A DNA stretch of 64,000 bases, taken from the NCBI GenBank assembly GCA_041946735.1, contig JBHGAY010000005.1, forward strand, positions 32,001 through 96,000, in the 5' to 3' direction. This document shows positions 1 to 64,000 of this stretch, in pieces (within the stretch, counting starts at the first letter, position 1; the number at the start of each line of letters is the position of its first letter). The notes under the pieces are model-generated. The model ran no database searches. It was not told the origin of the DNA and saw nothing but the letters and a program-made list of their open reading frames with translations. The stretch is from Candidatus Eiseniibacteriota bacterium. Lineage in GTDB: Bacteria; Eisenbacteria; RBG-16-71-46; CAIMUX01; VGJL01. The position numbers and the translations under genes are program-made.

Positions 1-607
1 CGCTCGGCTCGTCGGTCTCGAATGTGTAGCCCGGATCGTCCGGGCGCAACCGCTTCCACGCGTCGACCCAGCCGGCGTCGGCCATCCGCCGCATCGGTTC
101 GCTGTTCGGCTGCCCGTTCATGTCGCCCGCGAAGATCGTCCTCTCCGGCACGCCGGCGAGAGCCGCCAGCGCTTCCTGGACGTTGTCGTTCGCTTGCGCC
201 GGCACCCAGGAGAAGTGGGCGTTCCAGACATGGAGCGGGCCGGTCGGGAGATCGACGACGGCGTGGAGGAGGACGCGACGCTGGACGTCGTCCAGTCCCG
301 GCTGCAGGGTCAGCTCGATCTTCTGCGCGAGCGTGGCCGGGAGCTTCGACAGGAATCCTGAGCCCTGGAGGACACCGTTGGGCAGCCGCATCGCCGGCTC
401 GAAGACCGCCTGCGCGATGCCGGGAAGGAGGGTGGCGAGCTGCGTCGCCTGGTCGGGAGTGTCGCCCGCCGGGTTCTTCTGCACCGCCTGCAAAGCGACG
501 ACGTCGGCTTCGACCTGCTCGATCGCCCGGCGGATCAGCTCCCTCCGGACGGACCAGGCTCCATATTTCGCCCCGTGATGGTTGATGTTCAGGGTCATCA
601 AGCGCAA
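1..607 (-). CDS. Endonuclease/exonuclease/phosphatase (EEP) family protein, 3' end beyond window
   Basis: Manual minus-strand translation: TTG start after AAGGAGG, MRLMTLNINHH...VVALQAV...VWNAHFS...IFAGDMN...GWVDAW...PGYTF (EEP motifs). Absent from the ORF track because it runs off the edge. Confidence 0.85.
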   Translation of the reverse strand, partial: MRLMTLNINHHGAKYGAWSVRRELIRRAIEQVEADVVALQAVQKNPAGDTPDQATQLATLLPGIAQAVFEPAMRLPNGVLQGSGFLSKLPATLAQKIELTLQPGLDDVQRRVLLHAVVDLPTGPLHVWNAHFSWVPAQANDNVQEALAALAGVPERTIFAGDMNGQPNSEPMRRMADAGWVDAWKRLRPDDPGYTFETDEPS

Positions 608-1186
608 GAACCGCCTCCTTCGCTCGCGCGGAGCGCAGCCCCCCGAAGATCGTGTCTCTGTCTTCGAGATTACCAGCGGCTCTGCGCTCGCGGCGATGCC
701 GACGCTCGTTCACGACGAGAGAGGAGAGGGAAGAAACGGGAAGAGGAAGAGGGAGCGGGAGAGTGAGAGCGGGTAGGAGAATCGAAAAGGAGAAGACATT
801 GGACGCGGAGCTCGGCGACGCGGTGAAGAATCCGCAACCTGGCTGGACTGAGCCGTCGCGTGTCCATCCGCGCGCGGCGCAACGCGGTCGCCTCTCGTCT
901 CCCTCCTCCCCGGGTCCGATTGCTGCGCACGTTCGCCGGATCGAGTGGCCTTGCGCGGAGGCGCGGCGTCTTCGCGAAGGAACGCAACCGAGCCCTGAGC
1001 GTCCGATCGGAACGCGGCGCGCCTCGCCGCGAGCGGGTGGCACTGCGCATGCTCGCCTGCGATCCGAGAAGGACGGCGGTCCTCCCCTGTTCTGCTTCCC
1101 AGCGCCTGCTCGCCGCCGGCTCTGGACGCGGCCGGGCAGGCGCGGGAAGCGTGCAGGAGGCCGCCGCGCGCGGGCGGCCTCCTCGA

Positions 1187-3040
1187 TCAGCGCTCGAGGA
1201 CGAGGAGCCTCGTGAAGGCGCTTCTGCCCTCTTCCGACGTGAATCGGAGGAGATAGATCCCGTTTGCCAGACGCCGCGACGGAAGGATCGCCTCCCCCGC
1301 TCCCGAATCGCGGCCGCTGTCCGCGATACGCGCCGATCCGACAAGCCGGCCGGCGGGATCGAGGATGTCCACCTTTCCGCCGTTTCCCGGAAGCCCGCTC
1401 AGCCGCAGAGGTCCGCCGAGGTACGGGTTCGGCGAGACGCGGATCGAGAACGCGGCGGGAGAGGAGAGGTCCGCCTCGCCGACCGCCGCCGGATCGAGCA
1501 CGCCGCAGAAGCAACCGTGGTTCTCGATATCGCGGCGGATCTTCGGCCAGTCCATCCTCGCCTCGGGATCGACCGAGCTGCCGTCGACCTCGAACACGTA
1601 GACCCGGCCGTGGCCGTTCATGTCGGATCCGGCGGTCGTCACGTCCCAATCGCCATCGCTGTCGAAGTCGGCGATGTGGGTGCTGCAATGCGAGTTCAGG
1701 TCGCTCGGATTGTACAGGTTCTTCGGGAACCCGGTCAGGACCGTGCCGTCGAGGTTCATCGCGGTGAGCCACTGCTGCGACGACGCCCAGTAGGTGAAGA
1801 AGATCTCCTGGGTCCCGTCGTCGTCGACGTCCCCGACCGAGACCGAAGAGATCGGCTGGGCCGCCGCGGTCGTCCGCGGGTAGCCGGGAAGCTCGTTGCC
1901 GTCGGGATGCAGGATGTGGAGCTTGCCGTCCCCGGTGAGCGTGATGATCTCGAGCGTCCCGTCGCCCTCGAGGTCGGCGACCGCGGGCCCCGAGCGAGAG
2001 GACTGCCCTTCGACGGCGATGTTCCGCGGCCATCCCGTCATCACCGTCCCGTCGTGGTGCCAGACCCACAACTGATGCCCCTGCGACCCCGGATCCCCCT
2101 CCTGGGCGATGATCTCGAGGTCTCCATCGCCGTCGAGATCCGCGAGCGCCGGCGAGGAATAGACCGGCCGGATCACCTTCGGCCAGCCGGGCATCGAGGT
2201 GCCGTTGGCCCGGATCAGGTGCACGCCCCAGTTCGGGTAGCAGACGTTGCCGACGGCGACCTCGAGATCGCCGTCCTCGTCCACGTCCCCGATCGCCGGC
2301 GCAGACCATTGCGGGTTGTTGATCGGGACGGGCCAGGTGTAGGGCCACCCGGCGACCGCCGAGCCGTCCGGGTTGTAGAAGAAGACCCCGTTTTCCCCGG
2401 CGACGGCGACCTCGATCTCCGGATCCCCGTCGATGTTCGCGAGGACCGGGCAGGTGAGATTGGCGAGCTGCGTGTAGGGGATGTCCACCGGCCAGCCGGG
2501 CAGGGTATTGCCGAAGAAGTCGAAGAGCCAGAGCTTCGGCACCGGAAGGTTCGAGGTGATCGCGATCTCGGCCTCTCCGTCTCCGTCCAGGTCGCCGACC
2601 GCCGCGTGCTGCTGCGTCCCGTTGATCTGGACCGGCCATCCGGGAAGGAGAGCGCCCGAGGCGTCCCATACGTAGATGTAGCGGTCATCGGCGGCGACAA
2701 TCTCGGAGCTGCCGTCCCCGTCGAAGTCGTAGAAGACGGGAGTGGCGACGATCTCGCGCGTCGCCTGCGGCCAGCTACGCGGGCCGTCGAGAGCGTCGCG
2801 TAGGCCGTCGACGGCCTCGCGCGGGCCTTGACAAGCGACGCGGGCACGATCGAGATCGCCGGCGGCGCCGGGTTCTCCCGTGGCAGGCTGCCACCCAGCG
2901 GGATCAATCGCCAGACGGAGTCCGCCGGACGACGCGCTCTCGCCATCGAGCCGCCATGGTTCCGCATGGGAGGCGCTCGCGACGGGAGCCTGCAAGGCGA
3001 CGAGGGTCAGGACCGAGAGAAGAGCGAAAGCGAAGCGCAT
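1187..3040 (-). CDS. Secreted FG-GAP/VCBS repeat beta-propeller protein with C-terminal FlgD-Ig/T9SS-like domain
   Basis: Signal peptide; repeated DxDGDGxxEI and 'LPGWP' motifs; C-terminal 'SPNP...ILDPAGRLV...LANGIYLLR'. Confidence 0.85.
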   Translation of the reverse strand: MRFAFALLSVLTLVALQAPVASASHAEPWRLDGESASSGGLRLAIDPAGWQPATGEPGAAGDLDRARVACQGPREAVDGLRDALDGPRSWPQATREIVATPVFYDFDGDGSSEIVAADDRYIYVWDASGALLPGWPVQINGTQQHAAVGDLDGDGEAEIAITSNLPVPKLWLFDFFGNTLPGWPVDIPYTQLANLTCPVLANIDGDPEIEVAVAGENGVFFYNPDGSAVAGWPYTWPVPINNPQWSAPAIGDVDEDGDLEVAVGNVCYPNWGVHLIRANGTSMPGWPKVIRPVYSSPALADLDGDGDLEIIAQEGDPGSQGHQLWVWHHDGTVMTGWPRNIAVEGQSSRSGPAVADLEGDGTLEIITLTGDGKLHILHPDGNELPGYPRTTAAAQPISSVSVGDVDDDGTQEIFFTYWASSQQWLTAMNLDGTVLTGFPKNLYNPSDLNSHCSTHIADFDSDGDWDVTTAGSDMNGHGRVYVFEVDGSSVDPEARMDWPKIRRDIENHGCFCGVLDPAAVGEADLSSPAAFSIRVSPNPYLGGPLRLSGLPGNGGKVDILDPAGRLVGSARIADSGRDSGAGEAILPSRRLANGIYLLRFTSEEGRSAFTRLLVLER

Positions 3041-3200
3041 GGGGAACCTCCTGCGGATGTCGAGACGCGCTGTGCTGGGCTCATCATGAGTAGGTCGAAG
3101 AAATCCGGTGTTGAATCATAAGGGATTCGGGTGGCAGTATCAAGCCGCTGCCCTTTGAGGCGCACCTTGGTTCTCGGGGAAGCGAGGGGAGGGAGGGAAG

Positions 3201-3584
3201 ATGCGCTACCGATGGCATCTCGGCTACGTCGCGTGGATCCTGAACCGCGTGAGCGGGCTCGCGATCACCTTCTATCTTGTCATCCATATCTGGGTCATCC
3301 ACCACCTCTCGAAAGGTCCGGAAGGGTTCGAGAAGGTCATGGGGATGGTCCAGACGCCTTTGTTCAAGCTCGGAGAGATCGCGCTGCTCGGGGCGATCCT
3401 CTACCACGCTATGAACGGGATCCGCGTGCTCCTCGTGGAATGGGGACAGGGGTATCTCGTGCAGCGCCGGCTGTTCTGGTACGTCATGGCGGCGGGAGTC
3501 GTGCTGTTCGTCTTCGGCGCCTATCCGATCCTCATCTCCGCGATGTCGGGCGGCGTGCGCCAGATCGGGGAGGTGGTGCGATGA
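3201..3584 (+). CDS. sdhC: Succinate dehydrogenase cytochrome b subunit
   Basis: Three TM helices, 'NRVSG', 'HAMNGIR' heme-ligand motif; first gene of sdh operon. Confidence 0.9.
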   Translation: MRYRWHLGYVAWILNRVSGLAITFYLVIHIWVIHHLSKGPEGFEKVMGMVQTPLFKLGEIALLGAILYHAMNGIRVLLVEWGQGYLVQRRLFWYVMAAGVVLFVFGAYPILISAMSGGVRQIGEVVR

Positions 3585-3979
3585 GCGCGATTCGAGGCCT
3601 GAGGTCCGGCGGCTTCGCCGGCTGGTTCCTGCAGCGCATCACCGGCGTCCTGCTCGTGCCGTTCGTCCTGCTGCACGTCTGGGTCACGCACTTCAGCTTC
3701 GCCAACGGCTATCACCAGCAAGAGGTCACCTACCAGATGGTCGCGCAGCGCCTCGCGAGCCCCTGGTGGAAGCTGATCGACCTGGCGCTGCTCGCGATCG
3801 TTCTCTACCACGGCCTTCGCGGCACGTGGGTGATCGTGCAAGAGGGGATCCAGCGGCCCTGGCTCCGCGTCTCGCTCTACTGCGCGATCCTCGTTCTCGG
3901 CGCCGCCCTCGCGGTGCTCGGGACCGTGACGATCCTGCCGTTTCGGGCCCCGTCCGGCCTGACGACGCAGGCGTTCTAG
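3581..3979 (+). CDS. sdhD: Succinate dehydrogenase hydrophobic anchor subunit
   Basis: ATG overlaps sdhC stop (ATGA); 'WFLQRITG', 'YHGLRG' motifs. Confidence 0.88.
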
Positions 3980-3992
3980 GAGGGAGGGGAGG

Positions 3993-5744
3993 ATGGGAAG
4001 CGGATCGCAACGGCATCGACACGATGTCGTGATCGTTGGCGCCGGGATCGCCGGTCTGTACGCCGCACTGAAGACCAGCCGCGAGTTCGACACCGCCGTG
4101 GTGTCCAAAGTCTACCCGACCCGCTCGCACTCCGGGGCCGCCCAGGGAGGCTGCGCCGCCTCGCTCGGCAACATGCAGGACGACCGCTGGGAGTGGCATC
4201 TCTACGACACGGTTCGTGGCAGCGACTTCCTAGGTGACCAGGATGCGCAGGAGATCCTCGTGCGCGAAGCGGTCCCGGTGATGTACGAGATGGAGCATCT
4301 CGGCATGCCGTTCTCTCGCACTCCGGAGGGCAAGATCGCTCAGCGTCCCTTCGGAGGCCACTACTCCGACTTCGGCAAGGGCGCGATCGCCCGCAGCTGC
4401 TACGCGGCCGACCGCACGGGACATGCCCAGCTCCACACCCTCTACGAGCAGTGCGTGAAGCAGGGCGTCCGCTTCTACAACGAGTTCTACGTCACGCAGC
4501 TCGTGATGCGCGACGGGGCCTGCGTCGGACTCGTCGCGTGGGACTTCCAGCGCGGCGGCCTGCACGTCTTCGGCTCCCGCGCCGTGATGCTCGCGACCGG
4601 CGGCTACGCCCGCGCCTGGCGGATCACGACCAATGCCCACGCGAACACGGGCGACGGCCTTTCCTTGATCCTGCGAAGCGGGCTGCCGCTCGAAGACATG
4701 GAGTTCGTGCAGTTCCACCCGACCGGCATCTATCCGCACGGGATTCTCGTCAGCGAGGCGGCTCGCGGCGAAGGGGGGCTGCTGTTCAACGGGCTTGGCG
4801 AGCGGTTCATGGACAAGTACGCGAAGGCGAAGATGGAGTTGGCGCCGCGCGACGTCGTCTCGCGGGCCGAGCAGACGGAGATCGACGAAGGCCGGGGCGT
4901 CAACGGCCAGCCGTACATCAACCTCGATCTCCGGCACTTGGGCGAGCAGAAGATCCTCGAGGTGCTCCCCCAGATCCACGAGCTCGCGCTGAAGTTCTGC
5001 GGAATCGACTGCGTGAAGGATCCGATTCCGATCCAGCCGAGCGCGCACTACTCGATGGGAGGGATCCCGACGACCGTCGACACGCGCGTCGTCTCCGACG
5101 AGAAGGGGACGGCCGTTCCCGGTCTCTACGCGGCCGGGGAATGCGCCTGCGTGTCGGTCCACGGCGCGAACCGCCTGGGCACGAACTCGACGCTCGAGTG
5201 CTGCGTGTACGGCCGCCGGGCGGGGCTCACGATGCTCGCCGACCTGCGCGCGCAGCAGGGGGAGCCGCCCGAGCTGCCGGAGGATCCCGACGGTCCGGCA
5301 CGCGAGGAGATCGCGCGTTTGACCGATCGCGCTTCGACGGGCGAGTCGCCGGCGGAGCTGCGGGAATCTCTGCAGGCGGGCATGAGCCTGAGGTGCGGGA
5401 TCTTCCGCAACGCGAACGATCTCGAGGCCCAGCTGGCGGAGGTGCGCGCGCTCCGCGACCGCTACGCGAAGGTGCGCGTCTCCGATCCGAGCCATGCGTG
5501 CAACACCGAGCTGGTGGAAGCCCTGGAGCTCGGGCACATGGTGGACTATTCGGTCACCATCGTCGCCGGCGCTCTGGCGCGGAAGGAGTGCCGCGGCGCC
5601 CACTGGCGCAAGGACCATCCGGGCCGCAACGATCAAGAGTGGCTCAAGCACACCTTCAGCTGGCTCGATCCGAAGGGGAACGTCCGTCTCGCCTACCGGC
5701 CGGTCGTGATCCAGCGACACCAGCCCGAAGAGCGGAAGTACTAG
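3993..5744 (+). CDS. sdhA: Succinate dehydrogenase flavoprotein subunit
   Basis: GAGIAG FAD motif, '[10 protein letters not shown]' covalent FAD His, 'QFHPTG', 'HGANRLG', ends 'ERKY'. Confidence 0.96.
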
Positions 5745-5758
5745 AGGGAGGTGCGGGG

Positions 5759-6463
5759 ATGAAGAGGACCTTCCGTATCTGGAGAACCGAGCCGGACGAC
5801 CCGAAGAAGGGCTCGTTCAAGGAGTACACGATCGAGGTGCCACCAGCCTGGACGGTGCTCGACGCCTTGAACGAGATCAAGTGGCGCGTCGACGCCTCTC
5901 TCGCGTTCCGCCGCTCGTGCCGCCACGGCATCTGCGGATCGTGCGCGATGACGATCGACGGGAAGAACACGCTGGCGTGCGAGCTTCAGGTCTCCTCGTG
6001 CAAAGGGAGCGTCATCACGGTCGAGCCGCTCCGCTCGTTCCCCGTGCTGCGCGACCTGATCGTCGACCAGAGCGACTTCTGGGCCCGCTACGACTCGATC
6101 AAGCCGTGGCTCATCACGACGAAGGAGTCGCCCACCGACAAGGAGCGGCTGCAGTCTCCGGAGGATCGCAAGAAGATCGACGGGACATGGGAGTGCATCC
6201 TGTGCGGCGCGTGCACCTCCTCCTGCCCGGTCTACTGGAGCGATCAGCGGTTCCTCGGGCCGGCGGCGATGATGAAAGCCTACCGGTACGTCTTCGACTC
6301 GCGCGACGAAGGGCTCGGCGAGCGTCTCGAGATGCTGGACAACCGCTTCGGTCTCTGGCGCTGCCACACCATCTTCAACTGCGTGGAAGCCTGTCCGAAG
6401 GGTCTGAACCCGACGGCCGCGATCGTGAAGCTACGCCGGAGGGTCACCGCCGAGCGGATCTGA
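5759..6463 (+). CDS. sdhB: Succinate dehydrogenase iron-sulfur subunit
   Basis: 'SCRHGICGSC', 'CILCGACTSSCP', 'CHTIFNCVEACP' clusters; RBS GGGAGG upstream of ATG 5759. Confidence 0.95.
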   Translation: MKRTFRIWRTEPDDPKKGSFKEYTIEVPPAWTVLDALNEIKWRVDASLAFRRSCRHGICGSCAMTIDGKNTLACELQVSSCKGSVITVEPLRSFPVLRDLIVDQSDFWARYDSIKPWLITTKESPTDKERLQSPEDRKKIDGTWECILCGACTSSCPVYWSDQRFLGPAAMMKAYRYVFDSRDEGLGERLEMLDNRFGLWRCHTIFNCVEACPKGLNPTAAIVKLRRRVTAERI

Positions 6464-6558
6464 GCCGCCGGGGATTTCGGAGCGCGCGACCCCGAAGCCG
6501 AAGGAGGAGCCGGGTGGAACGACCCACGCGGCTCCTCTCGCGTGCTACGCTCCCGGCG

Positions 6559-7428
6559 ATGCCGATGCAGCCGATTTCCGTCCCGCAGGCCGAGGCGCAA
6601 GGCGCCTCGCGCCGTGGCACCCGATCCCGCCGCCTCCTGAAGGAGATTCTGGTCGTCGTCGCGTGCCTCATCGCGGTCACCTCGGCGATCGAGCTGGCCG
6701 GCTGGGACCTCGCGCTGTCCCGGGCGTTCTACGATCCCGCCGCGAACCCGGCCTGGTGGGGACGCGAACGCCAGCCGCTCCAGTTCCTCTACGACTACGG
6801 CACGTGGCCGGCGCTTGCCGTCGGGATCGGCTCGCTCTTTCTCCTTCCCGCGACATGGTTCGTGCGGCGCTTGCGTCCCCACCGGAGGAGCTTCGCGCTC
6901 TTAGCCCTCGTCCTCGCTCTCGGTCCCGGACTGGTCGTCAACACCGCGCTCAAGGATCACTGGGGACGGCCGCGTCCGCGCGAGCTGCGCGAGTTCGGCG
7001 GCACTGCCGCATACCAGGGGGTCGAGGATCCTGGCACTCCCGGTAAGGGGAAGGCGTTCCCGAGCGGACATGCGTCCATGGGGTTCTACTTCGTGAGCTT
7101 CTACATTCTGTGGCGCGACGACGCCGCACGACGCGACCGCGCGGCGGGGCGGCGCGCGAGCGCGAGAGCGACGGCGGCTGCGACGGCGAGAGCGCAGGTC
7201 AAGGCGCGGGCGAGCGCGAGGGCGAGAGCGGCTTTGGCCTTCGGGATCCTGGCGGGCTGCGCCATCGGCCTACAGCGGATCGCCTCCGGCGGGCACTTCC
7301 TCACCGACGTGCTGTGGGCCGGCGGGATCGTCTATCTCGTGGCGCTGCTCGTGGACTTCGCGCTGCCCGCTACTCCGGAGCTCCGGCGTCGACCCAATCC
7401 CGGAACAGCGCTCGCTCGTCCTCGGTGA
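6559..7428 (+). CDS. PAP2-family membrane phosphatase
   Basis: 'KDHWGRPRP', 'FPSGH', 'RIASGGHFLTDV' PAP2 motifs; start approximate. Confidence 0.85.
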   Translation: MPMQPISVPQAEAQGASRRGTRSRRLLKEILVVVACLIAVTSAIELAGWDLALSRAFYDPAANPAWWGRERQPLQFLYDYGTWPALAVGIGSLFLLPATWFVRRLRPHRRSFALLALVLALGPGLVVNTALKDHWGRPRPRELREFGGTAAYQGVEDPGTPGKGKAFPSGHASMGFYFVSFYILWRDDAARRDRAAGRRASARATAAATARAQVKARASARARAALAFGILAGCAIGLQRIASGGHFLTDVLWAGGIVYLVALLVDFALPATPELRRRPNPGTALARPR

Positions 7429-7783
7429 GTCCTCCGCCGGGCGGCATCGCCCGCTGCTCCCAAACCTTCAGGCGGATCGCCGACCGGCGCGCATAGGCGC
7501 GGGCGTAGGTGTCGAGCGGCACCTGGGGATACATGATCCCGCCCGGTTGATGGCAGCTGCAGCTGCGCTCCATTACAGGGTGGACCTGCTCGGTGAAGGT
7601 CACGTCCCCGCCGTTGGGGTCCGGTTCCCCGTCGCCGGGCGGGGCGGTCAGCTTCTTCCCGCCATCCGCGCCGCACCCGGCAAGGCAGAGGACGAGTGCC
7701 GCGGCCGCGGTAGCGGCGATCGCCGCTGCCGAAGCCATCCGGCCGCGTGGACGCCGGCAACGCTCTCCTCCTGGCTGTCGCAT
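7370..7783 (-). CDS. Lipoprotein with small c-type cytochrome-like domain (CXCH motif)
   Basis: Lipobox 'LCLAGC'; 'VTFTEQVHPVMERSCSCHQPGG...MPP...DWVDAGAP' resembles small monoheme cytochrome c domains; start uncertain. Confidence 0.65.
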   Translation of the reverse strand: MRQPGGERCRRPRGRMASAAAIAATAAAALVLCLAGCGADGGKKLTAPPGDGEPDPNGGDVTFTEQVHPVMERSCSCHQPGGIMYPQVPLDTYARAYARRSAIRLKVWEQRAMPPGGGLTEDERALFRDWVDAGAPE

Positions 7784-7828
7784 GCGCTGTCCCTTCCCTC
7801 GCACGCCTCTCTCTCGCGCTCCGCGCCG

Positions 7829-9019
7829 TCAGAACGACAGATAGAGCATTGCGATGAGATCGAAGACGTCGTGGTTCTCTCCGTAGCGCCGTCGCCCCTC
7901 GTCGTCGAAGCCGTAGATGCGCGTTCCCCGCGCGTAGGCTTCGAGACGCAGGAGCGGCAAGAGGTCCGATTCGATGCCGGCCGAGACGCGGTCGCGTCCC
8001 GTCTCGGCGAGGTCGAGATCGGGATCGAAGCGGTCGTATTTCGCGGTGAGGCTGATCGACGGGCGGATCTCATACCATCCCTGCACGAAGCCCGCCTCTC
8101 CGTCCACCGACGAGCCGTGGTCCGGATCGTTGGTCAGACGGTCGTACTCCGCGAGCAGGACCACCGGGCCCCGGTGAAGCTGTCCGAAGGCGCCGTAGCG
8201 GTACGTCCTGCCCCTCTCGCCGGTGTTCAGGCGGCCCGTATCGAAGAAGCCGGAGGCGCCGAAGCCGATCCAGTCGCGGAACCAGGCAGCGCGCCCGGTC
8301 ACCGCCTTCTGGTCGTTGTCATCGAACCCGGGCAGGCCGAGTCGCCCGTTCGTCAGCGCGAGATCGACTTGCACGTTCCGCGGAGTGAAGGTGACGGCCG
8401 CGCCCGTGTCGTACGCATTCGGGCCGAACCCCAGGGAGTCGCGCGTGAAGGTGCTGTGGTCTTCGACCTCGAGACCGAACGCCGGCTTGAACCGTCCCAC
8501 CTTGAGGCTGGCGGACAGCGGCAGCGAGCGGATCAGGCCGTAGGTCTCCGCGACCGCGCCCTGGTCGTTCGAGTAGACGAGGGTGAGACGGTCGTTGAGG
8601 TCGGCCGCCACATGGACCGTCGCCTCCATCAGGAAGAAGGAGGACCGGTCGGACGGCAACTGGTCTTCGGATTGCAGGTAGACCGAGCGCACGTCGGCGC
8701 CGAACCGCAGGCCGTCCGCGATGCGAGGATCGAGGACAGGCTCGCGTTCCTCCGCGGGCGTAATCGTGTGGCCGTTCCATGCGTAGAGGAAGCCCGTTTG
8801 TGCGCGAACCCCGCCGCCCGCCGGGTCGACGTGACAGCGGCCGCACGCCATTCCGGTCCGCGTCGCGTAGAGCGGCCGCGCCGAGGCGCGAGAGGCTCCG
8901 AGGAGCGCGAGCGCGGAGACGATGATGGCGAGCGCGATCGGGATCGGGATCGCGAGCGGAATCGCGAGCGGAATCTCCCGGGGGCCTCGCGAAGACTTCA
9001 CGGCTTCTCTCGCTCTCAC
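7829..9019 (-). CDS. Cyc2-like monoheme cytochrome c-porin fusion (outer membrane)
   Basis: Signal peptide followed by 'ARPLYATRTGMACGRCH'; remainder has alternating beta-strand character and ends in Phe (LYLSF); GTG start overlaps upstream stop. Confidence 0.7.
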   Translation of the reverse strand: MRAREAVKSSRGPREIPLAIPLAIPIPIALAIIVSALALLGASRASARPLYATRTGMACGRCHVDPAGGGVRAQTGFLYAWNGHTITPAEEREPVLDPRIADGLRFGADVRSVYLQSEDQLPSDRSSFFLMEATVHVAADLNDRLTLVYSNDQGAVAETYGLIRSLPLSASLKVGRFKPAFGLEVEDHSTFTRDSLGFGPNAYDTGAAVTFTPRNVQVDLALTNGRLGLPGFDDNDQKAVTGRAAWFRDWIGFGASGFFDTGRLNTGERGRTYRYGAFGQLHRGPVVLLAEYDRLTNDPDHGSSVDGEAGFVQGWYEIRPSISLTAKYDRFDPDLDLAETGRDRVSAGIESDLLPLLRLEAYARGTRIYGFDDEGRRRYGENHDVFDLIAMLYLSF

Positions 9020-9423
9020 TTGCGGAAGACGGCGTGGCAGCCGGCGCAGGAGCTGACCGTCTCGCCGAGGAGCCGCCCGGCGCTCTCGCCGTTCTTCGCC
9101 GAGGCCGCGACGGCGAGCCGGCCGGCGCGGGCGCCGAGCGAATCGGCGTGGGCCTGGAAGTCCGCGATCTGATCGGTGCGCGTCGGCGGCGTCAGCGTGC
9201 GGACCATCTTCGCTTGCGCCGCGATCGACCTCGCGCTCGCCTCGGCCTTCGCCCAGTCGCTCGCGACGATCGATCCCATCGTGACGCGCAGGTCGCGGTT
9301 CAAGCCCTCCATCGCCTTCTCGAACGCGCTCTTGTTGTACGCCCCCTGGCCGGAAACGGCGCCGGCGGCGAGCACGACGGCGACCGCCACGGCGGCCGCG
9401 AGTAGGAAACGGAACTTCTTCAT
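9016..9423 (-). CDS. Cytochrome c' / class II cytochrome c
   Basis: Signal peptide, helical composition, C-terminal 'SCAGCHAVFRK' CxxCH. Confidence 0.85.
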   Translation of the reverse strand: MKKFRFLLAAAVAVAVVLAAGAVSGQGAYNKSAFEKAMEGLNRDLRVTMGSIVASDWAKAEASARSIAAQAKMVRTLTPPTRTDQIADFQAHADSLGARAGRLAVAASAKNGESAGRLLGETVSSCAGCHAVFRK

Positions 9424-9881
9424 CGCAGCACGACCTCTCCTTCCTCGTCCTTGAACCTATAGACGGCGATCAGGACCAGGAGGCACGAGAAGAGAATCCC
9501 GCTCACGAAACCTCCGCCCGCCGCAAAGGTGAGGAAGCGGAAGGTGGGGGAGACGTAGATGACGGCCCACCACGAGAGGACGTCGAGGATGCCCACGATC
9601 ACGGTCACGCCAAGGATCGTCCCGAACGCCTTGCCTCGTGCCGCGCCGAGGCGGCGGCCGAGGGTGTAGAGGACGAACCCCATCGTCGAGTAGCCGAAGA
9701 GGTGCACGTGCGTGATCACGAGCAGCCTGCCGATGTTGATGAAGGAGAAGTACTCCCCCACGCTCGGGTTGGCGATGCGCGTCTGGTAGAAGACCAGCGA
9801 GGTGCCTGCGACGGCGGCGAGACCGATCCCGAACAGGATCGGTATCGCCAGGAATCTCTCTCTCTGCGCGTTCCCTTGCAT
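9420..9881 (-). CDS. Integral membrane protein (about 4 TM) with 'THVHLFG' His motif
   Basis: Hydrophobic segments; stop overlaps the cytochrome c' ATG; start approximate. Confidence 0.7.
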   Translation of the reverse strand: MQGNAQRERFLAIPILFGIGLAAVAGTSLVFYQTRIANPSVGEYFSFINIGRLLVITHVHLFGYSTMGFVLYTLGRRLGAARGKAFGTILGVTVIVGILDVLSWWAVIYVSPTFRFLTFAAGGGFVSGILFSCLLVLIAVYRFKDEEGEVVLR

Positions 9882-10023
9882 GCTTCCCCGCTCTCTCCTC
9901 GTGCTCCGCATGTCAGTCCTGAAAATCGCCACGATCCCCTCTTCGCCGGCCTGACGTCAACAGGATCGGTCGCCGCGGGTGTGGCTCTGATACGATCCAT
10001 CGTGCCTTTCCGGGGAGGGCGCA

Positions 10024-11118
10024 ATGCGGATCGCGATCATCAGTTCGTGGCCCAGGGACCCCGTGCGCGGGAGCGGGACCGGCCGCTACCTCATCGATCT
10101 GGAGGCGGCTCTCCGGCGCGCGGGCGCAACGGTCCTTGCCATCGGCGCCGATCTCGACCTGTCCGACTACGCCTCGTTCGTCGCCCGTCGAATGGAATGG
10201 AACGCCGCGCTTCCCGGCGACACGCGTGCGTGTTCGGCGGACATCCTTTTGGCGATCGACTTCGACGGCTTCGCCCTTCCGTCCGGCCGGGACGGGTTTC
10301 CTCCCAAAGTCGTCTCCCCGCAGGGACTGTTCGCGGAGATCGCTCCGACCGAGCCCGAGCCGTTCCGGTCTCTCCTTCTCGAGCAGGCGCGAGCCGAGAG
10401 GCGCAACGTGGCGGACGCCGCGCTCCTGATCGTCCCGAGCGCCTACGCGGCGGAGGCGGTGCAGCGCCACTACGAAGCGGGTGCGGAGCGGATCGAGATC
10501 ATCCCACACGGCTTCGATCTCGCGGAATGGCAGGAGCTGCTCCAGGGCGCTGATGCCCGTGCGCGGGACAAAGGCCCCACGATCCTCTCGGTCGCGCGCC
10601 TCTATCCGCGCAAGGGGATCGACACGCTTCTTCGCGCTTTCGCGGGCCTGCCGGCGCGGCATGCGGCGGCGCGGCTCCGAATCGTTGGAGACGGGATCGA
10701 GGCGCCACGGCTTCGCCGCCTCGCTGTCGATCTCGGACTCGAGGCGGGCGATCGCGTGCGCTTCGAGGGGGAGATCCCGACGCGGGCCGGTCTCGCCCAC
10801 CTGTTCCGCCAGGCCGATCTGTTCTGCCTGCCGTCGCTGCAGGAGAGCTTCGGGTTCGTGTTCCTCGAGGCGATGGCCGCGGGACTTCCCGTGGTGGCGG
10901 CCAGAGCCGGCGCTGCCGGGGAGGTGCTCGGCGAGGCGGGAACGCTGGTCGCGCCCGGTTCGGCCGAGGACCTGACGAGGGCGCTCGCGCGCCTGCTCGA
11001 CGACTCGGCGGAACGCACCCGGCTGGGCGAGCAGGGACGGCGGCGCGCGTCGCGCTTTCATTGGGAGGCCGCGGCGGCCGCCTACCTCGCCCGATTCGAG
11101 AGAGTCCTCGGCTCGTGA
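10024..11118 (+). CDS. Glycosyltransferase family 4
   Basis: 'ARLYPRKG', 'ESFGFVFLEAMAAGLPVV' GT4 motifs. Confidence 0.9.
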   Translation: MRIAIISSWPRDPVRGSGTGRYLIDLEAALRRAGATVLAIGADLDLSDYASFVARRMEWNAALPGDTRACSADILLAIDFDGFALPSGRDGFPPKVVSPQGLFAEIAPTEPEPFRSLLLEQARAERRNVADAALLIVPSAYAAEAVQRHYEAGAERIEIIPHGFDLAEWQELLQGADARARDKGPTILSVARLYPRKGIDTLLRAFAGLPARHAAARLRIVGDGIEAPRLRRLAVDLGLEAGDRVRFEGEIPTRAGLAHLFRQADLFCLPSLQESFGFVFLEAMAAGLPVVAARAGAAGEVLGEAGTLVAPGSAEDLTRALARLLDDSAERTRLGEQGRRRASRFHWEAAAAAYLARFERVLGS

Positions 11119-11143
11119 GGCGCACGCTCGATCGAGATCCCGC

Positions 11144-11173
11144 TTGACGATCCTCCCGCACTTTCCGTATTTT
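11144..11173 (+). promoter_or_regulatory. Putative sigma70 promoter for the micro-protein/ArsR/FmdB locus
   Basis: TTGACG-N18-TATTTT upstream of ATG 11211. Confidence 0.5.
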
Positions 11174-11210
11174 CCAAGAAATGCGCAACACCAAGCGCTG
11201 GAGAGGCGAG

Positions 11211-11435
11211 ATGCTGACGTTCCTTCTGTTCCTCGTGGGGTACTTCGTCCTCACCTGGCTGGTCCTACCCCGTCTCGGAGTGCCGACCTGAGGCTCGCCT
11301 CTGGCCGGCCGCTCCGGTGGAGCGGCATGCAGCACCGAGAAGACCAGCCCCAAGGAGACGGCGGACCGGCCTGCGCTGCAGGTGCCGCCGGCCTCGAGCG
11401 CCGGCGACGCTGGGACGGCCGAAGGCCGGCGCTGA
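11211..11435 (+). CDS. Putative single-TM selenoprotein micro-protein (UGA read-through at 11289-11291)
   Basis: RBS GGAGAGG; MLTFLLFLVGYFVLTWLVLPRLGVPT-UGA-GSPLAGRSGGAACSTEK...; SECIS-like hairpin at 11308-11326. Confidence 0.6.
11308..11326 (+). promoter_or_regulatory. Bacterial SECIS-like hairpin
   Basis: GCCGCTCC-GGT-GGAGCGGC, perfect 8-bp stem, loop starts 25 nt after UGA. Confidence 0.55.
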
Positions 11436-11448
11436 AGGTCCAGCGGGG

Positions 11449-11793
11449 ATGAAGGCGGCGAAGGACTTCGCGGAGGCCGCCCGCCTGCTGAAGCTGCTCG
11501 GGCATCCGGCGCGGCTCAAGGTCGTGTGCGGGCTCCTCGGAGAGCCCGCGAGCCTATCGCGCATCTCGCGCGAGATCGGCGTGCCCGTCTCGACGCTGGC
11601 GCAGCATCTCTCGGTGCTGCGACGGGAGGGGATCCTGGAGGAGGAGAGGCGCGGGGTGGAGATCTTCTTCCGCGTGGCGGACCAGCGTGTGCCGGGGATT
11701 CTTCTGGCCCTCTGCGCTGCCGGTCCGTCCGGGCGGGGGCGCAGCCCAGGCGCTTCGCTCCCACGATGGAAGTGGCGCGAGCTGCACGGGTAG
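11449..11793 (+). CDS. ArsR/SmtB family regulator, BigR/SqrR-like two-Cys pattern
   Basis: 'LGHPARLKVVCGL...STLAQHLSVLRREGIL...RRGVEIFFRV...LLALC'. Confidence 0.85.
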   Translation: MKAAKDFAEAARLLKLLGHPARLKVVCGLLGEPASLSRISREIGVPVSTLAQHLSVLRREGILEEERRGVEIFFRVADQRVPGILLALCAAGPSGRGRSPGASLPRWKWRELHG

Positions 11794-11872
11794 GGAGCGA
11801 GGAAGGTCCTCCCGAGCGCGTGACGCCATCGCGCTCTTGGCCGCCAACTGCAAACATGAGGAGTCCGAGTCG

Positions 11873-12088
11873 ATGCCGTGGTACGAGTATGTCTGCCCGA
11901 GCTGCGGCGAGCGCTTCGATCTGATGCGCTCGATCGCCGATCGCGACAAGTCCGCTGCCTGTCCTGCCTGTGGAACGGAAGCGAAGCGGGCGCTGCCCCA
12001 CGTCCAGGCGGTCATCGCCGGGGGCGGAGCCGGCGCGCCGCCCAGCTGCGGAGCGAGTGGCGGTGGCTGAGGAGTGCCGCGCAGGTAG
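11873..12088 (+). CDS. FmdB-family zinc ribbon protein, putative C-terminal selenocysteine (UGA 12068-12070; ends at 12070 if no read-through)
   Basis: RBS GAGGAG; MPWYEYVCPSCGERF...CPACG; tail SCGASGGG-UGA-GVPRR-TAG; SECIS-like hairpin at 12085-12103. Confidence 0.75.
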
Positions 12089-12103
12089 CGGCGTGACCGC
12101 TAC
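12085..12103 (+). promoter_or_regulatory. Bacterial SECIS-like hairpin
   Basis: GTAGCGG-CGTGA-CCGCTAC, 7-bp stem, loop starts 22 nt after UGA. Confidence 0.5.
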
Positions 12104-12182
12104 GAAAGAAACCTGAAAGACGACGAAGGACCACCAGGCCGCCGGTCGGCGAAGGGCACCGAGGCCGCCGATCCACGCTCCG

Positions 12183-13307
12183 TCATGGCTCCACCTCGAT
12201 GAAACCCAACGGGAGGACGTGAGAGGCGACACGATCCTCTTCCCCCAGGTCCTCGAAGCTGGTCGGCCAAGGCACCCGCACTTCCGCCTGGACCAGGTAC
12301 TTCCCGGGCGTGCGGGGGATACGGCTCGCGAGGATCACACGCTCCGTGGCGAGCGCGCCGAGCGTCAGCAACGTATCGCGCGCCGCCTCTCCCTGTCCGT
12401 CGGCCTCGAGGAACCGGAGCAGCCACTGCACGTCCGACGACCGGTCGGTCGGATTGCGGATCGACCCCTCGAGAGTCACGCGCGTGTTGTTCTTCCAGCG
12501 CGGCGCCCCGTCGAGCGCGCCGGTCGTCACCGCCACGTTGCCGTGGATCTTCGGGCGGTTGACCATGTACGGGGTCGTGCGCTTCCAGACCACCGTCTCC
12601 TGTTGCGGCGGATCGGGCATCTCGAAGGAGCCGTTCGAGACGAGGATCGGGGAGCGGTTCACGCTCGGCCCGAAGAGCACGCCGAGATAGCCTCCCGGCT
12701 CGATTCCATGGACGAGAATCTCCTTCTCGCTCGATCGCGAGGTGTCCGCGCGCGTGCCCCACTCGTTCGGGTACGGCTTGCCGGTCGACGTGTTCAGCTC
12801 GAGACGCTGGATCTCCCAGGAGCTCCCTTCCGGTCCTTCGCATCGAAAGAGGACCGGCGCCCCGTCGGGGATCTGCAGGCCGTAGGTGCGCTGGTTGTTC
12901 CCTTCGTCCCGCTCCTCGATCTTGCCCTCCGGGTCGGCGATGACGTCGAGCGCATAGGAGCCGGGAGGGAGCGGCGGGATCGGTAGCATCAGCAGCCTCT
13001 CCCGGGAGCGCCGAGGAGGCGTGACGATCGTGTCGCGCTCGGCGATCGTCTCGGTCGCGCTGCGGATTCGCCAGGCGATGGGTGCCGAAGAGGGATCGCC
13101 GTCGACGAATAGGGTCAGCGCGACCCTTGACGCCGTGTCCCGATCGAACGCCCCGCCTGCCGGGTCATACCCCTTCGACAGCGAGAAATCGGGGAGATTG
13201 CCTCCAGCGGCAAGGGCGAGTGCGGTGGCGCCGGCAGCGGCGGCCAGACCAGCCAGGACCCCAGGGACGATCCCGGACCGCAACCATCTTTTCGATCCAT
13301 GCGTCAT
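12183..13307 (-). CDS. Secreted protein with CARDB-like Ig domain
   Basis: N-terminal signal; 'PPGSYALDVIADPEGKIEERDEGNN' CARDB-like motif. Confidence 0.7.
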   Translation of the reverse strand: MTHGSKRWLRSGIVPGVLAGLAAAAGATALALAAGGNLPDFSLSKGYDPAGGAFDRDTASRVALTLFVDGDPSSAPIAWRIRSATETIAERDTIVTPPRRSRERLLMLPIPPLPPGSYALDVIADPEGKIEERDEGNNQRTYGLQIPDGAPVLFRCEGPEGSSWEIQRLELNTSTGKPYPNEWGTRADTSRSSEKEILVHGIEPGGYLGVLFGPSVNRSPILVSNGSFEMPDPPQQETVVWKRTTPYMVNRPKIHGNVAVTTGALDGAPRWKNNTRVTLEGSIRNPTDRSSDVQWLLRFLEADGQGEAARDTLLTLGALATERVILASRIPRTPGKYLVQAEVRVPWPTSFEDLGEEDRVASHVLPLGFIEVEP

Positions 13308-13701
13308 GCTGCTGCATCTCCTCTCTTGGTCGACGCCCTCCGGCTCCCGGGCTGGGGGGACGCCGATCTAACACGAGGCGCGCCCAGGCGTTCCCACGGC
13401 GGCGAGCCGGTCGCCGCGGGTGGCGTCCGCGGGCCGGCGAACTGCGCGCGAGAACGGTCGCGTGCGGAGGATCCCGCAGCCGCGCCGCTGGAGCAAGGGC
13501 GGAGGTGCGAGGACGCAGGGGCCCGCGCCGGAGAAGCAACGACGCGCCGGCGACCCCTTCCGGTTTGACTGCCGCTGCCGGTATCCTGCTCGAGGCTTGT
13601 TGGGTCGGGCTGGCGTCGCGCCGCGCCGTGTCGTGAGCCGACCCCGGCCGCCTCGATGGCGGGCCGGGCCTGGGCGGGACGAGGACGGGGAGGAGGATGG
13701 G

Positions 13702-16005
13702 ATGGAAGCGTCGCGCAGGGAGCGGATCGAGTCGATTCTTCGCCGGGCAGCGGAGGCGGGACGGAGGCAACTCCTCGAGGGAGAGGTCTACGAGATCCTC
13801 CGCGAGGCGGGCATCGACACACCACGTTTCGCGGTCGTCTCGGTCGAGGCGGGGGAGGCGGAGCGGGCGGCGGCCGCCTCGGCGCTGCTCGGCTCGCCGG
13901 CGCCCGCGGGCGTCGTCGTCAAGATCCAGAGCCCCGACATCCTGCACAAGACAGAGACCGGCGGGATCGCCTTCGCGCCGCCCGAGGCCTCGGCGATCGA
14001 TCGCGCCTGCTCCGACGTCCTCGAGCGCGTACGCGCGCGGGCCCCGCAGGCGAAGCTCGACGGGCTGCTCCTCTGTGAGAAGATCGGCTACCAGCCCAAC
14101 CTTCCCGGGACGGAGATGCTGCTCTCGCTCCGCCAGGACCCTGCTCTCGGCCCGGTCGTCGTCCTGGGACTTGGGGGCCTGCTCACCGAGTGGTACGGCA
14201 AGCTCGCTCCTTCGCGCACTACCTGGATCGTCTCCGCTCACGACCCGCTCCTCGACCGGGCGGAGCCTCCCGACTTCGCCTCCCTGGGCCCCGCGTTCGC
14301 GCTCCTCTTCCGCGCCTCGCGGCTGCACGACCGGCCTCCCGTCGACGGGACGCTCTTCTGGGGAGCCATGCGCCGTTGGGCGGACCTTGCGCGCACCTTC
14401 GGAATCGACGGGAACGTGAGCCCCTTCGTCCTCGAGGAAGTCGAGGTGAATCCCCTTGCCGCTCTTCCGGGACGGCCACCCGTCGCGCTCGACGGCATCG
14501 CGCGCTGGGGGACCGAGAAGCCGCGGGTTCGGCGCCGCCGGATCGAGAAGATCGCGAACCTCCTCGCTCCCCGCTCCGTCGCCGTGATCGGCGCTTCGGC
14601 GCGCGCGATGAACGCCGGGCGGATCATCCTCCAGAATCTCCGGACGGCTGAGGGGGTCGCCTACGGCAAGATTTGGGGAGTCCATCCGAAGGAGAAGGAG
14701 ATCGACACGATCCCCTGCGTCCCGAACGTGGCAGCCCTTCCCGAGCGGGTCGACCTCGCGGTCGTCTGCGTGCCGGCCGAAGGGGCGCGCGACGCGATCG
14801 TCGACATCGTCGCGCACGAAAAGGCGCATGCGATCATCCTGATCCCCGGCGGATTCGCGGAGACCGGGCAGAAGCAGAGGGCCGAGGAGATCGTCGAGGC
14901 TCTCGAACGGGGGCGTGAGCTCGAGGACGGGGGGCCGATCCTCGTCGGAGGCAACTGCCTCGGAATCGTCTCGAAGAGGCAGTACAACACCTTCTTCCTG
15001 CCTCAGTACAAGCTGCCGTTCCATGCTGCGCCGGGAGACAACCTCGCCGCGATCAGCCAAAGCGGCGCGTACCTCGTGACGCTGACGAGCAACTTGGACG
15101 GCCTCATCTTCCCGAAGGCGTCGATCTCCTACGGCAACCAGATGGACGTCACCGTCTCGGACCTCCTCGAGCACTATCTCGGAGACCCGGGTGTGCAGGT
15201 GCTCGCCTGCTATCTCGAGGGGTTCCAGCCGCTGGACGGCCTGCGGTTCGTCGACCTCGTTCGCAAGCACCGCGAGGCGGGGCGCACGGTGATCGCGTTC
15301 AAGGCGGGAAAGACCGCGCTCGGCGCCAAAGCGGCCGCGAGCCATACCGCCTCTCTCGCGGGCGACTACGAAGTCACGCGCTCGCTGCTCTCCCAGGCGG
15401 GGGCGGTCGTGGCGGAGACGCTGAATCAGTTCGAGGACTTCACCAAGGCGTTCACCATGCTCTACGACCGGACGCCGGCCGGACGCCGCCTCGGACTGAT
15501 CTCGAATGCCGGCTTCGAGTGCTCGACGGCGATGGACGCCCTGTATGCCCTCGATCTCGCTTCGTTCTCGGAGGAGACGCGCGCCAAGCTTGCCGCGTGC
15601 CTCCCCGACATCGCGCATGCGAACAATCCGGTCGATGCGACCCCGATGGCGACGACCAAGCAGTTCGTCCAGGCGGTGGAGGCGATCCTCGAAGATCCGG
15701 GGGTGGACGCGCTCGTCGTCTCCGCGGTTCCGGTGACCCCTGCGCTGAACGATCTGCCTCCCGATCCGGCCGGGACGCACGGCGAGAACATCTATTCGCT
15801 CAGCTCGCTGCCGCAGGAGCTGATCCGCGTCTTCCGCGCGACCTCGAAGCCGGTCGTCGTCGCGGTCGACTCGGGCCGGATCTACGACGACTGCGTCGTG
15901 CTGATGCAGCGCGCCGGGATCCCCGTCTATCGCAAGATCGACCGGGCTACCCGGGCCCTCTCCTGCTACTGTGCGGGGCGGCCGCGATCGCCGTCCGCGA
16001 GCTGA
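13702..16005 (+). CDS. ADP-forming acetate/acyl-CoA ligase, fused beta(ATP-grasp)-alpha(CoA-binding) order
   Basis: 'VVKIQSPDILHKTETGG', 'EVEVNPL', 'APRSVAVIGAS', 'GGNCLG', 'AAASHTASLAG' phospho-His; RBS AGGAGG. Confidence 0.88.
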   Translation: MEASRRERIESILRRAAEAGRRQLLEGEVYEILREAGIDTPRFAVVSVEAGEAERAAAASALLGSPAPAGVVVKIQSPDILHKTETGGIAFAPPEASAIDRACSDVLERVRARAPQAKLDGLLLCEKIGYQPNLPGTEMLLSLRQDPALGPVVVLGLGGLLTEWYGKLAPSRTTWIVSAHDPLLDRAEPPDFASLGPAFALLFRASRLHDRPPVDGTLFWGAMRRWADLARTFGIDGNVSPFVLEEVEVNPLAALPGRPPVALDGIARWGTEKPRVRRRRIEKIANLLAPRSVAVIGASARAMNAGRIILQNLRTAEGVAYGKIWGVHPKEKEIDTIPCVPNVAALPERVDLAVVCVPAEGARDAIVDIVAHEKAHAIILIPGGFAETGQKQRAEEIVEALERGRELEDGGPILVGGNCLGIVSKRQYNTFFLPQYKLPFHAAPGDNLAAISQSGAYLVTLTSNLDGLIFPKASISYGNQMDVTVSDLLEHYLGDPGVQVLACYLEGFQPLDGLRFVDLVRKHREAGRTVIAFKAGKTALGAKAAASHTASLAGDYEVTRSLLSQAGAVVAETLNQFEDFTKAFTMLYDRTPAGRRLGLISNAGFECSTAMDALYALDLASFSEETRAKLAACLPDIAHANNPVDATPMATTKQFVQAVEAILEDPGVDALVVSAVPVTPALNDLPPDPAGTHGENIYSLSSLPQELIRVFRATSKPVVVAVDSGRIYDDCVVLMQRAGIPVYRKIDRATRALSCYCAGRPRSPSAS

Positions 16006-16124
16006 GGCGCGATCGGGCCGCTGCGCCCGCGCAACGGGTCCGGGTAAGCTCTCCGGGACGGGGCGGCCGGAAGCTCAAGCGCCGGCCGCAGCCGGGGAAG
16101 ACGCGGAAGGAGGTCGGTCCCGCC

Positions 16125-18461
16125 GTGCGCTCGGTTCTTACTCTCTGGATCCTTCTCGCCGCCGCCATTGGGGCGGCGATCAGCCCGGTAGGCGCTAACG
16201 CGAGCGCGGGCACTGTCGCTAACGCGAGCGCGAGCATTGTCGCCGGCGCCTCGCGCGGGACCCGTGCACCCTCGCCGCTTCCGGATCCTGCGGAGCGGAA
16301 GGCGATCCTACGGCAGGAGGCGGAACGCAGAGCCGCCTGGCTACGGTTGGCCGCGCGCGCCGAGATCGACGAGGGGGAGGCGGAAGGAGAGCGGGCGCGA
16401 AAGCGGGCGCAGGATTCCTACGATGTCCTCTACTACCGTCTGGCGATCGACCTGCGCGACATCTCCTCGCAGTGGATCCTCGGCGACTTGACCGCGCGCC
16501 TGCGACCGGTGGGCGAGACGCGCTCGATCCTCCTCGACTTCGATGACGACATGGTCGTCGACTCCGTCTGGGTCGATGGCCAGCCCGCCGGCTGGAATCT
16601 CGAGCAGAACCGGCTGCAGGTGCAGCTCGACTTCGCGCCGACCGAGCCGTTCGAAGTCCGCGTAGCCTATCAGGGCCATCCGGTGGCGCCCGGAATCAAC
16701 GCCTTCGGCTACTCGGTCCACGGTCCCGACCGAAGCCCGCTCATCTGGACCCTTTCGGAGCCCGAAGGCGCCCGGACCTGGTGGCCGTGCAAGGACACGC
16801 CGGCCGACAAGGCGGACAGTCTCGACGTTCTCCTCCGCGTGCCTGCCGGAATGGTCGCGACGTCCAACGGACTCCTCGACGAGACGATCGACCACGGCGA
16901 CGGATCGTTCACCTATCACTGGAAGCACCGCTACCCGATCGCGACCTATCTCGTCTGCGTCACCGCGACGAACTACGAGACGATCGAGGATCGCTACGTG
17001 CCGGTCTCGGGCGACACGCTGCCGGTCGTCCATTACGTCTATCCGGAGCATCTCGAGGAGGCGCGGGAGGACTTTTCGATCACCCCCGAGGCGATCGAAG
17101 TTTTCCAGGAGAGGTTCGGCCCCTATCCGTTCGCCAGGGAGAAGTACGGGCACTCGATCTTTCCCTGGGGCGGCGGGATGGAGCATCAGACGAACACGAG
17201 CTATGGAAGCTCGTTGATCACCGGCAGCCACCTGTACGATTGGGTGCTCGTGCACGAGCTCGCCCACCAGTGGTGGGGGGACATGACGAGCCCCGCCGAC
17301 TGGCGGGACATCTGGCTGAACGAGGGATTCGCCTCCTACGGCGAGGCGATCTGGTTCGAGCACAGGAACGGGCGCGAAGGGTACCTTTCGTGCCTGCAGA
17401 ACTTGGAGCGGGTCGTCGATCCGAGCGGCCCGCTCTACGATCCCCCCGCGCTGTTCGACGACAACACCGTGTACAACAAGGGCGCCTGGGTCCTCCACAT
17501 GCTGCGGGGAGTGCTCGGCGACTCGCTCTTCTTCGCCTCGTTGCACGAATACCGGGATCGGACCGCATACCGGTCGACCACGACCGCCGAGTTCCAGTCG
17601 ATCGTCGAGGAGGTGGCCGGACAGGATCTCGACTGGTTCTTCCAGCCATGGGTCTATGGGGTCGACCGCCCGCAGTACGTGACCTCGTTCGAGACGATCG
17701 GCGACGAGGCGACGGGACGGGCGGTATCGGTCCGCATCGTGCAGACACAGAAGACCGGAACGTTCGCCATGCCGATCACGCTTCGCTTCCGGCTGTCGGA
17801 CGGCGACTCGCTCGATGCGCGCGTCTTTCAGGATCCGCAGCACGAGGAGTTCCAGATCCCGCTTCCGGAGCCGACCGACACCGTGCGGGAGCTGGTGCTC
17901 GATCCCGACTCCTGGATCCTCAAGAAGGTCCTCTCCTCGCTCAACATCACGATCGCCCAGCTTCCGGTCGGCCAGGCCGGCCTGCCGTATCACGCCCGGA
18001 TCGAGGCGTCGGGGGGAAGGCCTCCCTACGAGTGGGAGGCGACGATGCCGCTTCCCGAAGGTCTCACGCTCGATCCGGCGAACGGGCTTCTTTCGGGCAT
18101 CGCCCCGGATGCGGGCAGCTACGCGATCGAAATCCAGGTGAGCGACGCGCTCGGGGCGAGCGTGCGGCGCGGCTTCACGTGGCGCGTGATCGAGGCGCCG
18201 CAGCTTCTCGCGCTTCCGAATCCGGCCGGGAAGTCGACCGCCATCGCGGTGGCGGGATTCTTCGGCCAGCCGATCCGGCTGCGGATCTACGACACGCTCG
18301 GGCGGATCGTTCGCGATCTCTGGAACGGGACCGCGCCCGCCGAGCCGATCGTCTGGGACGGGCGGGACGATCAGGGGCGCGAGGTCGGCTCCGGGCTTTA
18401 CGTCGCTCGGCTAACGGCCGGCTCCCGGGAGGTCCACCGCCGGATCGTCTGGATCCGCTAG
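16125..18461 (+). CDS. Secreted M1 family aminopeptidase with putative Ig domain and C-terminal FlgD-Ig domain
   Basis: GTG after AAGGAGG; 'GGMEH', 'HELAHQWWG...WLNEGFASY', 'YNKG'; C-terminal 'PNP...IYDTLGRIV...WDGRDDQG...SGLY'. Confidence 0.9.
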   Translation: MRSVLTLWILLAAAIGAAISPVGANASAGTVANASASIVAGASRGTRAPSPLPDPAERKAILRQEAERRAAWLRLAARAEIDEGEAEGERARKRAQDSYDVLYYRLAIDLRDISSQWILGDLTARLRPVGETRSILLDFDDDMVVDSVWVDGQPAGWNLEQNRLQVQLDFAPTEPFEVRVAYQGHPVAPGINAFGYSVHGPDRSPLIWTLSEPEGARTWWPCKDTPADKADSLDVLLRVPAGMVATSNGLLDETIDHGDGSFTYHWKHRYPIATYLVCVTATNYETIEDRYVPVSGDTLPVVHYVYPEHLEEAREDFSITPEAIEVFQERFGPYPFAREKYGHSIFPWGGGMEHQTNTSYGSSLITGSHLYDWVLVHELAHQWWGDMTSPADWRDIWLNEGFASYGEAIWFEHRNGREGYLSCLQNLERVVDPSGPLYDPPALFDDNTVYNKGAWVLHMLRGVLGDSLFFASLHEYRDRTAYRSTTTAEFQSIVEEVAGQDLDWFFQPWVYGVDRPQYVTSFETIGDEATGRAVSVRIVQTQKTGTFAMPITLRFRLSDGDSLDARVFQDPQHEEFQIPLPEPTDTVRELVLDPDSWILKKVLSSLNITIAQLPVGQAGLPYHARIEASGGRPPYEWEATMPLPEGLTLDPANGLLSGIAPDAGSYAIEIQVSDALGASVRRGFTWRVIEAPQLLALPNPAGKSTAIAVAGFFGQPIRLRIYDTLGRIVRDLWNGTAPAEPIVWDGRDDQGREVGSGLYVARLTAGSREVHRRIVWIR

Positions 18462-19724
18462 CGCGGCCGCGGCCCCCTCGAGCGTCGCGCGGGCGGGCGG
18501 AGCGGCGGGCGAGCGCGCGATGCGCGTCCGGCGGAAGAACGTCCAGAAGAGCCCGGCAGAGACGAGATAGAGCCCCATCGTCCCGATCATGTTCGGCGCG
18601 AAGCCGTGCCGCTCGATCAACCATCCTCCGAGAGGGGTGGTCACCATCCAGGAGAGGTTCCAGGAGAGCATGCGCACGCTGTTCGTCGCAGTCTGTTGAT
18701 CCTGCGGGACGATCTCCATCGCGAACGCCGCGCTGACCGGCTGGTTCATGTTCATCAGTGCGCCGCGCATCCAGAACGCGGCGACCGCCAGCCATAGACG
18801 GTCGGCGATCGCGAGCATCAGGAAGAACGGGATCGAGAGCAGCTCGGTCGCGACGATCGCGCGCACGTGGCTGAAGCGCCGCGCGAGGTACGGGCCGATC
18901 AGGAATCCCGCCATCGTCAACACCTGCGCGACCGCGAAGAAGATGCCGATGCGCTGGGGATCCTGCCCGAAGCGCTCCCGGAAGTAGAGGTTCAGGAAGG
19001 GGATCGTGAGCCCCGCGCCGCAGCCGACGAGGAAGGCGGGAAGGCAGATCTTGCCGAGCAGCGCATAGTCGCGCGTGAACAGGTAATCGCGGAGCGCGAA
19101 GCGACCGGCCCGGGGCGGCACGCTCCGGATGCGCGAGAACGGCACGACCGCAAGGACGGAGAGGACCGCCGTGGCGGCCAGCATCACGCGCAAGCCGGAC
19201 AGCTCCGATTCCAGGACGCGGCCGAAGTGTCGCGCGGCAAGCCCGCCCGCAAACGCGCTGGCGACGGTGGCGAGCGTCTCGAGGGCCGAGGCGGCCCCGA
19301 AGAGGTCGGTGCGGTGCTCGGGCCGCGCGTTGCGCATGAAGAACGGGGCGGCGGCGACCCAGTGGACCGTGAAGAGCATTCCGGTCAGAAGCGCGGCGAT
19401 CGAGAGGACGGCCGGGTGCGGAACGACGAGCTGGAGGCCGAACATCAGCCCGAAGCCGGCCGCGGCGGTCAGGAAGACCGACTCGGCGCGGAATCGATCG
19501 ATGAAGAGCGCGGCGGGGAGCGAGATCAGCACGGTGCCGAGGCTGCCCGCCGAGAGAATCCGACCGATCGTCGCCTCCCCCAGCCCGAGCTCGCGATAGT
19601 ACAAGTTCATGTGCACCCAGAGGGCGCCATGACCGATTCCCATGAGGAAGGTGCCGGCCAGGTAGAGGCGGGCGTTCCGCGAGAAGCCGCGCGCCGCGCG
19701 CCACATGTATCGAATCGGTCGCAT
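18411..19724 (-). CDS. MFS transporter
   Basis: About 12 hydrophobic segments; 'IPFLNLYFRERF', 'RGALMNM' typical of this MFS subgroup. Confidence 0.85.
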   Translation of the reverse strand: MRPIRYMWRAARGFSRNARLYLAGTFLMGIGHGALWVHMNLYYRELGLGEATIGRILSAGSLGTVLISLPAALFIDRFRAESVFLTAAAGFGLMFGLQLVVPHPAVLSIAALLTGMLFTVHWVAAAPFFMRNARPEHRTDLFGAASALETLATVASAFAGGLAARHFGRVLESELSGLRVMLAATAVLSVLAVVPFSRIRSVPPRAGRFALRDYLFTRDYALLGKICLPAFLVGCGAGLTIPFLNLYFRERFGQDPQRIGIFFAVAQVLTMAGFLIGPYLARRFSHVRAIVATELLSIPFFLMLAIADRLWLAVAAFWMRGALMNMNQPVSAAFAMEIVPQDQQTATNSVRMLSWNLSWMVTTPLGGWLIERHGFAPNMIGTMGLYLVSAGLFWTFFRRTRIARSPAAPPARATLEGAAAALADPDDPAVDLPGAGR

Positions 19725-19818
19725 CCCGCTCCGTCGTCAACGCGGCGGGGCCTCCGCCTCCACGGCGAAGGCCCCGCGTTCGTGCGTGTCCCGCGCTACC
19801 GGCTCTCGCCGGCCGGCG

Positions 19819-20403
19819 CTACTTCCTCGCGTCGATCTCCGCGAAGATCTGCTGCAGCTTCTCGGTCGTCTGCTTCAGCAGGTCCTTGTGAAGGCTGTTG
19901 CCGTGGGAATCCATCGTGACGACGGCGGGGAAGCCCTCGACCTCGAACTCCCAGATCGCCTCCGGGCTGCCGAACTTTTCCGCGAGGTGGACGCCGCGCA
20001 CCCGGCGCACCTTCTCGGCGAGGACCTGCGCCGCGCCCCCGATCGCGTGGAGGTAGACGCAGCCGGTGTTCGCGCATGCTTCGAGCGTGCGGGCGCCCAT
20101 CCCTCCCTTGCCGATGATTCCTCGAAGGTGGAACTTTTCGATCAGGTCTCCCTGATACGGTTCCTCGCGGATCGACGTCGTCGGGCCGGCCGCCTTGACG
20201 ACCCAGACCTCGTTCTCCTTCACGAGGACCGGACCGCAGTGATACAGGATCGAATCGGTGAGATCGACGGGCGGCGCGTTGCCGTCGTGCAGGTACTTGT
20301 GGACCGCGTCGCGCCCGGTATAGACCATTCCGTGGATCTCGACGATGTCGCCGAGCGACAGCGCGCGGATCTTCTCCTCGGTGAACGGAGCCTCGAGCCT
20401 CAT
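19819..20403 (-). CDS. Class I fumarate hydratase beta (C-terminal) subunit
   Basis: 'TGRDAVH', 'YHCGP', 'AGPTTS', 'IIGKGGM', 'MDSHGNSL'. Confidence 0.92.
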   Translation of the reverse strand: MRLEAPFTEEKIRALSLGDIVEIHGMVYTGRDAVHKYLHDGNAPPVDLTDSILYHCGPVLVKENEVWVVKAAGPTTSIREEPYQGDLIEKFHLRGIIGKGGMGARTLEACANTGCVYLHAIGGAAQVLAEKVRRVRGVHLAEKFGSPEAIWEFEVEGFPAVVTMDSHGNSLHKDLLKQTTEKLQQIFAEIDARK

Positions 20404-20425
20404 CGTGTCCGTCCCCCCTTCCCGG

Positions 20426-21310
20426 CTAGTACAGCCATTGCCGGATCTCGCCTTGCGAGTCCAGCGCGGCGCCTTGACGGCGGAATGCCCAGCACATGTA
20501 AGAGATGCTGACGAAGTAGGACGCGGGGAGCCGGTTGAGCGCTCCGACCTTGCAGCCGAGAAGCGTCGTGGCGCCCCCGAATCCCATCGGTCCGATACCG
20601 AGGGAGTTCGAGCGCTGGACGACCCGCTTCTCGAGTCCGGCGAGGACCGGGTCCGGGTTCACGTCGTCGAGCCTTCGGAGAAACTGCTCCTTGGAGTGCA
20701 GGTACCCTGTCGCCCGGTCGCCCCCGATCGTGACGCCCAGGATCCCTGGTCCGCAGCCCTTGCCTTGCGCGTTGTTCACCGCGTCGAGGAGGCACTTCTC
20801 CACACCCGCTATGTCGCGCCCGGCGCCGATCTTGCCGTCGGGGAGCGAGTACTGAACGCCACAGTTCTCGCAGCCACCCCCCTTCAGCACGAGCCGCACC
20901 TGAGTCCGGACGCCGGTCCCTTGCTCGAAGTGGATCGTGGGGCTGCCCGGCCCGAGGTTCGTCCCCGGGTTCTTCCCCGTGATCGGATCGACAGAGTTCT
21001 GGCGCAGGTACCCGACCTTCGTCGCCTGGAGCACGGCGGCCTCCGCCGCCTTGCGGAACGCCTCCTGGTCGAGCCCTTTCGGCCCCCGCACGAAGAACAG
21101 GATCGAGCCGGTGTCCTGGCAGATCGGGAGGCTCTTCGATCGAGCCATTTCGGTGTTTGCGGCGATGACGTCCATCGCGTATCGGGCGGTGCTTCCCTTC
21201 TCTTCGGTCCGCTGCGCCTGCTCGAGCACCGCCTCCACGTCGGAGGGGATCTCGGCGGACGTCTTGCGGATCAGCTCGAGAAGGGATCGCTGCAGCACGC
21301 GTCGATCCAT
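20426..21310 (-). CDS. Class I fumarate hydratase alpha (N-terminal) subunit
   Basis: 'PICQDTG', 'KGGGCEN', 'GCGPG', 'LGIGPMGFGG', 'CWAFRR'. Confidence 0.92.
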   Translation of the reverse strand: MDRRVLQRSLLELIRKTSAEIPSDVEAVLEQAQRTEEKGSTARYAMDVIAANTEMARSKSLPICQDTGSILFFVRGPKGLDQEAFRKAAEAAVLQATKVGYLRQNSVDPITGKNPGTNLGPGSPTIHFEQGTGVRTQVRLVLKGGGCENCGVQYSLPDGKIGAGRDIAGVEKCLLDAVNNAQGKGCGPGILGVTIGGDRATGYLHSKEQFLRRLDDVNPDPVLAGLEKRVVQRSNSLGIGPMGFGGATTLLGCKVGALNRLPASYFVSISYMCWAFRRQGAALDSQGEIRQWLY

Positions 21311-21386
21311 CTCGTCCTCCAGTGCTGGGTACGAGGATGCCTGCGGGGGGAAACCGGAGAGAGGTTCGCGCAGAGCGGCGAGCCGG

Positions 21387-22409
21387 TCAAGCCCGCATCG
21401 GCGGCGGCTCCGTCAGGCCGGCCGTCAGAGTGCCCACCTTCTCGCGGACCTCGACCATCGTCCTCTCGGCGATTTCGAGGCAGTCGCGGCGCCCCTTTTC
21501 GATCGTTTCGAGGACAACCTCCGGATGAGCCTTGAGGTCGGCCGCGCGCTGGCGGATCGGATCGAGCGTGGCGATCATGTTCTTCCACAGGACCTTTTTG
21601 CATTCGATGCAGCCGATCCCTGCGGACCGGCAACCGGCGGCCGCCCATTGCTGGTCCTCGGGCGGCGAGAAGATCTGGTGGAGCGTGTAGATGTTGCACA
21701 CGTCGGGGTTCCCGGGGTCGGAGCGCCGGACGCGAGCCGGATCGGTGACGGCAGGTCGAAGCTTCTCCCAGATCGCGTCGGGCTCTTCGAGAAGCCCGAT
21801 GTAGTTGTTCAGCGACTTGCTCATCTTGGCCTTGCCGTCGAGCCCGAGCACGCGGGCGCCCTCCTTCGGGACGAGTTGCTGCGGCTCGGGGAAGGTTTCG
21901 CCGAAACGGGCGTTGAACTTCCTGGCCACCTCGCGGGTCAGCTCGATGTGCTGCACCTGATCTTCCCCGACCGGAACCGCCACGGCCTTGTAGAGGAGGA
22001 TGTCGGCCGCCTGGAGGACCGGATACGTGAAAAGCCCCGCGTTGATGTAGGTATCCTCCGTGGCGCGCTGCGACTTCTCCTTGAACTGGGTCATCCTCGA
22101 CAGATCCCCCATAGGGGTCACGGTGTTGAGGATCCAGGTCAGCTCCGTGTGCTGCGGCACGTGGGACTGGATGAACAAACGGCACCGGGCGGGGTCCAGC
22201 CCGGCGGCGATGTTGACCAGCGTGGCTTCGAACGACCGGCGCGCGAGGAGGTCCCGATCGTACGGCTGTGTAAGGGCGTGATAGTCGACGATGCTGAAAA
22301 TCGCATCGTAGTCATCGAGAAGCTTCACCCAGTTGCGGATCGCTCCTGCATAGTTGCCGATGTGGATCTCTCCGCTCGGCTGAATTCCACTGAAAAGGAC
22401 CGGCTTCAA
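21387..22409 (-). CDS. trpS: Tryptophan--tRNA ligase
   Basis: 'SGIQPSGEIHIGNY', 'YPVLQAADIL', 'VPVGEDQ', 'KMSKS'. Confidence 0.97.
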   Translation of the reverse strand: MKPVLFSGIQPSGEIHIGNYAGAIRNWVKLLDDYDAIFSIVDYHALTQPYDRDLLARRSFEATLVNIAAGLDPARCRLFIQSHVPQHTELTWILNTVTPMGDLSRMTQFKEKSQRATEDTYINAGLFTYPVLQAADILLYKAVAVPVGEDQVQHIELTREVARKFNARFGETFPEPQQLVPKEGARVLGLDGKAKMSKSLNNYIGLLEEPDAIWEKLRPAVTDPARVRRSDPGNPDVCNIYTLHQIFSPPEDQQWAAAGCRSAGIGCIECKKVLWKNMIATLDPIRQRAADLKAHPEVVLETIEKGRRDCLEIAERTMVEVREKVGTLTAGLTEPPPMRA

Positions 22410-22453
22410 AGAGTTCCTCGCTGAAGAATGGTACTATCTTGGCGTTCCGCAAA

Positions 22454-22482
22454 AGCTTAGAGATGAAAGCCGGGTCTGTCAA
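22454..22482 (-). promoter_or_regulatory. Sigma70 promoter for trpS-fumarase operon
   Basis: Minus strand TTGACA-N17-TAAGCT. Confidence 0.7.
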
Positions 22483-22600
22483 AGACAATCGGCCGACTCG
22501 TCGCGCACCGGCGCATGAACGAGCTCGAGGAGCGGTGGGAGGACGGGAAGGGAATGCGTCGGGCCGGCGAGGCTGCGGCGAGACGATGGAAACGCGTGAG

Positions 22601-22641
22601 AAAAGCCCGGAGCGTGTCCGAACGACAGTGGCGCTCCGGGC
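22601..22641 (-). terminator. Probable intrinsic terminator after the HTH/AT-hook gene
   Basis: Minus strand GCCCGGAGCG...CGCTCCGGGC stem followed by TTTT. Confidence 0.6.
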
Positions 22642-22666
22642 CTGCCTGCGGGAAGGTGAAGGGCGA

Positions 22667-23095
22667 TCAGCCGACCGCCTCGGTCACCATCCGGGTCAAC
22701 CGGTCGTACTGGGCGAGGGTCAGGGACGGGAAGTGGCGCAGCAACATTTCACGAAATTCATCCTGGAATGCCGCACGGTCCGCCTTCCTTGGACGGCCCG
22801 GACCGCGCCGCATCATCGGCTGGCCGGAAGCCTGCGCACGAGCGCGGCCGCCCGCCGCCGCCAGGTACGGCTGGCCCTTGGCGGCCGCCGGGCGGCGTCC
22901 ACGCGGTCGGCGGATGCCGGCCTTGCGGGCTTTCGCATTGACGGTCGGCAACGAGACATCGTGTTTCTTCGCGATGTCGCGGTAGCTCAGCTTTCCAGCC
23001 TTGAGATCCGCGATGATCGCGGCCTCACGATTCTGCATCGCCTCCTTGTCGAGGCGTCCTCTTCTTCTGACGCGGGCCTTCTTTGCAGCGGGCAT
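22667..23095 (-). CDS. Small basic DNA-binding protein (HTH plus AT-hook-like motif)
   Basis: 'LSYRDIAKKHDVSLPTV' HTH-like; 'RRGPGRPRK' AT-hook-like; RBS GGGAG; own promoter and terminator. Confidence 0.7.
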   Translation of the reverse strand: MPAAKKARVRRRGRLDKEAMQNREAAIIADLKAGKLSYRDIAKKHDVSLPTVNAKARKAGIRRPRGRRPAAAKGQPYLAAAGGRARAQASGQPMMRRGPGRPRKADRAAFQDEFREMLLRHFPSLTLAQYDRLTRMVTEAVG

Positions 23096-23246
23096 GTCTC
23101 TCGCTCCCGTGCTCTTCGGGGAGGTCCCCCGGTTGGACCACCGCACGGCGCGCGCTACATCAGCGCAAACGTTTCGTTCTGCCGTGCATGGGAGAGTCGC
23201 GCAATTTGCGCGCTTCCCTCGCGTCGCGCAAGACGACGTTTGATGC

Positions 23247-23276
23247 AGTATTGGGAGTCGATCGAGCTCGTGTCAA
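23247..23276 (-). promoter_or_regulatory. Putative sigma70 promoter for the HTH/AT-hook gene
   Basis: Minus strand TTGACA-N18-AATACT. Confidence 0.5.
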
Positions 23277-23568
23277 AGGAAAAGTGGGTCGAAGCCGTCG
23301 CTTTTCGGCCGGCGACAGTCGCTTCGAAGACGGCGGGGAAAAGGCCGGTAAGGCCGGCAAAGGATTGTACAAGGCCAGCGGGGTACGGTCTCGCGTAGCG
23401 GCCGGGAGTGCGGCCCGGCGGGCGGAGGGCCGGGGGGCGATAGCGTTCGGGAAACTCTCGGAATTCCCGCTTGGCGGCCGCCAGGGCTTCTGGTTCCCTC
23501 CTACGGGGCGGAGTCGGGGCGACGGCGGGAAGGGGCGGCGAGGGCTTCAATGGCAATGAGGGAGAAAA

Positions 23569-23652
23569 GGGCGTCAAAGACGGCAAGGACCGCAGGAACG
23601 GCAAGGGCGTCAAGGACGGCAAGGGACGGCAAGGACGGCAAGGGCAACAAGA
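23569..23652 (+). repeat. Degenerate GGCAAGG(A/G)C tandem repeats upstream of top6B
   Basis: Multiple GGCAAGGAC/GGCAAGGGC/GTCAAGGAC units visible. Confidence 0.6.
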
Positions 23653-23664
23653 GGAGCCAACCAA

Positions 23665-25398
23665 GTGCCTGCAAAGCCTAAAAAAGCGACCGAGCAGCTG
23701 GATGTCTTCCTCGGGGTCGAGGAAGCGACGCCGAAGCGTCGAAAGACGGCCTCTCCGTCCACGGACGGAGGGAAGACGGCGGGAAAGGCAGCCCCGGCCG
23801 CGGAGACCCCTCTGCCGATCCGTACAGCGGCAGAACTGGCGATGCGGCAGCGGGATATTTCGGTCAGCGAGTTCTTCGCGAAGAACCGCCATCTGCTCGG
23901 GTTCGACAATCCGTCCAAGGCGCTGCTGACGACGGTACGGGAGGCGGTTGACAATTCCCTGGACGCGTGCGAGGAGGCCCGTATCCTGCCCGACCTGCGC
24001 GTGGAGATCCTGCCCGCCGGCGAGGACAGGTACCGGGTGATCGTACAGGACAACGGGCCGGGAATCGTTCGTACGCAGGTGCCGAAGATCTTCGGACAGC
24101 TCCTCTACGGGTCGAAGTTTCACACACTTAAGCAGTCCCGAGGGCAGCAGGGGATCGGGATCTCGGCCGCCGGAATGTACGGGATGCTCACGAGCGGCCG
24201 GCCGATGGCGATCATGACCCGGACCGGCCCCAAGCACCCGGCCCACTATCTCGAGCTTCGGATCGACACCCAGCGAAACCGTCCGGAGATCCTCGTGGAC
24301 CGGGAGGAGTCCTGGGAAGCGCCTCACGGCACGCGCGTGGAGATCACCCTTGCGGGGACGTACAAGCGCGGCCGCCACTCGGTCGACGGCTATCTCCGCC
24401 AGGTGGCGATCGCCAATCCCCATGCCCGGATCGTCTACCTCCCTCCCCAGACCGACGGCCCGGCGGAGCCGGTGACGTTCGAGCGGGTGAGCGGGAAGCT
24501 TCCGGACGAGCCGAAGGAAATCCGTCCGCATCCATACGGGGTCGAGCTTGGGGTGCTGATGCGGATGTTGAAGGGGAGCGACGCGAGGACCGTGCAGTCC
24601 TTCCTGCAAGGGGAGTTCTCGCGTGTCTCGCTACGAGTGGCGAGCGAGATCGCCCACCGCGCCCAGGTCGACGTGCACGCGCGGCCAGGCCGCCTGCCGC
24701 TCGAGGCGGGCGAGCGCCTGCACAAGGCGATGAACGAGGTCAAGCTGCTCGCCCCGCCGACGAACTGCATCGTTCCGATCGGCGAGGAACTGCTGCGGCG
24801 CGCTCTCGAGCAGGAGGTGGAGGCGGAGTTCACGACGGTCGTGAGCCGCCCGCCGACCGTCTATCGAGGCAATCCGTTCCTGATCGAGGCGGGAATCGCC
24901 TGGGGGGCCGACCTGCCGGCCGACGAGCCGATCACGCTCTACCGCTACGCGAACCGTGTGCCGTTGCTCTACCAACGGTCGGCCTGCGCGATGACGAAGG
25001 CCACGATCGCCGTCGATTGGCGGAAGTACCAGATCCAGCAGCCGAAAGGGGCGCTTCCGGTGGGTCCCGCGATCCTGCTCGTCCATATCGCCTCCGCCTG
25101 GGTGCCGTTCACGTCGGAGAGCAAGGAGGCGATCGCGCACTATCCGGAGATTCTGAAGGAGATCCGGCTCGCGCTGCAGGAATGCGGGCGACAGGTCGCG
25201 CTCCACATCAACCGGAGGCGCCGGGAGCACGAGGAGGGGAAGAAGCGCTCCTACATCCAGCGCTACATCCCCCACATCGGGATCGCCCTGCAACAGATCC
25301 TGGCCCTCGACGAGAAGGCGCGGGAGAAGACCGTTTCGACGCTCACGAACGTTCTCGAGCAGAGCCGGACGAAGGCCGGCGGGGGCGCGGAGGAGTAG
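23665..25398 (+). CDS. top6B: DNA topoisomerase VI subunit B
   Basis: 'ISVSEFFAKNRHLLGF', GHKL motifs 'EAVDNSLDA', 'DNGPG', 'SRGQQGIG'; 'RYANRVPLLY', 'VPFTSESKEAI'. Confidence 0.96.
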   Translation: MPAKPKKATEQLDVFLGVEEATPKRRKTASPSTDGGKTAGKAAPAAETPLPIRTAAELAMRQRDISVSEFFAKNRHLLGFDNPSKALLTTVREAVDNSLDACEEARILPDLRVEILPAGEDRYRVIVQDNGPGIVRTQVPKIFGQLLYGSKFHTLKQSRGQQGIGISAAGMYGMLTSGRPMAIMTRTGPKHPAHYLELRIDTQRNRPEILVDREESWEAPHGTRVEITLAGTYKRGRHSVDGYLRQVAIANPHARIVYLPPQTDGPAEPVTFERVSGKLPDEPKEIRPHPYGVELGVLMRMLKGSDARTVQSFLQGEFSRVSLRVASEIAHRAQVDVHARPGRLPLEAGERLHKAMNEVKLLAPPTNCIVPIGEELLRRALEQEVEAEFTTVVSRPPTVYRGNPFLIEAGIAWGADLPADEPITLYRYANRVPLLYQRSACAMTKATIAVDWRKYQIQQPKGALPVGPAILLVHIASAWVPFTSESKEAIAHYPEILKEIRLALQECGRQVALHINRRRREHEEGKKRSYIQRYIPHIGIALQQILALDEKAREKTVSTLTNVLEQSRTKAGGGAEE

Positions 25399-25401
25399 GC
25401 A

Positions 25402-26565
25402 ATGGCGAAGGAGAAGGAGAAGGAGAAGGAGAAGGAGAGGAAGGTGCAGGTCCGCGAGAGGAACCGCGCGCTCGACGAGAAGACCGTCTCTCTGATCCGC
25501 TCGACCGCGTCGGACATCTACACGCGGATCGGGAAGCGGCAGAAGCCGGAGCTCAAATTCCCCGTGCGCTCGCTCGGCAACGTCTCGTACTCGCAGAAGA
25601 AGGGGTTCCTCGAAATCGGCCGCCAGAGGAAGGTGCGCACGCTCACGGTGAACACGGTGAAGACGTTCGCGCAGACGCTCCGGATGATGGCGCTCTCGAA
25701 GGATCTGATCGAGACGAACGATTTCGCGACGAAGAGGGATGCGTACTACCAGTCGAAGAACTGGGGCGACGCGATGTTCCACGACCAGGTCGAGTCGGAC
25801 ACCGTGATGGACGATATCGAGGCGCTCTTCTCGCAGAGCGAGATCAACCGCGAGCAGCTTCGTTTCATTCCGGACGAGCACGGAGGTGCGGTCGCGGGGG
25901 AGCTGATCGTCCTCGATCCCGATCTCGAAACCGGCGTCGTCGAACGGATCGATTGCACACGTTTCGGCAGCGGCGCCTATTCGATCCCGTCCTCGGTGGA
26001 GCAGCTCGGTTTCGAGACGGGCGCACAGTTCATTCTCGCGATCGAGACCGGCGGTATGTTCCAGAGGCTGCAGAATCACAAGTTCTGGAAGACCGCGAAC
26101 TGCATCCTCGTTTCGATGGGCGGGGTGCCGACGCGCGCGACGCGCCGCTTCATCCGGCGTCTTTCGGACGAGCGGAAGATCCCGGTGTATGCGTTCGTCG
26201 ACTGCGATCCGTATGGGATCTCGAACATCTACCGGACGCTCAAGGTCGGGTCGGGGAACGCCGCGCACATCAACCAGTTCTTCTCCGTGCCGCAGGCCCG
26301 CTTCCTCGGTGTGACGCCGAAGGACATCGAGGAGTACAAGCTGCCGACCCATCCGTTGAAGGAGGTCGACATCAAGCGCGCGAAGGACGCGATCAAGAAC
26401 GATCCATTCTTTCAACGGCACAAGGATTGGAGCGGCGCGATCGAGAAGCTCGTGAAGATGGGGGTTCGCGCCGAGCAGCAGGCGCTGGCGAAATGGGGAC
26501 TGAACTACGTGATCGAGGAATACCTTCCGGCGAAGCTCGCGCACCCGGAACGTTTCCTTCCGTGA
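25402..26565 (+). CDS. top6A: DNA topoisomerase VI subunit A (Spo11-like)
   Basis: 'TKRDAYY' catalytic Tyr, 'LAIETGGMF', TOPRIM 'DCDPYG', 'RAEQQAL'. Confidence 0.95.
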   Translation: MAKEKEKEKEKERKVQVRERNRALDEKTVSLIRSTASDIYTRIGKRQKPELKFPVRSLGNVSYSQKKGFLEIGRQRKVRTLTVNTVKTFAQTLRMMALSKDLIETNDFATKRDAYYQSKNWGDAMFHDQVESDTVMDDIEALFSQSEINREQLRFIPDEHGGAVAGELIVLDPDLETGVVERIDCTRFGSGAYSIPSSVEQLGFETGAQFILAIETGGMFQRLQNHKFWKTANCILVSMGGVPTRATRRFIRRLSDERKIPVYAFVDCDPYGISNIYRTLKVGSGNAAHINQFFSVPQARFLGVTPKDIEEYKLPTHPLKEVDIKRAKDAIKNDPFFQRHKDWSGAIEKLVKMGVRAEQQALAKWGLNYVIEEYLPAKLAHPERFLP

Positions 26566-26572
26566 TCCGATC

Positions 26573-27619
26573 GTGAAGCAGCCGGCCGAGCCGATCCTGA
26601 TCCATCCGCACCTGGGGCCGCTCGGGTGGATCCGGCGCGTCGTGACGGAGGTTTGGTTCTCCTGGAACCGGCATCGTTGCACGCAGCTCGGCGCCGCGAT
26701 CGCCTTCTACGGCATCTTCTCGTTGCTCCCGCTCCTCATCCTGATGACGTCGGTCTTCGGCTTCATCCTCGCGTCGTGGGGAGGCGCAGAGGGCCTGAAG
26801 TTCACGATCTCCCACCTGATCGCCGAGGGAGTCTCCCCGCAGGTGGCCAAGACGGCGGTCGATGCCTTGACCGCGACCGAATCGGCGCGCGGCCAACTCG
26901 GGATCATCGGCGTGCTCATGATCCTCCTGGCCGCGTCGGGCGCCTTCGTGCAGCTCGAGACGGCCGCGCAGATCGTCTGGGACGTCCATCTCCCCGGGCA
27001 GAAGCTCCCATTCCGCCGGCACGTGCTCGGGTTCCTGCGCAATCGCCTCGTCTCCTTCCTGCTGGTCGGGGGAGCGGCGCTGCTCGTCTTTCTCTCGCTC
27101 GTCGTCGACGTGATGCTCAATACCGTCGCGAAGGAGACGCTGGAGGATCTTGGAACGCGCTGGCGCCTGCTCGAGCTGACGATGGGCTTCTTCGCGGCCG
27201 GCGGCATCGTGACGATCCTCTTCCGCTGGCTTCCCGCCCGGCCGGTGCCTTGGCGGGCCGCGCTCGTCGGTGGATGGCTCACGGCCGGACTCTGGGAGGC
27301 CGCGAAGCAAGGCCTGACGGAGTATCTGACACGGGTGGACTATGCGCGCGCCTATCCGATCCTCGGCTCGGCGCTCGCGATCCTGCTGTGGGTCTATTTG
27401 GCGGCGCTCGTCTGGCTGCTCGGCGGCGAGGTCGCGGCGGCGGTGACGCGCATCCTGGAGGAGAGGGGCCAGGCGCCGAAAGCCGACCGTCCCCGCATCG
27501 AGGCGGCGAACGGCCGGCCGGCCGAGCCTCTCGCGCGATCGCGGGAGCCTATCGGAACAGAGAGCGGACCCGCCCCCAGCTCGTCTCCGCCACCGGAACG
27601 ATCCGGTCGGACAGGATGA
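26573..27619 (+). CDS. YihY/virulence factor BrkB family membrane protein
   Basis: 'GAAIAFYGIFSLLP', 'LGSALAILLWVYLAALVWLLGGE'. Confidence 0.88.
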   Translation: MKQPAEPILIHPHLGPLGWIRRVVTEVWFSWNRHRCTQLGAAIAFYGIFSLLPLLILMTSVFGFILASWGGAEGLKFTISHLIAEGVSPQVAKTAVDALTATESARGQLGIIGVLMILLAASGAFVQLETAAQIVWDVHLPGQKLPFRRHVLGFLRNRLVSFLLVGGAALLVFLSLVVDVMLNTVAKETLEDLGTRWRLLELTMGFFAAGGIVTILFRWLPARPVPWRAALVGGWLTAGLWEAAKQGLTEYLTRVDYARAYPILGSALAILLWVYLAALVWLLGGEVAAAVTRILEERGQAPKADRPRIEAANGRPAEPLARSREPIGTESGPAPSSSPPPERSGRTG

Positions 27620-28217
27620 GCACGTCCATGCGCGTGTCCCCCTCCGGCAGGAGACGGGTGATGCGGAGCGTATAGGTCCCGGCAGGCAGACAGCAGACTC
27701 CGGACGACTGGACCCAGTCGTAGTTCGCGCTGCTTCAGCTGATGCCCGACCCTTCGACCGTTTGCAGGCTGTCCGCCTCCACCACCTCGTCCTGCTCCTC
27801 CAGCACCCATTCGACGAGGTACCCGCGCGTCTTGTCCCATTCCCCCGCGCTCTTCAAGGAATCGACGAAGCAGATCCCATCGGGGAAGAACAAGCTCCAG
27901 ATCTCCAGCCACTCTCCTTCGCCGTCCATTCCGTCGAGGGCATATCCCTCGGTCGCGCCGCTGCACGAGTGGCGGCTGAACGGCTCGCCGCTGCGGTTGC
28001 CGTAGGTGCCGTGAGCAGGGTCGAGGCAGTCGTCCAACTCGATCAAGACGTCTTCGGCGCTCGCCGTGAGGGGCAGCGAGAGACCGAGAAGCACGAGACC
28101 CGAGAGCACGAGACCCGAGAGCATGAGACCGGGGAGCATGAGACCGGGGAGCACGAACCTCGGAAACGCGAGACCCCGAAGGAGACGGATCCTTCGGGAT
28201 ACGAGAGGACGCATCAT
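27549..28217 (-). CDS. Putative secreted selenoprotein (UGA read-through at 27737-27735), CBM-like beta-sandwich with C-terminal SWG motif
   Basis: RBS GGAGGTG; signal peptide; ...EGSGIS-UGA-SSANYDWVQSSGVCCLPAGTYTLRI...VPVAETSWGRVRSLFR-TAG; SECIS-like hairpin at 27704-27721. Confidence 0.72.
27704..27721 (-). promoter_or_regulatory. Bacterial SECIS-like hairpin
   Basis: Minus strand ACGACTG-GGTC-CAGTCGT; loop starts 21 nt after UGA; GGUC loop resembles the E. coli fdhF SECIS apical loop. Confidence 0.65.
28080..28154. repeat. 15-bp tandem repeat x5 within signal-peptide coding region
   Basis: GAGACC(C/G)(G/A)(A/G)(G/A)AGCA(C/T) units; encodes (V/M)L(P/S/L)GL x5 on the minus strand. Confidence 0.85.
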
Positions 28218-28348
28218 GACCTCACCTCCATGCCGCGTGGAAGAAGCGCGAGGGGAATGGTAACGCTTCAGGCGCCCGTGGCGCCAACGCGTTTGACCGT
28301 CCCCGTGAGGATCATTAGACTCGGCGGGCACGGGAAGTAGAACGATGC

Positions 28349-29725
28349 ATGATGACGATGCCTGAGCCGGGCTCCAGGCGGCGAAGGCCGCCGGCGCCCA
28401 CGGACGCGAGCGGGCGCTACCCTGCGCCCCGCCTCGACGCGTGGGCGCTCGTGATCGTCTGCGCTGCGCTTCTGCTCCGGCTTCCGCTCCTGCCGCAGGC
28501 CGGCTACGCGCCTGACCTGGCGTACTGGAAGAGCTGGATGTCCTACGCGAGCGCCTATGGAATCCCGCACGTCTACGAGCTCGAGCTTCCGGGACAGACG
28601 TATCCCCCCGTGCTTCTCTACCTGCTCGGGGGGCTCGGCCATGTCTACACGCTGCTCGTCCCGTCCGGAGAGGATTCGCGGCTCCTCACCGCTTTCGTGA
28701 AGATCCCCGCGCTGCTTGCGGACCTGGCGGTCGTCGCGCTTCTCGCGCGTTTCGCGGCCGCGCGCGCGGCGATGCCCGGCCGGGGTGCACGGGACGATGC
28801 GGGGCTGGGGGTGTGTGGGGCCGCGGCGCTCGCCGCGTTCCATCCCGCGCTGATCTGGCTCTCTTCGTACTGGGGGCAGATCGACGCTTTGCTGGGTGGG
28901 CTGGTCGCGGGCGCGTGGCTGGCGCTCCTTGCGCGGCGCGCCGCGCTGGGCGGGATGCTCATCGCTCTCGCCGTCCTGACGAAACCGCAAGGCCTGATCG
29001 TCCTGCCGCCGGCGATCGCGCTCGCCGCGGCGACGACGGGGATGCGCGGGCTCGCGAGAAGCATCGCCGCGGGAGCGGCGACCACGGTGCTCGTCTCGGC
29101 GCCGTTCGTCCTCGCGGGGAGCGGCGGGAAGCTGGCCGGCCTCTATCTCGGCTCCACGGACGTCTATCCATGCTTGTCTCTGAACGCGTGGAATCCCTGG
29201 TGGATCGTGACGCTGCTGTCGGGCGGCGGCCGCGACGCCGGGCTCGTCGGCGATGCGCGCGGGCCGATCCCCGCGCGGCTGCTCGGAGTCGCCCTCTTCC
29301 TCGCTGCGACCGCCTGGACCTGCTGGAGGTGCGCGCGTCTCGGCCGCGACACGGCGGCGGACAGCGGGGAGAAGAGGATCGAGAGGGGCATGCTGCTGCT
29401 GACGTTGCAGTGGCTCTTCTTCTTCCTGCTCCCCACGCAGATCCACGAGCGCTACCTGGTCCCCGCCCTGGTCAGCTTCGCCTTTCCGGTCGTCCTGCGG
29501 CGCCGCTGGTTCGGCGCCTATGCGGCGCTGTCGCTCGCGGTCCTGCTCAATCTCCTGTTCGTCGTGCCGGGGAGCCCGGTCGTCCTGCGGATCGCGCGCG
29601 TCGCCGGCGGCGAGGGGGTCGTCGTGGCGGTGTTCCTCGTCGGGCTGGCCGCCTTCCTCATCATCGGCGAGGTTCGCGGCGGGCGCGAACGATCGCGAAG
29701 CGCGGCCGCCGGCGTGACGCGATGA
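28349..29725 (+). CDS. GT-C fold membrane glycosyltransferase (GT87/mannosyltransferase-like)
   Basis: 'YPPVLLYLL', 'KIPALLADL', 'YWGQID', 'KPQ', 'FFLLPTQIHERY'. Confidence 0.8.
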   Translation: MMTMPEPGSRRRRPPAPTDASGRYPAPRLDAWALVIVCAALLLRLPLLPQAGYAPDLAYWKSWMSYASAYGIPHVYELELPGQTYPPVLLYLLGGLGHVYTLLVPSGEDSRLLTAFVKIPALLADLAVVALLARFAAARAAMPGRGARDDAGLGVCGAAALAAFHPALIWLSSYWGQIDALLGGLVAGAWLALLARRAALGGMLIALAVLTKPQGLIVLPPAIALAAATTGMRGLARSIAAGAATTVLVSAPFVLAGSGGKLAGLYLGSTDVYPCLSLNAWNPWWIVTLLSGGGRDAGLVGDARGPIPARLLGVALFLAATAWTCWRCARLGRDTAADSGEKRIERGMLLLTLQWLFFFLLPTQIHERYLVPALVSFAFPVVLRRRWFGAYAALSLAVLLNLLFVVPGSPVVLRIARVAGGEGVVVAVFLVGLAAFLIIGEVRGGRERSRSAAAGVTR

Positions 29726-31383
29726 CAGCCGCGGCCGCTGGAGGTCACCGCGAGGAGAGGTTCGTCGTTCTCGCCGTCCTGCTCCTCGCTCTCATGCTGC
29801 GGGTGCCGGCGCTCGATCGATTTCCTCCTGCGCTGCACCAGGACGAGGCGAGCAACGGTGTCGACGCCTGGTCGCTGTGGACGACCGGAGCGGACCGCGC
29901 CGGCAGGGTCTGGCCGGTCTTTCTCGAAGGATTCGGCGACGGGGACAACCGGACTTCCCTCTACGCGATCCTGGCGGTCCCGTTCGTCGCACTCCTCGGT
30001 CCCGGCGCCTGGGCGACGCGCCTCCCTGCCGCGCTCGCCGGCGCCTGGACGGTCCTCGCGGCGTACCTGCTGGCTCGCCGGCTTTGGGGGCGCACGGCGG
30101 GGATCACCGCGGCGGTCCTGTTGGCGGCCTGTCCGTGGCATCTATGGCTCTCGCGCTTCGGGCATGAGGCGAGCCTCACGCCGGCGTTTCTCGTCAGCGC
30201 GCTCCTGCTTGTGAGTGGCAGGGGAGGAGCGGGAGCGGAGGCCGCAGGAGAGGAGCGGCCGGTCTCCGCAACGCGATGGGGCCTTGCCGGCGTGGTGCTC
30301 GCCGCCGGGCTCTATTCCTATCCGTCGTACCGGCTCTTCCTGCCGCTCCTGCTCGCCGGATCGCTGCTTGCGTGGGCAGGCCCGCGCCCCGCCACGCGCG
30401 CCGCCCGGCTCGCGTTCCTGGGCGGGCTCGTCATGGCGGCGCTGCCGCTGGCCGTCGCGACGCTCCGCCATCCCGATAGGCTGCTCGCCCGCCCGGAGGC
30501 TGCCTCGGTCTTCGGCAACGTGGAGCCGCTCGGTTCGGCGCTGCTGCTGGCTGCCTGGCAGTACGTCCAGCACTTCGGCCCCTCCTTCCTCTTCCTGCGC
30601 GGCGATGCAAATCCGCTCCAGTCGCTGCCGGGCGGCTCGCTCCTCGCGATCGAGGCGATCACCCTGCCGATCGGGATCTGGGCGGCCGTGCGCCGATGGC
30701 GCGAGCCGTGGAGCCGCCTGCTGCTGCTCTGGCTGCTCCTCTGTCCTCTCGCATCCGCGTTGAGCCTCGGGGATCGTCCGGAGTACGTGCCGCACGCGCT
30801 TCGCGCCGCTGTGGGACTGCCGGTCTTCCAGCTTCTAGGCGGCCTCGGCGCCGCCGCGGCCGTCGCGCGCCTACGAGAGCGCAGCCGCAACGGGGCCAAA
30901 CCGGCAAGTGTCGCGATTGCGATCGGGACGGTTGCAGTTGCCGTCAATGCCGTGCTCGTCCTGGCGCTCGCGCTCGGTCCTTGGTCGCGCAGCGTCGCGC
31001 CGCTCTATCACTCTGCTTGGCCGCCCGCGATGCGCTTCCTGCGCGAGAACCGGGACCGCTTCGGCTCGGCCGTGCTGACAGCCGAGGGCAATCCCCAGGC
31101 GTACGTCTACGCGCTGCTCTACGGCGTGCTCACCCCGCGGGAGTATCGCGACGCGGAGAAAGAGGTCGAGTCGACGGTCACGTTCCATCTCGTCCACCGC
31201 GCCGGCCGGCTCTCGTTCCTGCACGGCCCGGCCGATCTCGAGGCGGCGAAGAGGCTCGCTGGCCAGACGATCTGGGTGGTCGTCGTGCCGGGCCAGCTTC
31301 GGTCGGGGCGGCTGCTTGCCTCGTTCCCGTATCCGGACGGGACTCCGGGGCTCGAGGTGCGCGAGATCGAACTGCGGAGGTAA
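29722..31383 (+). CDS. ArnT/PMT-like (GT39/GT83) membrane glycosyltransferase
   Basis: ATGA overlap with upstream gene; 'PPALHQDEA', 'ATRLPAALAG', 'PWHLWLSRFGHEA'. Confidence 0.8.
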   Translation: MTAAAAGGHREERFVVLAVLLLALMLRVPALDRFPPALHQDEASNGVDAWSLWTTGADRAGRVWPVFLEGFGDGDNRTSLYAILAVPFVALLGPGAWATRLPAALAGAWTVLAAYLLARRLWGRTAGITAAVLLAACPWHLWLSRFGHEASLTPAFLVSALLLVSGRGGAGAEAAGEERPVSATRWGLAGVVLAAGLYSYPSYRLFLPLLLAGSLLAWAGPRPATRAARLAFLGGLVMAALPLAVATLRHPDRLLARPEAASVFGNVEPLGSALLLAAWQYVQHFGPSFLFLRGDANPLQSLPGGSLLAIEAITLPIGIWAAVRRWREPWSRLLLLWLLLCPLASALSLGDRPEYVPHALRAAVGLPVFQLLGGLGAAAAVARLRERSRNGAKPASVAIAIGTVAVAVNAVLVLALALGPWSRSVAPLYHSAWPPAMRFLRENRDRFGSAVLTAEGNPQAYVYALLYGVLTPREYRDAEKEVESTVTFHLVHRAGRLSFLHGPADLEAAKRLAGQTIWVVVVPGQLRSGRLLASFPYPDGTPGLEVREIELRR

Positions 31384-31398
31384 TAAGTAGGCGAGAGC

Positions 31399-31475
31399 CC
31401 TGCCTGCCTGCCTGCCTGCCTGTCACCTGCCAACCACCTGCCTACCGCCTGCCTGCCTGCCCACCTGCCTACCTA
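31399..31475. repeat. CCTG-based microsatellite between convergent genes
   Basis: (CCTG)6 followed by degenerate CCTG/CCTA units. Confidence 0.8.
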
Positions 31476-33503
31476 CCGGAGCATGCGGGCGGCGAGGCGG
31501 CGCGCGCGGTCGGCGTCGCGGGCCGCCCGCTCGCGGAGCGCCGAGGCGGCGGCGCGGTCCCCTTCGGCGATCCGCAACGCGGAGAGCGACTGTGCGGCGT
31601 TCGCCTCGATCGTGAGCCGCTGCGATTCGGGCGCGCCGCGCAGGGCCTCGCCCGCAAGCGCCTGCTCGCACGCGCGCGCCGCGCGTGCGCGAAGCTCCCT
31701 GCCGATCGGTTCCGGGGCGGCGAGCGCGAGGCGGACCATCTCGGTCACGCCGGTGGTCGTCGGGCGCATCGCGACGGACGAGGATGCCGCCTCGAACGCG
31801 TCGCGCCGCCCTCGCTCGTCGAGCGATCCTGCCGTCCGCTCCCGGAACGCGCGGCTCGCCTCGCGGATTGCCGGGTCCTTCCAGGCCGCGGCCGGAGCGG
31901 CGGCGAGGCGGGCGGCTGCGGGGCCGCGAGCGGCGAGGACCGCCTCGTCGTCCGCGTAGAAGCCGGACCATCCGGCGAGCTGCGGGACGAGGAGAGGCAG
32001 CGACCCTCCCCGGCGGTCGAGCAGGCAGACGTCGATGGCGTAGGTGTCGAGGAAGGCCTCGACGGCCTGCCGGTCGCCGGCGTCCGCGGCGAGGCGCGCG
32101 GCGTCGAGGTCGCGCGCGACGCTCGCGGGGTAGGCCGCCTGGGCCCGCCCGTCGATGTAGATGCGATAGCGCGGTCCGTCCCGCTCCAGCGGAGCGCGGA
32201 AGAGCAGGTAGCCGCCCCACGTCCAGTCGGTCAGAACGCGGCCGCTCACTCCCGTCGCCACGAGGAAGGCCGTCGCTTCCTCCGGCTGCTCGTCCACGCG
32301 GAGGAGGCGGGACGGCCAGGCGACCGAGCGCGGCCAGAGCGCGTTCCCGAGGACGAGGCGCTGGGCGAAGTCGATGCCTGTGCCGGCGAGCGCAAGGGCC
32401 GGCAGCGCGAGGACGGCGGCGGCCGGGATCCGCGGCGCGCGCCAACGGCGGCCGAGGAAGCCAAGGGTGGCCGGCAGCGCGGTCACCGCGAAGAGCGGCG
32501 CGAAGCGCCGGCTGGCGAGCGCGAGGAGTAGAGCCAGCAGCGCGACGCAGACGAGAGGGAGGAGGGAGGGTCGGCGCTCCGCGGATCGCGGCGACTCGCC
32601 GCGCCTGGCGGGAAGGAGCGCGCCGAGCGCGACCGCCGCGAGAAGACCGGCGAGAAGGATCCAGAATCCGAGAACTCCGGGTTCGTGCAGCGCTTGGGGA
32701 GCGAGCGGCGAACGCCATTCGATCACGTCACGCCAGTAGTGCGCCTCGGGTCCCACCGTGACGGCATACGGATGAGTCAGGTTCCGGATTCCGTACGGGC
32801 TGGCGATCGCCGCCACCATCCCGGCGAACGGAAGAGCGAGCGGAAGGAGGCCGGCGCGCGCCGGTCGCTTCTCGATGGCGTGGGCGAGGAGCGTCCCGCC
32901 CGCAGCGGCGGCCAGCGCCGCGATTCCGAAGAGGAAACCGCCGTGGAGGTTCGCCCAAAGGAGCAGGAGTGCGGGGGCGAAGAGAAGCTCCCGAGCCGTC
33001 CGCTGCTCCAGGCCGGCGATCCAGCGGCCGAGGATCGCCGCGAGGAGGATCGAGTGAGGATTCGCGCGGACATCGAGGGTGCTGCGGAGGACGGCTGCCG
33101 CGCCCAGCACTCCCGCCGCGGCGAGCAGATTCCCCGACCCCAGGCGGCGCGCCGTCGAGGCGAGGAGCGCGAGGACGGCGGTCGCCACGGCGATCTTCCA
33201 CAGGCCGAGGGCGGTCGTTCCGCCCGCCCCGTAAAGCAAGGCGAGCAGCGCGTGGCTGCCCCAGTTCTGATTCACCCAGGCGCCGGCGGGTGAAGTGAAG
33301 GAGAACGGGTCGATCGAGCCCACGCCGTGGGAGAGGATCCAGCGGCCGCAGCCGAGGGAGACCCAGAGATCCCCCGAGCTGATCGGATGCGAAGCGGCGG
33401 CCACGCCGGCGAGAAGCACCAAGATGGCGAGCGAAGCGGTCTGGACGCGCGCAGAGGCGAGCGCCTCGACCGTCCCGCCTCGGCCGCCGGCCACCGTTCC
33501 CAT
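31473..33503 (-). CDS. Polytopic membrane protein, GT-C-like
   Basis: 'DLWVSLGCGRWIL...DPFSFT...WVNQNW', 'LWANLHGGF', 'IEWRSP', 'WGGYL', 'IDGR'; start approximate. Confidence 0.7.
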   Translation of the reverse strand: MGTVAGGRGGTVEALASARVQTASLAILVLLAGVAAASHPISSGDLWVSLGCGRWILSHGVGSIDPFSFTSPAGAWVNQNWGSHALLALLYGAGGTTALGLWKIAVATAVLALLASTARRLGSGNLLAAAGVLGAAAVLRSTLDVRANPHSILLAAILGRWIAGLEQRTARELLFAPALLLLWANLHGGFLFGIAALAAAAGGTLLAHAIEKRPARAGLLPLALPFAGMVAAIASPYGIRNLTHPYAVTVGPEAHYWRDVIEWRSPLAPQALHEPGVLGFWILLAGLLAAVALGALLPARRGESPRSAERRPSLLPLVCVALLALLLALASRRFAPLFAVTALPATLGFLGRRWRAPRIPAAAVLALPALALAGTGIDFAQRLVLGNALWPRSVAWPSRLLRVDEQPEEATAFLVATGVSGRVLTDWTWGGYLLFRAPLERDGPRYRIYIDGRAQAAYPASVARDLDAARLAADAGDRQAVEAFLDTYAIDVCLLDRRGGSLPLLVPQLAGWSGFYADDEAVLAARGPAAARLAAAPAAAWKDPAIREASRAFRERTAGSLDERGRRDAFEAASSSVAMRPTTTGVTEMVRLALAAPEPIGRELRARAARACEQALAGEALRGAPESQRLTIEANAAQSLSALRIAEGDRAAASALRERAARDADRARRLAARMLR

Positions 33504-33724
33504 GGGCAGGAGGGGACCCGATCCGCGGGGGGACGTCAAGCGATAGCCAGGGAGGAGCGGCGGGACCGTGGGCCGAACGGCGGCTACGGGCTGAGGCGGC
33601 GCCGCGGCAGGGGCGGGTGCGAGCCGGAGCATGTGCCGGCTCTTGGGAACGAGCCGGAAGTGAGGACCCCCGAATCCGGCCGGTTCGCCTTGACGAGTCG
33701 CGGCCGGGTCCCGACCCTGGAGCG

Positions 33725-34711
33725 ATGGGAATCGAAACGGTCGGCAGCCCCGCCCTCTGGACGGGCTTTCTCGCCCTGGTGCTCCTGCTCCTCGCCGTCG
33801 ATCTCGGCATCTTCCATCGCAAAGCGCACGCGGTCTCGGTCAAGGAGGCCGCGATCTGGAGCGCCGTCTGGGTCGGCCTCGCCGTTCTCGCGAACCTGGC
33901 GATCGCGCTCCGGTTCGGACCCGACAAGGGGCTCGAGTTCGCCACCGGCTACCTGATCGAGAAGGCTCTCGCCGTCGACAACATCTTCGTCTTCGTCGTG
34001 ATCTTCTCCTCCTTCGGAATCCCCGCGCTCTATCAGCACCGAATCCTCTTCTGGGGGATCCTCGGGGCGCTCGTGCTTCGCGCCGCGTTCATTCTGGCCG
34101 GTGGCTACTTCCTCCACCGCTTCCACTGGATGATCTATCTCTTCGGCGGGCTGCTGCTCGCGACCGGCATCCGCCTCTTCCTCCAGAGGAAGGAGGAGCC
34201 GCATCCGGAGAATCACGTCGCCGTCCGCGCCTTTCGGCGGCTGATGCCGGTGACCTCCGGGACAGAAGGAGGACGGTTTACCGTCGTGCGCGACGGGAAG
34301 CGATGGGCGACCCCGCTCCTTCTCGCGCTCGTGGCGGTCGAGGTGAGCGACCTCATTTTCGCGATCGATTCGATTCCGGCGATCTTCGCCGTGACCAAAG
34401 ATCCGTTCCTCGTCTTCACCTCCAATATCTTCGCGATCCTGGGGCTCCGCTCGCTCTACTTCCTGCTCGCCGGGATCATCGACCGCTTCCACTACCTGAA
34501 GCCGGCGCTGTCCTTCGTCCTCGTTTTCGTCGGCGCGAAGATGCTGCTGACCGGGATCGTGAAGATCCCGATCGGCCTCTCCCTCGCGGTGATCGGCGCC
34601 ACCATCGGCGGCGCGATCGCCCTCTCGCTGGCGCGCGGCCCGCGTGCGTCAGGGGAGCAGGCGAGCGGCCGAGGAGCCCGCTCTCCCGGATCGCCGCACA
34701 TCGAAGGATGA
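33725..34711 (+). CDS. TerC/Alx family membrane protein
   Basis: 'GYLIEKALAVDNIFVF', 'DLIFAIDSIPAI', 'TSNIFAILGLRSLYF'. Confidence 0.93.
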   Translation: MGIETVGSPALWTGFLALVLLLLAVDLGIFHRKAHAVSVKEAAIWSAVWVGLAVLANLAIALRFGPDKGLEFATGYLIEKALAVDNIFVFVVIFSSFGIPALYQHRILFWGILGALVLRAAFILAGGYFLHRFHWMIYLFGGLLLATGIRLFLQRKEEPHPENHVAVRAFRRLMPVTSGTEGGRFTVVRDGKRWATPLLLALVAVEVSDLIFAIDSIPAIFAVTKDPFLVFTSNIFAILGLRSLYFLLAGIIDRFHYLKPALSFVLVFVGAKMLLTGIVKIPIGLSLAVIGATIGGAIALSLARGPRASGEQASGRGARSPGSPHIEG

Positions 34712-34733
34712 AGCGAGCTTCGGGCCGCCCGGC

Positions 34734-34762
34734 TTGACCCGCGCCCGCCCTCCGCCTACTCT
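34734..34762 (+). promoter_or_regulatory. Sigma70 promoter upstream of the PFOR leader
   Basis: TTGACC-N17-TACTCT. Confidence 0.65.
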
Positions 34763-34768
34763 CCTGTT

Positions 34769-34923
34769 GGGTCGTGCCTACGCGGCGACGGCTCCCGGAC
34801 GAGGCGTCCGGAACGCGGCGCGGGAGGTCCCTGAGTCCGCAAGGGACGGCGCACCCCGGTCGCCGCGAGGAATGGGTTGGGTGGGAAGACGGGCGGTGGC
34901 GCTGGCACGGTCGCTTTCCGTGC
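34769..34923 (+). ncRNA. Candidate structured 5' leader RNA (unassigned family)
   Basis: Closing stem CGCGGCGAC(34781-89)/GTCGCCGCG(34859-67) encloses hairpins CCGGACG/CGTCCGG and GTCCCT/AGGGAC; further hairpin at 34905-34923. Confidence 0.35.
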
Positions 34924-35072
34924 TCGAATCGGTGAGTTCTCCACGGGGGCACGAACGCTCAGAACGTCCCCTGCGACAGAATCCCTCTATCCCCTTCCCC
35001 TCTCGTCGGCATTCCGATCCTGATCGGAGATCCCAGGTGGCCCTCGGGCTCGCCTGAAGGAGGCATCGAGAC

Positions 35073-38690
<3,618 letters not shown>

Positions 38691-38702
38691 GGGAGGACGA
38701 CG

Positions 38703-39692
38703 ATGGACCTTTCGACGAAGTACCTGGGGTTCGACCTCCCGCACCCGCTGATGCCGGGAGCCTCACCACTGGTCGATGACCTGGACACCGTGCGCCGGCT
38801 CGAGGACGCGGGGGCGGCGGCGATCGTCCTGCACTCGCTCTTCGAGGAGCAGCTCACGAGCGAACAGATGACGATGGCCCGGCTTCTCGCCTTCGAGCAC
38901 GTGACGGCGGAGGCGTCGACGTACCTGCCCGAGGCGCCGCACTGGAACCTCGGCCCGGACGAGTACCTCGATCAGGTTCGCAAGATCAAGGCGGCGGTCA
39001 AGGTCCCGGTGATCGGCTCGCTGAACGGCTCGACGCTGGGCGGCTGGCTGGACTATGCGAAGAAGATCGAGCAGGCGGGGGCGGACGCGCTCGAGCTGAA
39101 CGTCTACGCGCTGGCGACGGAGGCCGCGACGTCCGGCGAGATGGTGGAGAGCAAGACGATCGAGATGGTTCGCACGGTCCGCGCGAGCGTCCGGATCCCG
39201 ATCGCCGTCAAGCTCTCCCCGTTCTACTCCGCCCTGCCGCACTTCATCCACCGTCTGGAGGAGGCGGGAGCGAACGGCTTCGTCCTGTTCAATCGTTTCT
39301 ACCAGCCGGACATCGACGTCGAGGAGCTGGAAGTCGACCGGACGCTGCACCTCTCCGACCCCTCGGAGCTGCCCCTGCGGCTCCGGTGGCTGGCCGTCCT
39401 CTCCGGGCACGTGAAGGGATCGCTCGCGGCGAGCGGGGGCGTGCACTCCGCGATCGACGCGCTGAAGGCGGTGATGAGCGGGGCGCACGCCGTGCAGCTC
39501 GTCTCCGTTCTGCTCGCGCGCGGGCCGGGGCACCTGCAGACGGTGCGCGAGCAGCTCGCGCAATGGCTCGAGCAGCACGAGTACCAGTCGCTGCGCCAGG
39601 CGCAAGGGAGCATGAGCCTGATGCGGTGCCCGGATCCTGCTGGGTACGAGCGGGCGAACTACACGCAGATTCTCCAGAGCTGGAGGGCGTAG
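38703..39692 (+). CDS. Dihydroorotate dehydrogenase-like protein (PFOR-associated)
   Basis: 'SLFEEQ', 'ALELN', 'VKLSPF', 'LFNRFYQPDID', 'YERANY'. Confidence 0.92.
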   Translation: MDLSTKYLGFDLPHPLMPGASPLVDDLDTVRRLEDAGAAAIVLHSLFEEQLTSEQMTMARLLAFEHVTAEASTYLPEAPHWNLGPDEYLDQVRKIKAAVKVPVIGSLNGSTLGGWLDYAKKIEQAGADALELNVYALATEAATSGEMVESKTIEMVRTVRASVRIPIAVKLSPFYSALPHFIHRLEEAGANGFVLFNRFYQPDIDVEELEVDRTLHLSDPSELPLRLRWLAVLSGHVKGSLAASGGVHSAIDALKAVMSGAHAVQLVSVLLARGPGHLQTVREQLAQWLEQHEYQSLRQAQGSMSLMRCPDPAGYERANYTQILQSWRA

Positions 39693-39764
39693 CCGGACAG
39701 CCGAACGAAGCGTCCTCCGCGCATGCAGGGCCGGAAGGCGCTGCGGCCGGGATGGGAAGCCGAC

Positions 39765-39796
39765 AGGGACCGGGCGACCGGTCCCTTCGGTTTTTT
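39765..39796 (+). terminator. Intrinsic terminator after the PFOR operon
   Basis: AGGGACCGG-GCGA-CCGGTCCCT stem with GNRA loop, then TCGGTTTTTT. Confidence 0.65.
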
Positions 39797-39875
39797 GGGG
39801 GCCTCGAAGGAGCGCGCCCGGCGTCGGCAAGATCGGAAGCGTTGCGCCGGGCGCACTCGCGCGGCCATAGTGCGG

Positions 39876-39931
39876 GGACGGCCGGACAGCCGGACGGCCG
39901 GATGGCAGGATGGCAGGACCGCCGGGCGGCC
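39876..39931 (+). repeat. Degenerate 8-bp tandem repeat x7 upstream of rmuC
   Basis: GGACGGCC GGACAGCC GGACGGCC GGATGGCA GGATGGCA GGACCGCC GGGCGGCC. Confidence 0.65.
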
Positions 39932-39957
39932 GCCGCACGTCAGGGAGGATCGGTCGG

Positions 39958-41370
39958 ATGGTGGCGATCATGGGGCTGCTCGGTCTGGCGGTGGGTCTCC
40001 TGCTTGGAGTCCTGCTCGCGCATCTCCTGAACGGGAGGCGGATCGAGCAGGCGGTCGCCTCGGCCCGGAGCGCCGCGCAGGCCGATCTGGCGGCCGCGGC
40101 GGCGCGCCTCGAGGAGCGGACGCGAGAGCGGGACGAGGCGCGCTCCGTCCAGCCGGAGAACGCGGAGCTGCGGGCGCAGGTCGCCACGCTGCAGGCGCAG
40201 CTCGAGGCCCAGGCGGTCGCGCTCTCCGAGAACCGGCGGCTGCTCGGCGAGGCTCAGGTCGCCCTGTCGGACGCCTTCAAGGCGCTCGCCTCCGACGCGT
40301 TGCAGAGCAACAGCGAGTCGTTCCTGCAGCTCGCCCGCGCCACGCTCGAGCGGTTCGCCGGTGAGGCGAAGAACGACCTCGAGCAGCGGCAGAAGGGGAT
40401 CGAGACGCTCCTCGCCCCCGTGCGCGAGGCGCTCGCGAAAGTCGACTCCCAGATCACGGAGGTGGAGAAGAGTCGCAAGGAGGCTTACGGCTCGCTCTCC
40501 GCGCAGCTTCAGTCGTTCCTCCAGGTGCAGCAGAAGCTCGAGACGCAGACCGGCAAGCTCGTCACGGCGCTGCGCGCGCCGACCGTGCGGGGACGGTGGG
40601 GGGAGATGCAGCTCCGGCGGGTCGTGGAGATGGCCGGGATGCTCCCGTACTGCGACTTCGACGAGCAGGTGTCGGTGACGACCGGCGAGGGGAAGAACCT
40701 GCGCCCCGATCTCGTCGTCCGACTTCCCGGGGGACGGAGCATCGTGGTCGACGCGAAGACCCCGCTCCTCGCCTACCTGGAAGCGACCGAGGCGGAGGGC
40801 GAGGAGCAGCGCGACGCCCGCCTGAAGGAGCACGCGCGGCAGCTCCGCGCGCACATGGCGCGCCTGTCCGAGAAGGGGTACGTCGCCGGCTTCCAGCCCG
40901 CGCCCGAGCTGATCGTGATGTTCCTTCCCGCGGAGAGCGTCTTCCTCGAGGCTCTGCAGCACGACCCGAAGCTGATCGAGCAAGGAGTGAGTCAGCGCAT
41001 CCTGCCGGTCTCGCCGGTGACGCTGATCGCACTCTTGCTCGCCGTCTCGCGGGGATGGCAGGAGCAGCGGATCGCCGAGAGCGCGGAGACGATCCGGGAC
41101 CTCGGGCGCGAGCTGCACGACCGGCTGCGCAAGCTCGCGGATCATCTGACCGCGGTCGGGACGAACCTGGACCGGGCGGTCCGCGCGTACAACGAGGCGG
41201 TCGGGTCCTACGAGAGCCGCGTCCTCGTGTCGGCGCGGCGGTTCAAGGAGCTGGGGGTGCCGGCGCTGCAGGAGATCCCCCAGGTCGATCCGGTGGAGCG
41301 GACGGCCCGGCCGTGCCAGGAGCCCCTCGCGCTACCGTCGATCGAGGACGCGGTGCAGTCCCGCGACTGA
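39958..41370 (+). CDS. rmuC: DNA recombination protein RmuC
   Basis: N-terminal TM, coiled coil, 'RGRWGEMQL', 'RPDLVVRLPG', 'VDAKTP', 'MFLPAE'. Confidence 0.93.
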   Translation: MVAIMGLLGLAVGLLLGVLLAHLLNGRRIEQAVASARSAAQADLAAAAARLEERTRERDEARSVQPENAELRAQVATLQAQLEAQAVALSENRRLLGEAQVALSDAFKALASDALQSNSESFLQLARATLERFAGEAKNDLEQRQKGIETLLAPVREALAKVDSQITEVEKSRKEAYGSLSAQLQSFLQVQQKLETQTGKLVTALRAPTVRGRWGEMQLRRVVEMAGMLPYCDFDEQVSVTTGEGKNLRPDLVVRLPGGRSIVVDAKTPLLAYLEATEAEGEEQRDARLKEHARQLRAHMARLSEKGYVAGFQPAPELIVMFLPAESVFLEALQHDPKLIEQGVSQRILPVSPVTLIALLLAVSRGWQEQRIAESAETIRDLGRELHDRLRKLADHLTAVGTNLDRAVRAYNEAVGSYESRVLVSARRFKELGVPALQEIPQVDPVERTARPCQEPLALPSIEDAVQSRD

Positions 41371-41408
41371 AGATCGGCGAGAGGCGGCAGGGAAGCGGGC
41401 GAGGCGAG

Positions 41409-42065
41409 ATGCGGCATCCCTGGATCGTCCTGATCTACTCGATCGCGATGGGCGTGCTCGAGGCTGCGGTCGTCGTCTACCTGCGACGCATCTACTATCC
41501 CGCCGGCTTCGGGCTGCCGCTCGTGGCGATGGACCCCTTCGTCCTGCGCGTCGAGATCGCGCGCGAGGCGGCGACGATCGTGATGATCGCCTGCGTGGCG
41601 CTGCTCGCGGCGCCGCAGCCGTGGTCGAGGCTGATGGCGTTCCTCGTGGTCTTCGGGGCGTGGGATCTGGCGTACTACGCCGGGCTCAAGCTCTGGCTCG
41701 GGTGGCCGGCGCGGCTCTTCGAGCCGGACATCCTGTTCCTTATCCCGAAGGTCTGGGTCGGGCCGGTGATCGCGCCGGCGCTCGTCGCCGCCACGTGGGT
41801 GGCGGGCGGCCTTCTGCTGCACCGGCGGCGGTTCCGCGATCTGCGCATGGGATGGAAGAGCTGGGCCGCTGCCATCGCGGCGGCGGCGCTGATCCTCGCG
41901 TCCTTCCTCGGCCCGCTTGGGCCGGCCGGGGAGATGCGATTCTCCTGGGGGATCTACCTCGCCGGATATGCGCTGGGTCTCGTCACTCTCGCGCGTCTGA
42001 TCGTCCTGGGAAGGAAGGCGGAACGAAGGAAGGCGGAACCGTTGCGAGCGAAGGAGTCGGCGTAG
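41409..42065 (+). CDS. Hypothetical integral membrane protein
   Basis: Multi-TM ORF with 'AMGVLEAAVVVYLR', 'REAAT', 'WDLAYY', 'DILFLIP' segments. Confidence 0.75.
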   Translation: MRHPWIVLIYSIAMGVLEAAVVVYLRRIYYPAGFGLPLVAMDPFVLRVEIAREAATIVMIACVALLAAPQPWSRLMAFLVVFGAWDLAYYAGLKLWLGWPARLFEPDILFLIPKVWVGPVIAPALVAATWVAGGLLLHRRRFRDLRMGWKSWAAAIAAAALILASFLGPLGPAGEMRFSWGIYLAGYALGLVTLARLIVLGRKAERRKAEPLRAKESA

Positions 42066-42177
42066 CACGAAGACGAAACGAGCGGGCGGCCGGGATCGCT
42101 CCCGCCCGCCCGCCGTGTAAGCCCCATCGGTCCGATTTCGAGGAACGGCGTCGTCGTTCGTCGTCGTCGGGCGTGAG

Positions 42178-42483
42178 CTAGAGGCCCAGCGCCTTCTTCT
42201 TCTCCTCCGCCGTGGGAAGAGGGTCCATCTTCGTGTTCACGACCGGCAAGCCCGGGGAACGGTCCGCATTGATCTCGATCCACTTCTTCTGATCCTCGGG
42301 CACGTCCTCGAGCGCGAAGATCGCCTCGACCGGACAAGCCGGGACGCAGGCGCCGCAGTCGATGCACTCATCCGGATGGATGTAGAGCATCTCGTCGTCG
42401 CCGTGGAAGCAATCGACAGGGCAGACCGTCACGCAGTCCGTGAAGCGACAGAGGTGACAGTTGTCCGTTACGACGTACGCCAT
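42178..42483 (-). CDS. Ferredoxin (FdxA-type, 3Fe-4S/4Fe-4S), copy 2
   Basis: 'CHLCRFTDCVTVCPVDCF', 'CIDCGACVPACP'. Confidence 0.92.
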   Translation of the reverse strand: MAYVVTDNCHLCRFTDCVTVCPVDCFHGDDEMLYIHPDECIDCGACVPACPVEAIFALEDVPEDQKKWIEINADRSPGLPVVNTKMDPLPTAEEKKKALGL

Positions 42484-42567
42484 TTCTTGTTTCACTCCTT
42501 CGGCCGAATCGGGCGGCGCGATGCGGCGGAGCGAGCGCTTCCGGTTCGCCGGCGGATGCCGGCGGAC

Positions 42568-42873
42568 CTAGAAGCCCAGCTTCGCCTTCTTCGCCTCCGC
42601 CGTCGGGAGCGGATCCTGCTTCGAGTTCACGACCGGCAGGCCGGGTGCCCGCTCGGCATTGATCTCGATCCACTTCTTCTGGTCATCCGGACAGTCCTCG
42701 ATTGCGTAGATCGCTTCCACGGGGCAGGCCGGCGCGCAGGCGGCGCAGTCCATGCACTCGTTCGGATCGATGTAGAGCATCTCATCATCGCCGTGGAAGC
42801 TGTCGGTCGGGCAGCCAACCACGCAATCGGTGAACCGGCACATGTGGCAGTTTTCGGTGACTACGTGAGCCAT
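42568..42873 (-). CDS. Ferredoxin (FdxA-type), copy 1
   Basis: 'CHMCRFTDCVVGCPTDSF', 'CMDCAACAPACP'. Confidence 0.92.
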   Translation of the reverse strand: MAHVVTENCHMCRFTDCVVGCPTDSFHGDDEMLYIDPNECMDCAACAPACPVEAIYAIEDCPDDQKKWIEINAERAPGLPVVNSKQDPLPTAEAKKAKLGF

Positions 42874-43103
42874 GACCCCACTCCTTCCCACGCGAACGAC
42901 CCCGGGATCGCACGCGTCCGACCCATCACGTAGCGACGAACCGGTTCGGTGCCGGAACGCCGCCCCGCCTGGCGGCGGGACTACTCGCAACGAGACTAGC
43001 GAAACCGTTCTCGATCGGGAAGGGTGCAAAACCATTCATGATTTGCAGTATCCTCGCGCGCGTTGCGCCGGGCGGCGAGGACCGCAGGAGGGGAGGGCGC
43101 CGG

Positions 43104-46100
43104 ATGGAGCGGCAGGGCGTTCGTTGGCTTCGATCGGGTTTCGGCATCGCGGCGGCGTCGGCTGCGGCTGCGGTTGCGGCTGCTTGGGCGGCTTCGATGT
43201 TCGCCGGGACGGCTCCGGCCGTGGCGTCGTCGGCGATTTCCGCGCCGGCCGGCCCACCGGCGGAGCGTACGGCGCTGCTGGAGGGATACCTGCCGAAGGA
43301 GGACCTCGGCGTCCTCGACTTCCTGGCGAAGCACCCTGAGAGCGACGGCCGCGGCGTCATCGTTGCGATTCTCGACACCGGGATCGAGCTGGGCCATCCC
43401 GCCCTTCAGCGGACCTCGACGGGGGAGCCGAAGATCCTCGACGTCTACGACGCGACCGACGACGGCTACCTCGCGCTTCCGGTGCAAGCACGGGTGGGCG
43501 ACCGGGACCTGGTCGGACTGAGCGGGCGCGCGCTGGTCCTTCCGTCAGACGTCGAGGCGGGGGCGGAGGCGCGGCTCGGCGTCCTGCTGGGACGGCGGAA
43601 CTTCCCGGGCGGACTCCAGGAGCGTCGCGAGCGCGAGCGGCGCGACGCGTGGCAGCGCCTTCGGGCGAGGTGGGAAGCGGCTGCCGATGCGGCCGCCGAT
43701 GCGGCCGCGGACAGCGCCGTCGGCGCGGCCCCGCGCTCAGGCGAGCGGGCGGATGAACCTGCGGACGAACGTGCGAACGAGCACCGCGAGGCGGCCGCCG
43801 AGGCGCTCGACCGGATCCTCGAGCATGGGGAGGACCCGGGCGATCGGTTCGACGTGGTGGCGCTGCGGCGCGCCGGCGGCTGGGAGGTGCGGATCGACAC
43901 CGACGCCGACGGCGATCTCGCCGAGGAGACGCCGCTGCGCCCGTATCGCGAGCGCCGCGACGTCGCCCGCTTCGGGGATCCGGAGCAGCTGACGGTCGCG
44001 CTCGAACGCATCGCGGGCGACGGGTCTTCTCTCTTCCTCTTCTACGACGAGGGCGGCCACGGCACCCACGTCGCCGGCATCGTCGCCGGCTACTACGGCG
44101 ACGGCGATCCGCTGAACGGCCTCGCTCCGGGAGCGAAGCTGATCGCGGCGAAGGTCGGCAACGGCCGGATGGGCGGCTCGACGTCCCACAACAGCATCGT
44201 GAAGGCTGCGCAGTGGGCGGTCGACCACGGCGCCGACGTGATCAACATCTCCTTCGGCGGCACCAGCTTCTTCGATGATGGGACGGAGCTGACCTCGGTC
44301 TTCCTCGACGAGCTGGCGCAGGCGACGGGCGTCGTGATCTGTTCGAGCGCCGGCAACGAGGGTCCCGCCCTTTCGACGATCGGCTCGCCGGGCAGCGCGC
44401 GGCGCGTCTTCGGATGGGGCGCCGCCATCTCGCGCAAGACGCAGCAGACGAACTATGCGTCGCTCGATCCGCGACGCGACGACCTCTTCGACTTCTCCTC
44501 GCGCGGTCCGCTGCTGAGCGGAGATCCGGGCGTCGACTTCATCGCGCCGGGCGCCGCGTTGAGCACGCTTCCGGTCTGGGGACTGCTGAAGGGGGAGTCG
44601 TGGAACGGGACGAGCATGGCGAGCCCGCAGGGGGCGGGATTCTGCGCGCTGATGCTCTCCGCATGCCGCCAGCAGGGGATCCCAGTCACCGTGGACCGGC
44701 TGCGTCGCGCGATGCGCGCGGGGGCGCGGCGCCTGCCGGGCCTCTCGGTGATCGAGCAGGGGGACGGGATGCCGCAGGCGGAGGCGACGCTCGGCGCGCT
44801 GCGGGCGCTCGCGCAAGCATATCCGGCGGAAGCGAGCGCGGCGCGCGTGCCGCACGACGTTGGCGCGGCGGAGCCGGTCATCGGTTATCGCGTGCAGGTG
44901 CACAACGCGACGGGGAGTGGGGGCGGCTACTACGAGCGCGACCTGCTCGCGACCGAGAAGTTCCGCGTGCCGTTCGGCGTCGCGCCGGACTTCCCCGGCG
45001 ATTCCCTGCAGGCGGCGCGAGCCGGCTTCCTGCGAATTGTGCAGCTCGAGAGCGAGGTCCCGTGGATGCGTCCTCCCGCGCAGGCGGCGATCCACTCGAA
45101 CGGGACGCGGATCCCGATCGAGATCGATCCGGCGAAGCTCGCGGCGGGGCTGAACGTCGGGCGGGTCGTGGCGCGGGACGTGAAGCATCCGGAGGCGGGG
45201 ATCGAGTTCGCGCTCGTGGCGACCGTGATCCGGCCGATGGATGTCGATCCGCGGAGGCCGGTCGTCGAAGGGACGTGGGAGGTCGCGCGCGGCGACCGGG
45301 TGTCGGCGTTCGTGAGGGTCCCGGCGGGAGCGACGCTCGCGCGGCTCACGCTGCGGGAGCTTGCGGCCGAGCCGGCGAACAGCTACGAGGCGGCCCTGTC
45401 CGACCCGGACCGGCTGCGCGCGCCCGAGGAGCGGGTCGCGACACGCTACCTCGATCTCGCGCGCGAGCAGGAGGCCACGATCGACCTGGGCGTCCTGGCG
45501 GGAACGGTGGTCGAGGCGGTCGCGTTCAGCCGCTGGCAGGACAACCGGCCCGGGCGGCTGCGCTGGCGCCTCGAGTTCGATGGCGTGGACGCGACGCAGG
45601 AGCCGCCGCTCGCCATCGACGTCGACCGGCCGGGGAGCGGCTTCGTGATCGGCGCATCGACGTGGCCGGTTACGGTCCGTTTCGAAGGAACCCTCGACCG
45701 CGTCGAGGAGCCGCTCGACGTGCGATGGGACGTGCGGCCGGACTCGCTCGTGGCTTTCTCGCTTCACGGCATCCCGGCGCTCGTGGAGCGTGGAGAAGCC
45801 TACCTTGCGGTCGATCGCGACAAGGAGGTGCGGATCGACCTCGGCGTCGGCCCGGAGTTCGAGGATCTCCTCGACGATGCCATCTTTCGCGTCTTCGACG
45901 ACTCGGGACGCGAGGTGGCGCACGGGTACCTGTACGAGGGCACCGCTTCCTTCACCCCGCCGGCCGGCGGGACGGTCAAGATCGTCTTCGACATCTGGAC
46001 GCGCGGAGGCGAGTTCTTCGACCAGGGGACGGTGGTACGACCGGTGGTTCTGCGCGAGCGCGAAGCGATCCCGATCGTCGTGCACGCGGATCCCGTCGGC

Positions 46101-47087
46101 GGATTCCGGCGCGGGCCCGACAGCTTGACGGCGATCGCGTTGGTGCCGGGCGAGAAGCGGCGGCTGTTCGCGGGAGTCGACGACCTGCCGCAGGGGGAGC
46201 GGCTGCGCGGGACGCTGCGCCTGCTCGGAGAGCGGGAAGCGACGGTCTACGCCGAGATCCCCGTGCGCGCCGACACGCGACCGCTGGCGCCGGCCGATGA
46301 GGAGCGCGTCGATGCGATCGCGGCGGCGGCCGTCACGCGGGCGCGGCTCCTCGCCGATCGTACGGACGTCGCGGCCGACGATCGCAACGAGGCCTTGGCG
46401 CGGCTCGACCGGGCCGCGCGGATCGCGGAGGCGGCGCCGGCATCGCATTCCGGCCGTGCAGGAGACGAGGACGAGGACGAGGACGAGGAGAGCGAGAAGA
46501 GGCTCCCGCAAGGATGGGAGATCGCGGTCGCCAAGGCCAGGCTGCTCCTCGCCGGGGGCGAAGAGGATCTCGATGCGGCGGCGGACGCGATCGACCGCGT
46601 CGCGGAGCTCGCGGGCCCGGAGAGCGGGGCGGATCCGGAGGAGATCGCGCGGGCGCGCGGCCGAGAGGCCGTCGCCGCGGCTCTGAGCGCGCAGCTCGCC
46701 ATCGAGCGCGGACGGACCGGAGAGGCGCGGGAGCGGTTCGACGAGGCGCGTTCCCTCGATCCGAGTGCGCCCGGCCTGGACCGGCTCGAGCCGCTGCTCC
46801 TCCTCGCCGAAGGGAAGCCGGAGCAGGCGCGCGAGCCGGCGGAGTCGTACCTGCGCGAGCATCCGGACGACGTCGAGGTCGACGCCTCGCTCGTGCGCGA
46901 CTACGTCGCGCTCGGCTGGTGGGACCTGGCGACGCTCATCCTCGAGCGGTGGCCCGAGCGCCATCCGCGCGCGAACGACACGCTGCTCGCACTCTGGCGG
47001 GATCTCGACGAGAGCCGCTCGCGCGGGGCGCGCGAGGCCGCTCCGAGCCCGCTGCTTCCGGTTCCTCTGCTGTCGCGGGGAGAGTGA
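43104..47087 (+). CDS. Secreted S8 peptidase, tripeptidyl-peptidase II-like, with C-terminal TPR-like region
   Basis: 'LPKEDLG..FLAKHPESDGRGVIVAILDTG...TSTGEPKI', 'HGTHVAGI', 'SSAGNEGPALSTIGSPG', 'NGTSMASP'. Confidence 0.85.
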   Translation: MERQGVRWLRSGFGIAAASAAAAVAAAWAASMFAGTAPAVASSAISAPAGPPAERTALLEGYLPKEDLGVLDFLAKHPESDGRGVIVAILDTGIELGHPALQRTSTGEPKILDVYDATDDGYLALPVQARVGDRDLVGLSGRALVLPSDVEAGAEARLGVLLGRRNFPGGLQERRERERRDAWQRLRARWEAAADAAADAAADSAVGAAPRSGERADEPADERANEHREAAAEALDRILEHGEDPGDRFDVVALRRAGGWEVRIDTDADGDLAEETPLRPYRERRDVARFGDPEQLTVALERIAGDGSSLFLFYDEGGHGTHVAGIVAGYYGDGDPLNGLAPGAKLIAAKVGNGRMGGSTSHNSIVKAAQWAVDHGADVINISFGGTSFFDDGTELTSVFLDELAQATGVVICSSAGNEGPALSTIGSPGSARRVFGWGAAISRKTQQTNYASLDPRRDDLFDFSSRGPLLSGDPGVDFIAPGAALSTLPVWGLLKGESWNGTSMASPQGAGFCALMLSACRQQGIPVTVDRLRRAMRAGARRLPGLSVIEQGDGMPQAEATLGALRALAQAYPAEASAARVPHDVGAAEPVIGYRVQVHNATGSGGGYYERDLLATEKFRVPFGVAPDFPGDSLQAARAGFLRIVQLESEVPWMRPPAQAAIHSNGTRIPIEIDPAKLAAGLNVGRVVARDVKHPEAGIEFALVATVIRPMDVDPRRPVVEGTWEVARGDRVSAFVRVPAGATLARLTLRELAAEPANSYEAALSDPDRLRAPEERVATRYLDLAREQEATIDLGVLAGTVVEAVAFSRWQDNRPGRLRWRLEFDGVDATQEPPLAIDVDRPGSGFVIGASTWPVTVRFEGTLDRVEEPLDVRWDVRPDSLVAFSLHGIPALVERGEAYLAVDRDKEVRIDLGVGPEFEDLLDDAIFRVFDDSGREVAHGYLYEGTASFTPPAGGTVKIVFDIWTRGGEFFDQGTVVRPVVLREREAIPIVVHADPVGGFRRGPDSLTAIALVPGEKRRLFAGVDDLPQGERLRGTLRLLGEREATVYAEIPVRADTRPLAPADEERVDAIAAAAVTRARLLADRTDVAADDRNEALARLDRAARIAEAAPASHSGRAGDEDEDEDEESEKRLPQGWEIAVAKARLLLAGGEEDLDAAADAIDRVAELAGPESGADPEEIARARGREAVAAALSAQLAIERGRTGEARERFDEARSLDPSAPGLDRLEPLLLLAEGKPEQAREPAESYLREHPDDVEVDASLVRDYVALGWWDLATLILERWPERHPRANDTLLALWRDLDESRSRGAREAAPSPLLPVPLLSRGE

Positions 47088-47366
47088 GAGGAGCAAGCGC
47101 CTCCAGGGACCTCCCAAACCACGCGTCTCCAACTTCCACCCCACCGGCCGGACCGGTCGCGATTTGGCCGCCTGCGACCGGCGCCGGCGCAAATCCGTCC
47201 CCCGAGCCCGACCGGGCGCCGGCATGCCGCGAAACGATCTTGCAAGTGCCCACGGCGCCTTGACTTGCCGATGGACGTCGCAGCCTCCCCTGGTACGGAA
47301 CTTGATGGCTCTCGAGGCGGGCGGGACAGGAGTGTCCCGCTCTTGGAGTCGCGTCAGGAGGCAACC

Positions 47367-47960
47367 ATGCGCGCCATGTCCGCGATGCCCGCCGTGCCGG
47401 CCATGTCTGCCACGTCCAGGATGGCCGCCGCGCCCGCCACGTCCGCCCTGTTCCGATTTCCCTTCCTCGCAGCGCTCGTCTGTCTCGCCGCCGGCCTCTT
47501 CTGCGCGTCCGCCGACGCCCAGGACCGGGACCGGCGCGACATCTTCTTCGGCGGCAGCGCGTCGGATGCGTCGCCCGGGCGCTACGTGATCCGCAACGGC
47601 CTCGAGGACGAGCTGCTCGTCGACGTGCAGATCTGGGGGCAGGTCCATCGCCCCGGCCAGTACTCCGTGCCGGACCGCACGGACCTGATCGGTCTCATGT
47701 CCTACGCGGGAGGACCGACCGAGGACGCGAAGATCCGGAAGATCCAGATCGTGAGTCCGATCGGCAAAGGTCCGCGCGTCCAGACGATCGACGTCGAGAG
47801 TTTCGTGCGAACGGGAGATTCCAACCTGATCCCAACCCTTCATCCGGGCGACGTGGTCGTCGTCCCGGCATCCCGTTCGCACAACCTGTACCGGTGGGGC
47901 GGCATCATCTCGGTCGCCGCCCTCGTCGCGAACGTCGCGATCCTCGCGACCCGCAACTGA
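47367..47960 (+). CDS. SLBB domain-containing exported protein
   Basis: RBS AGGAGG; 'VQIWGQVHRPGQY', 'AGGPTEDA', 'LHPGDVVVVP'. Confidence 0.8.
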   Translation: MRAMSAMPAVPAMSATSRMAAAPATSALFRFPFLAALVCLAAGLFCASADAQDRDRRDIFFGGSASDASPGRYVIRNGLEDELLVDVQIWGQVHRPGQYSVPDRTDLIGLMSYAGGPTEDAKIRKIQIVSPIGKGPRVQTIDVESFVRTGDSNLIPTLHPGDVVVVPASRSHNLYRWGGIISVAALVANVAILATRN

Positions 47961-48218
47961 GTCCGGCGCGCGCGCGCTTCCAGCCGCCCTCGGAGCAACG
48001 GCGGCCGGCGATCACGCCGGCCGCTTGCCGCGCCTCGTCTCCGCCGGGCGGCCGCGTGCATCCGTCCCTCCCCGATGCGCTATCCTCGGTCCTCCACAGG
48101 GCTACGCTTTCACGGCCGTGGCCTCGATGGCATCGATGACGAAGGAGCGGGGAGATGCGCATCAGTCCCACGATTCCGATTCGTTTCCTTCTTTCGCTCG
48201 CCGCCGTCCGATCGTCGT

Positions 48219-49328
48219 ATGCGCGCTGATCTCTTCGTGCCCGGACGCGTCTGCCTCTTCGGGGAGCATTCGGACTGGGCCGGCGGCTTCCGGCGCTCCC
48301 ACCCCGGGATCGCGAAAGGGCATGCCATCATCGCCGGCACGAGCCAGGGAATCCATGCGACCGCATCTCCGCACGCAGGCGCGCTTCTGCTCTCGTCGGT
48401 CACGGCGGACGGGGCGCATCACGGTCCCGTGGAGATTCCGATGGAGGCGGACGCGCTCCTCGCCGCCGCTCGTGGCAACGGCTTCTTCCGCTACGTCGCG
48501 GGCGTTGCCTACCGGATCCTCGAGCGTGCGCCGGCCGCCGCCGGCGGGCTACGCCTCGACAACGATGCGACCGATCTGCCTGTGGGGAAGGGGCTGTCGT
48601 CGAGCGCGGCGATCTGCGTGCTGACCGCCCGGGCATTCAACGTCCTGTACGATCTGGGGCTCACTCTCGCCGAGGAGATGGAGATCGCCTACGAGGGGGA
48701 GATCACGACGCCTTCGCGATGCGGGCGCATGGATCAGGGATGCGCCTATGGAAGCCGTCCGATCCACATGACTTTCGATGGGGACCGCGTCGAAGTCGAG
48801 GAGATCCGAGTCGGCGCCCCGTTGCACCTGCTTCTCGTCGATCTGGGAGCGGGCAAGGACACCGCGGCGATTCTCGCGGACCTGCAACACTCCTACCCGG
48901 TCGCCGTGACCGACCTGGACCGGGGCGTGCAGCATCTGCTCGGGGAGGCGAACGAGCGGACCGTGCGCGCCGCGATCGCCGCGATCGAGGCGGGAGACGC
49001 GCCCGGGCTCGGGCGGATGATGGCCGAGGCGCAGGAGCTCTTCGACCGCTATGCGGCTCCCGCCTCCCCGCGCGAGCTTGCCGCTCCCGCGCTGCACCGG
49101 GTGCTGCGCCATACTCCCTTGGCCGGCGTGGTTTGGGGAGGCAAAGGCGTCGGCTCGCAAGGCGACGGGGCGGCGCAGCTTCTGGCTCGAGGCGCCGGAG
49201 CGAGGGAGGAGGCGATCGAGATCCTGCGGCGCGACTTCGGCCTGCACTCGCTCCGCCTGACGATCGAACCGGGAAGCGGATCGCGAGCCTCCGGAATCGC
49301 TCGCGTGACGGACCAGGACTACGCGTGA
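48219..49328 (+). CDS. GHMP kinase family (galactokinase/mevalonate kinase-like)
   Basis: 'PGRVCLFGEHSD', 'LPVGKGLSSSAA', 'CGRMDQ', 'GGKGVGSQGDG'. Confidence 0.88.
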   Translation: MRADLFVPGRVCLFGEHSDWAGGFRRSHPGIAKGHAIIAGTSQGIHATASPHAGALLLSSVTADGAHHGPVEIPMEADALLAAARGNGFFRYVAGVAYRILERAPAAAGGLRLDNDATDLPVGKGLSSSAAICVLTARAFNVLYDLGLTLAEEMEIAYEGEITTPSRCGRMDQGCAYGSRPIHMTFDGDRVEVEEIRVGAPLHLLLVDLGAGKDTAAILADLQHSYPVAVTDLDRGVQHLLGEANERTVRAAIAAIEAGDAPGLGRMMAEAQELFDRYAAPASPRELAAPALHRVLRHTPLAGVVWGGKGVGSQGDGAAQLLARGAGAREEAIEILRRDFGLHSLRLTIEPGSGSRASGIARVTDQDYA

Positions 49329-49341
49329 CGGACCAGGACTA
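49302..49341 (+). repeat. Perfect 20-bp tandem duplication
   Basis: CGCGTGACGGACCAGGACTA x2. Confidence 0.9.
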
Positions 49342-49352
49342 GGAGAACGCAC

Positions 49353-49784
49353 ATGCCGAAGAAAGAAGCGGCCGGCCATTGGCTCTTCAAGACCGAACCG
49401 TCCACCTTCTCGTTCGAGGATCTCGAGGCCAAGAAGAACGGCGATGTGTGGGACGGCGTCAAGAACGCCCTCGCCTTGAAGCATCTCGCGCAGGTACGGC
49501 GCGGAGACGAGATCCTGATCTACCACACCGGCGACGAGAAGGCGATCGTCGGCGTTGCGCGCGCGGTGCGCGATCCGTATCCCGATCCGAAGCAGGACGA
49601 TCCGAAGCTCCTCGTCGTCGACGTGCAAGCGGTTCGCAGGCTCCCCTTCCCCGTCGCGCTATCGGTGCTGAAGAAGGAGCCGCGCTATGCGGAGTTCGAC
49701 CTCGTCCGCCTGCCGCGCCTCTCGGTGATGCCGGTGCCGGGTGGCCTGTGGAAGGACATCCTGGGCCGTGGAGGGCTGACCTAG
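49353..49784 (+). CDS. EVE domain-containing protein
   Basis: 'WLFKTEP..FSFEDL', 'WDGVKN', 'YHTG', 'RLSVMPV'. Confidence 0.92.
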   Translation: MPKKEAAGHWLFKTEPSTFSFEDLEAKKNGDVWDGVKNALALKHLAQVRRGDEILIYHTGDEKAIVGVARAVRDPYPDPKQDDPKLLVVDVQAVRRLPFPVALSVLKKEPRYAEFDLVRLPRLSVMPVPGGLWKDILGRGGLT

Positions 49785-49860
49785 ACTGCGCGCTCCGGCG
49801 GGCGCCGCCTCGGCGGATCCGCGAAGAAGCTCCGGCGGGCGACGGCGCGAAGAAGAGACG

Positions 49861-51420
49861 CTACCGGGTCAGCACCACCCGAGATGCGGCCGGGGATCCT
49901 CCACGATCGGGATCGATTCGGACGAAGTAGGTTCCGGCCGGCAATATGCGGCCTCGCTCGTCCCGCCCGTCCCATCGCGCGGCGCCGTCCCGCAGGACCA
50001 GCCTCCGCAGGAGACGCCCCGAGACGTCGAGCACACGGACCGCTGCGCTTCCGCCGTTCTTGATCCCCGCTCTGCCGGCCTTGCTCAGGCGGAGGTCGAT
50101 GGCCGCCCCGGCGGCGCCGGGATTCGGGTAGCAGACGAGCGGAGCGTTCCCGGCGAAGAAGGAGCCGCTTCCCGCGCCGACGGCCGCGTTGCCGGCGAGC
50201 GCATCCCGCAGCGCGAGCCCATCCAGGCGCCCGCTTCCCAACTTCCCGATGTAGGGCTCGTTCTCCACGATGTCATAGATGTCGATGACGCCGGTGCGAA
50301 CCAGCTCCCAGAGCGCCTCGCTCTCCAGTTCGGGAAACAGCGACAGGAGCAGCGCGGACTGCGCCGAGATGAAGGGGGTGGCGAACGAGGTCCCGGCGCC
50401 GATCGCATACTGGCCGTCGTGGTAAGGGGCGAGAACGCCCATTCCCGGAGCGGAGACCGAGACGTGGGAGTGGAAGTTCGAGAAGTCCGCCTTCACGTCG
50501 GCGGAGTCCAGGGCGGCGACCGAAAGCACGTTCGAATCGGAGGCCGGGAAGTACTGAGGGTTTTCGAGATTCATGTTGCCCGCGGCGGCCGCCATCACGA
50601 CCTGCAGCGTATCCGCGACCTCGATCTCACGGTGGATCACGAAGGAGCGATTCGTGAGCCCGAAGCTCATGTTGATCACATCCGCTCCGTGCTCGGTCGC
50701 GTACCGGATCGCTTTCGCCACGTCGAAGGTCGTCCCGGTCCCCTCGTCATCGAGGACCCGGATCGGCAGGATCTTTGCCCCCGGTGCGACCAGATGGACG
50801 ATCCCCGCGATCATCGTGCCATGTCCGGCGCCCTCGTCGATGGCGCCGTCATTGTCGTCGTCGAGGCCGTTCGCGCTGTCCGTCGGGTCCGCGTCGTCGG
50901 CCACGAAGTCCCACCCATCCGGCAATACCGCGCCCTCGAGCGCCGGGTGCTCGGCAAGGATTCCGGAGTCCAGGATCGCGACGGTGACACCGGAGCCGAT
51001 CGTCACCTCATGAATCTCGGCGAGATGGAGGCGCTCGGCCAGGCGTTGATCAAGGTAGTCGTCGATGGTTCCGCCCACGGCCGTCACGACCATCTGCCCG
51101 GTTCCTTCCGGGGTCTCGTTCTCGTAGGAATACTCGCCGTCCTCTACGTCGGGGTCGTCGAGGAGCGCGTCGAGAAGATCGTCCTCGTTTCCGCCGACCG
51201 GAACTTGCAGGAGGTAGAGGGGCGGCAGCGAATCGAGGGTCGTGGAGCCGTAGCGGGCGTTGATCGCCTCGATCGATGCCCCGGGGACCAGCTCGAGCTG
51301 CACCTGCCCGCTCTCCCAATCCGCCCACGCGGCGGAAGAGAAGAGCGCGAGCGTGAGAACGCCTGCGGCGGCGCACCAACGGAGGACCGGGCGGCCGGCG
51401 ATCGGCATTGGTCGTTTCAT
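49861..51420 (-). CDS. Secreted S8 (subtilisin-like) peptidase with C-terminal FlgD-Ig domain
   Basis: RBS GGAGGAG; signal peptide; triad 'ILDSG', 'HGTMIAG', 'GTSFATP'; C-terminal 'YPNP...LDVSGRLL...WDGRDERG...AGTYF'. Confidence 0.9.
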   Translation of the reverse strand: MKRPMPIAGRPVLRWCAAAGVLTLALFSSAAWADWESGQVQLELVPGASIEAINARYGSTTLDSLPPLYLLQVPVGGNEDDLLDALLDDPDVEDGEYSYENETPEGTGQMVVTAVGGTIDDYLDQRLAERLHLAEIHEVTIGSGVTVAILDSGILAEHPALEGAVLPDGWDFVADDADPTDSANGLDDDNDGAIDEGAGHGTMIAGIVHLVAPGAKILPIRVLDDEGTGTTFDVAKAIRYATEHGADVINMSFGLTNRSFVIHREIEVADTLQVVMAAAAGNMNLENPQYFPASDSNVLSVAALDSADVKADFSNFHSHVSVSAPGMGVLAPYHDGQYAIGAGTSFATPFISAQSALLLSLFPELESEALWELVRTGVIDIYDIVENEPYIGKLGSGRLDGLALRDALAGNAAVGAGSGSFFAGNAPLVCYPNPGAAGAAIDLRLSKAGRAGIKNGGSAAVRVLDVSGRLLRRLVLRDGAARWDGRDERGRILPAGTYFVRIDPDRGGSPAASRVVLTR

Positions 51421-51495
51421 GTTGCGTTCTCCTCCGGGCATCGTGACCAGGATCGAATCCGATGACCAAGCATTATACATGGCGGGCTGCCGAGT

Positions 51496-54417
51496 TCATA
51501 CCGCCCCGGTGACGGCAAACGGCGCCCATTCCCAGGGATGCGGACGCCGTACGAGCGCCCGGCGCATCGCCCGACCCAGCGCTCGGGATGCGGAAGCGCC
51601 CGCGCCGAACGACTCGTAAAAGCCTTCCATCAGGTCGAGGGTCGATTCGTCCCCGACCGGCCAAAGGCTGCCGACGACCGTGGAGGCTCCGGCGCCGAGG
51701 AAGCCGCGCGCGAGGCCGACCCACTCCTCTCCGGCAGGAGCCGCCCCTCGCCCCGACGAACAGGCGGAAAGCACGACCGTCGATGCGGGCAGCCGCAGCC
51801 ACGCGAGATCGTGGACGAAGAAAGGGCCGTCGGCGAGCGCGAGGTACGAGTAGGCCGGGTTGTCGGAGCGCAGCGATCCGTGCGCCGCAATGTGGATGAG
51901 GCTCGCGTCTGGGCCGTTCTCCTTGAGTTGCGATGCCGTCGCGTCGACGTCGCGTCGAACGGTCCACCCCGGCAGGCGGGAGGACACCATCTCGATCTCT
52001 TGGCGCACGATCGGGAGATTCGGGGAGTCGACACCGCCGATCCAGGCAACCGGAGGCGTCGCGACCCGGCTGGACGCTTGGGCAATTCGCTGCGCGGGCG
52101 CCTGAGCCTGCGCGGGCGCACGCGCATCTCTGCCTCCGACTCCGGGGAGGCCTCTCCAGATTCTGGCGCTGGGGACGATCGCCAAGTCGCAACGCTCGAC
52201 GAGGTATCCGGAAGGATCGCGCAGCGCGTGCATCGGGACACGGTGCACCGCTCCGTGCGGCGAGATCATCCAGGAGCGGGAACGATCGATGCCCATCTCC
52301 TCGATCGGCTGCCACAGCAGCCGGTGGAGGTCGTGGAGGATCCGGTCCGCAGTCGAACGGAGAAGCTTGGCGGCTCCGGTCGTGCCGAGCGGGGCGAGCC
52401 GTCCCCGCCCTCCGGTCATCGCCGCTGCTCTCCACTGGAAGTCCAGCCGCTCGATCAGCTCGACGAGTCGAGCCGGCGTTTCGTCCGGGAGCCGACGCAC
52501 CGCGGCGCCGTGCTCGTCGATCACGACGGCCAGGGGGACTGTGCCGATGTGGTAGCTGACGAACCCCCACCCGGCCGGCAGGACGCTCGTGACGCCGGAG
52601 ACGGACGGAACTCCGTCCTCCATGGCGACTCCGCCCGGGCCTGCCGCGGTTCCTCCCTGTTCCTCCGCGAATTGCCGCAGCCCACGAGACCACTCCGACT
52701 CGGCCGTCCCAAGGCGCTCTCGCAGCGCGGCGATCTGCTCCCGTTCCGCCGCTGAACCCAGCTCCAGCCGGGCCAGACGCGCGTGGAGCCACGTGAGGCG
52801 CTGCCGCATGCTCTGTAGACGGCGGGACGAAGGAGTGTCGTGTTGCGAGAGCCCTGCCGCATGGAGGCCGCCAGGAGTCGGAAGGTTCCAGTCGGCCGAG
52901 GGAGAACGGAGGCGATCCCACAGTGCCTGGGCTCGGGAACGTTCCATGATCTCGAAGATGCGATCGACGGAGACGCTCCTTCTTCGCATCTCCAGAGCGA
53001 GGAGGCGGTCGTAGAGATGGCTCTTGTCCTCGAGGAAGGAGATCTTCGATTGCTCGGTCGGGATGCGGACCCGCAAGTCCTCGAGCTTGCCGATGGCCCT
53101 CCTGTAGCTCGTCACTGCCGCCGGCGTCGCGCCGGATCGCTCCTGAGCTTCACCGAGAGCCTCCAGGATCTGATACGCGGAGAGGGGATAGATCTTTTCC
53201 GGGAGCCGCCGGTGAAGTTCGCGCAGGCGGGTCGCGCCGCCGGCAGCGGCAGCCGGTCCTTGTCCCCCCCGCGCTTCCAGGCGGACGCGAAGCACCTCCG
53301 CCGCGGCCTCCCATCGCACGAGGCCGAGATCCGCGAATGCGGTCGCCGCACTCGCTGCGAGCTGAGCCGCCTCGGGCGTGTCCCCCCGGCGCGCGAGCGC
53401 CCTGCCAAGCAGCAGATCCATCAAAGCGACCCGTGCCTGGTTCTTCTCTTTCTGGAAGAGGGCGCGGGCGCGGCGGATCGTCCGGATCGCTTCGGAAGTC
53501 CGGCCGAGAGCGAGACGCGAAAGCCCTGCCTGGGCGAGTGCCGAGCCGCGGTCATACGCGAGGCCCGCAGCGGCGAACAGCGGAATCGCGAGCTCGCTCA
53601 GCTCCAGCGCTTCGGCGTGGAGGTTGAGCTGGTGATAGATCTCGGCGCGATTCAGGCGGCACGCGGCGAGAAAGGCAGGATGGTCGGTACGCTCGAAGTA
53701 CTCCGTGGCGCGAAGAAGCTGCGAAAGGGCGGAATCGAACTCGGCGCGCATCGCGTGAACGTAGGCGGCGTTCATGAGAGCTTGCGCGAGGAGCAGATGG
53801 TGTCCTGCCTCTTCGCACTCCTTCTCGATCCGTACGAAGAGGTCCAAGGCCTCTTGATCCCGGTCGAGCTGGGAGAGCGCCACTCCGCGGTTGATCTCGA
53901 GTCCGAGCACCGCGGCGTCACGAACTCCAAGGGATCGGAAGATCGCGGCGGCGCGGTCGTACTCCTCGAGAGCCGGACCGTAGCGATCCTCGCGAAACCG
54001 GCGGTTGCCGAGGTTCATCGCGAGTTTGGCGAGATAGGCGCGGTCGCCGGCCGCCTCGAGAAGACGTCGCGCCTCGCGAGCTGCCTCCTCGGCCTGGTCG
54101 AACCGGCCCATGAGCGCAAGGATGCTGGTGCGCCCTACGAGTAGTTGGCCCAGCAGCCCGTCGGCCCGCGCCTTTCGCCATGCGGCAGCGGCTTTTTCGT
54201 ACGAGCGATCCGCGGCTGCGAGGCGACCGGAGAAGAGCAGCGCCTCGGCCATCGCGCGGTGGCCCCAGCCAAGGGCGAGCGGGTCCTTCGAAGCTTGCGC
54301 CAGCGCGAGGGCTCGGCCGGCGATTCTCACGGCGGCCGGCGCATCGGAGTTGTAGAAGCGCGCGGCCTCGTCCCGCAGCGCCTCCACATCGGACGCCGTG
54401 GGGAGGGAAGGTTCCAT
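51496..54417 (-). CDS. TPR-CHAT (caspase-like) protease
   Basis: Long TPR array; CHAT motifs 'ISPHGAVHRVPMHAL', 'IHIAAHG', 'VLSACSSG', 'SLWPVGD', 'HPWEWAPF'. Confidence 0.92.
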   Translation of the reverse strand: MEPSLPTASDVEALRDEAARFYNSDAPAAVRIAGRALALAQASKDPLALGWGHRAMAEALLFSGRLAAADRSYEKAAAAWRKARADGLLGQLLVGRTSILALMGRFDQAEEAAREARRLLEAAGDRAYLAKLAMNLGNRRFREDRYGPALEEYDRAAAIFRSLGVRDAAVLGLEINRGVALSQLDRDQEALDLFVRIEKECEEAGHHLLLAQALMNAAYVHAMRAEFDSALSQLLRATEYFERTDHPAFLAACRLNRAEIYHQLNLHAEALELSELAIPLFAAAGLAYDRGSALAQAGLSRLALGRTSEAIRTIRRARALFQKEKNQARVALMDLLLGRALARRGDTPEAAQLAASAATAFADLGLVRWEAAAEVLRVRLEARGGQGPAAAAGGATRLRELHRRLPEKIYPLSAYQILEALGEAQERSGATPAAVTSYRRAIGKLEDLRVRIPTEQSKISFLEDKSHLYDRLLALEMRRRSVSVDRIFEIMERSRAQALWDRLRSPSADWNLPTPGGLHAAGLSQHDTPSSRRLQSMRQRLTWLHARLARLELGSAAEREQIAALRERLGTAESEWSRGLRQFAEEQGGTAAGPGGVAMEDGVPSVSGVTSVLPAGWGFVSYHIGTVPLAVVIDEHGAAVRRLPDETPARLVELIERLDFQWRAAAMTGGRGRLAPLGTTGAAKLLRSTADRILHDLHRLLWQPIEEMGIDRSRSWMISPHGAVHRVPMHALRDPSGYLVERCDLAIVPSARIWRGLPGVGGRDARAPAQAQAPAQRIAQASSRVATPPVAWIGGVDSPNLPIVRQEIEMVSSRLPGWTVRRDVDATASQLKENGPDASLIHIAAHGSLRSDNPAYSYLALADGPFFVHDLAWLRLPASTVVLSACSSGRGAAPAGEEWVGLARGFLGAGASTVVGSLWPVGDESTLDLMEGFYESFGAGASASRALGRAMRRALVRRPHPWEWAPFAVTGAV

Positions 54418-54435
54418 CGCTTGGGGAGCCGGTCC

Positions 54436-55137
54436 CTACTCGGGGTCCGAACCGCCGCTCGGACTTGCCGCCGCCGTTCCCAGATCGAGAGGGCCAACGA
54501 GGAGCGCCACGTCCCGCCACTCGATCCGGAGTCGCACTCCCTGAGCTGGGACCGATGGGAACCGGAACTCGCCCGTCTCCGCGAGCACGGCACGTCGAGC
54601 CCGGCCCCCTCGCTCCAGGAACACCTGCCCCGTCTCGCCCCCGAACTCGCCCTCGGAAGGCAGGAACTGGCCGCTGAGATCGACGCGTCCGCGCGCCCCT
54701 CGGTCGATCTGCAAATGCAGACTCCCGCGCGATGCTTCGAAGAGAAGACGCCGGGGTTGCATCGATGCGGCGGCCTGGGACCGAGTTCCGGGGATCACGG
54801 CCAACGTCCCGGTGTCGAGGCGCAGCGCCATCGGCACCCTTTCCAGCGCTTCGCGGGCGGTGGCCACGATCCGGGACGTCGTCCGGCTTCGGGATACGGC
54901 GCGGATCGCACCGGCCTCCCGGAGCGCGTCCATGGCGGCCTCTCGCGCTCGATCCGGCATCTTCTCGAGCGGCCCGGCGGCGAGCAGAGCGAGGGCCGTG
55001 CGGAATCCTTCGATCTTCGAACGGCAGGCGGGACAGCCTCCCGCGAGGTGAGACTCGATCCTCTCGCGCGCTTCATCCGTGCGCGATTCCCCCTCGCTGT
55101 ATTCCAGAAGCTGCTCGTCTCGAGGATGCGGCTTCAT
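54436..55137 (-). CDS. Zinc-finger anti-sigma-like protein with C-terminal beta-sandwich domain
   Basis: 'HPRDEQLLEY...ESHLAGGCPAC' ZAS-like motif; C-terminal 'ETGEFRFPSVP'; ATG overlaps sigma stop; no TM helix. Confidence 0.75.
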   Translation of the reverse strand: MKPHPRDEQLLEYSEGESRTDEARERIESHLAGGCPACRSKIEGFRTALALLAAGPLEKMPDRAREAAMDALREAGAIRAVSRSRTTSRIVATAREALERVPMALRLDTGTLAVIPGTRSQAAASMQPRRLLFEASRGSLHLQIDRGARGRVDLSGQFLPSEGEFGGETGQVFLERGGRARRAVLAETGEFRFPSVPAQGVRLRIEWRDVALLVGPLDLGTAAASPSGGSDPE

Positions 55138-55886
55138 TCGTGTCTCCCCCCTCGCCGGGTCGTCCCCGCGGTTCCGGTCTGGTCCTTCTGTTGACCAGAC
55201 GCGACGGGGAGGCGTTCTGATACGACAGCGCTGGCATCGGCGAGAATGCGCCGCATCTTCTCGAGACAGCGAGCGCGTGTCGGTCCGATGCTGCCGATCG
55301 GCAGGGCCGCGCGGCGGGCGACTTCCGCGTAGTCGAGCGGCGGATCCTCGTAGAAGAGCAGCCGGATCAGGAGCCGGCACCGTTCGGGAAGGCGGGAGAG
55401 CGCTTGACGCGCAGCCTGCGCCCGCTCGAGGGCGAGGTACATCTCCTCGGCGGGCGGCGCCGGGTCCTCGATCCGCCTCACCTCGTTCAGGCTCGACTCG
55501 GAGAGATCGTCGATCGGCGTCTCCTGCAGCTTCTTGCGCATCCGGAGGGTGTCGATCCCTTGGGTGTAGGCGATGCGGACCATCCACGGGACGATCTTGT
55601 CGAAGTCCCGCAAGTCGGCCAGATTCTTATAGATCGACAGGACGGCGTTCTGAAACGCGTCCTCGCGATCCTCCGCCCGCGTGAGACCGGCCCTGCGGCG
55701 AATCGTCGAGTAGATCAGGTCTCCGTATCGCCGGAGGAACTCCTCCCACGCGCTTTCCCGTCCCTCGCGGCATCCCCGGAGCAACTCCTCGACCGAAGTG
55801 GCAGCGAGGTTGCGGGGACGTGCGAGGGCCGGGAGGGCCAACGAGAGGCGAGCCTTCCCGGCGGTCCCGCCTGCCTTCCGGTGCAT
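55134..55886 (-). CDS. ECF-type RNA polymerase sigma factor
   Basis: 'AWEEFLRRY', 'EDAFQ', 'LPERCRLLIRLLF', 'PIGSIGPTRARCLEKM'; start approximate. Confidence 0.88.
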   Translation of the reverse strand: MHRKAGGTAGKARLSLALPALARPRNLAATSVEELLRGCREGRESAWEEFLRRYGDLIYSTIRRRAGLTRAEDREDAFQNAVLSIYKNLADLRDFDKIVPWMVRIAYTQGIDTLRMRKKLQETPIDDLSESSLNEVRRIEDPAPPAEEMYLALERAQAARQALSRLPERCRLLIRLLFYEDPPLDYAEVARRAALPIGSIGPTRARCLEKMRRILADASAVVSERLPVASGQQKDQTGTAGTTRRGGRHE

Positions 55887-56068
55887 AGCCGGCCAGGATA
55901 GCACAGCCGGCCACGAGGTTCCCTTCAACCGGGCGACCGGCGGTGCGGGTAGGCGCGGGCCCACGCGCTGGCTTCCGCGCGGGCTTCTTCCATCCACGGT
56001 CGGAATTCCTGGTATCAGCGGAGCCGCCCCGCCGTCAGATCCAGTGCAAGGGTCGCATCGAGGGGGAC

Positions 56069-57436
56069 ATGCATCCAAACGGCTCGATTCGAATCCTGAT
56101 GTACTCGCACGATACCTTCGGGCTGGGGCACCTGACCCGCACCGTGCGTATCGCGCGAGCATTGCGGGCCCGTTACGGGACCGCTTCGATCCTCATTCTG
56201 ACCGGCTCCCCCGTGGCGACCTACATGCCGCTTCCCGAAGGCGCGGATCTCGTTAAGCTCCCGACGGTCGTCAAGGCAGGGGCGGAGCGCTACCGGGCCC
56301 GCGACCTCGAAGTGACCTTCGGCCAGGTGAAGCGTCTGCGTCGCGATCTGATACGGAGGGCGGCCGAGTCGTTCCGTCCTCACCTGTTCCTGGTCGACAA
56401 CGTCCCCCTCGGAATGAAGGGGGAGATCCTGCCCACCCTTCGATGGTTTCGGGCATCGAGTCCCGGAACGAAGATCGCGCTCGATCTTCGCGACATTCTC
56501 GACGATCCGTCGGTCATTCGCGAAGCCTGGCGCCGGGATGGAGTGCCGGAGGCGCTCGACAGCCTCTACGATCGCATCTTCGTTTTAGGGGACTCGGTCT
56601 TCTTCGACTCGGCAGCGGCCTACGACTTGCCGTCGTCGAAGACCGTCCATCTCGGGTACGGCACGCCGGAAGTGCGGGCATCGAAGCGGCCCGGAACGAA
56701 GAGGACCCGTGCGCCTCGAATTCTCCTCACCGTCGGAGGAGGCGGCGATGGCGCGGGGTTCCTGGAGCGGGCGCTCCTCGGCCTCTCGGACGGCGCTATC
56801 GACGAAGTGTCGGGGCGGCGGCCCCGGGCGTCGGCGCGGATCGAGGTCGTGACGGGTCCTCTCATGGATCCGGAGGGGAAGCGGCGGATCGCCGCACGGG
56901 CGATGCAGATTGGCGCGCTCGTTCACGAGTTCGTGCCCGATCTGCCGGCGCGGATGTCACGGGCCGACCTCGTCGTCGCGATGGCGGGATACAACACCTG
57001 CTGCGAGATCCTATCCCACGCCCGGGCCGCGCTCGTCGTGCCTCGCCGGACCCCGAGGATCGAGCAGCTCCTGCGCGCCGAGGCGTTCGAGCGCCGAGGT
57101 CTGGTTCGAGTCCTCCCCTCGATCGAATCGGAGCCGGGCGAGATCGCCGCCGCGATCCGGCGGGCCTTGGAGCAAGGCCCGTGGATCGACCAGGGGCAGA
57201 TGCCGGTGGTCGGCGGGTTCGCGCGACTCGCTGAGGAGGCGGGCTCGCTCTGCCCGGAGCTCGAGCGCCCGCCGGCGGTCGTGGTCTCGCAGCCCGCGCA
57301 ACGCGCGCGCGCCGCGCCCGCCCCATCCCCGCGGGGTGGGGGCGCAAGCGCGCCATCCACGGGCGGCCACGACGTGTGGCTCCGGCCGGGGACCTCGGCC
57401 CGCATCCCGGCGGGCTCGCGCCAGTCGGAATCCTGA
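56069..57436 (+). CDS. Glycosyltransferase (GT-B, YSHD-GLGH type)
   Basis: 'MYSHDTFGLGHLTR', 'TVGGGGDG', 'MAGYNT', 'VPR..PRIEQ'. Confidence 0.85.
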   Translation: MHPNGSIRILMYSHDTFGLGHLTRTVRIARALRARYGTASILILTGSPVATYMPLPEGADLVKLPTVVKAGAERYRARDLEVTFGQVKRLRRDLIRRAAESFRPHLFLVDNVPLGMKGEILPTLRWFRASSPGTKIALDLRDILDDPSVIREAWRRDGVPEALDSLYDRIFVLGDSVFFDSAAAYDLPSSKTVHLGYGTPEVRASKRPGTKRTRAPRILLTVGGGGDGAGFLERALLGLSDGAIDEVSGRRPRASARIEVVTGPLMDPEGKRRIAARAMQIGALVHEFVPDLPARMSRADLVVAMAGYNTCCEILSHARAALVVPRRTPRIEQLLRAEAFERRGLVRVLPSIESEPGEIAAAIRRALEQGPWIDQGQMPVVGGFARLAEEAGSLCPELERPPAVVVSQPAQRARAAPAPSPRGGGASAPSTGGHDVWLRPGTSARIPAGSRQSES

Positions 57437-57444
57437 GGACCGCC

Positions 57445-58602
57445 GTGCGTGACTCTCGAACCAAACGGAACGGCTCAGCGGCGCGCCTCTCGGTGTGCCT
57501 CTCGGCGGCCTTCTCGGCGGGCCATCTCTCGCCGGCGTTCTCGGCGGCCCGCCTCCGCGCTGGCTGCCTCGCGATCCTTCTCCTCGCGGGAGCTCTCCTC
57601 GGCGCGCCTGCCGGCTCGAGCGCCCGCTCCTCCCCGCTCCGTCCATCGTCCTGGGGAGGAGAAGTGGCTTTCGGCTGGGATTCGAATCTGCTTTCTTCGT
57701 CCACCGCCGAAACGCGGGCTTTCGACACCGGCGGAGGGGACTCCTTCTTCGCCGTCGATCGTCTGGAGGATGCGCGCGCCCGTGCCGGCTTCTGGGGTCG
57801 CTGGGAGGTGCCGTCGTTCTACAAGAGCCTTCGCATCGAGGGCTCGTACGAACGCTTCGAGGCGCTTCACGAGTCGATCGTCGGGTCGGGAGTGTATGCC
57901 ATCGGGCTGCGCCAGAAGCTCCCCGATGGATCGAGGATCGACCTGTCCGCTGCGTATTGTCCCCAGATCTATCTCCGTCACCGGACGAACAAGGAAGCCC
58001 TCCCGGGCGAGCCGCAATTCCGTCCGGAGGCGTCGCGCCAGATGGAGCTGGAGATCGCGCACTCCCGGCCTTTCGCCGGCACGCGCCTGGAGGCTTCGAT
58101 CGACTACGAGACCGAACGGAGGATTCGCTGGTTCCGCGAACGGGACGAAGAGACGTGGACCGCCGGCCTCAATGTCGAAGTGCCCCTCGTCTCGTCGATC
58201 GATCTCATCGGCGCCGGGTTCGTCGGAGGCAGCCGCACCGTGGCGCCGAATCGCGAGCCTGGGCTCGACCGCTCCCATCGGCAGGCGATCACCGGGCTGC
58301 GCCTGAGCGCCGAGCCGGGCCTGCCGGCCGGTCCCTGGGAGATGCAGGCGGGCACCCGGTGGAAGTTCCGCGACTACACGACAGACGATCCGACCGACTC
58401 GAGCCGCTATCACCGCAACGACCGGATCGTCAGCTGGGATGTTCGCATCGGCCGTCCCATGGGCGCATTCGTTCCCTTCGTCTCCTACGAAGGGAGCTTG
58501 CGCCGGGTGCATCTGCCGTCCGGGGCACAATCCTCCAACGAGGAGGGGGAGTATGACGACACCCTGATCTCGCTCGGGGTGCAATGGGAGTTCTCAAGGT
58601 GA
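57445..58602 (+). CDS. Outer-membrane beta-barrel-like protein
   Basis: Signal peptide; 'GWDSN'; alternating beta-strand pattern; ends 'LGVQWEFSR'; start uncertain. Confidence 0.6.
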   Translation: MRDSRTKRNGSAARLSVCLSAAFSAGHLSPAFSAARLRAGCLAILLLAGALLGAPAGSSARSSPLRPSSWGGEVAFGWDSNLLSSSTAETRAFDTGGGDSFFAVDRLEDARARAGFWGRWEVPSFYKSLRIEGSYERFEALHESIVGSGVYAIGLRQKLPDGSRIDLSAAYCPQIYLRHRTNKEALPGEPQFRPEASRQMELEIAHSRPFAGTRLEASIDYETERRIRWFRERDEETWTAGLNVEVPLVSSIDLIGAGFVGGSRTVAPNREPGLDRSHRQAITGLRLSAEPGLPAGPWEMQAGTRWKFRDYTTDDPTDSSRYHRNDRIVSWDVRIGRPMGAFVPFVSYEGSLRRVHLPSGAQSSNEEGEYDDTLISLGVQWEFSR

Positions 58603-60089
58603 TTCAAAGGAAAGGCAACGGTTGCGCGCTGCGCATCGCTCCGAGGTCGCAGCCTCTCCGCGCGGTCCTTCTCGCCGTCCTGCTCTCCTCGATCGCGGGG
58701 ATGGCGGCACCCCTCAGGGCGTCGCTCGATTCGGGAAGCTGGCCGATGTTCCATCGCGATGCGGGCCACACGGGGCTTTCTCCCCTCCTCGCACCGGAGA
58801 TCGGCGTCATCGCCTGGACGAGATCGCTGAGCGACACGGTGGAGTTCTCCTCCCCCGCCGTCACATCGTCGGCGACGGTTTTGGTCGGTGACCAGGGAAA
58901 GGAGCTTTGGGCGTTCGATCTGTGGGGGAACGAGCGCTGGAACTACCACGCGCTCGGGAACATCCGCTACAGCAGCCCGGCAGTCAGGTCCAACGGGACG
59001 GTCTACTTCGGGGCGGGAGACGGCAAACTCTACGCGGTCTGGCCGAGCGGACGCCTGGCTTGGAGCGTGCAAACAGGCGCAGCCGTGAAGACATCCCCGG
59101 CGATCGCGCCCGATGGGACGATCTACGCCGGCAGCGACGATGGCAGTCTCTGGGCCGTTCGCGCCGACGGATCGGTCAAGTTCACGTTCGCGACCGGCGA
59201 CACCGTCCGCTCCTCGCCCGCCCTGGCAGCGGACGGCACCATCGTCTTCGGATCGCATGACGGGATGGTGAGAGCGCTTTGGCCCAATGGCAGCCTTCGC
59301 TGGGAGGTGGCTACGGGCGGCCCGATCAAGACCGCGCCCGCGATCCGGCAGAACCATGTCATCGTCGCGTCGTCCGATGGCTTCCTCTACGACTTCTCGA
59401 TCGACGGGACGTTCAACTGGGCGACCTACACCGGGAACAATCTCCGCTCCTCGCCTGCATTCGGCTCCACCGGGAAGATCTACCTGGGCGTCGACACGAA
59501 GATCTCCTGCTTCCACGACGACGGGAGCCCCTCGTTCTCTTACGAGACCGGAGCGAAGATCTACTCCTCGCCCGCCGTAACTTCCGACTACGACGGCCAG
59601 GACATTGTCCTCTGCGGCTCGGACAGCGGGTACCTCTACGCGGTCAAAGCGGGCACGCTCCTCTGGTCGTGCAACTTGGGAGCGCCGGTCCGCTCCTCGC
59701 CCGCGATCGGACCGAACCGGATCGCCTACGTGGGAGCCATGAACGGCAACCTCTACGCGATCGGGTACGTGAATCCCGCCTCCGCCGGCGGCGACGCCGC
59801 CACTTCGACGGTAGGCCTCGCCCTCAGCCCCAACCCCGTCCGAGGCGACTCGCCCGTTTCGATCCACCTGCTCGATCCGCGGGGGGCGGGTCGGCTCGGG
59901 GACGCGCCGATCCTGATCCTCGATCCTTCCGGACGAAGGATCCGTTCGCTTCAGGCTGCGGCGGGGGAGGGGATCGCCGTGTGGGACGGCCGGGACATGG
60001 CCGGCCGGCGAGTGCCGGCGGGAGTCTACTGGATCCGTGTCGGCGAGCTCGATCGACGGACGAGCACGCGTCTCGTCCGGATACCTTGA
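58599..60089 (+). CDS. Secreted PQQ-like beta-propeller protein with C-terminal FlgD-Ig domain
   Basis: 'WPMFHRD..HTG', repeated 'SSPA...G.IY.GS.DG.LYA'; C-terminal 'SPNP...LDPSGRRI...WDGRDMAG...AGVYW'. Confidence 0.85.
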   Translation: MIQRKGNGCALRIAPRSQPLRAVLLAVLLSSIAGMAAPLRASLDSGSWPMFHRDAGHTGLSPLLAPEIGVIAWTRSLSDTVEFSSPAVTSSATVLVGDQGKELWAFDLWGNERWNYHALGNIRYSSPAVRSNGTVYFGAGDGKLYAVWPSGRLAWSVQTGAAVKTSPAIAPDGTIYAGSDDGSLWAVRADGSVKFTFATGDTVRSSPALAADGTIVFGSHDGMVRALWPNGSLRWEVATGGPIKTAPAIRQNHVIVASSDGFLYDFSIDGTFNWATYTGNNLRSSPAFGSTGKIYLGVDTKISCFHDDGSPSFSYETGAKIYSSPAVTSDYDGQDIVLCGSDSGYLYAVKAGTLLWSCNLGAPVRSSPAIGPNRIAYVGAMNGNLYAIGYVNPASAGGDAATSTVGLALSPNPVRGDSPVSIHLLDPRGAGRLGDAPILILDPSGRRIRSLQAAAGEGIAVWDGRDMAGRRVPAGVYWIRVGELDRRTSTRLVRIP

Positions 60090-60105
60090 GGCATGATTTG
60101 AGGCG

Positions 60106-60813
60106 ATGAAGAGAATCGTTCCATCTCTCGCGGCCCTCCTGCTCCTGCCGGTCCTCGGCTGCTCGCCCGACCTGCGGGAGGAGCTGGGCCCCATCGTTCC
60201 GTTTCCGAACGTTCAGGGCACGGTCGTACGGGCCGGCGCCCCGGCCGAGGGGCTGAAAGTGAGGCTCCTCGAAACGGCGACCGATTCGGCGAGGAGCGAG
60301 GACCGAACGGCGCCAGACGGCCGCTACGCATTCAGCGAGGTGGGAGCGGGGGAGTGGACTCTGGAAGCGCGCTCGAACGACCCTGCCGACTTCTCGAGCG
60401 TGACCTATCCATTTGCGTTCGGGACTCCGGACACCTCGCTCGAGGCCCCGCCGCTCGAGATGTCGTTGCGCGGTCTCGCGCTTGGCTCGCCCGCCGACGG
60501 AGACACCTTGCCTGTGGCGAGTCCCGCAGCCCCGCTCACCTTCTCCTGGATCGCGCCGCAGCTTCCTCCGCAGGTCCAGGGCGTGACGATCCAGGTGCGC
60601 GTCTATGACGGTCAGGGCGATCCGGTCTGGTATTCCGAGAAGGTCGGCGCGGCGAGCGTCCGCTGGAACGGCCTGCAGAACCGGGGATCGGGGACGAACC
60701 GGCCGGCCTCGCCCGGCGCCTACAGCTGGAAGCTCCGGATGGAGATCGATGGCTCGGTGATCGAATGGACCACCTCCCGCCGGTCGTTCCTCTTCTCGGA
60801 GTCGATCCCATGA
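60106..60813 (+). CDS. Lipoprotein with carboxypeptidase-regulatory-like and FlgD-like Ig domains
   Basis: Lipobox 'VLGC'; 'DGRYAFSEVGAGEWTL'; 'WNG...SPGAYSW'. Confidence 0.7.
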   Translation: MKRIVPSLAALLLLPVLGCSPDLREELGPIVPFPNVQGTVVRAGAPAEGLKVRLLETATDSARSEDRTAPDGRYAFSEVGAGEWTLEARSNDPADFSSVTYPFAFGTPDTSLEAPPLEMSLRGLALGSPADGDTLPVASPAAPLTFSWIAPQLPPQVQGVTIQVRVYDGQGDPVWYSEKVGAASVRWNGLQNRGSGTNRPASPGAYSWKLRMEIDGSVIEWTTSRRSFLFSESIP

Positions 60814-63800
60814 GCCCGGTGCCAGGAGATGATCGGGGGAGAGGACCGATCGCGTATGTCGTGAAGATGTTTCCCCGACTCTCGGAGACATTCGTCACAA
60901 ATGAGCTTCTCGAGCTGAAGCGCCGCGGCCTCGACGTGCGGGTGCTTTCGCTGCTCCCGCCGACCGGCGCCGTCCAGTCGGAAGAGTCTCGCGCGCTGCT
61001 CGCGGATACGATCCAGGTGCCTCACTACCGGAACGGAACCGGGTTCGCTTCCCTCGTCCGATCGCATCGCCGTCTCTTGCGCCGGGATGCCGGCCGCTAT
61101 CTGCGGACCTTTGGGCTCGTCGCGCGCCGGTTTTCGGGATCTGCCTGGAAGAGGTTCCTGCAGGCGGGCGCTGTGGCGGAATGGTGCTTGGACAACGAGG
61201 TCCGACACCTGCATGCCGGCTTCGCCCACGTTCCCGCCAGCGTCGTCTGGTGGGCGAGCCGCCTGACCGGGATTCCATGGAGCTTTGCCGCTCATGCGAA
61301 GGACCTCTACCTCTCGGATCGTCGATCGCTTCGCAACAAGATGGACGCTGCCCGCTTCGTGTGGACCTGCACGGAAGCGAACGGCCGCTACCTCCGATCG
61401 CTGGGCAGCGCGACGGATGTCCACGTCGGGTATCACGGAGTCGACCTGGAGCGTTTCGGCCCGCCGCTTCACCCGACGTCTCGCGAAGGGTCAGGGTCCC
61501 GAGCGGGCGGTGCATCGATGGGCGACGGGCCGCCCACGATCCTCGCCGTCGGGCGGCTCGTCCCGAAGAAAGGCTTCGACGACCTGCTTCGCGCGGCCGC
61601 GATCCTGCAGGAGAAGCGGCTGGACTTCCGTCTCGTCTTCGTCGGCGATGGACCGCAGCGCGGCCCCCTGACGGACCTCGCCGGTCGCCTCGGCGTCGCG
61701 GGTCGCGCGCGGTTTCTCGGGAGCCTGCCTCCCGATCAGGTCAGCCGGGAATATGCGGGCGCCCGGCTGCTCGTGCTCCCTTCCATCGTCCTCGACAATG
61801 GGGACCGCGACGGAATCCCCAACGTCCTCGTGGAAGCGATGGCGATGGGGGTGCCGGTCGTCAGCACCCGGGTCTCGGCCATCCCCGAGCTGATCCGCGA
61901 CGGCGAAAACGGTCTGCTCGTCGATCCGGGCGCTCCGGCGCAGCTCGCGCGCGCGATCGACGCGGTGCTGGAGGATGCGCCGGCCGCGGCAGGCCGGGCG
62001 GCGCGCGCTCGCCTCGACGTGGCCGAGCGGTTCGATCTTCATGCGAACAGCGGAGCTCTGGCCGAACTGCTTCGCCGCCACTGCAGAGCGACGCGCGCTC
62101 TGTACGTGAGCGCCGACCTGGGAGTGCCGGTCCGGGGACACAAGGGCGCCTCGGCCCACGTCCGCGCGATCGCCAACGGTCTCGTGGAGGCGGGCCTCGC
62201 CGTGCGCGTCGTGACTCCATCGGCTGGCGAGGAGGCTTCGGAGGGCGGGAATCGATTCGACCCCCCCATCGACATCGTCTCCTGCCCTCGGTGGGCCGGC
62301 GCCCTCGTTGACCGCTCCCGGGAGCGCCGGTCTCTCTACGCATGGGCCAAAGAGGTGAGGCGCCTCGCATGGAACGGCCCGATGCATCGCCGGGTGCAGC
62401 AACTGCTCTCCGACTTCCGCCCCGACTTCGTGTACGAGCGCTATTCGCTCTGCTCGATCGCGACCGGACTCGCGTGCCGTCGCCGCCGGGTCCCATGGCT
62501 CCTCGAGGTCAACGCCCCGCTGGCGGATGAGGAGGCGGCGTATCGCGGGCTTCGGTTCCGGTGGCTGACGCGGCGACTCGAGCGCTGGATCCTCCGCCAT
62601 GCCGACCACGTATTTGTGGTCTCGCACCCGCTCCGGAGATGGGCTCTCGATGCCGGCGTATCTCCCGAGCGGTTGTCGGTCCTTCCGAATGCGGTCGACA
62701 CCGGGCTCTTCCGTCCCGGCGTCCCGGGCGTTGTCGAGAGGCGCCGCTCGTGGGAGTGGAGCGAAGAGGAGATCATCGTTGGCTTCGCTGGCTCCCTCAA
62801 GCCATGGCACGGAGGAGCTCTGCTGCTCGCCGCGTTCGAGCGCGCCATGGAAAGGGATCCGCGCCTCCGCCTCTGCATCATCGGGGACGGTCCGGAGAGG
62901 AAGGAGATCGAAAGGCGTGCGCGGCGCCGCGGCCTCGCCTCCGTCGTCCGCCTGACCGGTGCGGTGCCTCAGCGGGAAGTTCCGTCCATGCTCCGGGCAT
63001 GCGACATCCTCGTCGCCCCGTACCTGCCGCAGCCGAACCCCTACTTCTCGCCGCTGAAGGTCCTCGAGTATCTCGCCGTCGGGCGGCCCGTCCTCGCTTC
63101 CCGGATCGCGGACCTACCGGACCTCGTCACACCGGAATGCGGTCTTCTCCTCCCTCCCGGGGATCGTGCGGCTCTGCGCGATGCGATCCTCGACCTCGCC
63201 CGAGACCCGCGTCGGCGTGAGGCGATGGGGAAGGCGGCCGCCGACCGCGCGGCTCGCGAGGATTGGTCGGGCCGGGTCCGAACGATTCTCCTCGAGGCGC
63301 GACAGCGGCGGAGCGGCGGCGCGGCCCGGCCGCCCGCCACGTCGACGCGCGTCGCCTACGTGCTCAAGATGTTTCCCCGCTTCTCGGAGACTTTCATCGT
63401 CTCGGAGATCGTCGAGCTGGAGCGCCAGGGGCTCGAGATCCGCGTCTTCTCGATGAAGCAGCCGGCAGGCCGGCGGCAGGACGATGTGGACCGGGTCCGA
63501 GCGCGGGTGAGCGTGCTGCCGTGCGGCCTGGCCGCCCGCGGCGCGGTCCCCGCCGCCATCCGATGCCTGATCCACCATCCGCGCGGCTCGTTCCGCGCCT
63601 TCCGTTTCGCCGTCGGGCGCCGCGACCACCGGGCGCTCGTCAAGCTGTGGCAGGCGGCATTCGTCGCCGACCGCTCGCGGCGCGAGGGGATCGGGCACCT
63701 CCATGCGCACTTCGCGAGCGGTCCGACGCGAGTCGCGAAGCTCGCCTCGATGATCAGCGGGATTCCGTTCTCCTTCACGGCGCATGCGAAGGATCTCTAC

Positions 63801-64000
63801 TGGAGCGGGCACCAGCACACCGAGAGCCACAAGCTGAAGAAGCGGGTGAAGCTCGCGCGTTTCGTCGTCTCGGTCAGCAAGCGCAACGAGGACTTCCTCG
63901 GCAGCCTCGGATTCAGGGTCAAGGAGGGGAGGATCCGGACGATCTATCTCGGGCTGCGCCTCGAGGAGTTCCCCTTCGTGCCCCCCTCGGCCCGTCCGTC
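60810..64000 (+). CDS. Multi-module GT4 glycosyltransferase fusion (at least 3 modules), 3' end beyond window
   Basis: ATG overlaps upstream stop; same frame for module starts 'IAYVVKMFPRLSETF' (~60850), 'LYVSADLGVPVRGHKGASAH' (~62100) and 'VAYVLKMFPRFSETF' (~63350). Confidence 0.8.
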   Translation, partial: MSPVPGDDRGRGPIAYVVKMFPRLSETFVTNELLELKRRGLDVRVLSLLPPTGAVQSEESRALLADTIQVPHYRNGTGFASLVRSHRRLLRRDAGRYLRTFGLVARRFSGSAWKRFLQAGAVAEWCLDNEVRHLHAGFAHVPASVVWWASRLTGIPWSFAAHAKDLYLSDRRSLRNKMDAARFVWTCTEANGRYLRSLGSATDVHVGYHGVDLERFGPPLHPTSREGSGSRAGGASMGDGPPTILAVGRLVPKKGFDDLLRAAAILQEKRLDFRLVFVGDGPQRGPLTDLAGRLGVAGRARFLGSLPPDQVSREYAGARLLVLPSIVLDNGDRDGIPNVLVEAMAMGVPVVSTRVSAIPELIRDGENGLLVDPGAPAQLARAIDAVLEDAPAAAGRAARARLDVAERFDLHANSGALAELLRRHCRATRALYVSADLGVPVRGHKGASAHVRAIANGLVEAGLAVRVVTPSAGEEASEGGNRFDPPIDIVSCPRWAGALVDRSRERRSLYAWAKEVRRLAWNGPMHRRVQQLLSDFRPDFVYERYSLCSIATGLACRRRRVPWLLEVNAPLADEEAAYRGLRFRWLTRRLERWILRHADHVFVVSHPLRRWALDAGVSPERLSVLPNAVDTGLFRPGVPGVVERRRSWEWSEEEIIVGFAGSLKPWHGGALLLAAFERAMERDPRLRLCIIGDGPERKEIERRARRRGLASVVRLTGAVPQREVPSMLRACDILVAPYLPQPNPYFSPLKVLEYLAVGRPVLASRIADLPDLVTPECGLLLPPGDRAALRDAILDLARDPRRREAMGKAAADRAAREDWSGRVRTILLEARQRRSGGAARPPATSTRVAYVLKMFPRFSETFIVSEIVELERQGLEIRVFSMKQPAGRRQDDVDRVRARVSVLPCGLAARGAVPAAIRCLIHHPRGSFRAFRFAVGRRDHRALVKLWQAAFVADRSRREGIGHLHAHFASGPTRVAKLASMISGIPFSFTAHAKDLYWSGHQHTESHKLKKRVKLARFVVSVSKRNEDFLGSLGFRVKEGRIRTIYLGLRLEEFPFVPPSARP

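Follow-up and report, generated by a model that had tools for sequence, protein, structure and literature searches.

Cytochrome-Porins and Their Described Partners

When microbial Fe(II) oxidation is inferred from metagenomes, the genetic marker relied on most is the Cyc2-type heme-porin. FeGenie-style surveys have found Cyc2-like genes in metagenome-assembled genomes (MAGs) of the Eisenbacteria, Krumholzibacteriota and Gemmatimonadota (accessible part of PMC9769843). In the definition of Keffer et al. 2021, a Cyc2 protein is at least 365 aa long, carries a signal peptide, has just one CXXCH, near its N-terminus, and a 16-strand OprO/OprP-like barrel, and shows two motifs, PXFAR[Q/K][T/Y] upstream of the CXXCH and PXL 4 residues after it. 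OprP and OprO are also the templates reported for Cyc2 in the accessible portion of PMC8406198. One canonical Cyc2 locus is the rus operon, cyc2-cyc1-cup-coxBACD-rus (PMC10654088), and PMC13692758 still treats the native partners of Cyc2-type proteins in the periplasm as unidentified. A second point of reference is provided by PCC3/PCC4 (He et al. 2017, PMC5566968), in which the porin is accompanied by multiheme cytochromes on chains of their own, and the link to the inner membrane is proposed to be a small protein of that membrane, conserved but functionally uncharacterised, with 5 TM helices and two HX13H motifs.

The locus described here comprises an envelope module of three conserved genes and an accessory fourth gene. 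Its cytochrome-porin is Cyc2-like, but belongs to a distinct and uncharacterised family and is encoded together with a new set of partners. The locus lies in a 64-kb stretch of DNA (the whole of which is referred to as the window) from an Eisenbacteria-type host, which to our knowledge belongs to a candidate phylum without cultured members.

Organization of the Locus

The locus is a minus-strand run of four consecutive ORFs (9420-9881/9932, 9016-9423, 7829-9001/9019 and 7370-7738/7783/7804, with alternative 5' ends separated by slashes). All four are real coding genes, as the initial annotation had read them: their GC3 of 0.80-0.94 matches the coding expectation in this DNA of 68% GC, and homologues exist for each. 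The core of the operon is formed by three tightly spaced genes, for a 4-TM protein, a class II cytochrome and a barrel protein, and the lipoprotein gene that follows them is accessory. A divergent intergenic region (9882..10023), presumed to be the promoter region, separates the operon from a GT4 glycosyltransferase gene on the plus strand (10024-11118); a pattern scan of positions 7000-10400 detected neither a sigma-70-like promoter pattern nor an intrinsic-terminator pattern.

Translational coupling had been proposed for the first three genes, and the proposal stands in part. The stop codon of the 4-TM gene overlaps the start of the cytochrome gene in an ATGA, which is repeated in a related locus (L004). 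The GTGA overlap between the second and third genes requires GTG 9019 as the start of the barrel gene; P0001, the publicly annotated protein of 390 aa, begins at GTG 9001, and with this start there is a 14-nt gap after the cytochrome gene.

The Outer-Membrane Heme-Porin

The third gene (7829..9019, minus strand; 396 aa if translation starts at GTG 9019, 390 aa if at GTG 9001) specifies a signal peptide ending in ASA, a mature N-terminus RPLYATRTGMACGRCH (8878-8831) and a C-terminal end YLSF. The heme motif CGRCH occupies residues 53-57 of P0001, after the ASA, and the stretch that precedes it reads A-R-P-L-Y-A-T-R-T. An AF2 model of the protein (pLDDT 68.9) has 16 long strands at residues 98-389, and the Atlas model has a pTM of 0.81; the pLDDT of the AF2 model falls below 50 at residues 33-80, the heme region, so that the model is uninformative on the position of the plug and on the distal ligand. 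A Foldseek search with the barrel model returned 270 matches at E<=1e-3, and those listed are porins throughout, the highest TMq among them being 0.58 for OprP (2o4v), with 0.57 for OprO (4rjw). OprP/OprO and the 16-strand porins ChiP, OmpT and PorB share the barrel fold (E 4e-13 to 1e-9, TMq 0.50-0.58), but they have neither a heme site nor an N-terminal cytochrome segment, and they are only 8-16% identical to the barrel protein.

The gene product is thus predicted to be an outer-membrane 16-strand porin with ~12 mature residues before a single putative covalent heme c site, a composition (signal peptide, CGRCH, beta-barrel and terminal Phe) that agrees with the initial annotation, for which a barrel in the predicted structure and conservation of the CxxCH had been set as tests. 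The CxxCH and the terminal Phe are invariant in an alignment of 14/14 close homologues, and heme would presumably be attached at this site. A conduit of the MtrAB/PioAB type, with a 26-strand porin and a separate decaheme cytochrome, does not fit the 16 predicted strands and the one heme site in the same chain.

A profile search (E<=1e-3) placed the protein in a family with 2113 cluster representatives. Motifs were counted in the 14 close homologues, in 150 listed representatives and in 136 full-length members. CxxCH is present in 145 of the 150; the five representatives that lack it are 286-339 aa long and begin inside the barrel region. It occurs singly, at residues 23-58, in 133 of the 136 full-length members, and the motif of the family can be written A-x-P-x-[FYL]-[AS]-x-[RK]-[TYE]-G-x-x-CxxCH-[V]-[ND]-P-[TS]-GGG-x-R. 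There is no Pfam or NCBIfam model for the family, whose public names are 'hypothetical protein' only, and when Pfam porin models were run on 80 members they gave matches below cutoff only (BBP2 in 4/80, Porin_O_P in 2/80).

Comparison with Cyc2 and Cyt572

The comparators for the barrel protein were A. ferrooxidans Cyc2, Cyc2PV-1, Cyc2TAG1_1 and Leptospirillum Cyt572. With these proteins, as described in the accessible parts of PMC8406198, PMC13741234 and PMC13692758, it shares a signal peptide and a single CxxCH within ~12 residues of the mature N-terminus; these features, the predicted 16-strand OprO/OprP-like barrel and the length of 390-396 aa, against the required >=365 aa, are in keeping with the architecture that Keffer et al. 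2021 specify for Cyc2. A pre-heme pattern of A-x-P-x-aromatic-A-..-basic-[T/Y] is also common to the barrel protein and Cyc2/Cyt572. In the mature protein, the N-terminal RPLYATRTGMAC-x-x-CH parallels both the Cyc2 consensus AXPXFAR[Q/K][T/Y] and the Edman-sequenced YPGFARKYNF of Cyt572, which follows cleavage after an Ala (accessible text of PMC13741234).

The two sequence motifs of the same definition are absent, however. The strict PXFAR[Q/K][T/Y] (Keffer et al. 2021) was found by regular expression in 0/14 close homologues and 0/150 representatives, and the PXL at 4 residues after the CXXCH in 0/14 close homologues and 0/136 full-length members. Where Cyc2 has the first of these motifs the barrel protein reads P-L-Y-A-[AT]-R-T, and the PXL is replaced by [VI]-[ND]-P-x-GGG-x-R; a loosened pattern, P.[FYW][AS].[RKQ][TY]xxxCxxCH, fits 12/14 close homologues and 36/136 members of the family. 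Since both published motifs are missing, homology to Cyc2 is not established, and the comparison is one of published motifs and architecture. The protein is not a Cyc2 by the motifs of Keffer et al. 2021, and of the Cyc2-like fusion that had been claimed for this locus the architecture and the pre-heme resemblance survive, whereas the defining motifs do not. It is a member of a large, unnamed and uncharacterised family outside the published Cyc2 motif definition. As these look-alikes fail the Cyc2 motif rules and have no Pfam or NCBIfam model, surveys may either mislabel them as Cyc2 or miss them.

Putative Periplasmic and Inner-Membrane Partners

The second gene (9016..9423, minus strand; 135 aa) encodes a protein with a signal peptide that scores 33.8 bits against Pfam Cytochrom_C_2 (PF01322; cutoff 26.5), which confirms at the family level the periplasmic cytochrome c' of the initial annotation. 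It is of the four-helix-bundle type common to the class II cytochromes c (c', c-556) and cytochrome b562, and has a CAGCH (9048-9034) five residues from its C-terminus; helix 1 contains the conserved FEKAME (9324-9307). Among solved structures its profile matches 1jaf, 1mqv and 4cx9, all of them cytochromes c', with E values of 4e-5 to 8e-5. Even so, the protein is distant from all solved class II cytochromes, and it is only 47-57% identical to the four orthologues encoded in the related loci. In an alignment of five class II cytochromes, M38, C126, C129 and H130 are invariant in all. Full-length but weak and non-significant matches of the profile to cytochrome b562 (E 0.25-0.5) place the helix-1 Met at what we take to be the position of the axial Met of b562, so the cytochrome may be a low-spin electron carrier; with this residue invariant in 5/5 sequences, the gene product is open to a Met-His low-spin heme state. 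Cytochromes c' are classically proteins that bind gases (NO/CO) rather than electron carriers, and the class II cytochrome of this operon may be no electron carrier either.

The first gene (9420..9881, minus strand) specifies 153 aa from ATG 9881 in an ORF that is open up to GTG 9932. As had been noted, the protein contains THVHLFG (9713-9693) and four membrane-spanning hydrophobic segments; hydropathy and charge distribution make it an inner-membrane protein. H58, V59, H60, F62, G63 and D100 are invariant in 15/15 aligned 4-TM homologues. A precomputed match assigns it to the Aq_1264_TM family: PF27139.1 is annotated both for the 4-TM protein itself (P0165) and for 14 of 22 matches, and the nearest Atlas clusters are Aq_1264_TM, with 89-100% PF27139. 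It has no known redox cofactor motif, and only two of its His residues, one residue apart, are invariant.

These partners are unlike those of canonical Cyc2 loci, as had been stated: Cyc2 is accompanied by Cyc1/rusticyanin/cox or ACIII (the rus operon as given in the accessible sections of PMC10654088), the heme-porin by a class II cytochrome and Aq_1264_TM. The set bears a likeness to PCC3/PCC4 in joining a barrel and a periplasmic cytochrome to a small inner-membrane protein, but the porin is here a monoheme fusion and the inner-membrane protein has 4 TM segments and a single HxH (comparison with the excerpted text of PMC5566968). There is no multiheme cytochrome gene among the ORFs of the operon.

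The identity of the second gene also suggests a quite different role for the module, namely one in the handling of NO or other small ligands, in which the cytochrome c' would bind NO/CO in the periplasm, the heme-porin would sense or detoxify a diffusible oxidant at the outer membrane and the 4-TM protein would be their membrane partner. Such a role would suit the family match and the gas-binding nature of the best solved relatives (e.g., 1jaf, 1mqv/1a7v and 4cx9), and apart from this operon the 64 kb of the window show no sign of iron oxidation, iron respiration or a terminal oxidase, an absence that also counts against the Cyc2-like conduit considered below. It is harder to reconcile with the invariant helix-1 Met, which would allow a low-spin carrier, and with a heme-porin architecture that is known from Fe(II) oxidases only. 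Cytochrome b561-type proteins adjoin cycP in some Proteobacteria, but the 4-TM protein differs from the four-His protein of that type. We consider an NO module unlikely.

Conservation of the Gene Neighbourhood

Five loci were compared, that of the window and four from Eisenbacteria-type MAGs (L001-L004), all of one lineage. The three-gene core occurs in 5/5, and its genes are adjacent and in the same order in 4/4 relatives, so that the conserved neighbourhood expected from the initial annotation exists for the first three genes within this lineage. The spacing of the 4-TM and cytochrome genes varies from a 4-nt overlap to a 7-nt gap, and the gaps preceding the barrel gene from 9 to about 40 nt. 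The flanks are collinear as well (GT4 and ArsR in 3/4 loci, PAP2 in 3/4 and SdhA in 2/4), and because of this the synteny, within one lineage, is weak evidence for functional linkage.

The three genes might accordingly be neighbours by inheritance, the heme-porin acting alone, for example as a channel with a structural or gating heme, while the cytochrome and the 4-TM protein serve another process. The gene order might then reflect mere collinearity within the one lineage compared, and the barrel strands conserve Arg, Glu and Asp (R105, R187, E202, E285 and R338 among the conserved residues), as do selective channels such as OprP. This explanation has to contend with the ATGA overlap or gaps of <=7 nt that link the 4-TM and cytochrome genes in 4/4 loci, and with the persistence of the three-gene core in L002 and L003 despite a replaced downstream flank; we regard it as improbable.

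Possible Roles of the Module

The best explanation of the module is, in our estimation, a Cyc2-like inward conduit with a class II cytochrome and a 4-TM partner, to which we would assign a probability of roughly 0.45. The pore of the heme-porin would admit a soluble redox-active solute of small size, most plausibly Fe2+, which would exchange an electron with the barrel-held heme, as in Cyc2; the class II cytochrome c encoded alongside would then take up the electron in the periplasm. The 4-TM protein, whose His-x-His and Asp are placed in that half of the membrane which faces the periplasm, might be the inner-membrane partner, whether as a dock, as an acceptor of electrons or metal, or as an assembly factor. 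The role as a conduit, the direction of electron flow, the substrate and every protein-protein contact in this scheme are conjectural, and the heme chain from inner membrane to periplasm to outer membrane that the initial annotation put forward would have to run through a 4-TM protein in which no cofactor is demonstrated and beside a lipoprotein without a canonical heme site.

The same structural evidence (CxxCH, 16 strands and porin fold) would serve a conduit that runs outward, in which the class II cytochrome and then the heme-porin would carry electrons of the quinone pool or periplasm to a soluble extracellular acceptor, as extracellular electron transfer by a heterotroph. Genes in the window (PFOR, SdhCAB, fumarase and peptidases) do make up the core of a fermentative/respiratory heterotroph, and one Cyc2 homologue has a potential as low as -130 mV (accessible text of PMC13692758), which means that heme-porins need not be high-potential oxidases. 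The operon, however, encodes no quinol dehydrogenase, and no characterised monoheme cytochrome-porin is known as a reductase, so that outward flow seems quite unlikely.

The inward conduit ties a heme-porin to a specific periplasmic cytochrome and to PF27139, and thereby offers a concrete hypothesis for how single-heme porins are linked to the cell; the Aq_1264_TM family would gain its first functional lead. A broader proposition, which we hold to be possible but doubtful, is that the family constitutes a second, unrecognised superfamily-level branch of monoheme cytochrome-porin fusions (at least about 2100 clusters at 50% identity, in several phyla, annotated as hypothetical only, with the signature CxxCH-V-N-P-T-GGG-x-R), and that, at least in the Eisenbacteria, a dedicated system of Aq_1264_TM, class II cytochrome c and heme-porin forms a new kind of electron conduit across the envelope, one that does not depend on the Cyc2/Cyc1/oxidase route.

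The Accessory Lipoprotein

The fourth gene (7370..7783, minus strand; 137 aa from ATG 7783, or 122 aa from ATG 7738 in the public model) had been described as encoding a heme-motif lipoprotein. The lipobox is present (LAGC, 7684-7673), but in place of a CxxCH the protein has a C-x-C-H (CSCH, 7561-7550), followed later by an invariant MPP. Its score against PF13442 (13.7-13.8 bits, E 0.07-0.08) lies below the cutoff of 27, and with no CXXCH it does not qualify as a class I cytochrome c; its AF2 model is poor (pLDDT 52.9) and gave no significant fold match. The gene is present in 3/5 loci: tblastn finds homologues in L001 (E 1e-27) and L004 (5e-25) only, and no lipoprotein gene follows the barrel gene in L002 and L003, two of the four relatives. 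In the module it is dispensable. The C-x-C-H is kept in 3/3 of these loci, as CSCH in the window and as CTCH and CGCH in the two relatives. Possibly the protein is a class I cytochrome c-like domain in degenerate form; under the broader proposition above it would, as a side issue, carry a natural C-x-C-H site for heme (or metal).

A compact four-gene operon

Four consecutive ORFs lie on the minus strand of the window between positions 7370 and 9932 and encode, in order, a 4-TM protein (gene 1), a periplasmic class II cytochrome c (gene 2), an outer-membrane barrel protein with a single heme-binding motif (gene 3) and an accessory lipoprotein (gene 4). Our preferred reading, to which we assign a probability of about 0.45, is that the barrel would be a Cyc2-like redox pore for a small soluble solute, most likely Fe2+, that electrons would pass between this solute and the co-encoded cytochrome, and that the 4-TM protein would be their partner on the membrane side. 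Fused monoheme cytochrome-porins are already known; the set of partners encoded here (compare PMC10654088 and PMC5566968) and the signature of the barrel family appear to be undescribed in the literature searched.

The GC3 values of the four genes (0.80, 0.86, 0.94 and 0.87) show the excess that is typical of true genes, the DNA being 68% GC, and long antisense ORFs across the operon region did not pass the GC3 coding filter. Gene 1 most likely starts at the ATG at 9881, which gives the 153 residues of the public model (P0165), rather than at an upstream GTG at 9932. The initial annotation described the first three genes as translationally coupled, and this stands for genes 1 and 2, where TGA and ATG overlap as ATGA; for genes 2 and 3 it depends on the start chosen, with GTG 9019 giving a 4-nt overlap (GTGA) and the alternative GTG 9001, used by the public model of gene 3 (P0001, 390 aa), leaving a gap of 14 nt. 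The spacing between genes 3 and 4 is 24-90 nt, set by the choice among three gene 4 starts. Neither a sigma-70-like promoter nor an intrinsic terminator pattern was found in the operon region (7000-10400), and an Rfam scan of the whole window returned no RNA families.

The outer-membrane barrel protein

Gene 3 (7829-9019, minus strand) specifies a signal peptide ending in ..ASA, an N-terminal CxxCH and a C-terminal ..YLSF, and the mature protein would begin with RPLYATRTGMACGRCH (8878-8831). A word-indexed search yielded 14 close homologues at E<=1e-3 among 8000 scored candidates, namely the window's own protein and 13 others with 47-53% identity, and when aligned all 14 share C53, C56, H57 and the terminal Phe. 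Conservation of the putative heme site extends to 145 of 150 listed representatives of the wider family, and the other five (286-339 aa) begin within the barrel region. The public model of the barrel protein in L004, one of four related Eisenbacteria-type MAG loci (L001-L004), is among the 13 homologues and starts at M-A-C-S-R-C-H (P0014, 339 aa) and so carries neither a signal peptide nor the motif that precedes the heme site; an in-frame ATG further upstream gives a 375-aa ORF with a signal peptide (L004 6980-8107), and the public start is probably mis-called.

The beta-barrel proposed for this protein is upheld by structure prediction. An AlphaFold2 model based on the close-homologue alignment (mean pLDDT 68.9, pTM 0.69) has 16 long strands over residues 98-389, with a pLDDT below 50 over the heme segment (residues 33-80), so that a heme plug and a distal ligand are beyond its resolution; the ESM Atlas model has a pTM of 0.81. 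Compared with the PDB by Foldseek, the barrel model had 270 matches of E<=1e-3, and all among the matches listed are porins of 16-18 strands, the best being chitoporin 5mdq (E 3.9e-13) and the highest TMq among those listed being that of OprP (2o4v, 0.58), with OprO (4rjw) at 0.57. For Cyc2, too, OprP and OprO have been reported as structural templates (PMC8406198). Searched with the barrel profile, the sequences of solved structures returned noise only, e.g., RecA and filamin; Pfam and NCBIfam assigned the protein to no family (BBP2, E 0.006, fell under the cutoff), and tblastn against plasmids gave one chance match, in Nocardia (E 0.9). A complex of the MtrAB type was ruled out, the barrel having 16 strands and one heme site.

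Relationship to Cyc2 and Cyt572

Keffer et al. 2021 list five features of Cyc2: a signal peptide, one CXXCH, a 16-strand porin, the motif AXPXFAR[Q/K][T/Y] and a PXL motif (PMC8406198). The motif upstream of the heme site is described there as 'unique to Cyc2' and serves as a screen, and PXL lies four residues downstream of CXXCH (PMC8406198). The window barrel shares with Cyc2 the signal peptide, the single CXXCH and, by our prediction, the 16-strand porin. Its sequence A-R-P-L-Y-A-T-R-T agrees with the Cyc2 motif at A, P, the aromatic residue, A and T, but has Thr at the place of the Arg of Cyc2 and Arg at that of the Gln/Lys; in the close homologues the Arg position of Cyc2 is taken by A, T or M. 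The strict form PXFAR[Q/K][T/Y] occurs in 0/14 close homologues and 0/150 listed representatives, and PXL after CXXCH in 0/14 close homologues and 0/136 full-length listed family members. A Cyc2-like fusion, as first proposed, is therefore retained for the architecture and not for the two motifs that define Cyc2. The protein looks, and might well work, like Cyc2, from which it departs by the published motif definitions; its membership in Cyc2 is not established.

A further likeness is to Cyt572, of which the mature N-terminus as determined by Edman degradation is YPGFARKYNF; a signal-peptidase site followed by x-P-x-aromatic-A is common to Cyt572 and the window barrel (PMC13741234). Cyc2-like genes have been reported from MAGs of Eisenbacteria, Krumholzibacteriota, Gemmatimonadota, Calditrichota and Bacteroidota in a metagenomic survey, whose calls rest on N-terminal similarity (PMC9769843), and some of these genes may plausibly belong to the barrel family. 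Plasmids, on which a Cyc2 homologue from Ralstonia or Burkholderia was conceivable, yielded nothing useful in tblastn with three members of the barrel family.

A large family with a common signature

A profile of the 14 close homologues, searched against 1.84 billion cluster representatives, matched 2113 of them at E<=1e-3, 790 at <=1e-10 and 195 at <=1e-30. The full-length listed members (n=136) have 340-433 aa (median 378), and in 133 of them CxxCH occurs just once, within residues 23-58; 68 of the chains end in F, 36 in Y and 21 in L. The family signature is A(106/137)-[LE]-P(128)-[RY]-[FYL]-[AS]-x-[RK]-[TYE]-G-x-x-C-x-x-C-H-V-[ND]-P-[TS]-G-G-G-x-R(135). Members of the Eisenbacteria-type clade are about 50% identical with each other and 22-33% identical with the remaining family. 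M125 and H182, which are candidate distal heme ligands, are each conserved in 69% of 137 sequences, and conserved Arg and Glu residues are also present. Near the C-terminus, three residues before the end (position 387 of P0001, at about 7843-7841 of the window), 91% of 137 family members have His; the window protein has Tyr there, and in the close homologues the residue is Ala or His.

Pfam and NCBIfam have no model for the family: the 80 of 136 full-length members that were scanned gave only sub-threshold porin matches (BBP2 4, OMP_b-brl 2, Porin_O_P 2, Porin_4 1, LbtU porin 3). The Atlas clusters nearest the barrel protein, most commonly from Krumholzibacteriota, Gemmatimonadota, Bacteroidota and Pseudomonadota, do not share a Pfam family. 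A cluster look-up of ten members returned a public name for two, in both cases 'hypothetical protein', and tblastn of two distant members against plasmids gave no match.

The predicted partner proteins

That gene 2 (135 aa) encodes a cytochrome c', as initially annotated, agrees with a Pfam Cytochrom_C_2 match above the cutoff and with the matches of a 5-sequence profile to solved cytochromes c' (E 4e-5 to 1e-4), of which 1mqv and 1a7v are covered almost in full. C126, C129 and H130 are unchanged in 5/5 sequences, as is a Met in helix 1 (FE-x-x-M-E). The profile also aligns over the full length of cytochrome b562, from query residue 34 and chain residue 3, but weakly and without significance (E 0.25-0.5), and the helix-1 Met would then stand opposite what we take to be the axial Met of that protein. 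To judge from these sequences, the heme might be either five-coordinate, as in c' proper, or Met/His low-spin, as in an electron carrier. The operon could alternatively be a module for handling NO or another small ligand, with gene 2 as a c' proper, and the conserved Met would better suit a carrier; we regard such a module as unlikely.

In the redox-pore reading the membrane-side partner would be the product of gene 1 (153 aa), whose record is annotated with PF27139 'Aq_1264_TM' (Pfam 38), as are those of 14/22 of its matches. The nearest Atlas clusters are from Myxococcota, Bacteroidota, Campylobacterota and Calditrichota; a full-text literature search for 'Aq_1264' returned no paper, and tblastn against plasmids no match. 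Hydropathy indicates three strong hydrophobic segments and a weaker one that bears THVHLFG. Lys and Arg are concentrated at both termini and in loop 2, and by the positive-inside rule H58, H60 and D100 would therefore be located in the periplasm-facing half. These three residues are unchanged in 15/15 homologues, including a relative at 33-35% identity, and could plausibly form a metal or heme site, although they match no known cofactor motif.

Gene 4 had been credited with a heme motif, and this claim is not sustained. Its product has a lipobox (LAGC) and a C-x-C-H-Q-P-G-G-I ... M-P-P that is unchanged in 3/3 sequences apart from the residue between the cysteines: CSCH in the window (7550-7561, minus strand), and CTCH and CGCH in the lipoproteins of L001 (8339-8707) and L004 (8143-8502). 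The layout resembles a class I cytochrome c in which the cysteines are one residue closer together; a canonical cytochrome was ruled out, the motif being CxCH rather than CxxCH. We know of no natural CxCH heme site, and no paper was retrieved when full texts were searched for 'CXCH' together with heme and cytochrome c maturation. Pfam and NCBIfam gave no family (PF13442, E 0.07-0.08 only). The structural model is poor (pLDDT 52.9), and a fold search with it gave nothing significant (best, a cytochrome cz domain, E 4.4, which is no more than a lead); against solved structures the sequence had no match and the profile matched via the signal-peptide region only. A homologue search returned only the window's own protein, and the relatives were identified by reading the loci.

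Conservation and surroundings of the operon

A genome scan for the barrel gene gave 56 pattern matches, of which 5 were confirmed, representing 4 distinct loci, three of them recorded as Candidatus Eisenbacteria MAGs and the fourth as 'uncultured bacterium'. In all four, tblastn located the 4-TM gene (63-70% identity) and the cytochrome gene (49-57%) immediately upstream of the barrel gene and in the same order, the kind of conserved neighbourhood on which the initial annotation was made to depend. The 4-TM and cytochrome genes overlap by 4 nt in the window and in L004, and are separated by 1 nt in L003, 1-7 nt in L002 and 7 nt in L001. Downstream, PAP2 was found by tblastn in 3/4 loci and SdhA in 2/4, and gene 4 is present in L001 and L004 and missing downstream of the barrel gene in L002 and L003. 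At the place of the lipoprotein, L002 has a 641-aa ORF (1982-3907, plus strand) between the barrel gene and PAP2, and L003 has two large unrelated ORFs of 388 and 582 aa (8468-11395, minus strand) where the lipoprotein and PAP2 would be expected.

The conservation of gene order is by itself weak evidence of a functional link, because these genomes are largely collinear in the operon region, and the genes might accordingly be mere neighbours, the barrel being a stand-alone heme-gated channel. The maintenance of a tight three-gene core despite the changed downstream flank is a better argument for a link, and we think independent neighbours improbable. A redox pore with co-encoded partners is the reading that we favor, with electrons entering from the solute; their transfer outward through the same components is, in our estimate, quite improbable. 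What the analysis shows is the genes with their motifs and conservation, the fold class of the barrel, the size of its family and the compact operon; heme attachment, the substrate, the direction of electron flow, every contact between the proteins and any role of the 4-TM protein are inferred.

Upstream of the operon and divergent from it are genes for a GT4 glycosyltransferase (10024-11118, plus strand) and an ArsR/SmtB-type HTH regulator (11317-11793, plus strand), both kept in L001, L003 and L004; L002 ends short of both. The proximity of a metal-sensing regulator to a putative metal-redox operon might be meaningful. The remaining window contains housekeeping genes (SdhCAB, fumarase, PFOR, TrpRS, topoisomerase VI and peptidases), and no oxidase or further cytochrome genes were detected in the rest of its 64 kb. 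By tblastn, the match between the window SdhA and its L001 homologue (about 10200-11920, minus strand) falls into five segments with some overlap, and the ORFs of the homologue are interrupted, which suggests frameshifts, possibly assembly errors in the MAG. Topoisomerase VI is an enzyme characteristic of archaea that bacteria seldom have, and both of its subunits are encoded next to each other in the window (23665-26565, plus strand; Topo-VIb transducer/HATPase and TOP6A/Spo11 Toprim).
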